Assembly (NCBI RefSeq): GCF_009914755.1
Contig: NC_060936.1
Strand: one strand, 5' to 3'
DNA from: the human T2T-CHM13v2.0 reference genome, Homo sapiens
DNA: 64,000 nt
The notes beneath the pieces are model-generated. The model did not search any database. It was not told the DNA's origin and saw only the letters and a program-made list of their open reading frames with translations. Of the stretch, positions 1 to 64,000 are shown piece after piece. The number at the start of each line of letters is the position of its first letter. The stretch's first letter is position 1. The position numbers and the translations under genes were made by a program.

Positions 1-1960
1 TACACAGCGCAGAAACAGGATCACCCTGAATGTCAACAGAAGACTGAAAATCACTTTACAAAAAAAAAAAATAATAACACCCATTTTCATATTTTAAAAA
101 GTGCCAGCCCTTGAGCAGCAGAGTTTCGGAAATGCGGGAGGACATGCCACCAGGTGCCTTCGCTGGAACGTGGCCGCCAGCCGTGAGTGGCCGGGCCCAT
201 CCCGTCCAAAGACAAATGTCTGGAGTGCTTCCGCTCATCTTTAAAAGGCGGCCAGGCCCGTTTATCTTTGGAGTTCTTCTGTCTTAGGATTTTCCCTCTC
301 TACTGTTTGTAATTTCATGAGCACGTCAGCCTAACGGTGAGCAGACCTTCAGGCTCCTAAGCGTGAAGGCCGGAGACTTTCCCTTTGTAAGGCTTAAATC
401 TGAGTGCAGCAAAGAATGAGGAAACCAACCCCGGACATTTTAAAGTCGAATGACAATGGAGCCAGTGCCAATGTTGAGAAGCACTACCACCGTCCCTTAG
501 AGTTCTATTTTGGTAAATACGAATGTTTAACCAGTTGGCAAAATATTTAACCCAGTTAGCAAAATTAACACCGTCATTTCCATAGTTACTCTGCCGTGTA
601 TGGCAAATGCTGCAAGATGAACATCCCATTTGATGAAGCACATTTGAGAAATGTTTGCCAGAAAGTGTGCCTCTGTCTCAGGACCCTAAGCCCAGGGGGA
701 TGAACAGAGACCCCAGCAGCTCTGTGCCTGCTGCCGTGCGGGTGACTCCTCTTCCTGCCGACAAGGTGGGCGATGAGAACGAGGAGGCCCAGTCCCACCA
801 GGGCGCCGCCGACGGCGATGGGGATCGGCGTGTTGTTCTCGCCCAGCAGACGCTCCTCCGCAGATCCGAACTGGTTGCCTTCCACCTTGAAAGCCTGGCC
901 CCACACTGGGAATATGTTGATTGAAAACGCCTTCGTGCCGCGGACACGCTCCGCTCCGGCTGTAGAATTGCCGATGGCTGCCCGCAATGCTCGCAGGGAG
1001 TCGTTGGCAGCTTTAAAAGTGGGGTCTCTGCGGTCAGGAAGAGTCGTATTCAGCTGGATTCCTCGTAGGAAAATCCGGCTAGAACCTGCATTCATCCCCA
1101 ACCGGAAGCCCAGGACCGTGGTGCCCTCGCCGCGCCGCTCCCGGGTCTCCAGGTGGGCGCCGCGCTCCCGCTGGCTGAGGTCATGCCCAGGTCACCGTCG
1201 CGTGGTCCCTCCTCTCTGGGTGAGGTTCAGTTGCAGTCCCGCGCTGGCCGGCAGGCAGGCCCCGTGGGTGCCGCTCACGCTGTACCTGGCCACGGAGGGG
1301 AGAAGGGGCTCTCGGCGCCGTGGCGGGGAAGGCGCGTCTTGCTCGTGGCGCGTCTCTCCCTTGCTGAAGCTGCTGTTGGAAATCTAGGCCTGGATCGGGG
1401 CACCGCGGAGCCTGATGGTCTCGCTGTTCGTGCGGACCTGGGGGCCTTGATATCTGGTAGAGATTCCACAGTCCTGATTTCCTTGGAGCTTGCACTGAGG
1501 AAAATGTGTGTGTCTGACAAGTTGTAAACAAAACTCATGAGCTGGACGCTGTCACGTGTCGCACTTCTTGTGAAATGGAAGGTCAGTGTCTGTCTTCCCC
1601 CAAAGCACAATCGCGTGCCTGGGGTCGGAAGTGTTCTCTTTACTGCAAGAGCCACTGTCAAGCACTTCCGCATTGGATGGCAGGTCAAAGGTCACATTCT
1701 TAGAGCCACTCTTAGAGTCGTAGTTCATCGAGAAGGCAGCGAAGCTGGCCATTACGCAGGCTGTCCCGTTGCCCTTTTTCACCGCATCCGCTGCGGCGGC
1801 ACCACGCACGAGGCCCAGCAGCAGCAGCAGCACCAGGGGCAGCCGGGGGCTCCACCAGATGCAGCCCGGGCGGCAGGCGCGAGGGGAGCCGGGGTGTGGG
1901 GAGCCGGGGCGCGGGGAGGCGGTTGCGGGGCGCTGGCCTGAAGGACGGTGGCGTTCCTGG
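1..1960 (-). pseudogene. LAMP1 processed pseudogene (intronless, frameshifted; 3' UTR runs off the left edge)
   Basis: ORF fragments in different frames match LAMP1: LLLLLGL...GNGTACVMASFAAFSMNYD; SVQLMSFVYNLSDTH; GIQLNT...IPIAVGGAL..LIAHLVGRKRSH. There are no introns, the start codon is lost, and 1-740 resembles the LAMP1 3' UTR. Confidence 0.93.
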
Positions 1961-1961
1961 A

Positions 1962-3720
<1,759 letters not shown>

Positions 3721-3744
3721 ACAACAGCTAAAATAAAAAGTGAC

Positions 3745-5265
3745 TAATACCTTCTGCATAGCAAACAATCAATAAAATGAAATGGCAACCTATGGATTGG
3801 GAGAAAATATTTGCACATTTTATAAGGGACATAAAAATCTTATAAAATATATGGTTTGCAAATATTTTATAATATCCGAAATATATAAGGAACCCACACA
3901 ACTCAACAGCAAAAAAAACCAAAAAACAACACCACCACCCCACACATCCAAATAATCTGATTTAAATATGGACCTGAATAGACCTTTCTCAAAAGAAGAC
4001 ATAAAATGGCCAACAGATATTTGAAAAGCTGCTCAACATCATTGATCATCAGAGAAATGCAAACCCAAACCACAATGAGATGCCACCTCATACCTCTTAG
4101 GATAGCTTCTACCAAAAAGACAAGAAATAAGTGTAGACAAGGGTGTGAAGAAAGGGGAACCTTTGTACACTGTTGGTGGGAATGTAGGTTGGTGCAACCA
4201 CTGTGGAAAACAATATGGAGGAGCCTAAAGAAATGAAAAGTAGAACTGCCATGTGACCCAGGAGTCCCACTTCCATGTATATACCCAAGGGAAAGGACAT
4301 CACCACCTCATAAAGATACCTGCACTTCCATGTTCATTGCACCATTGATAGCCAAGATATTGAAACAACTGAAGTATCTGTTGATGGATGCATAAAGAAA
4401 TTGTAGTGCTTATAAATACAGAGGAATATTATTCAGCCTTAACAAAGAAGGAGATTCTGCCATTTGCTACAACATGGATGAACCTAGAGGACATTATGCT
4501 ACGTGAAATTAGCCAGACACAGAAAAAAATGCTGCATGATCTCACTTATATGTGGAATCTAAAATAAAAATGGAATACATAGAAACAGAGAAAAATGGTG
4601 GTTACTAGCAGCAGGGGAAGGCACGGTGGGAGGTGGGGAATGAGAAAACGTTGGTCAAAAGGTACCATGTTGTGATTATCTAGGATGACTAAGGCTAGAG
4701 CTCTAATGTACAACATGAGGACTAGAGTTCATTGTATTGTATTGTATTGTACACTGGAAACTGGCCAAGAGCACAGAGTTTAGGTGTCCTTACCACACAC
4801 AGGCTAAAGCAAAGGTAACTATATGAGATGATGGGTATGCTAATTTGCTTGACTGTAGTCATCCCTTCACTTCACTTTGTATATCAAGATAAGTACAGTT
4901 GGTCCTCCCATATCCACAGGTTCCACATCCCTGGATTCGATCAACTGTGGATCAAAAAGTATTCCAGAAAAAAGGATAGTTGCATCTGTACTGAATATGT
5001 ACAGACTTTTTCTGTCATTATCCCTTAAACAATACAGTGTAGCTATTTATATAGCAATTACACTGTATTAGGTTTTATAAGTAATCTGGAGATGATTTAA
5101 CGTATTAGGGAAGACTGTGTAGATTACACATAAATCTACACCATTTAATAGAAGGGACTGGGGCATCCATGGATTTTGGTATCTTTGGGGTGTCCTGGTC
5201 CAATCCCCATGGATGCTGAGGGATGACTGCGCATCACGTTGTGCACCTTAAATATATACAATCGA
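3745..5265 (+). mobile_element. L1 3' fragment (ORF2 end and 3' UTR, L1MA-like), split by MER2
   Basis: ORF 4006..4236 ([11 protein letters not shown]...HCWWEC) is the L1 ORF2 C-terminus, followed by a typical 3' UTR. Confidence 0.85.
4896..5229. mobile_element. MER2-like Tigger DNA transposon fossil
   Basis: Begins TA|CAGTTGGTCCTCC and ends GAGGGATGACTG (imperfect terminal inverted repeats); ~334 bp; inserted in an L1 3' UTR. Confidence 0.75.
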
Positions 5266-5304
5266 AAAGCAGGTCTAAAGCAAGAAAAAAATTCCTGTTT
5301 GGTT

Positions 5305-5945
5305 CTTATAATGATTTTGTACTGTGTCAAATTAGCTAAGCTGGAACTACACTTCCAGACTCAATGCCCAGTGTGGTTTCGAGTCAGGGTCAGCCAAAGA
5401 GAAGTGTGTGTGAGATTTGCAGACAGAAGTGCAGCAGTAGCCGTTTTGCACACTGAAGTCCGCACAGAATACCAGGCTCTGCCACTCTTTGCTGTAACCT
5501 ACCGTCGTGCTTTCTAGGCATGGGCCGAAGCCAGATTCAAAGCCACCCGCTGCTGCTGGCTCTCCTCCTTCAGTTTCCCTGAGACCTAACCTGGTGAGGA
5601 TGCAGCTCCTCATGGAAGGCACTGGCTCCGTCTGCGGGTCATCTGCCATCCTGATGGGTAGAGTTGGTGAGTGACAGATGTGGGTTTCAGTTTGTTTTCA
5701 CGGATTCCTGTTTTTCCTCTTGAGTTCCAGTTCGTTCTTGCTTTCTTCCACATCTCATCCAGCTTTCCTTCCCAACTGCTGGTCATGCTGACCTACAATG
5801 ACTTCAAGCTCACCATTGGATGCAGACACCAGCTTTCCATAGATTTCATAAACAGCTCCCACAGTTTCATAAGGTCTAATCCCTACGATAAAATCCTACA
5901 TTCTATCACTCCCAGGGGCTCTGTTCTTTGACCAAGCCCTAACCA
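5305..5945. mobile_element. Probable old ERVL-type solo LTR
   Basis: Start (tgtgtcaaattagctaagctggaactac) and end (gctctgttctttgaccaagccctaac) resemble old ERVL/MLT2-like LTR ends; family not assignable by eye. Confidence 0.4.
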
Positions 5946-7189
5946 TTTCTCCGCTGAGATTCTCCATCTGTTCCCTCATTATGAACATCTTTTCCTTTAC
6001 ACAGTTACAATGTCTGCACTAAAGTCATTCTAATTCTAACAGCTGGGTCATAACACTTTTTATTATATACTGGATATTTGAGGGGTAGGCTGTAGATACT
6101 CTTGTCTTCCTTTGAAGGTGTTTTTGTATTAAGCAGTAGTTAAATGATGGGTTGATAAGAACTGAGCATATAGAGGCTTGAATTCACATTTTGTTTGGGT
6201 GGGTCTGTCTCAGCTTTGTCTTTAGGCCTAGGGCGAATCTCTTGGTCGTGGGACAGTCTTTACTCCTAAGGTGTAGTTCTTCTGTGCTTTCAAAGGAAAT
6301 CCTGAGGTGTTTACCAAGCCCCTCCACCTCTGTGTGACTCACACTCCAAACTGTCCCTACTACACGTGCAAAAGCTGAGATCCCGTGTTGAGATCCTGCT
6401 CTGGAATCCTGCTTTCGGCTTTCCGTGTTGCATTCCACTGGGGCACCTCGAGGCTTCCCTGTGTCTGCAGGGCTCAGGAGTCAGCCAGGAATTTCAGAGG
6501 AGTTTGTAAACAGATTTGGGGTCTAGCCTCCCTGTGGCTCGCTGCTTCTGGGCTAGCCCTCCTCATTTCCAGACACTCTGGAAATGCAAATTCTGTTCTC
6601 TGACACTTCACGGTGACAACCTTGCAGCCTTCTGCTTGAATTCTAGCTGTTGCGCTCCAGACAGACTGGGGAGTGCCCTTTGGGAAAAAGAGCCATCAAA
6701 ACGCATATCACACCCAATGCAGTTCTCTTGATTCAAGGGTTGTTGCTGCCTGCTTTTGGTCGCTTTCAAGTGCCTTTCCGTTTTTGTTTTTTGTATTTTG
6801 TTCAGAGTTTATAATTGTTATCTGCTGAAGGGTGAGTCTAGTCAAGCTACACCTTACTCAAATGAACTTTGAGATCACCTTTTAAGGCTGAAGTAAAAGG
6901 AAGAGAGAAGGGGTGTGGGGGGTTGGGAGGGGGTCTGTGAATTCTGTTAACAGAAAGAGAGAGCGCGAGAGGTCTGGAAGACGAGGCTGGGAGTAAAGAG
7001 GTATCTGAGCAATCTGCTCCTTTAATACACTGACTCCTTCTGCCGGACAAAAATGTGAGGGGAAGAGAGAGAGAGAAAGACAGTGTAAGAGCACGTCACA
7101 GAGTACTCTAGCCCTGTGTTCCTGAAATCCAGGGTGCAGGGATTCAAGGGCACTGGAGGAACACGAGGCAAAGCTGCTCTGCATGCCAG

Positions 7190-7955
7190 CCGCTGGTGTG
7201 TGTGTGTATACGTGTGTGTTGCTGGTGGTGTGTACGCACGTGTTGCTGGTGTGTGTGTACGTGTGTGCTGCTGTTGTGTGCATATGTACACGTGTGTTGC
7301 TGGTGTGTGTGTACACATGTGTGCTGCTGGTGTGTGCCTGTGTACACGTGTTGCTGGTGTGTGTACATGTGTGTGCTTCTGGTATGTGTGTGTACACATG
7401 TGCTGCTGGTGTGTGTACAAATGTGTGCCACTGGTGTGTGTGTACACCTGTATGTTGCTGGTGTGTGTGTATACGTGTGTGCTGCTAGTGTGTGCATGTG
7501 TACACGTGTGTTGCTGGTGTGTGTACATGTGTGTGCTGCTGGTGTGTGTACACGTGCTGCTGGTGTGTGTACAAATGTGTGCCACTGGTGTGTGTACACC
7601 TGTATGTTGCTGGTGTGTGTGTACACGTGTGTGCTGCTAGTGTGTGCATATGTACATGTGTGTGTTGCTGGTGTGTGTGTACATGTGTGCCACTGATGTG
7701 TGCGTGTGTACACGTGTGTGCTGGTGTGTGTACGTGTGTGTTGCTGGTGTATGTGTGTACACATGTATGCCGCTCGTGTGTGCATGTGTACACGCGTGTT
7801 ACTGGTGTGTGTACACGTGTGTGCTGCTGGTATGTGTGTACACATGTGCTGCTGGTGTGTGTGTACACGTGTATGCAACTGGCATGTGTGTACAATACAC
7901 GTGTGCTGCTGGTATATGTACATGTGTGCTGCTGCTGTGTGTGCATATTCATGCG
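7190..7955. repeat. Complex TG/CA-rich tandem repeat (~22-30 bp units such as GTGTGTACACGTGTGTGCTGCTG)
   Basis: Directly visible; produces the Cys/Val and His/Thr low-complexity ORFs. Confidence 0.95.
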
Positions 7956-10764
7956 TGGACTCCAGTCAGTGCAGTTAATTTGGAAGAACCCAGAGGCTAG
8001 GAAGGAACACTCTGTCTGCCCCTTCCCTCCCCCATTGCTAATTATTGTTTGAAATGATCAAAAACGAGAATGACAGAACGACTCCTAGGTTAGACTCCAG
8101 GACACTTTGCTCTTCTGCTTTCTTCTTTTAAACTTGTGTCTGAGGGTGTCTGGCCAGCATGCTGCTGATGGGTTAGAAATTGTGGCACCTGTTACTGGTC
8201 TGCAATTTGGGACAAAACCCCTGCCATCAAAGTGGCAAATGGGAGGCCCGCCAGCCAAAACTGGGCTTCTTACGAGTTTAACATCCTAGATGTTGGCCCA
8301 GGTTGTGTTTTTAACATTTTTGGAATGAGTTGCACATGTTTCAAACATGGGTCTTAGCCGTCTCCTGCAGATGGTGTGTGTTCTCTCATCTGCCACAGTT
8401 CCCAGAGCCCCCTGCACGGAGGCCTGTCTGCTTCTCTTACTCGTGTTTATTAACAAATACAAGTTTGGCCCCATAGGTTTCTGGGTTTGTGAGTCCTGCC
8501 TTAAATCATGCTGTTGACGTGTGGAAAATAAGGATACCTATAAAATCCCCTGGAGAAAACAACACGGCAGGCGGTCCTGTACCGGGAGATGGCTCGAACA
8601 GTAACAGTTATTCCCACAAGGCTTTTAGAAAGCTTTCCTCAGCCTAGACCTAGACCTGGAGACGGTTTCTACTGAGAAACCAGCTCGTAAGTTGAGACAC
8701 ACCACTGAGCTGAGAGGGAGGGCTGGGATAGATCAGCAGGCAGGCCGACCATGGGGCGGTTGGATGGCTCTGTGAGAGCTGTGTGGAGGAGACAGGGCCT
8801 TTGGCAGTGAAGAAAACGCAGCCACTTTGGGGATGAGTGGCAGCCTAAGACATCAGAGCAGTGAGAGCCAGACACTGCCTCGGCGGCCCCACAGCAGCAA
8901 AATGCCCTGCACAGAGTGGAGGCTGCCAGGCTCCTGGGGTCAGGGTGAAGAGATGGAGGATGAAGGAGGACTGTGTGGTGATAGAATGGGGTAGAGGGAG
9001 AGGAGAAGGCGATGAGTGTTCAAGGTGGAATAGAAATGCTATGCTAAAGCAAACTCTGGGAAACCTTTAAGGCTGGAGAGTTGAGAATTCAGGGCCAGTC
9101 CTACAGAAAAGGCCTTCTACAGCAGTGGTTACGAATGGGAGATCTCGGAGCAGTTACACATGGGCTTTGCAGTTGATCATCTGGGTGACCCTGGGCAAGT
9201 TTTTAGCCTCTCTGAATATCCTCATCTGTCAAATGGGGATAGGATAGGCCCACCCTCAGGTTGTGAGTGTTCAATGAGTGAATACTTGACAGCGCCCAGC
9301 CCAGTTTCTTATAAATGTTAGTTTCCATCATTATTATTAGCTGTACTAATAGTAGTAAGACATGAACCCCTAAGTGCCATGGAACGTCCATTATGGTCAT
9401 GATCGTCGTCATCCTCATTGAACGTTCTTTATGTTGAAGCACCCGTATATCAGGAAGCCTTTGCGAAATTGCAAATATGTAACCCAGATGGTCTATTAGT
9501 AGCAATGAACAAACTTTGAAAGGATGGGCAGAGGTTTCAGAAGTTCAGCCTACTGCATTTGGTTAGGACTCTGCCTCAGTGGCTCTGAGAAGCATAAAAG
9601 CAGCACGAGATTCCTGGGCACTGGGGGAAAGGGTAGAAGAGAACCACACCCACTGCATGTGTCAGTCTGTATTAGATACAGTATAGCCACATTCAGATCT
9701 ACCTTTAAGCTGTCCTGTGCCATAAGCAGACTAAATTCTTCATTGTCAGTTCAGTGCTGTGGCCGTGCTGGGCTCCATGAGAGCTCATCTGTGCATGTGA
9801 TCAGGAATCTGGTTGGGATAAAGGTGGGTGCCTGTGGAAGAAGCCTCTGTTCTTTTGGATCAGGAGAAGGAACAGCTGCCACTGGTGGTCTGACCTCACT
9901 ATAGTGCCCAGTCTGCCTGCAGGAGGCCTTTCTCAGCCCAGAGCTTACAAAAAGCCAGGCAGATGCCACCAAAATCAGACACTGGTCCCAGTGAAAATCA
10001 GTCTGGCCTAAAAGGGATGCTTCCTTGTCTCTCCCTGTGCTTTCTTGTTTGGCTTTCATGGAGGTCTGTGTTGTGGAAGAACTTGGGTCTAATTGCTGCA
10101 GGCAGATGCCTGTGCTCTTTCAGCTGAGGCAGATGGGCAGGGGAGGAGGAGGTGGGGGTGGCTGTGAGGGAGGAGGTGACATTTGTAAATATGTCAAGGG
10201 ACAATGCAGAATCAGTAGACACATTGGAACCTTTTAAGTGAGAAGATGAAATGATCTTTTATAAACGATGCACATGGTTGTAAAGATAGTAATGGGATTA
10301 GTGAGGGCATTGATTCCTAACTATCTGGGAATGACAGTGGATGAAAATCAGCTGTAGGGAATAGTGAATATTTCAATCTCTTCCTGTATAACACTTCACA
10401 AGAGCTGCTTACCATTTACAAAATCAGCTGTCACGTTTCCCCTTTTCATTATAAACAACAAAAGGGCCAGTAGCAGGCAGCATAAGGAGGAAAGAAGAGC
10501 TGTAAATGCCTTGGCCAGCTTTCTCCCCAGCTCAGCGGTCTCCCAAAAGCCAAGCATTGCATGAGCAATCCTGTCATTCCCTGGCTAGGTGTTTCTCCAG
10601 GGCCAATGCACCCTGCGTATACTCCCTAATGGACCCTCTAGGTGCAGCAAGCACTCAACTCTTCAGCTATAATTAGGCTAAGTCCAGGTCCCTCGTCACT
10701 ACTCCAAACCCAATTAATGAAGATGCCTTCCTAGGCCATGCCCTGGCTGTTTCTAGCTCCTTAC

Positions 10765-10836
10765 CCCTTTATCCATCGGAACCTTCACATCCATCGAGAG
10801 AGTACCTGTTTCCCTATTGATCATGGCTGTTCTCAG
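10765..10836 (-). CDS. CACNA2D4: CACNA2D4 exon 18 (72 nt), LRTAMINRETGTLSMDVKVPMDKG
   Basis: Read by hand; acceptor ctgaag|CTG, donor GGG|GTAAGG. Confidence 0.94.
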
Positions 10837-11411
10837 CTTCAGGAGGAAAGACAATGGCATTAGTTCCTTGGCTCACAGGGGATGGTGAAAGTATGGCATT
10901 CTTCAGACCAGATTAGAGGTGATCCCCAGAAACACTTTTGGTTCTTCCCTTTTTCCTCTGAGAGAGATACCAGGAGGGAAGATGGACCTGACTCTAAGCT
11001 CCATCTAGCTCATAATTCCAGGCATTCACCAAGATCCCACTCCCATGTGCACTGATGCATTGGGGTACAGAGTGCCAAGTTGCTGGGACATAATTTCCTC
11101 TAGGACGAGATATTGCAATCAAAAGCCAGGCTAAAACATCACTAAAACTCAGACTCTGCAGCTTATACACATGATCTCATCCAGCCTCAGTAGTCCTTGT
11201 GATTCAAGAAGATATTGTTATATTTTTATAGTTGTTAAAAGAATTGCTCATTTTAGGCATTGCTTGTGGCTTGAGCTTGGAAAGGCTCTGGGATGAACCT
11301 GTTCTGCCTGACAGGAACAGAGTGACCTCAAAGCTCACAGCCACACAGCTGACCCATTTAGTTGGATGTAGAGCCTAACTAGCTTCCCTTCCCCCTATTT
11401 TCCCCACTCAC

Positions 11412-11498
11412 AGATTCAGCCTGGTCTTCCCACTCCACTTCGGAGAGATCCACACTGTTGTAGTTAGGTTTGGGTTTTAGTTTCTTCCCCTCTCTGTA
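11412..11498 (-). CDS. CACNA2D4: CACNA2D4 exon 17 (87 nt), [29 protein letters not shown]
   Basis: Read by hand; acceptor ctccag|TAC, donor TCT|GTGAGT. Confidence 0.95.
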
Positions 11499-14475
11499 CT
11501 GGAGTGGGCAGGTCAGGAAGAAAAACATGTGGTCAGTATACGTCCTGCTCAAGTTTATCTCTTCTACAAAGCCTTTCAGGTATATTCATAAAAGCAAAGG
11601 ATTCCTTAGAAATCAATCAATCCAGTAATTACTTAAGGTTATCTGGGCAAATTCCACCTGATACAGAGCTCCCCTTACTGACATCTATGACAGATGGTCT
11701 CACGGCCTCTGAGTGAATCTTCCCCATGGCAGGGAGCTCCCTATCTCGTGGGTCAGCTTGTTGGAGCTTTGGATAGCCCTAATTGTTAGAAAGTTCCTCC
11801 TCACACAAAGCTGAAATCCATCTCCCTGTTACTTCCATCCACTGATCTTCCTTCTTTCCCCTGGAGCTGCATAGAATGTGTTCCACCTGACAGCCCCTGG
11901 GATTTCCAAAGATACTTGTCACGCCTAAGACTTCACTGCTCCAACTGAGTTTGCCCGGTGTGCAGGTGCCTCAGCTCCCTCTGAATATGTTGTACTTTGT
12001 CTTCAATGTCACTCTCAAAATGGAGTTCCCAGGACAAAAGCCAACCTTCCAAATGGGGTCTGACCAGTGTGGCGTGGGCTGTGATCTGTGCACTAAGGCG
12101 TCAGGGGGCCCTGACTGCTGCCTGCGGTTCTGCTGTTTTCCTGGCCAGCCGCACTGACCTGGCAGTTCAGGCGGAGATTTCAGACAGTTCAGTCCCCTTG
12201 GTCTTCCTCATGGGACACACTGTCAGGTCCCTCTTCACAATCGTAAGCTTGGGCACTGAGTATTTCGCAGAGCTCTCCAGGCATCCCTAATATATTTCAT
12301 CTTGCTAGTTTCAGCCCCTTTGTTTTAGGAGACTGCTTTCTGAATACTAATTTTCTCATTTAATGTATTAGCCATACCTTCCAGACTTTATGGCATCTGC
12401 CTTCTGCATTTTCATCTTAGGGATAAAATATTTGAATGGGACGGAGACAAGGACAGATCAGTGCTTAATAAAGACCTCCCTTCAACTTGACATACAGCCA
12501 TTAATCAACATGCTGAGTGTTATTATTTTCTGGCCCTGACTTCTCTCTCTCTGAAGCCAAGACAGATGTCACCAAGTTATCTATGATTAGGTCTGCAGCA
12601 CTTCCCGGGTTTAGTTTATTAACCCCAATCAAAAAAGCAAAGAGGATAGTTTATCATTGAGGTAAATTAAGGATTAATTAACATGTCTGCTTTGAGCCAA
12701 ATGAGGCCCCCAGCAGATGCCTGGACAGCTCCGGTCCCCTATCACTGTGTATCTTGCTTCCGCCAGTTTTTTGTTTGTTCACTTTTTTCGGGGAAGTGTC
12801 GTGCTGATTTCTTGCCTGTTCAGGGGATCTGTAGGATCCCCTTTCCCCTCTTTCCCTCCTTTCCCATGCCTGGATCATGCTTCTTGGTCTTATTAATGAC
12901 CATACTCATCAAACAGCCCTGTCCTGCCATCTTTTACATGGGATCTGTTTCCTTTGGGTGGGGCTCAACATTCCATTGCCATTTCCTAAATCCTGACAAA
13001 GCCTGAAGATCATCTGTAGCTCCTCATTTTAAAACTGCAATTCTACTCCATTAAATACTCCTACATGGGGCACTGACATGGAAAGATTTCAGTCCAATGG
13101 CATGGCTCTTTTAATTTATTACTGGGCATATCCTCGTTATTTTTTCTTTTTCAAACGTAACTATTGTTTTCCTGATAGTGCTTTCCTCAGATAACTCATT
13201 ACTTTGGCTTTGCTATATCTTTTGTTTTGTAATCGTGTCCTGTGTGGTATTATTCCCTAATTGTTTCATTTGTGTAAGTCTAGTTTTCCTAATTAGAGTA
13301 CAAGCCTCTGTTTATAGCATTCTTCACTGCATCGTGAGGTCAGGCACGAGGAGGCCCACAGTGTGAATCCACTGGTTGAAGCCTTATATTCGTCTAGAGT
13401 ACATAGATGGTAACAGGCAGTTTATGATCAGTACCCCTCAATTCTACAAGTCAGCTCCAGAATCAGCATATTATTTCCCTAGTGAGTCATTCTGCTGGCA
13501 CTGGGGCTGTCCCCCGCAGAACCCCTTGGTACAAGGGAGTGACATGTTATGGGCTCAGATGCTTGCCCAGCAGAGCCTGATTTGGAAGACAGCATGAACA
13601 GAGTGGCTTCCAGTGTGCCCTGATCTCTCTCTATTCAGAACCCCTAGAGTTTGCCTTAAATAGTTAATCATTGCCTTGCAGATATTCAGTGTCTATTTGA
13701 ACCAAATGGAATGAATGGAGTGTGGCTTAGACTGACCTCTCCAAATGACACCTGGGCAGATGAGGCCCTAAGTTCTCCGGAAGGTGCTCTGCTGTCTGTC
13801 CTCTGTTGCCATCTGTTATTCACCATAAGACTGGTAGAGGGCAAAGGGCTACGATTCTCCTAGGACTTTAGCTCCCGCCGTCCCAACAGCCACACTGAGA
13901 GCTGTGGTCATTATTGCTGCATAGTGCTCAAGTGCATGACTAGCTCCTGGAGGCAGAGCTTTCAGATAAGACAATGCAACTTTCTTCCTCAGCCATCAGA
14001 GGCTCAGTTGAACTCATGTGAAAATACCCCAGCCTCTGTGTCACAGTGAAGAGGGCTGGGAGGGCCAGGAGCACTCAGGAATGCATCCTAAGGTGTGCTG
14101 CTCAGGAGAGGGCTCCCCTGCCATTTCCATGCTTAGCTCCTTGTTCACCCAACTTCGCAGGCCCCCAGAGTTCTGAGAGACTCCAAGCAGATGTGAATAA
14201 TGGCCCTGCGGGCTCTTTAGCCTCAAAACTGCACACTTCGTTACGTGCTCTCTGGCCCACTCATCAGTCATTTCACATGTTTTTGCCTTGTCTCTTCTGA
14301 TAGAATCTAAACAACTTGAAAACAGGGACCATGACTCGAATACATTTTTTTTCTCATATTACCCACTGGGTTCCTAAATGGAGCCCAATGTGTGTTTGTT
14401 GTTTTAATCGTTTTTGTGAATTACCCCCAAATCCCATACAGTAAGGATCCCAAGGCAAAGAAGATCTGTACCTAC

Positions 14476-14550
14476 CAGGGGCCGGAGGTCGGGATGGGAG
14501 AGGATGTAGCCATTGTTGGTGTTCAGAAAGGCGTATCCGTGCACTCCAAG
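14476..14550 (-). CDS. CACNA2D4: CACNA2D4 exon 16 (75 nt), [25 protein letters not shown] (Cache domain)
   Basis: Acceptor ggcag|CTT, donor CTG|GTAGGT. Confidence 0.96.
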
Positions 14551-15116
14551 CTGCCAGAGTCCAGGGTGGAGGCGCATTAGGCCTGCTGTTTGTGCTGGGC
14601 ATCTGGAGTTGGGCAGGGGTTTGGGGGCCACAGGACGGTCAAAGATGGCAGCTCACAGCAGTGAGTGTTTTCAATAGGAACGTAACTGAGCCAGTGCCAT
14701 GCTTCCATCATTGATTGAGGAGTCCTTTCCAAACCGGACTGTTTATAGCAACCGTCATCATACATATTATTACCTGACTTCTTTACCACCACATGTTCTG
14801 GGTGCTTTGATGATGTAATCTCACTCACCCTTACAGCAGGACTGTGTGGCACGGAGGAGCAGACTGAGAAACTGAGACACTGGGCAGGGAAAGGACTTAC
14901 TGAAGGCCACAGAGCAAGTCATAGTTCGTGGTGGGAAAGGGACCCAGGGGCACCAGTTGCTGCTCCCCTGCTCAGCACCTGCACTTCTTGGGCAGTGATG
15001 GAGGGGCCCCACCCCAGCTCTGGGCTTGGCTTGCCTGGAGAGAGGCTCCCATCACGGGGGAGGGAGTTTGCTCCTGGGGAACCTGTGATCCCCACAGGGA
15101 ACAGACCCAGGCTCAC

Positions 15117-15197
15117 CTTGTACCGGGGCGCCAGCTTCATCAGCTCTCTCAGGGCCACATCTGAGCCCACCACACCCAGGAGAATGCCATGGGATCG
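15117..15197 (-). CDS. CACNA2D4: CACNA2D4 exon 15 (81 nt), [27 protein letters not shown]
   Basis: Acceptor ttccag|CGA, donor AAG|GTGAGC. Confidence 0.96.
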
Positions 15198-15964
15198 CTG
15201 GAAGGAAAGACACAAGGGGTGGGGGAGACCCAGCTTCCCTGTGTACAAGGTTAGACTGGACCCTGGGCCTGTCCAGAGCCTGGAAGAGGAAGCCACTTAG
15301 GCTTTAAGTGGTTCTTCCTCTGCAATTAGATTCTAGGCTGGGAATAAAAATCTAGACTCTATCAGACGAGGTCCCAGGAGCAAAACCAGCTGCTAGGAAG
15401 ATTAATACCCAGTATTAATATTTAAGTTGTAATATTTAAATGGAATCCAAAGTTAAATGAAATATTAATCTTCACGGCACAGGGCGAAGTTATCGGGATC
15501 TCAGGGACCATAACTCACGGGGGCTCTGAAGCATACAGAGCCTGTAATGAAACATTTCCTGACCTGATGGAGGATGGAAGGCTCAAGAAATCCCCTCACC
15601 AGAGGCCTTTACAGACAAGTTAGAGTCTGCACAACCTGGCAGATTAAGCATGGCTTTGCAGGAAGGCTGACGGGAAACCTTCCGGTCTTATATCCCCAAG
15701 GCAGGGGTCCCAACTGCAGAGCAGTGAAGCTACTCCCAGCCAGCCTGCAGTCACTGGGGAAGCTGTGGAAAAGCACAGACCACCAGCCCACCTCCAACCA
15801 GGAGAGTCTGGGGTAGCTACTCTGGGACAGGCCTGGAAATCTGCATTCAAACCCTCCCAAGGTGGCTCAGAGGCACAGCCAAGTCAAGAATCACTGGTCT
15901 AAAGATGGCACTGAAGCCCCAGGTTCTAATCCCTGCTACAACGTCTCCAGGAGCGGCCACTCAC

Positions 15965-16042
15965 CGTTTCGTTCTTCTTGCTGAAGACTGGCATGGCCAC
16001 AGTGGTGAGCAGTGTCAGGCTCTGAGCCTGCGAGCTGAGGAG
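15965..16042 (-). CDS. CACNA2D4: CACNA2D4 exon 14 (78 nt), [26 protein letters not shown]
   Basis: Acceptor cttacag|CTC, donor ACG|GTGAGT. Confidence 0.95.
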
Positions 16043-19027
16043 CTGTAAGGGAGGGGAGAACAGGGGTCAGAAGGTGCGGCCTAGGGCCACTGGTTTGCCG
16101 CACTCGGAGCACCCAGTGCGGAGAACCCACAGTCACCACATCAATTATCCAGCGTCACCTTCCCACAGGAAGGAGGAAATCCCAAATGAGGATTCCCTTC
16201 TCTGCAAAAGGAGAGTTGGCAGGAATGCTGGGGGCCAGAAGTGGACTGGAGGGCAGGACCAGGCTGATGTCACTCAGCAGGGTCCTGAGCCCCATGACCC
16301 AGCCCCAAGCACATTCACTAAGCTCTCTCGTCTCAGCGAGGCCCAGGCCGAGTGTTAAGTGCAAACCCAGGAAACAGGCCCATCTGCGCCTGCCCAGAAA
16401 CAGAGAGGTTTTGCACAGCACGAGCTTTCCAGAAACCTCTGATATGGACTTAAGGTTGCTACAGGTGAGAGGGAGGACATTGACCCAGAGCTACCCAGAA
16501 ACACAAGCACACCCCGAGGCACTGCAGTGCAAAGGCAGGCCGTGGTGCAGCTGTGGTGGGCTTCGGGGCCGTTCCTAGGACACAGGTCAGACCCACATGG
16601 ACTCCACTCACAGCACCAGAGCCAAACCCTTGCCACCTCTAGACGGCTGTCCGCCCTGACTGGCTGGGCTCGCCGTGCCGGCTCCTCCAGCCACTTGAAA
16701 GGGGCTCTGCATGTGTGCCCCACTTTATAACAAAAGTAGGCTTCTGACAAGCATGTGGGAAGAGAGGTATCGTAAGTCCGACCTTGGATGAGATCAACTA
16801 AAGGGGACTGCTGAGTCATGGAAGTCCACAGTTGACTTTCTTGGAGAAGGAAGCACATTTTGGCCACCACGTCTCTTTCTCTCATCTCATCTGAGTTTTC
16901 AATTTAGAGTTAGAAGTAAGGCTTTCTGAGAGTGAACCACGATGACATCTAATTGTTTTCTGAGCTTGGACACATCTCTATGGGCTGCATGAGGGCTTTC
17001 CAGTCTCCTTCCTGAGTTAGGAATGCATGAAGCCAGCTTGTCCCTGGCTCCCAGAGAGCAGCTCCCAGGCTCTTGGAGGCCCCTGTGGCCTGCTCTCCCT
17101 AGGACATGTCTCAGTCTGGGAGGAGTCCAGTCACAGCTGTCCCTGCACTCATGTTTCTGGATACCCTTGCAAGGGCGGACACCTGCCCTGGGCTCAGGGG
17201 AGTGACATCCTCCACTCAGAGGGTTCCGAAGTGGGTCCGGGAGACCTGCAGGTGACCCTTAACTTCAGGGACTCCTAAGTCAGGGACAGGAGAGGGAAGG
17301 AGGAAGACAGAGGAGATGTAGGGACTGGTTGCAGGGGGCGGTTCTCACTGAGGGACAGGTGTAAAAGTGAAGATCAAACTGTGAACTGTGGCCTCGTCTG
17401 TGTGCGTGGAGGTAAGAGAGCGTCAGAAGGTCAGGCTGTCCATAGAATGCTAAGGACATCCTAGCACCGTCTGACATCAGTTGCAGCACACAGGGAACCT
17501 GGGGTTGCCTCTACCCACCTTCTGCCAAACTCACACCCAACACTCCAGGCCACCTTCAGCAGGTATGGCCTATGCCCGGCTTCTCTCATCGGATTTCATG
17601 GTTCTGAAAGCCTTCGCTTTCCAGCTCCCGTGGCATGACCACAACACTCCCAGGTGAGGGAGGCCCACACGGAGCACCGGAGCCCTGGCCCCTCCTGCTG
17701 GGCTGGCTACTGGCAGGCAGATGAATGCACGGGTGATGGAGAGGAAGTGCAGGTGCCAGGGTTCACAGGAAGACAGCTCAAAGAAGATCCCCTCCTGTCC
17801 TCCTTCTCCCCACCCACCTCTCTCTCATCAAACCTGGACACTCAGGGCCCTATGAACACTTGGACAAGGGAGGGAGAGCCCTGCCCAAAGGCAGCCAGCT
17901 CGTCTCTTCTCAGCAGCAGTCGGTGATGGTCAGATGACATCTGCTGAGCATGGCCGTGTTGGCGGAGCCCCTTTAAAGTAGATTAATGAGCTTTTCATCC
18001 CAAATTTGGCCAGATGGCTTATGTCTACTATTAACAGGTGGAGGTAAGTAAGCATGCCACTGCTTTTGGACATAGAGCAACTCAGAAGAAAGCTGACCAT
18101 TGCCTCGTTGCATTCCCAGCCTCCTTTGTCAGCACAGGGACTGAGTTCTGGCCAGTGAAAGGTGAATTCTGGGTTCTGGCAAGAGTCCCTGCAAGTTTCC
18201 CTCACAGGGGCGAAGTATCCCCCTTCCCCTTCCACAGCCTGATGCTTAAGTGTGGTTTCAGTTGACTCATGTTCCACCAGCCTCCTGAGCATGAGGATGA
18301 GGGCCACATGGCTGGGACAGCAAAGGGGACAGCAGGGAGGAGCCTGGGTCCCTGATGACCAGGCCAGAGAGCTCGTGGTCAGCTCTGGGCTTTGTTTACC
18401 CAAGGGGGACATTCACTTCTATCTTATTTAAGCCACTCTTTTCAGGTCTCTCTGGAGCCCAGCCTGATACATCATCACTGAAGCAGGTGGCTGCCTATGT
18501 GATGGGGATTTGAGAAATGGCAGAAAGGTCTCCCTTCCCCAGAAAGGTCCCATGTGAAGCTCTCCCTTTGATGTTCATTCTTTCGTGCAAGTCATTGCTG
18601 CCTACAGTCCTTTGAAAATGCAGGGACCCAGGAAGGGAGAACGTGTTCCAGCTGTGGGATGGTGGATTCTTGGTCTGACCCCTTTCTGTCCCGGGTGGGT
18701 GGGAGGGAGGGATGATGAGGGAGGCGAGGACTGTGGAGGAGGAGGAAGGAACAACTTCGGAGCAGGGACCCTGTCCGTGGAGAGCACCTCAGGCAGGTCT
18801 GCTGGGGGTCTAAGGCAGCATATGAGCAGTGGTCCCATTAGTGGGCCAAGGGCTGTCAGGAAAAGAGGAGGAAAAGCATGGAAAAGCGGCTTCATTCGCC
18901 CCTTCTTAATGTTCCCTAAGGAGGTGCTAGGCCCACCCCTTTCCTGACCCAGGAAGTAACTTCTTACTCCCTGGGGTCCCTAACTCTGAGGTGGGCTTCT
19001 CGAGCTGGGAGCTGCTGCCAGGCTCAC

Positions 19028-19161
19028 CTTGCTGTCCATGTAGGCCTCTGTCCAGATGATGTCGTGGTCGTGGTTGATGACCATGGGGCGGCTGAGCACG
19101 TGCAGGTATTCCATCACGTTCTCCTGGGTGTCCGCCAGCGTTGAGATCTGCGTGTAGTAGC
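19028..19161 (-). CDS. CACNA2D4: CACNA2D4 exon 13 (134 nt), [11 protein letters not shown]...WTEAYMDSK
   Basis: Acceptor cgcag|GC, donor AAG|GTGAGC. Confidence 0.96.
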
Positions 19162-20403
19162 CTGCGGTGGGGAAGGCCGCGTGGGTGTGGAAGGCAGGGC
19201 TTCCCTGGGAACCCCTCGCCAGGGCCTGCACCCTCCCCAGCTGCAGATGGCTCATAGCCGAATACTCTCTGGAAACTGGACCGGGGCACAGGGAGCTGCT
19301 TCCCCACAGTTGTGTCCTTTACCCAGGGGCAGCCGCAGGCCAGTGGGAGGCCAAGGCTCACTCTGCTGCACCCTGGAAGATCTCTGAGGGGCTGTCCCAC
19401 CCAGAGCTCCGGAAGGAGCAGCAGGGCCTGACGCAAGAGTGTTGGGGGTCAGCCTCTCCCTCTCCCAGCCTCGCCCTCCCACTTCCTCACAGGAACATCT
19501 CATGAGAGTGCCCTGTAAGCTTTCTTCTGCCACTCTTAGGTCTCTTCAGGGAACCCAATCAGAGGCAGAGATTTCTGCCTCTCCGCTCCTCCTTCCTCTG
19601 GTCCTTGTTCTTGCTCAGGTTGTGGGGTGGGTGTTACAGCCTATTCCCTGGAACCATGGTGACACTCCAAAGCGCAGATGGCGCAGAAGGCTGTGAATGG
19701 CCTCTCCACGCCCCCACCTCCCACCGTGTTCATCCCCCTCGCCAGTGAGATGCAGCACCTCTCTGCTCCCAGCAGGTCTCAGACCCTTTCAGCACACTGT
19801 TCCCTCTGTCTGGAACACCCTTCCAGTCGCCCCACTGACTTGGAGAGTGCCTCCCCCATGGCCCCCGGCACCCTGAACAGTCTATGTCTCTCCACCATCA
19901 AAGCACATTTCAGGCTGCATCGTGGGTGGTGTTTTACTTGTATGTCTCCCTGCTGGACAATACTGAGAGGTAGACCGACCCTGAGTCCATCCTGATCCCT
20001 CTTGGTCCCCTGGTGCCTGGAAATGGGGCCAGGTGCATAGTGGATGCTCAGTGAATTTTTGTTGAATCAATGGGGTCTGGTCAGAGATAGATGAGGACCA
20101 TTCACACACAAAACATTATTCCAGAGAAAACAGTGACCCTCTGCTTTTTGTCTGGGAGCAGAACCAGAGTCCATGGCTTACTTTGCTGAAAGAAAGAATG
20201 GGGGCAGGATGGAGACAGAGCTGACATTGTCTCACCTTGCTTTTTCCAAATATGAAGGAGGGACTGAGGCTGCTGTTCTTGACATAGCACTGCTCCTCTT
20301 AGGGGCCCATGGGGAAGCCCGTGCTCAGCACCTCCAGGGCTGGGTAACCCTGTCTCCTGTGCTCAGGTGCAGGTGGGAAGGTACCTGCTGGCCCGGCACT
20401 CAC

Positions 20404-20482
20404 CTTTGTTGTTGCATGCAATCCACTTCATGCGGTCAGCAAAAGACACTTCTCTCCCAATGAGGTAAGTGAAAACTCGGAC
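20404..20482 (-). CDS. CACNA2D4: CACNA2D4 exon 12 (79 nt), [26 protein letters not shown]
   Basis: Read by hand (absent from the ORF track); acceptor gttag|GTC, donor G|GTGAGT. Confidence 0.95.
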
Positions 20483-20928
20483 CTAACCCACAAGACACAG
20501 AGGCACTCAGCAGCAAAATTCCCGGCCATAAGTAATGTTAACATTGTTTATATGAGTCTTAGATGTTGGCCCCAGTGCCTCTCAGTCTTCGGGTTCTCCA
20601 ATTTCACCCCCTGAGGCCCAGGCAGCAACACAATTCGCCCAGGGCCATGGGGACTGCGGGTAGGTGCAAGGCTGAGATTTACAGCCTGGCAGTTCTGATG
20701 TCCCCAAACCATATTCTGGTCCCTTACCCCAAACTTCCTACATCAGGCCTCTGTGTCTCGGGTAGCCATAATTTTGGAACACTCAATTAAAATGCATCTG
20801 AAAGCAAGAATGGCTCTAATAGGAAAGCAGATTTGAATGGGGGCCATCCTTCTAGGGTCCCTGCTGGTGATCCCATCCATGGCAGCAGGAGAAGCTTTTT
20901 TCTCCCTGGACACCCGTGGGAGGGTCAC

Positions 20929-21042
20929 CTTACAGTCTGGCCAGTTATACTTCTCAAACACCGGCTCGTAGTCCTCCACGGCGCCGTCGCTGATGAGCAT
21001 GATGGCCTGGTTGCAGAGGCTTCCTTGCTTGGCCTCTTGGAA
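20929..21042 (-). CDS. CACNA2D4: CACNA2D4 exon 11 (114 nt), [20 protein letters not shown]...NWPDCK
   Basis: Acceptor acacag|TTC, donor AAG|GTGACC. Confidence 0.96.
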
Positions 21043-21147
21043 CTGTGTAGGGAAGAGGAGTGCCCATGACCACAGGCCAAGCCCACCCCCCTCCACCTGC
21101 CGCCTTCCTCCCAGTCCTCCCCTCCCAGGCCTCATTACAGTGGGCAC

Positions 21148-21237
21148 CTGCTTCAGGATCTGGAAGGCTTCTCTCAGGGCTTGGTCCACGACCCCCACAC
21201 CTTTGACCATCAACTCCTCCACCAGCAGTTTGAAATG
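21148..21237 (-). CDS. CACNA2D4: CACNA2D4 exon 10 (90 nt), [30 protein letters not shown]
   Basis: Acceptor ggcag|CAT, donor CAG|GTGCCC. Confidence 0.95.
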
Positions 21238-22125
21238 CTGCCATGGGTGAGATATTAGAGAAGCATCAGGGGGTTGAGTGGGCCAGTGGAGCTTCATGTT
21301 TGGTGTTAATTTGGGAGGCTGTTTAGGGCCATCCAGAAGGACATGATTTCAGGGCCTGTGTCTCCATGATGCAGTTCATGGACTGGTCCTCTACAATAGG
21401 TGTTTCTCAAATGTCCCCAAGATAAACTGAGAGAGGGGAAATGACTTGGTACACATCCATGGCCACTATTGATGGGAAACGCCAAGTGTGAAGCTGAGTA
21501 CAGGGGGAGGACAGTTCTGGGATGGAGGCAGGGTAACCTCGGCTCCCAGACCACAGCCCGCAGCCCGCAGCCCAGGGGTGCACACTTCACAGCAGAAAGT
21601 GTGGAGGTGCCCAGGGCAGAGGCCCGGCTTCAAGAGGAACTCAAACCCCAACTCCTCCATCACAGAGGGAGGAATCTATGATGTGCAAAAGCTCTCTTTA
21701 AAAAATTATTGCCATGTCCTCTCCTCCTTGGTCTTTTACCAGAGGAAAGGATGACACTCAATGAAGTTTAAATTTGTCCTCCTTTTGGGGAAGCTTCTCA
21801 TGAAAACTGACATAATGGAAAGGTCCAGGTGGGAGGCAAAAGGGGAAATTGAGTCCTATATAATCCACAGGGTGAAAAACCAGTCCTGAATAAGGAAGGT
21901 TCCCTTTGCTATGAGGTCTCTATCTGCTCACTGTTTGCTCTGATAAGCAGCAGTGTGTTTACAGGGCGGTTCCCTGGGTTGTTTGCATGGGTAACGTGCT
22001 CTGCTCTCATTCCAGGTGCCATGGGAATAAGCAAAAGGGGCCACAGAAACAGTCTACAGAGACAACCGCCCACCATCCAGACAAGAGCAGGGGCTTGGAA
22101 GTCTCAGGCCACCGTGGACACTCAC

Positions 22126-22200
22126 CTCTCGATTGTCTCGGTCCGCCTGGACGAGGATCCCTTTAAAACAAGGCTCGATGTAATGGACGTAGTCATTGTA
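22126..22200 (-). CDS. CACNA2D4: CACNA2D4 exon 9 (75 nt), [25 protein letters not shown]
   Basis: Acceptor ctgcag|TAC, donor GAG|GTGAGT. Confidence 0.96.
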
Positions 22201-22383
22201 CTGCAGTTGCAGTGAGTTGAGGGGAGGTGGGGGGAGAATAAACAGCATCAGGTTGCAAAGTCCAGGCCCAGCAAAGACACTCATGCAGGTCACCGGGTGG
22301 TCAGGGGTTGTGGGTCACCTTGGTACCTGTGTATGATTTCTAGAGCAAGTGAGAGCTATTCTAGAACAGGAAGGCACATTTAC

Positions 22384-22534
22384 CGCTATGATATTAACGA
22401 AGTCATTCTCCCCCAGGGTGTCCAAGATGGTGGTGATGGTGTGCTTGGCAATAGTCATCCTCAGCCCCTTCATACTGCCGCTCACGTCCACCAAAATCAC
22501 TATGTCCTTGGGAGAAGTAGCAGCTTGAATGTAC
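22384..22534 (-). CDS. CACNA2D4: CACNA2D4 exon 8 (151 nt), [23 protein letters not shown]...ENDFVNIIA (start of VWA domain, DxSxS)
   Basis: Acceptor cttcag|G, donor GCG|GTAAAT. Confidence 0.96.
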
Positions 22535-23169
22535 CTGAAGGAAGAAAGGGACATGCCCAAGATGGGAAAACCAAAGCCGGAACCAATACCTGACCAAGGG
22601 GTCTGCAGTTATTTCTCTTCAGATGCTGGCTCGAGCCCACCCAAAGTTCAGGGCAACCCATCTATGCCAGGTTTCACATGTTCCATAACCACTCGACACA
22701 GTGCTGAAGCCATCTGGGGTGGCAGTGGTTGGGGATGTGCCACCTAACAGGCCAGGTCAAGCCCTGGAGGTAACGCTTGTTCCTTTTGATTTAGACCAAC
22801 CGGGGTCCCTGAGGGGCTGGCAGCAGAAAGGGAGAGAGCTGGGCTTCAGATTCTGTTACCAACTTGCCACAAAAGGGGTGTGGAAGGAGAGGAGAGCCTA
22901 ACAAAAGGTTGACGTGGAGACAGCTCAGTGTCCTGGCAGGAGGTTTAGGTTGGGAAAGACAAACATGATCAGTCCTGGAGCAAGGCAATTGTAGAGGGAA
23001 GGGAGGAATGCTGGCCCTCTTCCTGCTCTTGTGTCGGGCTAGGGTTCTACACACCCAAGGCCCTTGAGTGGCGGTGGGGGAAGGGGCGGAAGTGGAGGAG
23101 GATGAGGCAAAACCCAAAAGCTATGAGATAAATACCCGGGCCGCAAACCTTTCCCCTGTGAGCTCTTAC

Positions 23170-23230
23170 CAGCCGCGGTTTCGGCAGTCAAAAGTAATGA
23201 CTCCATTCTCATCAGGTGTCCATTTTATAC
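23170..23230 (-). CDS. CACNA2D4: CACNA2D4 exon 7 (61 nt), [21 protein letters not shown]
   Basis: Acceptor cccag|GT, donor TG|GTAAGA. Confidence 0.96.
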
Positions 23231-24699
23231 CTGGGAGAATAAAGACTCGTTCTTTTACTAGCTTGGTGAGGCCACCCCAGATCCCCTGGCTGGGTGTGGA
23301 CCCCCAAGATGGCCATGATCCCCAGGGCAGAACAGCTTTGGAGCTAGGGAACAGGGTGGGGAACACTGGGACATGCCCTGTAGACTGAGACAAGCTGGCA
23401 AGGAGACATCTACCAGCCAAACTGCCCAGATGCAGAGCTGGGGGTAATTTCACAGGTAGGACCACATAGGTGGTGCCTGGGACTCATTTGTGAGGCAAAA
23501 CCTCATATCAAATAGTGGAGGGGGAAGCTTTGGAGAAGTGTGACTTTTAACATCCATTACCATCCAGCAAAGTGTGGACAAAATGTTGAAAAAGGCAAGT
23601 GCTCTGACTTCTAACACACTTGCCTCTAGGTGTTAAGCTCATTAGCACTCAGGATCCTTCCTGTTGGCTGGGATGGGAGAAATGATTTGGCTCTATGACT
23701 GTAGGCTCTTTGAGGTCAGGGATTCCTAGAACCCAGCAGAGTATATGCTTAATAAATGTCTGTTACTTGAATGAAAGGACAAATGAATGGATATGAAAGA
23801 TCTTGCGTTGACCCAGTAGCAGAATGCTGGTGTAGATTTTTATCCTATCCACCTAATAAAAAAATTTGTATAGATGCACAGAAAACACTGACATGATCCA
23901 CAATAGAATCTCGATTTGAAAAGACTTTATGATTGGGAATAGTGGGTTTAAAAGAAGAAGAGTAAAAATAACAGGTGGAATTGCAATATGTTGTGATTGG
24001 GATAGACAAAATGATTGTAGCAGTATTATGAATGTCTAGAAGCTCCAAGGGCCCTTCCTCCTCCACAGTGGTTAGACTTCAGATGACATACACCCTTTGA
24101 GGCATTGCTGGCATCTCAAAGGTAGGAGAGGTTGTCAGAGACCATGATCTCAAAACCAAACAAATGAGAACAGAGCCCCAGGCGTGAGGCATATGTGTGA
24201 GGTCAGCTAGCACCCAAAGCCTTGAAGGTGGGAAGCAGAGCCATGGGAGTGTGGTGTGATGGGAGCTTGAGTACCACTGGTCTGACCTAGTCTTGCAGGC
24301 AGTCATGGGAGGTAGGGCTTTCCTGAGGCCGCATTCTTACAGCAACATGGTCATGGGGAATTTGATCCTTAGAACAGCAATGAGGAGGAGAAGCTGAGTC
24401 TGAGATTACTGGCTCTTAACCAAAATCTTCGAAGAGGACTTTGGAGGTCCTGGATGAGGGTACCCTCAAGTCCAAGCGGAAACAGAAGCGAATTTTCTTG
24501 TGGATTCCCAACTCAGACCCACTGGACTCTGAAGAGGACAAGCAGCATGGCCTCACAAGCAAAGATTCCCAAATACATAAGGAGCAGACCCCTATTAGTG
24601 GGAGGCAGCAGACTCAAGAGCTACCTCAAGAGCTGGATATAGCTTCTCAAGAATTACAGATGTTGGAATGGCCAAATACCAAACACAAACTAGGTAGGT

Positions 24700-25990
24700 A
24701 TGAGAAGAACACATAATACAAATAACATACAAGAAATGACCAGGAATGAAGAAACAGCCTTGCAAATATGAAGCTTTCGGAGATGAAAAAATGTATAGGT
24801 TGAAAAAAATAAATTAAATGGATAGTGCTTTATTCATGGGTAAAAAGAAAATGCATACATTTGTGGATGTATCCAGAGTTCTACTGAGGCTGGAATGAGA
24901 AGGTTTAATACACATCTGATTGGAGTCACAGAAAGAGAAAAGGGAGAGCATGGAGGAAAGGTGATGGTTAAAGAGATGATACTGGCAAATATTCTAGAAC
25001 TGATTAAAAATCCAATTCCACAGATCTAGGAAGCACAGTGTATCCCAAACAGCATGAATAAAAAGATATCCACATATAGACACATAGTATTGGAACTGCA
25101 GAACTTCGAAGGCAAATAAATAAATAAACAAATACCACGAAGGCAGCCAGAAAGCCCACGACACCTACAAAGGAAGAGCAGTTAAACTGGTAGATTTTCC
25201 CAACATCAATGAAAGCCAGAAGACAGTGGATAAACAGTTTTAAGATGTTGAGAGAATAGAATTATTGATTTAGAATTGCATTGTCAGCAAAACTATCATT
25301 CAAGAATGAGGATAAAAGGAAACATTTGTAGATAAACACAATCTAAAGCAGTTTATACTGAAGTCCCCACTGTAAAGGAACTTCTGGAGGACTTACTTTA
25401 AGAAGAAGGGGAATGATATGGGAAAAACATCCTCACATGCATGAGGGAATGGTGAACAAATAAAACGGTAAATAAGTCATTAATTCCAAGTAAGTGATGT
25501 TTATATCAAATAACAATACTTGTGTGTCTGATTTGTGGGGATGAAAAATTTGAAATATTGACAATAGAATGGAAGTCTAGAATAAAGAGATGGAAGCACA
25601 AAAGTTCTAAAGGCCTTTGTTGACTGAGTAGAGAGCAAAAATATTATTTAATTTTAATTTTTTATTTTTAGAGATGGGATCCTGCTATATTGCCCAGGAT
25701 GGTCCTGAACTCCTGGGCAAGGGAACCTCCTGCCTCAGCCGCCCCCCCCAGTAGCTGGAACTATAGGTACAAACCAAGTTCCCAGCTTAATTTTAAAATG
25801 TTATTGTATTAAATATGCCTGATAAGACTTCAGGGGTAATAACTGAAAGAATAAAAACAAGGGGACAAGTTCTAAAGTGCTAGAGAGAAAAAAAGTTATA
25901 TTGGGGAAATTTATTTTTTAAATGTTAAGTATTTAAAAAGGAAAAAAGGAGAAAAAGAAAATATAAAAACACCAGGACAAGTAAAAATTT
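24700..25990 (+). mobile_element. Old L1 ORF1-region fragment (host of the nested L1), with a short Alu monomer at ~25665-25788
   Basis: Degenerate ORF1-like sequence (e.g. gcaaaactatcattcaagaatgagg); the host resumes at ORF2-start-like sequence after 33710. Confidence 0.65.
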
Positions 25991-28900
25991 AAAAAATAAG
26001 ATAATAGACTTCAAGATGGCTGACTAGAGGCATCTGGTACTTTCCTCCTCCACAAAGAAGGACAAAAATAGCAGGTAGATAATCACACTTTGAATAGATC
26101 ATCCAAGAGAGAACATTGGAATTCAACAGAGACGTGACAGGAAACACCTAAAGCAAGGAAGGAGACGGAAGCAAGTCACCCTGCTTGGCCAGGATTGGCT
26201 GGGAGCCTCTCCAGGTTGCTCAATGCAATGAAAGGATAAGTGAGAGACCCCCAGCAGTCCACATTCCCACCATGGATTCCTGCAATCCTAGCCGCAGGAG
26301 AGCCTCTAGACTCTTGTAGGCCTTAAGACTAACATAGGGAGCTGCCTGGAGCCTGGGTGAGGGCATTGCTCCAGAGAGGGAGCTCACACTGGATCTCATA
26401 CACCCCCAGATCTCTAAGCAGCTGCAGCACAGCACGATATCAAGAGTCCAGACTCCACCAGACTGCGTCCTGCCTGGGGGCCCAACAGCTTCTGGATCTT
26501 CATATCCCTGGAGAACCACTGACATTTCCTTCCCACAGCCACCACCATGGCTGGATGCTGCCACCAGGGCTGAAGCGTGAGCTATTGGCAATAACCCCAC
26601 TGCCCTTGGCAGTGAAATCACCACAAATTTTCATGCACCCTGAAGACAAAATCCTCCATGTACAGCCGTTGCACTGTGGGCTGCTGCCAACAGGGATGAA
26701 GCACAAGTGAAGCAAGCATTCGCCAGCCGCCTGCATCTGGCTGCTGCCACTGAAAGCAACCTCACCCTCCCCAATAGCAGGGCTGCCACACAGCCACTGC
26801 TGCCCCAACCCGAGCATTCCACCAGGGGCCAAGGGATCACCCCACCCTTGCCTACCACAGCCAGTGTCTGCATGCCCCAGCAGAGGGCATTGGGACAGGT
26901 CCACCTGACCTGGCTCTCTGTTCCCCCCATCCAGTGCCAGTATCCTGTCTGGGGCCTGGGAACTGCCCAGCCCACTCTACCATCGTTGGCACCTGAGAAC
27001 TTCTCCCAGGGTCCTGAGTTCAGGGCCACTCAACTTCCTGGTACCACCATAGGTTGCACCCACCCTTACATGTCACCCACTGTCCTGGGGACTGAACTGC
27101 CCAGCTCACTGCAGCCACTGCCAAGAGCAGCACAGACCACTTTGGAGGCAGAGGGTTGCCCCACCACTGCTAACGATTGCATCACCTTTGCCACACCCAC
27201 TTCTCTGGGGACTGAAAGCCTGCCCAACAGCCTGGCCCACCACTACTACTACTGTCCCCTGAGCAAGCCACCGGGAGGCCCAAGAATTGGCCTGTCTGGA
27301 CCCACTAACACCAGTGCCAGTGTACACCTCCCTGGGACCCAAGGACATGCATGCTCAGCCCACTGCCACAACTGGGGCCCAAGGACAGGATCATCTGGCA
27401 TCCTTGTCCCCAGAAAAACTTCACCACAGCCTCCACTAACAATGCCACCCTAAGCCACTGAGGAAATCACAGACACCACAGACGCTGTTTATAGCTGAAG
27501 AAATCATATTGAGACTACACTACTGCATGTGTCTAAGATCAAAGTCAAAATGTCCTACCCAACCAACACCATAGATATAGCTTTAGGAAAAAGTCCTCCC
27601 ATATAAAAGCAAATTTTAAAAATGGGAAGATGCAACTATTACACCAGATGCACAGATATCAATGTAAGGACACAAGAAATATGAAAAAGCAAGGAAATAC
27701 GACACCTCCAAAGAACACAATAATTCTTCAGCAACAGATTCCAATAAAAAAATAATTTATATAATACCGGAAAATGAATTTAAGATAATATTAAAGAAGC
27801 TCAGTGAGATACAAGAGAATACAGAAAAGCAATGCAAAGAAATAAAAAAAACTCAGGATATGAATAAGAAATTTGCTAAGAAGATAGATATCATTACAAA
27901 GAACCAAACAGAAATTCTGAAACTGAAGAATTCATTAAATGAAATACAAAATACATTTGTAAACGTTAACAATAGACTAGATCAAGCAGAAGAAAGAATT
28001 TCAGAACTCGAAGACAGGTCTTTTGAAATAACTCAGACAAAAATTTTCTTTAAAAAAAGAATAAACAAAGCCTATGTGACATATAGGACATCATTAAGTG
28101 GCCAAATGTTCACATTTTTGGTGTCCCATAAGGCAAAAGAAACAAAAAGGATGGAAAGTCTATTTCACAAAATACTAGCTGGAAACTTTCCAAGTCTAGC
28201 AAGCGATTATGACATCAGGACACAGGAAGCTCATAGATCCCCAAACAGATATAATTCAAAAAGGTCTTCTTCACAGTACATTGTAGTCAAACTGTAAAAA
28301 GTTAAGGACAAAGAGAGAATTCTAAAAACAGCAAGGGAAAGTTGTCTAGTTGCTTACAAGGGAACTTCCATGAGACTAGCAATGGATTTCTCAGCAGAAA
28401 CCTTTCAGATCAGGAGAGAATGAGATGATATATTCAAATTTATTGGAAAAGGAAAAAAACTGCTAGTCAAGGATACTATACCCAGCAAAGTTATTCCTTA
28501 TAAACAAAGGAGAAATAAAATATTTCCCAGATAAGCAAAAGCTGAGGGAATTCATCACCACTAGACTTGCTCTACAAGAAATTCTTGAATTGTCCTGAAA
28601 AAGAAAGGACAATATCTACCATGATGAAAACACATGAAAGTATAAAATTCACTGGCAGAGCAAACACAAATAAGGAAGAGTAAGGACTCAAATGTTACCA
28701 CTACAGAAAACTACCAAACCAGAATGATAAACAATAAGAGAAAAAGAAAAGAACAAAGGATACCCAAAATAGCCAGAAATCAATTAATACAATGACAGGA
28801 ATAGCTCTCACATATTGATAATAACCTTGAATGTAAACAGATTAAACTTTCTATTTAAAAGGTATAGATTAGCTGAATGGTTTAAAAAAAAAGGGACCAA

Positions 28901-29435
28901 CTATATGCTGCCTAGAAGAAACTCATCTCACCTGTGAAGACATATACAGAATGAAACGGAAGAAAAAAGATATTCCACGCAAACAGAAACCAAAAGCAAA
29001 CAGGAGTAGCTATACTTATATTAGATAAAACAAACTTTAAGTCAAAAACAGATACAGAAAAATGAGATGAAGGAGGTCATTATATAATGACAAAAGGATC
29101 AAGTTAGCAAGAGTATATGGCAATTCTAAACCTGTGTGCACCCAACACTGGAACACCCAGATATATGTGGCAAATATTATTAGATCTAAAGGGAGAGACA
29201 GACTCCAATACAATAATAGTTGGAACGTAAACACCCCACTCTCAGCATTATGTAGATAATTTAGACAGAAAATTACCAAAAAAATTGGATTTAAACTGCA
29301 CATTTGACTAAATGGACCTAGGCATGTACAGAACGTTTTATCTGACAGCCACAGAATGCACATTATTCTCACCAGCACATGAAACATTCTCCAGGACAGA
29401 TCATATATTAAGACACAAAACAAGTCTCAGTAAAT

Positions 29436-29700
29436 TAATCCCGGCACTTTGTGGGGCTGAGGCGGGTGGATCACGAGGTCAGGAGTTGAAGATCAGCCTG
29501 GCCAAGATGGTGAAACCCCATCTCTACTAAAAATACAAAAAAAATTAGCCACACATGGTGGTGGGCGCCTGTAATCCCAGCTACTTGGGAGACTGAGGCA
29601 GAGAATTGCTTAAACCCAGGAGGCAGAGGATGCAGTGAGCAGAGATCACACCACTGCACTCCAGCCTAGGTGACAGAGCAAAACTCCATCTCAAAAAAAT
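29436..29700 (+). mobile_element. Alu (AluS-like, 5' truncated) within L1
   Basis: Alu consensus segments and A-tail. Confidence 0.9.
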
Positions 29701-31794
29701 ATATAATAATAATAATTGAAATCATTTCTAGTATCTTCTCAGACTACAATAGAATAAAACTAGAAATCAATAACAAGAGAAATTTTAGAAACTATTCAAA
29801 TACATGAAAATTAAGCAACATGCACCTGAATGACCAATGGGTCAAGGAAGAAATTAAGGAGGAAATTTAAAACTTACTTGAAACAAATGAAAATTGAAAA
29901 ACAATATACCAAAACTTGTGGGATACAGTAAAAGCAGTATAAAGAGGACAGTTTGTAGCAATAAGTGCTTACATCAAATAGTAGAAAGATTTCTAACAAT
30001 CTAATAATACACCTCAAGGAAATATAAAAGCAAGAACAAACCAAACCTAAAATTAGTGAATGGAAAAAAGTAAGAAATACTGGAACAGAAACAAACAAAC
30101 TAGAGACTAAAAAATTATGAAGGATCAACAAAATGAAAAGTTGGTTTTTGAAAAAGATAAAACCAATAAACTGCTAGCTAGACTAACCAAGAACAAAGAG
30201 AGAGGACCCAAATGAACAAAATCAGAAATGAAAAAAGCATACATTACAATGAATACCACATAAATAGAGACCATTATAAGCAACTATACACTAAGACAAA
30301 CTGGAAAACCTAGAGGAAATGGATAAATTCCTGGACACATACAAGCTACCAAGATTGAACTGAAATAAATAGAAAACCTGAACAGACCAATAACACATAA
30401 TAAAATTGAACCAGTAATAAAAAGCCTCCCAACAAAGGAAAATCTAGGACCAGATAGACTCACTGCCAAATTGTACCAAACTTTCAAAGAACTAACACCA
30501 ATTATCCTCAAGTTATTCCAAAATATTGGAGAGGATGGAATTTTCCCTAACTCGTTCTGTGAGGCCAGCATTACTCTAATATCAAAACCAGATAAAGACA
30601 CAACAACAACAAAAGAAAACTACAGGCCAGTATCTCTGATGACCATAGATGCAAAAAATCTTCAACAAAATACTAGCAAGCCAAATCCAACAGCACATCA
30701 AAAATATAATATGCCATGATCAAGTGGGATTTATACTAGGGATGCAAGGATGGTTCAACATATGCAAATCAATAAAAGTAATATATGACATCAAAAGAAT
30801 GAAAGACAATAACCATATAATCATCTTCATAGATGAAGAAAAAGCACTTAATAAAATTCAGCATTGCTTCATGATTAGAAACTCGCAGCAAACTAGGCAT
30901 AGAAGGAAAATACCTCAACATAATAAAGGTCATATATAACAAACCCACAGGTAACATCATACTGAATGGGGAAAATCTGAAAGCCTTTCTTCTAAGAACT
31001 GGAACAAAAAAAAGATGCCCACTTTCACCACTCCTATTCAACATAGTATTCTAAGTCCTTGCCAGAGCAATCAGGCAAGAGAAAGAAATAAAAAGCATCC
31101 AAATTGGAAAAGAGGAAGTCAAACTACTCTTCTTTGCAGATGGCATAATCTTATATCTAGAAAAACCTAAAGACTCCACCAAAAAACTCTTAGATATGAT
31201 AAATACATTCAGTACAGTTACAGGATATAAAATCAATATACAAAAATCAGTAGTGTTTCTATATACCAATAATTAACTAGCTGAGAAAGTAATCAAGAAG
31301 GCAATCTCATTTACACTAACTACCAAAAAAGTACCTAGGAATAAATTTAACCAAGAAGGTGAAGGACCTGCATAAGGAAAGCTACAAAACTGATGAAAAA
31401 AATTGAAGAGGATACAAATGAAAAGATTTTATGTTTATGGACTGGGATAATTAATATAATTAAAATGACCATACTGCCCAAAGCAATCTACAGATTTAAT
31501 GCAACGATTATCAAAATACCAATGCCATTTTTCACAAGAGTAGAAAAAAATCATAAAATTCATATGGAATGGAAAAAAAAGTCAGAATAGCTAAAGCAAT
31601 CCTGAGTAAAAACAAAAACATAAACAAAAACAAAAAACAAAGCTGGAGGCATCACACTGCCTGACTTCAAAGTATGTTTCAAGGCTATAGTAACCCAAAC
31701 AGCATGATATTGGTATAAAAACAGACCCAAAGACCAATGAAACAGAATAGAGAACCCAGAAATAAATCCATATATTTAGAGCCAGCTAATTTTC

Positions 31795-32117
31795 TTTTTA
31801 AAAATTAATTACTTAATTAATTAGTTTTTAGAGGTAGGGTCTTGCTCTGCCACCCAGGCTGGAGTGCAATGGCGTGCAAGACTCACAGCAGTCTTGAACT
31901 CCTGGGCTCAAGCAATCCTCCCACCTCAGCCTTCTAAATAGCTAGGACTATAGCCATGTGCCACCACATGGCACATGGTTACATTTTAAAATTTTTTGTA
32001 GAGATAGGGGTCTCACTATGCTGCTCATGCTGGCCTCAAACTCATGGCCTCACATGATCCTCCCACCTTGATCTCCTAAAGTGATGAGATTACAAGTGTG
32101 AGCCACCATGCCTGGCC
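31795..32117 (-). mobile_element. Alu (AluJ-like) within L1
   Basis: TSD AGCCAGCTAATTTTC at 31780-31794 and 32121-32135. Confidence 0.9.
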
Positions 32118-32783
32118 TCAAGCCAGCTAATTTTCAACGAAGGCACCAAGAACATACAACAAGAAAAGAACAATCTGTTCAATAAATGGTGCTGGGAAAA
32201 TTGGATTTCCATATGCAGAAGAATAAAACTGGATCCCTATCTCTCATGATTTACAAAAATCAACTCAAAATGGATTAAAGACTTAAATGTAAGTCCCCAA
32301 ACTATAAAGCTACTAGAAGAAAACGTAGGGGAAATACTTAAGAACATTAGTCTCTACAGAAATTTTATGGATAAGACCTCAAAAGCACAGGCAACAAAAA
32401 CAAAACAAACAAATGGGACTCTATTAAGCTAAAAAGCTTCTGCACAGCAAAGGAAACAATCTAAAATGAGGAGACAGCCTGTTGAATGAGAGAATTATTT
32501 GCAAACTATTCATCTGACAAGGGACTAATATCCAGACTATCTAAGAAACTCAAACAACTCAACAGTAAAAACAAAACAAAACAAAACAAATAATCCCATT
32601 GAAATGTGGGCAAAAGACATGAATAGACATTTCTCAAAAGACATGAATAGACATTTCTCAAAAGAAGACATACAAATGGCCAATAGATATATGAAAAAAT
32701 GCTCAATATCACGAATCACGAGGGAAATGCAAATCAATACTACAAAGATATATCATCTCATCCCAGTTAGAATAGCTATTAAT

Positions 32784-32785
<2 letters not shown>

Positions 32786-32828
<43 letters not shown>
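32786..32828. repeat. (CA)n microsatellite
   Basis: Direct observation. Confidence 0.97.
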
Positions 32829-32831
<3 letters not shown>

Positions 32832-33709
32832 CAGATGCTAGCAAGGATGCAGAGAAAAAGAAACTCATATGCCATTGGTGGGAATGTAAATTAGTATAGC
32901 CACTATGGAAAACAATATGGTGATTTCTCAAAAAACTAAAAATAGAACTACCATATGATGCCACTACCTAGAATTTATCCAAAGGGAAAGAAATCTGTTT
33001 ATCAAAGGTATACCTGCACTGGCATCTTTATCACAGCACTATTCACAATAGCAAAGATACAAAATCAATCTAAGTGTCCATCAAAAGATGAATAAAGGAG
33101 ATGTGGTATATACACAGAATGGAATATTTGGCCGCCAAAAAAATGAAATGCCATTTGCAGCAACATGGATGAACTGGAGGGTGTTAAGTGAAACAAGCCA
33201 GGCATAGAAAAACAAACACTGGGCCGGGAGCGGTGGCTCTTGCTTGTAATCCAAGCACTTTGGAAGGCTGAGGCAGGAGGATCACTTGAGGCCACGAGTT
33301 CAAGACAAGCACTACGTGTTCTCGTTCATATGTGGGAGCTAAAAAAGTTGATCTCATGGGGGTAGAGAGTAGAATGACAGATACCAGAGTCTGGGAAATG
33401 TGTGTGGGTGAGTGGGGGAGGAATAAAGAGGAAGGTTAGTGGGCACGAGCATACAATTAGATAGAAGGAATGAGCTCTAATATTTGATAGCAGAGTAGGG
33501 TGACTATAGTTAGCACTGCATTGTATATTTCACAATAGTTAGAAGAGAGGACTTGAAATGTTCCCAACACATAGAAATGATAAATACTCCAGGTGATGGA
33601 CATCCCCAAATACTCTGACTTGATCATTACACCTTCTGTGCATATAACAAAATATTACATATTCCCATAAATGTGTACAAGTATTATGTATCAGTAAAAA
33701 TAAGATGAT

Positions 33710-36700
33710 GGCACATTCAAATATACCAATGTTCACAATAAATGTAAATATGCTTAACTTGCTAACTAGTAAAAGAGATTGCCAGTTTGGATAAAAATGT
33801 AAAAGCTATAAACTATTTTCAACAGATATGGCTAAAATGACAGAAAGTTCGTAAATAAAGGGATAGAGGAAAAAGTATATATCAGGTAAATACTAAGCAT
33901 GAGCATGCTGGTGTCACTCTATGACTATCAGACAAAATACACATTAAAATAAAAAGTGTTGTAGGAGTTAATAAGGATCAAGCAAATATAAAATCAGCAA
34001 AGATACAGAAAATTTAAGCAATACAGTTAACAAGCTTGATCTAATGGCATGTATAGAAGATTTCATCCAACAATGAGAGCACACATATTCTTCTCAAGCA
34101 CATATGGAATATTTACAAAACTTGATGTCATACTCAGCCATTAAAATAAATTTAAATTAATTTCACATAGTATATGCACCAAATTCTTGGACCACAAAGC
34201 AACTGAGTTAAACATTTAGAATAAAAAGGTAAATATAAATATTTATCTACATTCCCATATTTGTAAATTTAAAAACACACTTTTAAATAACTGAAATATG
34301 GAAGAAATCACAAAGAAATTTCAAAATATTTAGAAGCAAATGATAATTAAAACACTACCTCTATACCAAAACTACAGGCAACAAAAGAAAAAATAGATAG
34401 ACTGGACATCAAAATTAAAAACCTGTATGTATCAAAGGCTACAGTCAACAGAGTGAAAAGGCAACCCATAGAATGGGAGCAAATATTTGTAAATCATCAA
34501 TCCAACAAGAGGTTAATGTTCAGAATATACAAAGAACTCCTATGACTCAACAACAACAACAACAACAACACCTGATTTAAAAATGAGCCAAGAACTTGAA
34601 CAGATATTTCTCAAAGATGAGCAAATGGCCAATAAGCACATGAAAAGATGTTCAAAGTCATTAATCATTAAGGGCATGCAAATCAAAGTTGCCATGAGAT
34701 ACTACCTCACACCCATTAGGATGGCTACTACCAGGAAAACTAAAAAAAAACTAACAAAAAGAAAACTGCAGAAAATAACAAGCTGGCAAGGATTTAGAAA
34801 AGTCGGAACCCTTGTGATAGAGGCTGCATCCTTTTACATTCCCACAACTCTGTGTGTGTGTGTGTGTGTGTGTATGTGTACATATATATGTATACACACA
34901 AAATGAAATATTATTCAGCCTCAAAAAGGAGGGAAATTCTGACATATGCTACAACATGGATGGACCTTAAGGGCATTATGCTAAGTGAAGGAAGCCCATC
35001 ACAAAATGACAAATACTGTATGTTTCTACTTATATGTTGTACATAGAATAGTTAAATTCATAGAGATTGGCATAGAATGAGGGTGCCAGAGGCTGGGGGG
35101 AGAAGAGAATGGAGAGTTATTGTTTAATAAGTATAAAGTTTTGCAAGATAAAAAGAGTTTTGGAGATGGATGGTGGTGATTGTTGCACAACAATGAGAAT
35201 GCACTTATTATCAGCGATACTTTTAATAAGTTCACTTAAAATGGTTAAGATAGTAAATGTTTATATTATATATATTTTGCCATAAATAAAAATAAAATTT
35301 AAAAAACCTCACTACCAATCAAAACCTGTGAGATGCAGCAAAAACAGAGCTTCTAGTGGCATAGTGTAGACTTAACATTTATTTTAGAAATACAGGGAGG
35401 CTAAAACTTAAAGCTATGTGTCTCATTTAAGAAGTCAGGAGGAGGAACAAAATAAACCCAAAGAAAGGGAAAGGAGAACATAAGAAAGAGCTAAGATAGA
35501 TGAAATAGAAAATAGAGAAATAGTTAAGAGCAGTCAATGGAGACAAAAGATGATTCCTGACAAGACTAACAAAATAAAGAAATCTATAGGGAATTGGAAA
35601 GAAAAAATGCATAATACTGTAAATTAAAAGGGGACACAATTACAGATACAGCAGAGATTTAAAAGATGATAATAAGAGAATAATAGATTCATACAAATAA
35701 ATTTGAAAAGTCAGATAAAATGGATGGATTCTAAATAAAAGTACTTCAAATTCTAAGAAATAGAAAGCCACATTAGCATTACAAGTGATCAATAAATCAA
35801 AGCAGCAATTTTATCTTCCCATAAGAAAACATCAGGCCTATATGCTTTATAGATGAAATCTATCAAGCATTTGAGGAAAAGATCATTCTAATCTTATTCA
35901 AATACTTCCAAAAACCAGAAAAAGAGGGACTACTTCCAAATATATTCTATGAAGCTAGTATAATTTTGAAAACCTAACAAGGATAGTAAAGGAATGAAAA
36001 ATTAAGGGACCATTTCACTTATAAATATAGAAGCAAAAATCCTAAACAAAATATTAATAAACCAAATCTAGTAATGCATAAAAGGATAATTTACTATAAT
36101 CAAGTTAGGTTTCTCACAGGAATGCAAGGATTGGTTAACATTAGAAAATTCAATAGTTAAGTAGGCAGAAGACAATATGCATTTCACAAAAGAGGATATA
36201 CATACAGCTAATAACATATAAAGAAATGCTCAACTTCATGAGTGATCAGGGAAATGCAATGCTAGACCACTATGAAATACTATTTTATACTAAAGAATTG
36301 TTAATAAAAATTGTTTTTTTGAGACAAGGTCTTGATCTGTCACTCAGGCTGGAGTGCAGTGACATGATCACAGCTCACTGCAGCCTCAGACTCCTGGGGT
36401 CAAGTGATCCTCCCACCTCAGTCTCCTGAATAGCACCACAGGTGCACACCACCACGACTGGCTAATTTTCATTTTTAAAAAATTTTTGGTGGAGATGAGG
36501 TCTCACTATGTTGCCCAGGCTGGTCTTGAATTCCTGGGCTGAAGCAATCCTCCTGACTTGACCTCCCAAAGTGCTGGGATTACAGGCATGAGCCACTGCA
36601 CCTGACCAACAAAAAACTTTTAACAACATTCAGAGTTAGATAAATTGTGCATCAGTGGGATCTCTTATTCATTGCTTGTGGGAATATAATTGGTGTGAGT

Positions 36701-36780
36701 ATTTTGGAAAACCAATTTGGAATTTTCTTTTCAAAGTTGAATGCCCACATATCTTAGGGCCTAGCAATTCCATTCCTTGA
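33710..36780 (+). mobile_element. Mosaic of older L1 ORF2 and 3' fragments, with an L1MB-like 3' piece ~34370-35300
   Basis: A-rich L1 ORF2 motifs; ORF 34583..34906 CSKSLIIKGMQIK. Confidence 0.75.
36313..36608 (-). mobile_element. Alu (AluJ-like)
   Basis: Alu consensus on the reverse strand. Confidence 0.9.
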
Positions 36781-36789
36781 ATGTCATTA

Positions 36790-39700
36790 GATAATGATAA
36801 ACAGGTCAATTCAGCAAGAGGATATAACAATTGTAAATATATATGCACCCCACACTGGAGCACCCAGATATATAAAGCTAATATTATTAGAGCTAAATAG
36901 AGAGATGGACCCCAATACATAACAGCTGGAGACTTCAACACCCCATTTTCAGCATTGGACAAATCATCCAGAGAGAAAATCAACAAAGAAACATCATACT
37001 TAATCTGCACTACGGGCCAAATAGACTTAATTGATATTTACAGAACATTTCCCTCAATGGCTACAGAATACAAATTATTTTTAGCACATGGATCATTCTC
37101 AAGGATAGAGTACATTTAGGCCAGAAAATAAGTCTTAAAACATTTCAAAAAAATTGAAATAACATAAAGTATTTTCTCTGATCACAATGGAATAAAACTA
37201 GAACTCAACAAGAAGAGGAATTTTGAAAACCATACAGAAACATGGAAATTAAACAATATGCTCTAGAATAATCATTTAGTCAATGAAGAGATTAAGAAGG
37301 AAATTGAAAAATTTCTTGAAACAAATGATAATGGAAACACAACATACTAAAACCTGTGGGATACAGCAAAAACAGTACTAAGATGGAAGTTTGTAGCTTT
37401 ACGTGTCTACATCAAGAAAGTAGAAAATCTTTAAATAATCTAACAATACATCTTGAAGAACTAGAAAAACAAAAGCAAACCAAACCAAAAGTTAGTAGAA
37501 GAAAAGAAATAATAAAGATCAAACAGAAATAAGTGAAATTGAAATGATAAAAAAACCCAAAGATCAATGAAATGAAAAGTTGGTTTTTAAAAAAGATAAA
37601 CAAAATTGACAAACCTTCAGCTCCACTAAGAAAAAAAGAAAGAAGACTTAAATATATAAAATCATAGATGAAAAAGGAGACATTACAACTGACACCACAG
37701 AAATTCAAAGGATCATTAGAGGCTACTATGAGCAAATATATGCCAATAAATTGGAAAACCTAGAAGAAATGAATAAATTCCTAGACACATACAACCTACT
37801 AAGATTGAACCATGAAGAAATCCAAAACCTGAACAAATCAATAACAAGTAATGCTATTGAAGTCATTATAAAAAGTCTCTCAGCAAAGAAAAGGCTGGGA
37901 CCTGACGGCTTCAGAATTGCTGAATTTTACCAAAAATTTAAAAAAGAACTGAAACTGATACCAATCCTACTCAAACTATTATGAAAAATAGAGGAGAAGG
38001 AAATACTTCCAAACTCAGTACACAAGGCCAGCATTATCCTGATACTGAAACCCAACAAAGACATACCAAAACAAAAACCAACCAAACAAAAAACCTACAG
38101 GCTAATATCCCTGAAGAGCACTGATGCAAAAATCCTCAATAAAAACACTAGCAAACTGAATACAGCAATACATTAAAAAGATCATTCATCATGACTAAGA
38201 GGGATTTATTCCATGCAAAGATGTTTCAACAAATGCAAATCAGTCAATATAATACATCTTACCAACAGAAAGAAGGAAAAAAACTGTATGATCATTTCAA
38301 TTGATGCAGAATAAGCATTTGATAAAATTCAACATTTCTTCATGGTAAAACCCCTAAAAAAACTGGGTATACAAGGAACATACCTCAACATAATAAAAAC
38401 CATATACAACAGACCCACAGCTAGTATCATATTAGATGGGGAAAGACTGAAAGCCTTTCCTCTAAGATCTGGAACAAGACAAGGATGTCCACTTTCACCA
38501 CTTTCATTATTCAACATAGTACTAAAAGTCCTACCCACAGCAATCAGACAGGAGAAAAAAATTAAGGGACTCCAAATTCGAAAGGAATAAGTCAAATTAT
38601 CCTTATTTGCAGATAATATGATCTTATATTAGGAAAACCTAAAGACTCCACCAAAAAACTATTAGAACTGATAAACAAACTCAGTAAAGTTTCAGGAGAC
38701 AAAGTCAATATATAAAAATCAGTAGCATTTCTATATGCCAACAGCAAACAATCTGAAAAAGAAATCAAGAAAGTAATCCCATTTACAATAGCCACAAATA
38801 AAATAAAATACCTGGAAATTAATTTAACCAAAAAAGTGAAAGGTCTCTACAAGGAAAATTATAAAATATTGATGTGAGAAATTGAAGATGACACAAAAAA
38901 TGGAAAGATATTCCATGTTCATGGATTGGAAGAATTAATATAGTTAAAATGTCCATACTACCCAAAGCAATCTACACATTGAATGCAATCCCTATCAAAA
39001 TACCAATGACATTCTTCACAGATATAGAAGAAACAATTCAAAAATGTATATGGAACCAAAAAAGACCCAGAAGAGCCAAAGTTATCCTGAGCAAAAAGAA
39101 CAAAACTGGAGGAGTAACATTACCTGACTTCAAATTATGCTACAGAGCTATAGTAACCAAAACAGCATGGCACTGGCATAAAAACAGACACATAGATCAA
39201 TGGAATAGAATAGAGAGTGCAGAAATGAATCCATACATCTACAGTGAACTCATTTTCTACAAAGGTGCCAAGTACACACATTGGGGAGAGGACAGTCTCT
39301 TCAATAAATGGTGCTGGGAAAATTAAATATTCATATGAAAAAGAATGAAACTAGACTCCTATCGCTCACCATACACCAAAATCAAATCAAAGTGGATTAC
39401 ATACTTAAATCTAAGACCTCAAACTATGAAACTACTAAAAGAAAACATTGGGGAAACTCTCCAGGACATTGAACTGGGCAAGGATTTCCTGAGTAATACC
39501 CCACGAGCACATGCAACCAAAGCAAACATTGATAAATGGGATCACATCAAGTTAAAAAGCTTCTGCACAGCAAAAGAAACAATCAACAAAGTAAATAGAC
39601 AATGCACAGAATGGGAGAAAATATTTGCAAACTCCTATCCATCTGAGAAGGGATTAACAACCAGAATACATAAGAAGCTCAAATAACTCGGTGGGAAAAA

Positions 39701-40706
39701 AAATCAAATAATCGATTTTTAAATGGGAAAAAATCTGAATGTACGTGTCTCAAAAGAAGAAAGACAAATGGCAAACAGGTATATAAAAAGATGCTCAACA
39801 TCATTGATTATCAGAGAAATACAAATCAAAACTACAATGAGATATCATCTTACCCTAATTAAAATGGCTTGTATCCAAAAAACAGGCAATTACAAATGCT
39901 AGCAAGGACTTGGAGAAACTCATACACTCATACACTGTTGATAATAATGTAAATTAGTACAACAACTATGGAGAACAGTTTTGAGGTTCCTCAAAAAACT
40001 AGAAATAGAGCTACCATGTGATCCAGCCATCCCACTGCTAGGTATCTACCTAAAAGAAAGAAAATCAGTATATTGAAGAGATATCTGCACTCCCATGTTT
40101 ACTGCAGCACTATTTACAATAGCCAAGATTTGTAAACAATCTAAATGTCCATCAACATTAGAAGAATGGATAAAGAAAATGTGGTACATGTATACAATGG
40201 AGTACTATTCAGCCATAAAGAGAATGAGATTCTGTCATTTGCAACAACATGAATGGAACCAGAGGCCACTATGTTAAGTGAAATAAGTCAGGTACATAAA
40301 GAAACTTCACGTCGCACTTTTTTGTGGGGGCTAAAAATTAAAACAACTGAACCCATAGAGATAAAAATTAGAATAATAGCTACCAGAGGCTGGGAAGGGT
40401 AGCGATGGGGTTGGGGAGAAGTGGGATGGTTAATGGGTACAAAGAATAGAAAGAATGGATAAGATCTAGTATTTGATAGCACAACAGGGTAACTATAGTT
40501 AGTAATAATTTAATTTTACATTTTAAAATAACTAAAAGAGTATAATTGGATTGTTTGTAACACAAAGGATAAATGCTTGAGGCAATGGATATCCCATTTG
40601 CCCTGATATGATTATTACACATTGTATGCCTATATCAAAATATCTCATATACCCCATAAATATATATACACATACTATATACCCACAAAAATTAAAAATT
40701 AAAAAA
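36790..40706 (+). mobile_element. 5'-truncated L1 (ORF2 and 3' UTR)
   Basis: ORF2 peptides in the ORF track ([21 protein letters not shown]; [11 protein letters not shown]; [11 protein letters not shown]), followed by a 3' UTR and A-rich end. Confidence 0.9.
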
Positions 40707-40709
40707 ACA

Positions 40710-42665
40710 GAATTATTAGTTTGTGGTTTTGGGCACCACAATGTATAAAGAAGGAATTTTGTGACATCAACAACCAAAGTGGGTAGATAAGGAGCTGTAA
40801 AGGAGCTGAGTTTTTGTATGTTATTGAAGTTAAGCTGTTATAAATCCAAATTAGAATGTTATAATTTTAAGATGTGAAATGTAATCCCTCTGGTAACCAG
40901 AAATAAAATAACTATAGAATACATATAAAAGGAAATGAGAAAGAAATTTAAATGTTTCCCTATAAAAAATCAGCTAAACATAAAAGAAGACAGTAATGCA
41001 GAAAATGATGGACAAAAAAGCTTAAGGCTTATAGAAAACAGATAGCAAAATGATGGAAATAAGTCCCTCAACAGTAATTACTTTAAATATAAATGGATTA
41101 AACTTTCCCATCAAAACACAGAGATTGGCAGCATGGATAAAACATAAAACTAGCAAGCAAATCTCAGGAGCATATTAAAAGGATTACACACCATAACCAA
41201 ATAGGACTTATTCCTGGAATGCAAGGATGGTTCAACATATGAAAATTGATCAAGGTAATATACACATTAACATAATGAAGGGAAAAAATTCCATGGCCAT
41301 CCCAATGGATGCATAAAAAGCATTTCACAAAATTCTACATCCTTTGATGACAAAAACATTCAAAAAACTAGCAATAGAATGAAACTGATATAAAAATCAT
41401 ATATGGAAAATCACATCCCAAATATCATACTCTATGGTGAAAGACTAGAAGCTTTTTCTCTATAATCAAAAACAAGACCAGGATGTCCACTTTTGCCCCT
41501 TCTACTCAACATAATATTGGAAATTTTAGCTAGAGCAATTAGGCATAAAAAAGAAATAAATGACATTCAAACTGGAAAGAAAGAAGTAAAATTATGTCTG
41601 TTCACAGATGATCTCATATGTAGAATGCCCTAAAGATTCCACAAAAAACTGTTAGTTCTAATAAATAAATGCAGCAAAGTATCAGGGGACAAACTCAACA
41701 CACAAAAATCAGTTGCATTTCTATACATTAACAGTGAACAATCTGAGAAATTATTTTTAAAAATCCTATTTATGATAACATCAAAAAGAATAAAATACTT
41801 AGGAATTAACTTAACCAATGAGGTGAAAGACCTGTACAGTGAAAACTATGAAACACTGCTGAAAGAAATTAAGGACAGAAATAATGGAAACACATTCCAT
41901 ATTCATGGACTGAAATACTTAATATTGTTAAGATGTCAGTACTGCCCAAGGTGGTCTACTGATTCATTGCAATCCCTATTACAATCACAACGAGCAAGAG
42001 AAACTCATTCTAAAATTTATATGGAACTCAAGAAACCCCAAATAGCCTAAACAATTTGGGGGGAAAGAAAAACTGATGGAGGCACACTTCCTGATTTTTA
42101 AGTTACTGAAAAGCTACAGTAATCAAAACAGCATGGTACTGGCATAAAGAAAGGTATATAGACCAATGAAATAGGACAAAAATCCCAGAAATAAACCCCC
42201 ACATATATGATTAAATGATTTTTGACAAGAGTACCAAGACCATTCAATGGAAGAAAGGCAGTCTTTTCAACAAAAGGTGCTGGGGCAACTGTATATCCAC
42301 ATGAAAAAACGGAAGTTGAACTCTTACCAAATACCATATACAAAAATTAACTAAAAACGGAAATGTAAGACCTAAAACTATAAAACTCCTGTTAGAAAAC
42401 ATAGGGGAAACACTTTATGACATTAGAGTTGGCAGTCATTCCTTGGGTATGACACCAAAGGCAAAGAAAACAAAAGATAAAATAACCAAATTGGATTTCA
42501 GAAAAAATTTAAAAGTTTGTTCATCAAAAGACAATATGAACAGAGTAAAAAGGCAGCCCACAGAATGGGAGAAATTATTTGCAAATCACATATCTGATAA
42601 GGGATCAATATTCAGAATATACAGATAACTCCTAAAACTCAACAACAATAAAAATAGTGCAATTC
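40710..42665 (+). mobile_element. Further old L1 fragment
   Basis: ORF2 peptides IKYLGINLT and RVKRQPTEWEK. Confidence 0.8.
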
Positions 42666-43618
42666 AAAATAGTGAGAAATGGCCTCTCTCTACTGACTGA
42701 TGCGTTCACATCTGGACTGTGTTGTTTACATATAAGTTGGTGTCTCTGGAAGCCCTGATGTGGCAGGAATATTTACAGGAATTCCACCCTGGAGTAGACA
42801 AGAGGGGCATGTGAGCTGCTGCATGGAAGAAGGATAAACCTATTCATTGAAGCTCCAGAGAACCGAAACAGCCACAATAGCTAGCTGTGAATTCTGGCAG
42901 AGGAACACAATGCCAACTATGGGAACTGCAGGAGCTCTGAGTTCCCTTGGCACTCCAAGAGAGAGATTGACTTTCCAGCCTGTGGACACAGTGGAGTCCT
43001 CTCGGGCCTTTCTGGTTTCCTGTTTCAGAAAAGTGGGATAACTTTAAGACTTCCTGGACTGTGTGCTAAACTATAAAAATGGGTTGGGGTGAAATGGAGA
43101 GCTGACTTATTTTAAATGGGAATCAAAAAGAGGTAGAACTCTTGGAAACTTTGTGCTCTGTGTTTTCTATTTTTATTGATGGACTCTATTAAGTTGGCCA
43201 CTAGCCACAGAGTGTGGCCTGTGCCATTTTCCAGATTGCTGTTGAACACTCTTGGCGCATGCGCCTCATTTTTCCAATTGGGACATAAAGTCCTTAAGGT
43301 AAAGAATTGTTTTATCCTTCTTTGTATCTCCCAAAGTACTTTTCATGGGACAGGAGCTTCATGTGGGCATTCATTGACTGGTTTCATGGTGTTTGATGGT
43401 TTCATTCATTCATTCATTCATCCATTCCACAGCCCTTTAATATGTGCATATCATGCAGTGAGAAGGGCTAAAGTGTGGGCTTGGAGATGCTTTGGGATAG
43501 GAGGACCAGCCCCATTCACTGGGGACCTGAGTGCCAGGGTCCATCTTCAGTGCCCCTATTGTCTTATTTCCAGAGAAGAATCCCAGAAGGTCGGGGAGAT
43601 GCAACTCCATGTCCTTAC

Positions 43619-43750
43619 CTGGATAGATCCTGAAGAATCCAGTTGCACTGCCAAAATATTGCCAGGTCAACGTTGGGTCTCTCTGGAAGTTCTCCACGAA
43701 GACAGCATTCAAGGCTTCAGACATGTAGACTCCATTTAAAATATCTGGGT
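43619..43750 (-). CDS. CACNA2D4: CACNA2D4 exon 6 (132 nt), [14 protein letters not shown]...[15 protein letters not shown]
   Basis: Acceptor cttcag|AC, donor G|GTAAGG; conserved alpha2delta WQYFGS motif. Confidence 0.96.
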
Positions 43751-43807
43751 CTGAAGGGTGAGACTATAGATTATGATCCTGTAGAACTTCTCAGGAAAAT
43801 GGTGATC

Positions 43808-44020
43808 ATGCCCGGTGAGGGTGCCTGGTGGGCGTGTCTGGTGGGCGTGTCTGGTAAGCGTGCCTGGTGGGTGTGCCTGGTGGGCGTGTCTGGTGGACGG
43901 CCTGGTGGGCGTGCCTGGTGGGCGTGTCTGGTGGGTGTGTCTGGTGGGCCAGCCTGGTGGGTGTGCCTGGTGGGCGTGTCTGGTGGGTGTGCTAGGTGGG
44001 CGTGCCTGGTGAGTGTGCCT
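43808..44020. repeat. 13-bp minisatellite GTG(C/T)CTGGTGGG(C/T), ~16 copies, filling most of intron 5
   Basis: Direct observation; intron 5 is 290 nt. Confidence 0.95.
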
Positions 44021-44040
44021 GAGCTGAGCGTGCCGGCTAC

Positions 44041-44203
44041 CTTTGTTGTACACGTTGGTGGGCAGCTGCACGCTGCTGATGGAGGTGTTCACCGGCAGGT
44101 TGCTGAAGTGAGCATTGGACTCCAGGAGGAACTCGGCGCCCAGCTCCACGAAGTTGCCCTTCTCGTCCCTCTCGTTGATCAGGACCGAGTTGTAATAGTC
44201 GAA
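44041..44203 (-). CDS. CACNA2D4: CACNA2D4 exon 5 (163 nt), [10 protein letters not shown]...[10 protein letters not shown]
   Basis: Acceptor ccccag|TTC, donor G|GTAGCC. Confidence 0.96.
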
Positions 44204-44770
44204 CTGGGGTGGACGGGTGAGGCCCACGGAGGCGGCCCGAGCACCGGGACAGGCGGAGAGAGAGGAAGAGAAACGGCGCAGGTGAGAGGACGAGAGGGCC
44301 GGGGCCGGGCGGCCATCAGAGTCTACACAAGCACCCGCGGCGGCGCGCTGGGCACTGATCAGGGCGATTCGGGACAAAAATATCCAGGAGGCCGGCGCGG
44401 AGAGGCGTGAGGCCGACGTTTGATGACAGTTGTCCTGACCGCTGCCTCAGTCCCCAACTTGGTGCAGCGTGTGTTGACACGGCCGAGGCAGAGTGGAGAC
44501 AGGCAGCCGCGGAGTCAAGGACAGGTAGAGACAAAAAGCCCCATCAGCCCCCTCCACTTCTCGCAGGCCAGGAAGGTCCCAGAGCCCCAGAACCGAGCCT
44601 GCGCAATCTTGGGGCCTGCAGCCTTGGCCTCAGACGGGGCCCAGGTTCCGAGTCCCGCAGCTGCCCTCGGCCTCTCCCACGCGGTGTTGGAGGGCGTGCT
44701 AGGATTGCCTCCGGTGGAGCCCCGGCCCCGTTTCCTCCACACGACCGGGTTCACACCTGAACACCCCCCA

Positions 44771-45238
44771 GGACTGCGTCACGGACATCCCCACGCCAAC
44801 TCCCACGCCGGACTGCCTCACGGACATCCCCACGCCAACTCCCACGCCGGACTGCGTCACGGACATCCCCACGCCAACTCCCACGCCGGACTGCGTCACG
44901 GACATCCCCACGCCAACTCCCACGCCGGACAGCGTCACGGACATCCCCACGCCAACTCCCACGCCGGACTGCCTCACGGACATCCCCACGCCAACTCCCA
45001 CGCCGGACAGCGTTATGGACATCCCCACGCCAACTCCCACGCCGGACTGCGTCACGGACATCCCCACGCCAACTCCCACGCCGGACTGCGTCACGGACAT
45101 CCCCACGCCAACTCCCACGCCGGACTGCGTCACGGACATCCCCACGCCAACTCCCACGCCGGACTGCGTCACGGACATCCCCACGCCAACTCCCACGCCG
45201 GACTGCGTCACGGACATCCCCACGCCAACTCCCACGCC
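44771..45238. repeat. 39-bp VNTR, 12 copies (GGACTGCGTCACGGACATCCCCACGCCAACTCCCACGCC)
   Basis: 468 bp = 12 x 39; near-identical units with a few variants. Confidence 0.97.
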
Positions 45239-45385
45239 AGGTTACTGCACCCCACACCCGGCTCCTCCTCACGACACTGCGGCCCGCGCTGGCCTTCCAC
45301 GCATGCTCCCAGCCGCGTCCCTGCCCTGCTCAAGCCTTCTGCACCTGCCTTTCCCTGCTGAGAAAGGCTCAGGCTCCTACGCTGA

Positions 45386-45814
<429 letters not shown>

Positions 45815-46227
45815 CGTGTTTTCTTATTTCTGTGTTTTCTTTCTGCTGTGACCAAAGGCCCTTTTCCAGGCCCTGCCTGCCTAAATCCCCCATGAGCCCT
45901 GGGCGCAGCCCCAGGCCGCCCTGTCTGCAGGAGTTTGGGGGCAGACCTCCTCTTCTCCAGCCTGCATTCCCCGGAGGCTCCATCCACCCATCTGTAGTGA
46001 CTTGTGATGTGCTTTATACCGGAGTTATTTGCACTGTGAGCTTCTTGAGGTCAAGAACAAGTTCCGATCCAGAGGCTAGCACATTGCTGTGCCTGTGAGG
46101 GGTGAGCAGTAAATGTCTATGGAATCAGTGGATCGCCACCCTGCGCCGCCACCCTATGCCGCCACCCCCATATCTGGTACTCAGGCGATCCTGGCCCTCT
46201 GGCACCAGTGCCAGGAGTGGGACTCAC

Positions 46228-46287
46228 CACCAGGGATTCATTGAATTCGTGGTTCAGGTCGGCCTCCTCGGCAGCTTCCACCAGATT
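46228..46287 (-). CDS. CACNA2D4: CACNA2D4 exon 4 (60 nt), NLVEAAEEADLNHEFNESLV
   Basis: Acceptor cctcag|AAT, donor GTG|GTGAGT. Confidence 0.96.
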
Positions 46288-46354
46288 CTGAGGGATGGGA
46301 ACACAGAGGTAGGGAGAATGGGTAAAAGGAGCCCAGTGGGTTTTCAGCAAGTGA

Positions 46355-47637
<1,283 letters not shown>

Positions 47638-49346
47638 CACAATTTTTTTTTCTTTTTTTCTAAAGAGCAGGCCAGCATCGCAGAGTGTCAGGGGAAGTCA
47701 GGGTGGGGGAAGTGCTTTGGGAGTCAGAGGACCCAAGATCCTATTCTGGCTTTGTCAGGGCCAAGCCACTAAGCCTCTCTGGTCCTCTGCTTGCACAACT
47801 ATAAATTGGGTAGGATAATTCCTGCCTCCCCACTCTCAGCCTACAGATCCTAGGATAAGGAAATCCCACAGGGGAAAGCTCATTTCAGGGAGGCTTTGCA
47901 GGAAACTTCCCACGCGCACCCTCATGGAAGGTCTGAGGCCCCCATACACCACCCGCAGGAGGCGCAGGGACCGGTCCTCAGAGAAAGTCTGCAGAGCAGC
48001 ACTTCTTTGGTCTCTGAGGCTGTGGAAGGGCACAGGGAGCCTGGAGCCCCAGCCTCTGGGGGTGTCTCAGGACTGCTCGCTGCTCTAGTGACACAAGGAC
48101 CGACGCCTGAAGTCAGGCGAGTCTCATACCCCACTGTCTGTGTTTGATCCAAGGAGGCTGTTTACACAACGCTCACTGATTGAAAGAGGCAGGTGTTACT
48201 GCGGGTGCCAGGCTGTGTGTGAGGCTAGTGCTTTCCTGCTGTGGTGTGTGATTCAGGGACCCAGGATAGGCTCTTGAGTCCCCAGGCATCTTCTCATTGG
48301 TTCCTGATGCTAAGATCCCTTGCCCTGCAGAAATGCTGCACATTATAACAAGTGGGAAAGAAGGCCCCAGCAACCCGGACCCCGGCCTCCTCCCAGAGTG
48401 GGGGTTGTGATGGGGGTGGGGGTACACTGACAGTACACTGGAGAGGCCGCAGCTCGCCTGCCCTATCTGCCCCTTCCCCTGCTGCTTGGCCCTGGCCTCA
48501 GCCTCCCAATCCAGCCAACCACTCCCGATCTCCTCTCTCCTTGTTCTCCTGGCTGGTCTTACGAGTCCTTTCAGGGAGAGCACTGGTCTTGGATGGTCCG
48601 ATTCTTGGCTGGATGGAGTGGAGGACTGTGTCTCTCCAACCACACTGTATCTACTGGTTTATACCATCCAGGTCCCCATAGGCCTCAGTGCGGACACTTC
48701 ACCCCAGAGAAGGGGAAAGCTTCTGTTTCTCCTGGGCCCCACCAGGCTTGGTGGATGTCCAGTAACAGAGTCACCTGGGCACAAGGCCCATCCCTGTAAG
48801 CACCTCTGCTGCCCGGGTGGCCCTCAGAGCACTTGGAAGCCATGAAGGTGGGTCCTGATGGCTGAATGAGGGTGAGGGAGGAATGAGGACAGATGAGAAG
48901 GAGGAGAGGGGAGGGGGAGCTTGGCTTTGCTGGCTCCAGCTAGCTCGACTCCCACCCTCCTTCTGCTCCTCTGTCCATCCATTCCCAAAGCAATTCCTAG
49001 GTGCTCACCCCGAGCAGTGCTCTGTACTGGTCACTGGGTATGGCCTGGTGACTCAGAGTTCCTCACAATGCTGCAGGCTGACCCGGCAGTGCTGGGCATG
49101 GCCGCCTCGGGGCAGAGCTCTGATCCCAGCCCCTCCCCTCTCCTCTTGCTTCCTGTCATTTCCTCTTTCACAGGGATTCTTGGAGTGAGGGTTCTTTTGG
49201 CTAACGAAGGTACAAGGCGGAATCTTGTAAGATAGGAGAGGGTCACGAGGGGGGAGGATGCAGGGCCATGACATCGGGAGGGTCACTCTGCCACCTGCGT
49301 CATGGGGCTGGGGAGAAACGCCCTGCAGATCACAGGCCTGGAGTAC

Positions 49347-49463
49347 CTGGACCGCCTCGACTTTCCTCCGCAGCATGTTCTCCATGTCCTCTGAGAACTT
49401 CCTCACCAGCTCCAAGCCATCCACCTCCTCGATCTTCAGACTGGACTCCACATCCTTGTACTT
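49347..49463 (-). CDS. CACNA2D4: CACNA2D4 exon 3 (117 nt), KYKDVESS...KVEAVQ
   Basis: Acceptor aaacag|AAG, donor CAG|GTACTC. Confidence 0.96.
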
Positions 49464-51177
49464 CTGTTTGGGGAAAGTGGGAGAGATGCGTGCATGTGGT
49501 TTTGTACCAGGATAGTTGCACCTGTGTATGCATGGCCTCCAACCTCTCCACAGATGCATTCCGGCACACGGAGCCTGGTTTACTCAACTAGGGTGAGGCC
49601 CAGCCCTCTCCTCCCTGGACAACATCCCCAGTGATAGAATAGCTGCCTCTCCTCAAATGTCCTCTCTGTTCCAGGTGCTCTAGACGCATTGCAGTTATAG
49701 CCTTAACAGGGGAGTAGACCGAGGCTCAGAGAAGTCAGTGAACTTGACCAAGGTCAACAGCCAGGTGAGCAGGTGACCCCTGATGGGGCCAGGTCTCTCA
49801 GGCATCCCCAGCCATGTCCTTTGTGCAGAGCCACGCTGCATCCCAGGGCTTGTGAAACCACCCCTGGCATCAGTTCACCTTTCCTCAATGCCCCAGAAGA
49901 GGCATCTTGCTATGAAAGTGCCCCCGTGCACATGGATGTGAACCTCAGTTCCCACTGTCCCAGCAGAGCTCAGCAGCTCCAGGCACTGAGGATGGCTGCC
50001 TGACAATTGCCAGTGAGCCCAGGAAAGCCTGGAATGGGGTTTGGGTTTTCTCTCTGGGCCCAGGGGAGACCAGCTCTCACTGACTGTGTATTGTGAATGT
50101 CTATTCACCCAGCTCTGCAATGTATTGGCCGTGTGACCACAGGCAAGCCAGTCAATCACTTTCCTCATCTGTAAGATGTGACATTTACATAGCTTTAGTG
50201 AATGTTCTAGAATGCACAGATTTTACAGAATGTTTTTACCCCAAACGGCCACATCCGTACTGCTCTATGCTCCTCTCCCCGGGCTGTGGTGCTCTGAAGC
50301 ATAGGAGCGTGCTGTGAGGGGCAGGCGGGGCCTCAGCTGTCATCGCTACAGTGGCCTGTGGGGGCCCGGGGAGCCGCCCACCCTGGCTCCTCTTACTTCC
50401 ACCAGGGACAGGCCTGGGGGCTGTGGGCAGGGCAGTTGAGCAGGGACATGTGGTCACATGCAGGCATAAGAGCCTGGGATTCAGGATCTTTGTGATATGG
50501 AAAAGGTGCCTCATGAATTGGTGGTGGGAATGAAATCATGACAATGAAGCTCTTAGTGAGTGGCAATGATAGAGAAGGGTGAGCTGCCATTGGAACTGCT
50601 CTGGGGAGTTACAAATATTAGAGAACAGTGAAGTTGTTTATAACCTGGTAAGAAGACCAGCCAGCCATAAATCGGCACAGAAAGCAATGCATATTAAGGG
50701 GGCGGATGCTGGACATGGCTGGGGGGCTGACAGCTGGAGGTATGGGAGGTCTCCCTGCGCAGAGGCCACAGCCCTTTCACCTTCTACGGCCCGAGCAGCT
50801 TCCAGGGCCCTGCACGTGCCCTCCAAGTCTCCGCTGGCATCACAGGTGTTAGGCCTGCATCCCACTGCATCCACTCCCTCCGTCTCTCCTTTATTCTTCA
50901 CCCCACCTCCACCCAGTACATCTGCAGGTCTAATTCCACCTTGGCCTCTGCTCCCTGAGGACCTGACACAATGCTCTTGACCACGCCCCCGAACCACCCC
51001 CACTGCCCTGCTTTGGGAGTTGAGAAAATCATTCACCTCCCTGGGCCTCAGTGGCCCCATCTGAAATAAACCGATTTGATGGGATGCCCAAGGCCCCTCA
51101 CAGCACCGGCATTTGGGGGCTTCGATGGCTGACTGCCCTCTGCCACCCGGTGGGCTCTCTGGAAGGGGGTGACTGAC

Positions 51178-51259
51178 CTTCTGCAGCAAGAGAGAGCCTG
51201 AGTATTTGGTCACAGTGTTATACAGGTCCCCGCCGAAGGTGTCAGCCCATAGCTTCACT
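51178..51259 (-). CDS. CACNA2D4: CACNA2D4 exon 2 (82 nt), [27 protein letters not shown]
   Basis: Acceptor ggcag|A, donor AAG|GTCAGT. Confidence 0.96.
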
Positions 51260-51279
51260 CTGCCAGGCAATGAAAGGAC

Positions 51280-51510
51280 ACGCGTATACACACACGTACA
51301 CGCACAAATACAGAAACACACGCGTAGACATATGGGTTCACACACATAGAAAGCCAGTGTCTACACACAGACACCTGCTGATGCATGCATACTCCAACAC
51401 ACAGACACATAATGCATAAGAAATGCACACACACGTACACACACATACATACCCCCCACACACATGCATATGCGTACACACACGTGACATATGCCCAGAA
51501 ACACACAAAA
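51280..51510. repeat. CA-rich (UG-rich in the pre-mRNA) low-complexity tract just upstream of exon 2
   Basis: Direct observation. Confidence 0.85.
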
Positions 51511-51516
51511 GAGCAC

Positions 51517-51551
51517 CTGTCCCTCCTCCTTGTCCCTAAAGCTACAGCCAT
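51517..51551 (-). CDS. CACNA2D4: Candidate alternative first coding exon (1b), MAVALGTRRRD(R)
   Basis: Strong Kozak gccATGG at 51551. The donor AG|GTGCTC after 35 nt is phase 2, the same as exon 1, so it is in frame with exon 2. I recall this N-terminus from annotated isoforms. Confidence 0.7.
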
Positions 51552-53419
51552 GGCCTGGGCAGGAGACGCGGAGAACCCTCAGGACCCAGCGGCTGCACTG
51601 CTGTGTGCTGAATGTCCTCGGCAGGTTCTCCTGCTGAGGGTTGTGGGGCCGGGCTGACGAGCCCAGGACTGAGCTTGACCCCAAGCTTCCAGGGCCTCTG
51701 GTTGGAGAGTGGCAGACTGAGAGGAGAGAAGGAGGGGAGAGGCAGTGGACAGCCTCAGGCCAGGGCCGGAGGACCCTGAGGACAAAGGACAACCCGCCTG
51801 GCCACAGCTGTGGCCTCTCAATAAATCGTTCCCTCCAGTGCACTCCACTCAAAGCCACTGGGGGCTGCCGAACCCTCTGTTGAAACCTCAGAGAACGCGT
51901 GAGGCAAGGGCACAGCAGGAAAAGGCTCTGAGCTGCCACTGCTGAGCCTGAGGGCAGGGCAGGCCAGGAGGGCATAAGGAGGCCACACCTCACCCTCTGT
52001 GTAGGCAGCCTAGTGGGGAGCCCCGACCTCTCGCCCATGCCCCAGAAATGCACCACAATCCCACCATCTTGGCCAGGCTGGTGGGGTCCTGGGGGCAGGT
52101 ACACAGGGCTGGGGCTGAGCCTCTCCAGATGGAGCGGAAGTGGTTTGCCTGTGCGATCCTTTCAAGATCAGCAGTCATCACTCAACCAATGTTTATCAAG
52201 GTCCTACCATGTGGCAGCCTGGAGCCACCCCACAGTCCCCACCCTTGCAGGGACAGCTTTGTCATGCGGGTAGCATAGTACATGTTTGAAGGTGCCCATG
52301 AAGGTTGGGGAGGGGTAGTGGTATAAGGGAAGGCTTCCCTGGGGAGGGAGATCTGAGCTCCGGGTTAGAAGTTTGGTAGAGGTTAGCCTGCAAAGGGGTC
52401 TGGGAGAGGATTCTAGGTCGGGAGTACAGAAGAGCTTGGAGGAGTAAAACGTGACTTCCGGGCTTCCAGTGTGGGTTGTTGACCTGATGGTGTTGTTACT
52501 GAATACAATTAAGACTATCAGGAAGGGCAGGGGGAACGAGCTGAGGAGGGTGAAAAGTGATGTGTGTACCTTGGGCTCTGCTGAATGTGAGGTTCCCGTT
52601 GTAGAGCTACCAAGTACCATTGGGAAGGTTGTGCACTGCACAACTCTAGAAGGCACCAATTGTGTTTTACCTTGAAAGACACAAATCTGAATTTAAAACC
52701 TCACATGATGTTTAGGAAAAGCTGCCCATAAGCACTGGGTATGTGTCTAGTAGGTAGAGACAGGGCTGGGAGTCATTGATGCAAAGGTAGGGATTGAAAT
52801 TCTGAGGGCAGGAGGGCTCTCTCAAGGAGAGTGTGCAGCGTGAGATCTCTGAGCGTCGACAGCTGCTGGGGAGCACCCCCCACCTCCGGGGCAGGCAGAG
52901 GAGGAGGAGGAGCACTTGAGGACAGCAGAGATAAGCCGTGCCCATGCAGGCCCAGCGGAGCGCAGTGCCACGGAAGTCAAGGACTGGGATAAAAGAAGAC
53001 GGGGGCTTGTGTGTCCCAAGCAACAGGGTCTGGGGTGACAAGGCCAGGAATGTCTCCTGGATTGGGCATGAGGAGGGCTTTGGGAACCCTGTGGAAACAG
53101 ACTTGGGAGGAGGTGGAAGCCCGGCTGGAGGGAAAGACTGAGAAGAGAGGTTCGGCGGGAGTGAGGACAGGTGGGGCCAAGTCCTGGGCAGGCAGATGAG
53201 GCTGTGTGCAGGCTGTTGTCTCTGGCAGCACCCAGGGCTTCTGCATAGATGGCCGCTGGGGCCCCCCTCCCTGAAGGCCTGGATTCCAGCCACCCCGACT
53301 TGGCCCTCAGCCCACTCCCGGAGTTGGCCCTCTCCTATCAGCTGGTGTGTGTTCTGGGGATGAAAATTGTTCTGAACATCTCCTGCAGCAACAGATAGCG
53401 TTACGGGCTGGCGGCGGGT

Positions 53420-53620
53420 GTAATGGTGAAAGTGCAGTCCAGGCTGACAGGAGTTCAAATCCCAGCACCTTCACTTCCTGGCCTTGTGAACTTGGGGAAG
53501 TCACCTGACCTCTCGGGGCCTCTGTTTCCTCAGCTGCAAAATAGGGATAAAAATAAGCCCCCACTGAATGGCTCTGCAAACTAACGGTGTCATTTGTGAA
53601 GCGCCCAGCTCCGTGCCAGG
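53420..53620. mobile_element. MIR SINE fragment (similar pieces near 9170-9320, 14800-14920, 61810-61890 and 62200-62320)
   Basis: MIR core motif cctctgtttcctcagctgcaaaatagggata. Confidence 0.6.
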
Positions 53621-54573
53621 CAGGGAACAAGGAGAGCTATGCGGCTCGATGGGAAACGATGCTGCCTAATCCACTGGTCAGCAAAGGCTAAGCACAGGCA
53701 CGGTGTGTCATTTAGGCTCCCTGTCCCCACTCCTGCTAAGACATGCAGTTGGCAGGTGGCTCTGTTGGTGGCCTGGCTATGGTGCTGGGCTCAAGCGGCT
53801 GGAGTAAACAGGATGGGGTCTGTAGCACCTACAGTCTAGAAGGCTCTGCTCCCCACATGTATTGGAAATTTCCTTCCTAGGACCACCTGAGCTAGGGCCT
53901 AAAACACAGACACCCCAGAGAGGTTGCACAGTAATTTACATGTACACCAAGGTGCACATGACTGATACTGGGTTCTTTCCTGGAGCCGGTCTTAATGGCC
54001 GGCTAGAGAATCAAGGTTGGAAGGAGGCAGAAAGGTGTAGAAAGGGAAGACTGCGGCCACCAAAATCCATTTTTTCCCCCAGTTCCTGGACAAGCCACCT
54101 CCTGTGCGCATGAGACGTTCTGTGGGTTCAGAACTGCTTCCCCTTTTTGGAATGTCAAAATACGCATTTCCTGCCAAATGCTTCGGGGAGCTGCGATGCT
54201 GAGATAACCCGGCTCCTCCAGGCTGCCTCATCTCAGCGATTATCCTGAAGGAGCACCCGCCCTTCAGGTGTCCCAGAAGCTGCTTGTCAGGCCAGGAAGA
54301 CAGCAGCCCTGATGATCAGTTCTTCCTAAAGCCATCCGGCTCCTGGGGAGAGGCAGGTGGGACTCCAGAACTCACAGAGCTTTTGGGAGGAGAAAGAGGA
54401 GGCCGGAGAAGCAAAGGGCTTTACAGCAAGAGAGTGGTCAGTCGCAGCCACTGGGGAAAAGCCCAGAGGGAGGGCAGGGGCGGGAGGAGTGGGCAGAGGA
54501 TGGAGGCCCAGCCCGGGAAGAAAGTGGGAAAGGGTGACCGGGTTTTTGGGGTGGGGTTGAACGTGATGCTTAC

Positions 54574-54800
54574 GTTTCCAGAGGAATCTTGGCCTGTCCC
54601 CACGCAGGGGACAGGGAGGTGCCTAGAAGCAGCAGCCACAGGAGGGCCGAGGTCTTCTGCACAAAGGCCCAGGCCACGGGCATTGGCTGGAGGGGAATCC
54701 AGCGGCTGCTGGAGCTGGGGTTTGCGAGGAAGTTGGGAGTTGCAGGCATGGTGGGCCTGGGGTTGGGGAGGGGAAGGAGGGCAGAGCAGCCACAGACCAT
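54574..54800 (-). CDS. CACNA2D4: CACNA2D4 exon 1 coding part (227 nt), MVCGCSALL...LLWLLLLGTSLSPAWGQAKIPLET, containing the signal peptide
   Basis: ATG at 54800; donor AC|GTAAGC; matches ORF 54570..54950. Confidence 0.95.
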
Positions 54801-55110
54801 GAGCTCTGTCTGCCTTCCTCCCAGACCCCAGGACGCCCCAGGCCTTTGTCTTCCGTGCCTTGGCGAGCCTGGGGTCTCCAGCCTCTCAGTCCTGGGTGGG
54901 GAGGGCTTCTCTCTGCCCCACAGCTGCAGCTCACAGAAGAGTCGCCCCACCTAGCAAGCAGGCCTCGGAGACAGGGACTGGGGGAGAGGCTGTGGCAACA
55001 TGAAACCCTTTAATCCGCTGGCCTCTCCTCTAATCCTCTCCTGACAGCAGGGAGGGGGTGGCAGGGGGTGGGGAGCTGCCTCCCAAGATTACCACAACTG
55101 CAGCTGGTTC
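54801..55110 (-). promoter_or_regulatory. CACNA2D4 5' UTR and proximal promoter with K50-homeodomain (CRX/OTX2) motifs
   Basis: TAATCC at 55011-55016, CTAATCC at 55030-55036, AGATTA at 55086-55091, E-box CAGCTG at 55101-55106. Confidence 0.6.
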
Positions 55111-56659
55111 CCTCAGGGCTATAGTGCACCCCTCTGCTTTAAAGAGGCAGCCCCGTTCCTGTGGAACCACCTTCTGGACCCAGGAAGGGCTTGCTGTGAC
55201 TATGGCTAGAGGACAGCAGCTGAGTTTGCACAGTACTCTGATTGACCCACAAATCTCTTGTTGACCCTGAGGTGGGGGTGTGTCCTCATCCCTGCTTGGC
55301 AGAGGCTCTTGAGGCCCGGGGAGTCCCAGGGGCAGAGCTGGGACTCTGGCTGGTGTTTCCAGGCCTGGTGCCTTTGGGACAGGTCATAGGTCATAGGTGA
55401 AGTCAGTGGACCCACGCCTCCACATCTCAGCTGCTCGTGGGCGGGGCTGGGGACGCATTTGCTGTGCAACTGATGAAGCTTCGGGACCCCTGAATCCACA
55501 GACTCCCCCCTTTCCCGGAGAGGCCCTAGCAATGTGTTCCTGTGGCCAAATGTTTTTGTAAAATATGCAAAAGTTGAGATAGTTTAACCATAACCGGTTG
55601 AGACTGTCTGTCTCTTTCCATCCCAACTTCTCTTCCGTCTGATGGACTCTTAGTTGGATGATGTTTGGGTGGCTGAGGGCACTTGGGGGATCCAGTTAAG
55701 AGGAAAGTGAGCTGGGGAAACACTTAATCTGGGCTTAGTGGGATATGCTGACATGGTTCACAGTGACTTCTTTGTACAGAGAAGTTACCTCCAGCTGAGT
55801 GTAGGCAGGGCTTCCAGGAACACTCATCCCACAGGACATCCCACCAGCAGATGCAGCAAGAGAGGCTGGGCCGTGATGTGAGCGCACGCTGTCACACCCA
55901 CCCTGGCCATGTGTGGTGGGGAGGGCAAAGTAACAGTCAGGAGCTCATCTGCAGAAAATCTACAAAAAGCCACACAGGTAACATCGTTGGTGGAGGATTT
56001 GGTTCTCACCAAGGCCTGGCCAGGACAGAAGTTCTCTCCTGTTAGGAAAATAGTGGATATTGAAAGAATATAATTACACCGTACATTGCTTTGTGTTCTG
56101 ATGAGAGTTACACAAATTAGAATTGATCAAAATTCTTGTGTTGTGAGCCCAAACCAGTAGTAGTACCACATGGGTTCTCCGGGGGTGAAGTCATAGATTT
56201 TATGCAGTCCCCGTATCAGATTATTTTCTTAGTGTAACTGGTGCACTGTGTCTTCACAAAATCTGGTGGTTCCAGCAAAATGGTAAGCAAAATTGCCACC
56301 AACGCAGAGAAATGCTTGCAGAAGCAAGTGTTCTGATGACAAAACTCCTACACAGATTCATCAATAAGTCAGTGCTGTAGTATCAGAGTAATCTGGTGGC
56401 ACAGTTTTGTGGCTGAATACAATGTATTTTTTAAAGGCATCTAAATGATTCCTATGAATGCCTTAATTTCACATAAATTTTGTACATGTTTTGAGGATTA
56501 CAAATCAAACACATTTAGAAAAAATACTACAGAGGCACACTGGGCAGTCAATACATAAAAAGAATGTAACTTCTCTAGGTTTTGTGAATTTGGTGGAATT
56601 CACCAGCTTCTTAAAATTTGTAATTTGGAATGATTTTTAAAACTGAATAAATATTCACC

Positions 56660-57200
56660 TTTTTTCAACTTTTTTATTGTGGCCCAATATAACATAAAAT
56701 GTGCCATCTTAATCATCTTTTTAAGTGTACGGTTTAGTGTAATTAAATACATTAATCATGTTGCTCCACCTTCGCCGCCATCTATCTCTATAATTCGTTC
56801 ATCTTGTAAAACTGAAACTCTGAACCCATTAAACACTAGCTCCCGTTCCCTCCTCCCCCAGCCGCTGGCGGCCACCACTCTCCTTTCTGTGTCTCTGATG
56901 TTGACGGTTCTAGGGACCTCACAGAAGGGAAGTCATCACATAGTTGTCCTTCCATGACTGGCTCATTTCACTTAGCACAATGTCGGTAAGGTTCACCCAC
57001 GGTGCCGCGTGTGTCAGAATTTCCTTACTTTTTGGGGGTGACCAATGATGGGTTAATATTTCATTGTGTGGATAGACCTCATTTTGTGCATCCGTTCCTC
57101 TATCGATGGACCCTGGGGTGGTGTCCTCCTTTTGGCTACTGTGAAATATGCTGCCGTCAACACGGGTGTGCAAATATCTCTCGAGATCCTGCTTTCGATA
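56660..57200 (-). mobile_element. L1 3' end fragment (L1MB-like)
   Basis: Reverse-strand L1 3' UTR motifs (catttcacttagcacaatg; ttttggctactgtgaa). Confidence 0.75.
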
Positions 57201-57807
57201 ATAAATATTCACTTTTATTTTTATGTTTGTACCTGGGATTTGCATTATTTTTCTTTTATGGGTAACCACTCCCACATTATACAAGCTCCCACTGCCCCCA
57301 CGGGGTTCCAGCACCCTGTCCGGAAAGCCTTCGCCTCCCTCTACTGTGTCAAGCGTGACAGCGGCTTGGAAAGCTCCGTCCTTCGCAGACACACTGGCGG
57401 CCTGTGTCCTGTGCGCCCCTTAGACATACTTAGGAAGCCTCAAAACCAGGCCTTCTCAGCCCAAGGCCACCGCCGGCCTCCAGGCGGCTGCCTCTGCCCA
57501 CTTCCCCTTCAGGCTCCAGCGACGGCTTCCTTCCCTGACTGGTGGAGGAGGGGGTACAGCTGGGCTGCATCCTGCGTCCCCTACATCCACCCCTTTCCAA
57601 GGAGTCCTTTGGAAACCAGCTTTCCCACCTGTTTCCTGCGGGCCCCTGTCTGGTACCGGGCCTCCCCACCCTGCCTCTCATCATCTATTCTTAATGCAGC
57701 AACCGAAGGCTCTTTTCAAACGTAAGTCAGACCCTGTGGCTCCCTCCCTCTGCTCCGAAGCCCCCAGGGCTGCCCATCTCCCTTAGAGGAAAAGCCACAG
57801 TTTTGAC

Positions 57808-58219
57808 CACAGCCACGAGGCCCCACCTGGCTGGAGCTGGCTTGATTTTAAAAATCATTCCAAATTACAAATTTTAAGAAGCTGATGAATGCCACCAAAT
57901 TCACAGCCACGAGGCCCCACCTGGCTGGAGCTGGCTTGATTTTAAAAATCATTCCAAATTACAAATTTTAAGAAGCTGATGAATGCCACCAAATTCACAG
58001 CCACGAGGCCCCACCTGGCTGGAGCTGGCTTGATTTTAAAAATCATTCCAAATTACAAATTTTAAGAAGCTGATGAATGCCACCAAATTCACAGCCACGA
58101 GGCCCCACCTGGCTGGAGCTGGCTTGATTTTAAAAATCATTCCAAATTACAAATTTTAAGAAGCTGATGAATGCCACCAAATTCACAGCCACGAGGCCCC
58201 ACCTGGCTGGAGCTGGCTT
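57808..58219. repeat. 94-bp tandem repeat, 4 apparently identical copies plus 36 bp
   Basis: Units start at 57808, 57902, 57996, 58090 and 58184. Confidence 0.97.
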
Positions 58220-59469
58220 CTCCTGACCGCGCCTCTCTGGGCGCGGGCTCCCGCTGCTCCTTGGGTGCCTCAGGCGCGCCCCCCATCGGTGCGGCTGACC
58301 CCCGAGCTTGCAGTCCGCGCCGCGGCTGTGTCTGCCTGCTTCCCCCTGCGTGGCCGGCTCCCTCATTTCCATCAGTGTCTGGCGTCGGGTTTCCTGCAGG
58401 AAGAGCTGGTACCCCTGGATCGGGCAGCTTGAGACGAGTTTAACAGAGAGGCTATTTACAGAGGTGTGGACGGAGTCCTGCAGGGACACTGCAGTGGCCA
58501 GGGCTGGAAACCGCGGGAGCTAGCCCCTGAGCCTCGGGGAGGGGGACGGGGACGGGGACGGGAAAGCCACTGTACCCTGGAGAGAACAGGCTGTATGGGG
58601 GGGACTGTGGCCGCCAGGCAAGGGATGCGGCCAGCCACAGCAGTCCCGTGGGAGGGCTGGGGCCGTGGACACCCACTCACCCTCTGCCTCCCCCGCTCTC
58701 CTGCTGGTGCCTCCACCCGGGGAACCTTAGGGACTTATCCGCGTGCCCTCGCTCCCCCCCCAGGACAGCCCCCCAGGGCAGGGAGAGCACTCGGAGGGGC
58801 CAGCAGGAGGCGTCCGGCTCAAGGTCTTCAACGCCACCTTTTATGATGAAAGTGTCCTTGAATGAGAGAGTGGTGGGCAGTGACGCACGGCTTTGTGAAT
58901 AGCCTGTCAAGCACCGAGCTGCAAACTTTAACATGGAGAATTTTACGGCATGTGAATTACTTCTCCATTAAAAAACCTTTTTTTTTTTTTTGAAAATCAC
59001 CTTTTTAATGAGTGAAGACTTTCCTGGCTACAAGATCCACCATCTTGGCCCGACCCCTGACGTTCCCTGTCCTTCTTCGCAGCATCTTTCTTCTCCTCAG
59101 TGGCTATCATGGGACGTGCCATATACAGGCCTCCTCCTCTAGCACGCAGCCTCCATAAGGGGCAGGGCCTGCGGGCTGTTTGTCCCTGCTGTATGCCCAG
59201 TCCCTCAGCACAAGGAAAGAAAAATGTGATTGGAATGAAGGAGGGATTGAAAGGGGGGTGATTCTGGGTGGAGGTGAGGGCGCTTGGGCCAAGTCCTGCT
59301 TGTCTCCGCCTCCGCTCTCTGGGGCCTTTGAACAGGAGCCCCAGGGCCCCAGGGTCAGTTTGGAAACCCCCATGTAGCCAGGCAAAGGCTTTCATTTCCC
59401 GTTCATTTTACGAATGTGTCTCCGGCGGCTCATTTCATCTTCAAGTGACACAGGACATCACGAAGGCCT

Positions 59470-59975
59470 TCTGTGGTATTCGTACGCCACTATTCATTGC
59501 AGTGTGATTCACGACAGCAGAAGGTGGGAGCAACCCGGGTGTCCACCACGGATGGACATGGATCATGGATAAATCCAAGTGTCATCAAACAAACAAAACG
59601 TGGTATTGCACATGATGAACTATTAAGAGGAAGGAAATCCTGACACACGCTACAACATGGATGAACCTTGAGGACATTATGAGTGAAATAAGCCAGTCAC
59701 AGAAAGACGAATACTGTATGATTCCATTGATACGTGGTTCTCAGATTCACAGAGACAGAAAGCAGAATGGTGGGTGCCCAGGGCTGGAGGAGGGAGCAGT
59801 GGGGAGTTAGTGTTTAGTGGGTGCAGAGCTTTGGTTCTGCAAGGTGAAAAGGGTTCTGGAGATGGAGGGTGGTGGTGGTTTCACAAGCGCATGAATGTAT
59901 TTAGCACCACTGAGCTAAAACATGCTTACGATGGTACATTTTGAGTTACGTGTATTTTAGCACAATGTTTTAAAA
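59470..59975 (+). mobile_element. L1 3' end fragment
   Basis: acaacatggatgaaccttgaggacattatg...agccagtcacagaaagac motif. Confidence 0.75.
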
Positions 59976-60164
59976 GAAGAGAGAAAAAAGAGGTGTGTGG
60001 GGGGTGCTATAGAGCTGCCCGGGGCAAAACCAGGAGTCCAGAACCCTCCCAACTTCCTCATCCCCCAGAGACTGCTTCCCATTCTTCACACATCCATCGC
60101 TCCAAAATGCCAGTCTGGCTGGATTGCAGAGCTTTGAAAGGGAGAGTGCATTTCAGACTCCTAA

Positions 60165-60496
<332 letters not shown>

Positions 60497-60929
60497 AGCC
60501 CATCCAATTTTTACTCAACAAGGGAGGAGGAAGTGAGAAATAAGGTCATTAAACAAAATGGTCTTGCTTGAACATGTGCCTCCTGCAACTACCCACACAC
60601 ACATGGGCACACACATGCACACGCACGTCTCCCCACCATCACTAAGAAATGCAGCTTGAATCCAGATGGTAAACAAGCTCATTAGCCTAGCATCAACCTA
60701 GATTTGCTGGTGCAGTCTCCTGCCTGCGGGACGTCAGGCCTCCAAATTGTACCTTCTGCCTGGAAAGTCTGAAGCACATCAAAGCCCGGGAGCAGAGGGC
60801 AGCGGGCTAATTAGACGCTGCCCAGGCAGGCAGCCGCTGGGAGGCTGTGCGAAGAGGCGGTCTGCCAAAGAGTGGATCCCTGGGGACCTGCCATGTCTAT
60901 AAATACCCTGAAGGTAACTTGTTAGAGGG

Positions 60930-60932
60930 GGT

Positions 60933-60991
<59 letters not shown>
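60930..60991. repeat. Compound (GT)n(GA)n microsatellite
   Basis: Direct observation. Confidence 0.97.
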
Positions 60992-60994
<3 letters not shown>

Positions 60995-61463
60995 GGGGAG
61001 GCAAAGACTGAAGCAGAAGAAACTCAGAGGGCCCAGCGGGGATTTAGGAGCTGGGGGAGGACTTCGTGGTGAAAAGACCTGGTGAGTTTCCACAGCTTCA
61101 CAGCCCGGGAGGAGTGCAGGGAGGCCTCAGGAGGAAATTCAAGCATCAAAGAACAGGTTTTGAGAGGAAAGACCAGAGGAAGTGCTGAGAGGCACCAGCA
61201 ATTTCCTCATTTAACCAACAAGTGAGGGCTAGCTGTGAGCCCAGAGGATGTGTTCCAGGTTCTGACCCGTGATGGGTTGGCCCCAGGACCCCATGCGTAG
61301 GAAAATGGGAAATGGAGGCAGAGTGGCAGTATGACATTGTCCATGCCAGTGGCTCACCAGCATCCTGACAGCAACTTCACCATGGGGACAAGGGCGAGGC
61401 ATGTGAGGACTCTGGTCTGAATCCCAGGTCTATGTTGACCAGGTGCGCTGAGGTGCAGTGCAG

Positions 61464-61805
61464 GGGAGGACAGAGGGAGCACTCACCTGGGGAAGAAGGC
61501 CTGGAAACCTCCTGGGAGGACGGAGGGAGCACTCACCTGGGGAAAGAGACCTGGAAACCTCCCGGGAAGACAGAGGAAGCACTCACCTGGGGAAGGAGGC
61601 CTGGAAACCTCCTGGGAGGATGGAGAGAGCACTAACCTGGGGAAGGAGGCCTGGAAACCTCCTGGGAGGATGGAGGGAGCACCCACCTGGGGAAGGAGAC
61701 CTGGAAACCACCCAGGAGGATGGAGGGAGCACCCACCTGGGGAAGGAGGCCTGGAAACCTCCCGGGAGGGTGGAGAGTGCACCTACCTGGGGAAGGGGAC
61801 CTGGC
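61464..61805. repeat. 50-bp minisatellite, ~7 copies
   Basis: The ACTCACCTGG motif or a variant recurs at 61481, 61531, 61581, 61631, 61681, 61731 and 61781. Confidence 0.95.
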
Positions 61806-62319
61806 ATCAGGTCTCAGCTCTGTAACTCAAAATGTGACTTTGGGCAAAGCACTTCCCGCTCTGGGCCTCAGTTTCCCCATTTGTATGTGGGAGGGGCCTG
61901 GGGTGCTGGAGTTCTCCACAGGTGGCTCTGACTTCCCTGAGCTGCTGCAGATGGCCCTATGTCTGAAAAGAGTTTGCATGTGCTCAGCACTGGTTGGTCC
62001 AGATCTTCTCATGAGGGGCTGTCCACATGACCTTGGCCAGAGAGAGGGTGCCGGCAGTCCTGAGAGCCAGGGCCACTGTGCTTTATGTAATATAAAGACA
62101 AAACGTGTCTGTAATTAGCCTGTTAAATGGGGTGAGCATCTGCCTTGCAGTCTCATTGATATTAGTAATGTGCCTAACCAACACTTTACAGACAATGCGC
62201 AAGCTCAGGCTCTGGCATCTGGGGGTCTGGGCTTGAACCCCAGCACTGTCCCTTCCTAACCCTTTTATCCACAGCATCTCGTTTTTCTTATCTATAAAAT
62301 GGGAATGATACTACCTGTG

Positions 62320-62720
62320 TCAGGCAGAAATTTACTCAGCTGCAAGTAACAGAAAACCCAGATGACAAATAGGGATTTGTGAAAACACGAAGTTTGGAGT
62401 GGGCAGTTCCAGCAGCAGCCGGTCTTGGCTCAGCTGCTCCGTGATGTCTGCAGAGACCTAGGCCCTCCTTCTTTCTGCCTTCCCTCCTCTGCCTGCTGGC
62501 TTTCATCCTCATGTGGTTCACCTCACAGTCACAAGTTGGCTGCTGCCATTCAACATCACGTCCAAGTTCACAGTAGGGGACAGGAGAAGGGCAATGCCTC
62601 TGACTAATTGGCCAAAAGTTGGCAACATGGTCACCCTCAGCGGCAAGGGAGGCTAGAAAGATGGGAACAGGATTACCGTAACTTGTCTAACAAATCATGA
62701 TCTGTTGCCTGGGGCTGGGT
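62320..62720. mobile_element. Probable MLT1 (MaLR) LTR fragment
   Basis: gctgcaagtaacagaaaaccc...gcaagggaggctagaaa motifs typical of old MLT1 LTRs. Confidence 0.5.
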
Positions 62721-64000
62721 GTTGTTATCAAGGAAGAACAGAAGGGTACGATGTGGGCAACTAGGTCTGCCTCACTCCTGTGAGTATTGAACAAAATGAG
62801 GCAGGTAAAGCTCTCAGCACAGGGCCTGGCACTCAAAAACACTCACCATTATCATGTACATGTGAGTTTTCTCCCTGTTTAAGGACCGATGGGCAACCCT
62901 TAACTCCCAAGACACGTTCAGGGGAGCGAGCAAAGGGTGCACCCCCTCTTCTTCAGAGCAGAAAACAAAGGTGTACAAAAAGGGGCAGAGATCGGGCAGG
63001 GACTCAGCTGTGGGGCCCAGGGGCCCATTTGCTCTTGGAGCCTTTCACAGCCTTTCTGGTTGTGTGCAGGGGAACAAACCTCACCCACACGTGAGTCAGA
63101 AGACCTGGTTTTTAGTGTGCACCCTGAAACCGATCTCCTGTGCAACCTTGGCCTTTTCGCTCTTAATTTTGTCATCTACATACAAGAGAGTTGGGTGAGA
63201 GGATCACCGGAGACAGTGCATGTGAGCTCATGATGTTCTACACAAATGTGAGACGTTTGAGCTCATGAGGAAGAAGCAAGGCAAGCTTAGGGAACATAGT
63301 GAGCTTAGTGACTGCGGGCGGCGGGCAGTGAGCACACACATGAACGTACACACACACACGCATGCACACATGTAATGCACCACACAGTACCAACCAAGCA
63401 CGTGTGCAGCACTTGCAGATGAATGCACATCCCACACACATTAAGACACAGGTTAGCTGTCTGCCAAGATGTACCCTGGTGACACATGGTATAAAAGCTT
63501 TGTCAAAGGAGAGGGGGAGATGGAGGATGCAGCTGGGCTGAGGTCAGCTGGCCCCCAGCAAGATGGTCTTGGTTATTCCCATCACATCAGGCCAGAAGGC
63601 AGAGTTTCCAGGGCGCTCACTGGGGCATGCGGACAGGTGTTGACCATGTTGCTCCTCTTTGGAAGCCACCTCACTGCCCTTTGCAGTGACTCCGTCCAGT
63701 AGGGTCATGTTGCTAGAAAGTCTGGTCTCCAGGTCATCTCCATCTGCAGCTTTTCCATCCCTTTCAGGGCAGGCAAGAGGCTGTGACTACACAGTCAGCT
63801 GAGGCTGAGGAGGACAAGGGGAAGCAGAGGGGCCCAGAAGCAATGCCGGCCAGAGCCCTGGCTGCCCAGCAGTCAGGAGGGAGGGGGATGGAATCCTGGG
63901 AGAGTCCCTTTGAATCAGAAGTCCTCACAGCCTCCCTTTCAGCTCCCTACTTCACTTAGATTTGCACCTCTGCAGCCGTGCCAGGTCAGAGCCCGGAGGA

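What the first reader, a model, noticed from the sequence alone, without database searches (positions are those of the whole stretch)
56583..58219. Minisatellite born from an inverted templated insertion: the 94-bp unit is local DNA plus a reverse-complement copy of 56583-56642
Seen in sequence: each 94-bp unit is 36 bp of GC-rich local sequence (CACAGCCACG...GCTGGCTT), then GA, then an AT-rich block. Bases 57846-57905 are the reverse complement of 56583-56642, ~1.2 kb away, with 2 mismatches in 60 bp. The right junction shares 4-bp microhomology (CACA). The left junction reads TGATTTTAAAAATCA, a near-palindrome; its extra GA matches the donor's opposite strand (TGATTTT at 56631), suggesting a second short fold-back switch. 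The array ends with a fifth copy of the 36-bp local part, as expected for an insertion flanked by a duplication. Inference: a replication template switch (FoSTeS/MMBIR or Pol theta-type templated insertion) created one unit, which then expanded recently, since the copies look identical. This preserves the origin of a VNTR ~3 kb upstream of the CACNA2D4 start codon.
Basis: partly seen in the sequence, partly recalled or inferred. Interest (0 to 1): 0.8.

Follow-up and report, generated by a model that had tools for sequence, protein, structure and literature searches.

The report
Minisatellite seeded by inverted local copy
A 94-base repeat array upstream of the human CACNA2D4 gene is built from 36 bases of native DNA plus a flipped copy of a unique stretch 1.2 kb away, so it preserves how this repeat was born, by mutation processes that are already known.

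Summary
57808-58219 holds 4.4 identical 94-bp units. Each unit is 36 bp of native GC-rich DNA, then GA, then the reverse complement of 56583-56642 (58 of 60 bases).

In the 3.1-Gb assembly the 60-bp block was found only at the donor and in the four units. The donor lies in an old interspersed repeat, but other copies are only 62-84% alike. One paralogue aligns across both ends of the block at the donor locus, and only inside the block for the array copy. So copying ran from donor to array.

The array starts and ends with the 36-bp part. That fits one template-switch event: leave after GCTT, copy about 58 nt in inverse, return 36 bp upstream on CACA. This gives L-I-L, which then expanded. Fork-based and break-repair versions cannot be told apart.

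The two mismatches and the identical units date this only loosely. No outgroup or population data could be reached. This is a neat natural example of known mechanisms, of moderate interest.

The parts
56583..56642 (+). Donor: a 60-nt block whose reverse complement is found in every array unit. It is native here, as part of an old interspersed repeat copy.
   Evidence: 58/60 match to the 4 array copies; no other place in the 3.1-Gb assembly; paralogue L015 aligns to 56557-56678 at 68% over 127 nt, E 2e-10; for the block alone, 0 of 5000 shuffles reach the observed score.
56198..56659 (.). Old interspersed-repeat copy that contains the donor. It is interrupted at about 56660 by a younger insertion and seems to resume at 57200.
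   Evidence: 56198-56511 matches 6 other loci (L006-L011) at 62-72%. L006 aligns colinearly to 56675. L013, L014 and L015 share the AATAAATA.T.A anchor to the right of the block.
56660..57199 (-). High-copy old repeat fragment. From memory it reads as the 3' end of an old L1 in minus orientation, with poly-T at its left end. It is flanked by a 13-nt direct repeat, AATAAATATTCAC (56646-56658 and 57200-57212). It makes up much of the 1.2-kb spacer between donor and array.
   Evidence: 3501 first-look candidates, 40 scored, 39 of them elsewhere in the genome at 69-75% identity., D2: 20-nt direct repeat at 90%. The L1 name is recalled and comes from no tool.
57808..57843 (+). First copy of the 36-bp native GC-rich part (L36), CACAGCC...GCTGGCTT. 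The left flank is unique sequence.
   Evidence: L36 with its left flank occurs only at this locus in the genome.
57808..58219 (+). The minisatellite: (L36 + GA + 56-nt inverted copy) x 4, then a terminal L36.
   Evidence: period 94, 4.4 copies, 100% matches; all units identical.
57844..57901 (+). First 58-nt insert: GA filler (57844-57845), then the inverted copy of the donor. The copy runs to 57905 if the shared CACA is counted with it.
58184..58219 (+). Terminal fifth copy of L36, followed by unique CTCCTGACC.

Best explanation
One complex copying error created the first unit, and ordinary repeat dynamics then multiplied it.

Reading left to right on the + strand:
1. DNA synthesis reached the end of the native 36-bp segment L36 (...GCTGGCTT, point 1).
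2. The 3' end moved to a template 1.2 kb upstream, in reverse-complement orientation (point 2, about 56642).
3. It copied 56-60 nt down to 56583-56587 (point 3).
4. It re-annealed through the 4-nt microhomology CACA at the start of L36, 36 bp behind where it had left (point 4).
5. It copied L36 a second time and went on.

The product is L36-insert-L36. This is a 36-bp tandem duplication with a 58-nt inverted templated insertion in its junction, a net gain of 94 bp. In the four-point notation of template-switch mutations the order is 3-2-4-1, a '4 before 1' event.

The two 36-bp direct repeats, 58 bp apart, then served as the substrate for slippage or unequal exchange. That added three more 94-bp units.

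Shown: the anatomy, the uniqueness of the donor, and the donor-to-array direction.
Inferred: that it was a single event, the order of steps, and the enzymes.

I put about 0.45 on a replication-fork or BIR-type switch (FoSTeS/MMBIR-like). I put about 0.3 on repair of a staggered break with snap-back synthesis. Both give the same product.

The array has no demonstrated function. It adds four copies of a 94-bp module next to a GC-rich stretch upstream of CACNA2D4.
For: Anatomy:
- Searches give the exact layout.
- The array begins (gac|CACAGCC) and ends (GCTGGCTT|ctcc) with L36.
- By my reasoning on the sequence, a plain insertion followed by tandem duplication of L36+insert would leave the insert at one end of the array. 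It does not.

Source:
- The block was found only at the donor and in the array across 3.1 Gb.
- L36 with its left flank occurs only here.

Direction:
- Paralogue L015 aligns with 56557-56678 across both block boundaries (E 2e-10).
- For the block alone the score is 22, against 7.65 +/- 2.19 in shuffles. None of 5000 shuffles reach it.
- The array copy aligns with L015 only inside the block. The local score is 25, against 42 for the donor locus.
- The donor sits in AT-rich DNA (GC 0.29-0.31). The insert sits in DNA of GC 0.58-0.71.

Junctions:
- The 4-nt microhomology has a chance of about 0.02 per junction.

Precedent:
- Passages of Walker et al. 2021 (PMC7954356) describe inverted templated events in great apes. 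The 2->3 length has a median of 12 and a maximum of 128. [quoted passage not shown]
- Passages of PMC13167724 state that tandem repeats are thought to start from an initial duplication that later expands (Haber and Louis model).
- Only 1 of 6 tandem arrays in this window has an off-array donor.
Against: - No ancestral allele was seen, so 'single event' is a parsimony argument.
- The 2-nt GA filler is not explained by the donor.
- The 1.2-kb distance lies outside the 'tens to hundreds of nucleotides' searched by short-range template-switch studies.
- It is also far beyond the usual Pol theta template distance. About 85% of inserts are primed within 10 bp of the break, and the average insert is about 10 bp (van Schendel 2016, PMC5068794, passages).
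- My first test of direction was negative. The block against the L006 counterpart was no better than shuffles (1141 of 2000 reached the score). The right 40 nt against L013 was marginal (29 of 2000). The case rests mainly on one paralogue, L015, plus colinear anchors in L006, L013 and L014.
- Of the two mismatches, one favours the donor as ancestral (A in L015 and L006). The other is ambiguous (L015 has the array's T, L013 the donor's C).
- The genome search scores only the best candidates and skips very common words, so 'unique' means no close copy was found.
Confidence: 0.7

Rival explanations
1. Break repair rather than a fork error. Two nicks 36 nt apart gave a break with complementary 3' overhangs, both carrying L36. 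After long resection the left 3' end snapped back on its own strand 1.2 kb upstream and copied about 58 nt in inverse. Its new CACA end then paired with the tip of the right overhang. Fill-in synthesis duplicated L36. This is Pol theta-type end joining with a templated insert.
For: - CACA lies exactly at the tip that the right overhang would have.
- Reverse-complement inserts are the stated signature of snap-back synthesis in cis (PMC5068794, S7 Fig legend).
- Templated inserts made by POLQ often carry mismatches. That would explain the 2 of 60 differences at birth.
- The GA filler extends a 4-bp palindrome of the donor to 7 bp, as a short second snap-back would.
- Tandem duplications with inserts at the junction are attributed to TMEJ (Kamp 2020, PMC7368036, passages). 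That paper's reference list names work on adjacent nicks giving tandem duplications.
Against: - In the C. elegans data about 85% of templates lie within 10 bp of the break and inserts average about 10 bp. Here the figures are 1.2 kb and 58 nt.
- It needs more than 1.2 kb of resection plus a precise 36-nt stagger.
- It gives the same product as the fork model, so sequence cannot separate the two.
Confidence: 0.3
2. Two or more separate events. Either a 36-bp tandem duplication arose first and the inverted fragment later landed exactly in its junction, or an insertion was followed by later rearrangements that happen to leave L36 at both ends.
For: Nothing specific. It cannot be excluded without ancestral alleles. 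The window is rich in minisatellites (6 arrays), so local duplications are frequent.
Against: It needs a second break at precisely one phosphodiester bond, or precise loss of one insert. The CACA microhomology at the return point is explained for free by the one-event model.
Confidence: 0.08
3. Reverse direction: the array is the older element, and 56583-56642 is an inverted copy taken from it.
For: At one of the two mismatch sites the paralogue L015 carries the array's base (T) rather than the donor's.
Against: - The old repeat family is colinear through the block and both its flanks at the donor locus. An insertion there would interrupt that alignment.
- The array copy shares nothing with the family outside the block.
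- The donor fits its AT-rich surroundings, and the insert does not fit its own.
Confidence: 0.03
4. Independent transposon fragments or terminal inverted repeats. The two arms are ends of a DNA transposon, or two insertions of the same family.
For: The block does derive from an old interspersed repeat.
Against: - Other family members are 62-84% identical, against 97% between donor and array.
- The arms have no flanking target-site duplication, and the flanks share nothing.
- The right 'arm' is embedded in every unit of a tandem array.
- The left arm is an internal, colinear part of a longer repeat copy.
Confidence: 0.02
5. Assembly artefact: the array or its copy number is a mis-assembly.
For: None found.
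Against: The array is 412 bp with unique flanks, far shorter than the reads behind a telomere-to-telomere assembly (general knowledge). No reads were available here to test this.
Confidence: 0.02

Closest known systems
Template-switch mutations under the four-point model (Loytynoja and Goldman 2017, recalled; Walker et al. 2021, PMC7954356, passages read)
   Same: A reverse-complement copy of nearby sequence is inserted in one event that three fragments describe: L->1, 2->3 and 4->R. '4 before 1' events appear as one large insertion. The 2->3 length here (56-60) lies within their range (maximum 128).
   Different: The template is 1.2 kb away, whereas those scans search tens to hundreds of nucleotides. 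The length is far above their median of 12. The product was then amplified into a tandem array. The word 'tandem repeat' occurs 0 times in that paper's main text.
FoSTeS/MMBIR complex rearrangements (Lee, Carvalho and Lupski; Hastings: recalled, not read here)
   Same: Microhomology at a breakpoint, a templated insertion in inverted orientation from a template in the kb range, and a duplication at the return point.
   Different: The scale is tiny (94 bp gained), against the kb-to-Mb CNVs for which the models were proposed. It is a fixed or polymorphic germline allele of unknown age, not a disease CNV.
Polymerase theta-mediated end joining with templated inserts and tandem duplications (van Schendel 2016, PMC5068794; Kamp 2020, PMC7368036; passages)
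   Same: Microhomology use, templated filler, error-prone copying, the snap-back orientation, and tandem duplication with an insert at the junction.
   Different: Templates there lie mostly within 10 bp of the break and inserts average about 10 bp. The duplications in Kamp 2020 are 1 kb to 1 Mb.
Minisatellite birth from non-contiguous direct repeats or an initial duplication (Haber and Louis 1998; Taylor and Breden 2000; both seen only as citations; MTD paper PMC13167724, passages)
   Same: A segment flanked by direct repeats expands from 1x to many copies. The array keeps one extra copy of the flanking repeat at its end.
   Different: Here the flanking repeat is 36 bp and was itself created by the event that brought in the foreign insert. 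Those models start from pre-existing short microhomologies.
Transposable-element-derived tandem repeats (Ahmed and Liang 2012, PMC3389668, abstract and passages)
   Same: 58 of the 94 nt in each unit descend from an old interspersed repeat.
   Different: The array does not lie inside the repeat copy. The TE-derived part reached it as an inverted local copy from 1.2 kb away.

Membership tests
Minisatellite / VNTR | Head-to-tail tandem copies of a unit of about 10-100 bp | tested here: met
   period 94, 4.4 copies, 100% matches.
Minisatellite / VNTR | Copy number varies among individuals (the 'V' in VNTR) | not testable with these tools
   Only one haplotype is held. CACNA2D4 and LINC00940 are absent from the supplements held as text for four tandem-repeat papers. 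One PDF could not be read. Sulovari 2019 is not held.
Template-switch mutation (four-point model) | The inserted fragment is the reverse complement of nearby sequence | tested here: met
   58/60, with 0 of 100 shuffles giving any match.
Template-switch mutation (four-point model) | Three fragments (L->1, 2->3, 4->R) fully explain the derived sequence | tested here: inconclusive
   they explain L-I-L except for the GA filler and 2 mismatches. The ancestral sequence is inferred, not observed.
Template-switch mutation (four-point model) | Template in the close vicinity (tens to hundreds of nt) for 'short-range' events | tested here: not met
   The distance from point 1 to point 2 is 1201 nt (57843 to 56642).
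Template-switch mutation (four-point model) | Direction resolved by an outgroup | not testable with these tools
   No primate genomes are held. Direction was inferred instead from paralogous repeat copies.
FoSTeS/MMBIR | Microhomology of a few bp at breakpoint junctions | tested here: met
   4 nt (CACA) at the return junction, and 0 nt plus a 2-nt filler at the entry junction.
FoSTeS/MMBIR | Arises during replication or break-induced replication | not testable with these tools
   Sequence alone cannot show this.
Pol theta (TMEJ) templated insertion | Template close to the break (about 85% within 10 bp) | tested here: not met
   The template is 1.2 kb away. The criterion comes from PMC5068794.
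Pol theta (TMEJ) templated insertion | Dependence on POLQ | not testable with these tools
   Needs genetics.
DNA transposon with terminal inverted repeats | Inverted termini bounded by a target-site duplication, with the family consensus ending at the termini | tested here: not met
   the flanks outside the arms share nothing; repeat-family homology continues past both ends of the left arm.
TE-derived tandem repeat | The unit is similar to, or overlaps, a transposable element | tested here: met
   the array block aligns with repeat paralogue L015 (local score 25). The array does not overlap the repeat copy itself.

The most novel reading that the evidence does not exclude
Kilobase-range inverted template switches that return upstream of their departure point may be a general and overlooked way in which minisatellites are born. 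Each such event creates, in one step, a foreign insert flanked by a tens-of-bp direct repeat. That is an ideal substrate for expansion. Current scans miss these events, because short-range template-switch methods search only tens to hundreds of nt and repeat catalogues do not look for inverted local donors. This locus would be the first dissected example. A genome-wide search for array units whose parts have unique inverted donors within a few kb would then find many more, some of them lineage-specific and cis-regulatory.
Probability: 0.25. Interest if true: 0.6.

Novelty: new member of a known kind. Interest (0 to 1): 0.38.

Why it matters
How minisatellites start is still poorly documented. 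The abstract of Ahmed and Liang 2012 says that postulated mechanisms explain only 6% of TE-derived tandem repeats. PMC13167724 calls the origin of tandem repeats incompletely understood.

At this locus the donor, both junctions and the duplicated target are all still readable. It therefore gives a concrete and testable birth model: a template switch with a flanking duplication, followed by expansion.

It also suggests a simple genome-wide screen, namely looking for tandem-array units that have a unique inverted donor nearby. For CACNA2D4 itself nothing functional is shown. The array lies about 3 kb upstream of a retinal channel-subunit gene, so copy number would be worth testing against expression.

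Tried and rejected
1. Independent insertion of a common transposon fragment was rejected. The block was found only at the donor and in the array. Other members of the old repeat family are 62-84% identical.

2. My first direction test failed. The block against paralogue L006 was no better than shuffles (1141 of 2000), and the right 40 nt against L013 was marginal (29 of 2000). Two further genome searches were needed to find L015, which gave a clear result.

3. I looked for another source of the GA filler. Words spanning the left junction (7-9 nt) occur near the locus only in the array itself. No local template was found.

4. The PRDM9-type 13-mer is absent from the array and its close flanks. 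The nearest copy is at 56766.

5. Two units folded as single-stranded DNA give a z-score of only -2.16, with 5 of 200 shuffles folding as well. There is no strong structure.

6. On prior description of the locus: searches for CACNA2D4 with 'VNTR' (4 papers) and with 'tandem repeat' (17 papers) listed nothing about this array by title or abstract. The one candidate I opened (HuRef browser) concerns a coding SNP. The supplements of four tandem-repeat papers hold neither gene name.

7. On prior description of the birth mechanism: three searches listed no paper whose title or abstract describes a minisatellite seeded by an inverted templated insertion. I read only listings and the passages cited above.

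Full report
**1. What is there**

Tandem Repeats Finder reports one array at 57808-58219: period 94, 4.4 copies, 100% matches, no indels. A script confirms that 4 of 4 full units and the final 36-bp partial unit are identical letter for letter.

Each unit has three parts:
- CACAGCCACGAGGCCCCACCTGGCTGGAGCTGGCTT (36 bp, here called L36);
- GA;
- a 56-nt AT-rich stretch.

The AT-rich stretch, together with the next CACA, is the reverse complement of 56583-56642 at 58 of 60 positions. A search allowing up to 3 mismatches finds exactly five places in the 64-kb window: the donor and the four array copies. None of 100 shuffles gave any match. All four array copies carry the same two differences from the donor.

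Homology ends abruptly on both sides.
- At the right end, CACA belongs both to the copy and to L36.
- At the left end, GCTT is followed by GA, which the donor does not template.
- The result is TGATTTTAAAAATCA, a palindrome with 7-nt arms and 1 central base. The donor's own palindrome has 4-bp arms.

The array is preceded by unique ...GTTTTGAC. It ends with a fifth L36 followed by unique CTCCTGACC.

**2. Is the block a common repeat?**

The window's assembly (3.1 Gb, 24 contigs) could be searched.
- A 106-nt query around the donor hit only itself and the four array copies.
- A 361-nt query gave the same for the block. Its left 212 nt also hit five other loci at 69-80%.
- L36 with its left flank occurs only at this locus.

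The tool scores only the best candidates and skips very common words. 'Unique' therefore means that no close copy was found.

Local BLAST shows that 56198-56511 belongs to an old interspersed repeat, matching 6 fetched loci (L006-L011) at 62-72%. The family is not named by any tool.

**3. Direction of copying**

Without outgroups, I asked whether the old-repeat homology runs through the block at the donor locus.

The first test was weak.
- Paralogue L006 aligns colinearly to 56675 and shares the anchor ACT.AATAAATATTCA to the right of the block.
- But the block itself scored no better than shuffles (1141 of 2000 reached it).
- The right 40 nt against L013 was marginal (29 of 2000).

Two further genome searches found more copies, and one of them settled it.
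- L015 aligns with 56557-56678 at 68% over 127 nt, E 2e-10, crossing both boundaries.
- For the block alone the score is 22, against 7.65 +/- 2.19 in shuffles. None of 5000 shuffles reach it.
- The array copy aligns with L015 only inside the block. Its local score is 25, against 42 for the donor locus.

So the 60 nt are native at 56583-56642 and were copied into the array, not the reverse. Composition agrees. The donor lies in DNA of GC 0.29-0.31, and the insert lies in DNA of GC 0.58-0.71.

The two mismatch sites give mixed signals. At the first (donor A, array C), L015 and L006 have the donor's A. At the second (donor C, array T), L015 has T and L013 has C.

**4. The spacer**

The stretch 56680-57195 is a high-copy old repeat. 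The first look found 3501 candidates, 40 were scored, and the 39 elsewhere in the genome are 69-75% identical. From memory it reads as the 3' end of an old L1 in minus orientation. It is bracketed by AATAAATATTCAC at 56646 and 57200 (D2).

This looks like a target-site duplication inside the older repeat. If the insertion is as old as its divergence suggests, donor and acceptor were already about 1.2 kb apart when the copy was made.

**5. How the unit arose**

The layout (L36-insert)x4-L36 constrains the history.
- An insert placed after, or before, a single L36 and then duplicated in tandem would leave the insert at one end of the array.
- A duplication between the two CACA words would end the array with 4 nt of L36, not 36 nt.
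- The observed ends need a first product L36-insert-L36.

One template switch gives exactly this:
- leave after GCTT (57843);
- enter at about 56642, 1201 nt upstream, on the opposite sense;
- copy 56-60 nt;
- return on CACA at the start of L36, 36 bp behind the departure point.

In the four-point notation this is order 3-2-4-1. Walker et al. 2021 (PMC7954356, passages) report great-ape events with a median 2->3 length of 12 and a maximum of 128. They also describe '4 before 1' events, which appear as one large insertion and need the new duplex to be re-opened, as in break-induced replication. Their search space is tens to hundreds of nucleotides, so an event at 1.2 kb would be missed.

A staggered break with 36-nt 3' overhangs, long resection and snap-back synthesis gives the same product.
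- For it: van Schendel et al. 2016 (PMC5068794, passages) state that snap-back gives reverse-complement inserts and that POLQ-templated inserts often carry errors.
- Against it: the same paper says about 85% of templates lie within 10 bp of the break and inserts average about 10 bp.

I favour a fork or BIR-type switch (about 0.45) over break repair (about 0.3). Sequence cannot separate them.

It rests on 2-3 nt.

**6. Expansion and age**

L36-insert-L36 is a segment flanked by 36-bp direct repeats. This is the substrate of the Haber-Louis and Taylor-Breden birth models, which I saw only as citations. PMC13167724 (passages) states that tandem repeats are thought to start with an initial duplication that later expands.

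Dating is loose.
- Zero differences over 412 bp bound a star-like expansion to under about 7-15 My (95%, for two rates), absent homogenisation.
- Two differences in 60 nt give 2-120 My for the copy itself, if they are post-copy substitutions. They may instead be copying errors.
- All units share both differences. So these predate the expansion or were homogenised.
- 'Recent expansion' is therefore plausible but only loosely bounded.

**7. Context**

- The window holds 6 tandem arrays (8 rows). Only this one has an off-array donor.
- No PRDM9-type 13-mer lies in or beside the array.
- Two units fold only modestly as single-stranded DNA (z -2.16).
- To the right of the array lies a GC-rich stretch (58200-58800, GC 0.63-0.73, CpG observed/expected 0.38-0.73).
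- No function was tested.

**8. Is it in print?**

- Searches for CACNA2D4 with 'VNTR' (4 papers) or 'tandem repeat' (17 papers) listed nothing on this array. The one paper I opened concerns a coding SNP.
- The supplements held as text for Lu 2021, Bakhtiari 2021, Eslami Rasekh 2021 and PMC13308034 contain neither CACNA2D4 nor LINC00940. One PDF could not be read.
- Sulovari 2019, which could bear on human specificity, is not held.
- Three searches on templated insertion or template switching with minisatellite origin listed no paper that describes such a birth, judged from titles and abstracts only.

**9. Verdict**

This is a real, locus-specific minisatellite whose origin can be read from its sequence. 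The donor and the direction of copying are established here. The single-event template switch is the most parsimonious model, but no ancestral allele has been seen. The mechanisms are known ones and the locus is a clean example of them. Interest is moderate, and higher if a genome-wide screen shows the route to be common.

Noticed in passing
56646-57212: A high-copy old repeat fragment at about 56660-57199. The first look found 3501 candidates, and the 39 scored matches elsewhere in the genome are 69-75% identical. I recall it as the 3' end of an old L1 in minus orientation. It is bracketed by the direct repeat AATAAATATTCAC (56646 and 57200), which looks like a target-site duplication inside an older repeat.
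   Followed up: partly
56198-56659 and about 57200-57260: An unnamed old interspersed repeat that contains the donor. Paralogues on contigs 8, 15, 1, 16, 7, 11 and 3 are 62-84% identical. Their shared right-hand part carries AATAAATA.T.A.
   Followed up: partly
44771-45238: A 39-bp x 12 minisatellite at 97% matches, in a CACNA2D4 intron next to exon 44041-44203. A 13-bp x 17 array lies at 43809-44034, between two exons.
   Followed up: no
7192-7943 and 61464-61804: Two further minisatellites: 25/52-bp GT-rich units (64-74% matches) overlapping annotated enhancers 6778-7777, and 50 bp x 6.8 (88% matches). The window holds 6 arrays in 64 kb.
   Followed up: no
whole window: The 13-mer CCNCCNTNNCCNC occurs 9 times, against 2.71 +/- 1.64 in shuffles. 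None of 100 shuffles reach 9. None of the matches lies in the 94-bp array. One lies in the L1-like fragment at 56766.
   Followed up: no
58200-58800: A GC-rich stretch directly to the right of the array (GC 0.63-0.73, CpG observed/expected 0.38-0.73), with a (CGGGGA)4.7 run at 58535-58562. No annotated feature is listed there.
   Followed up: no
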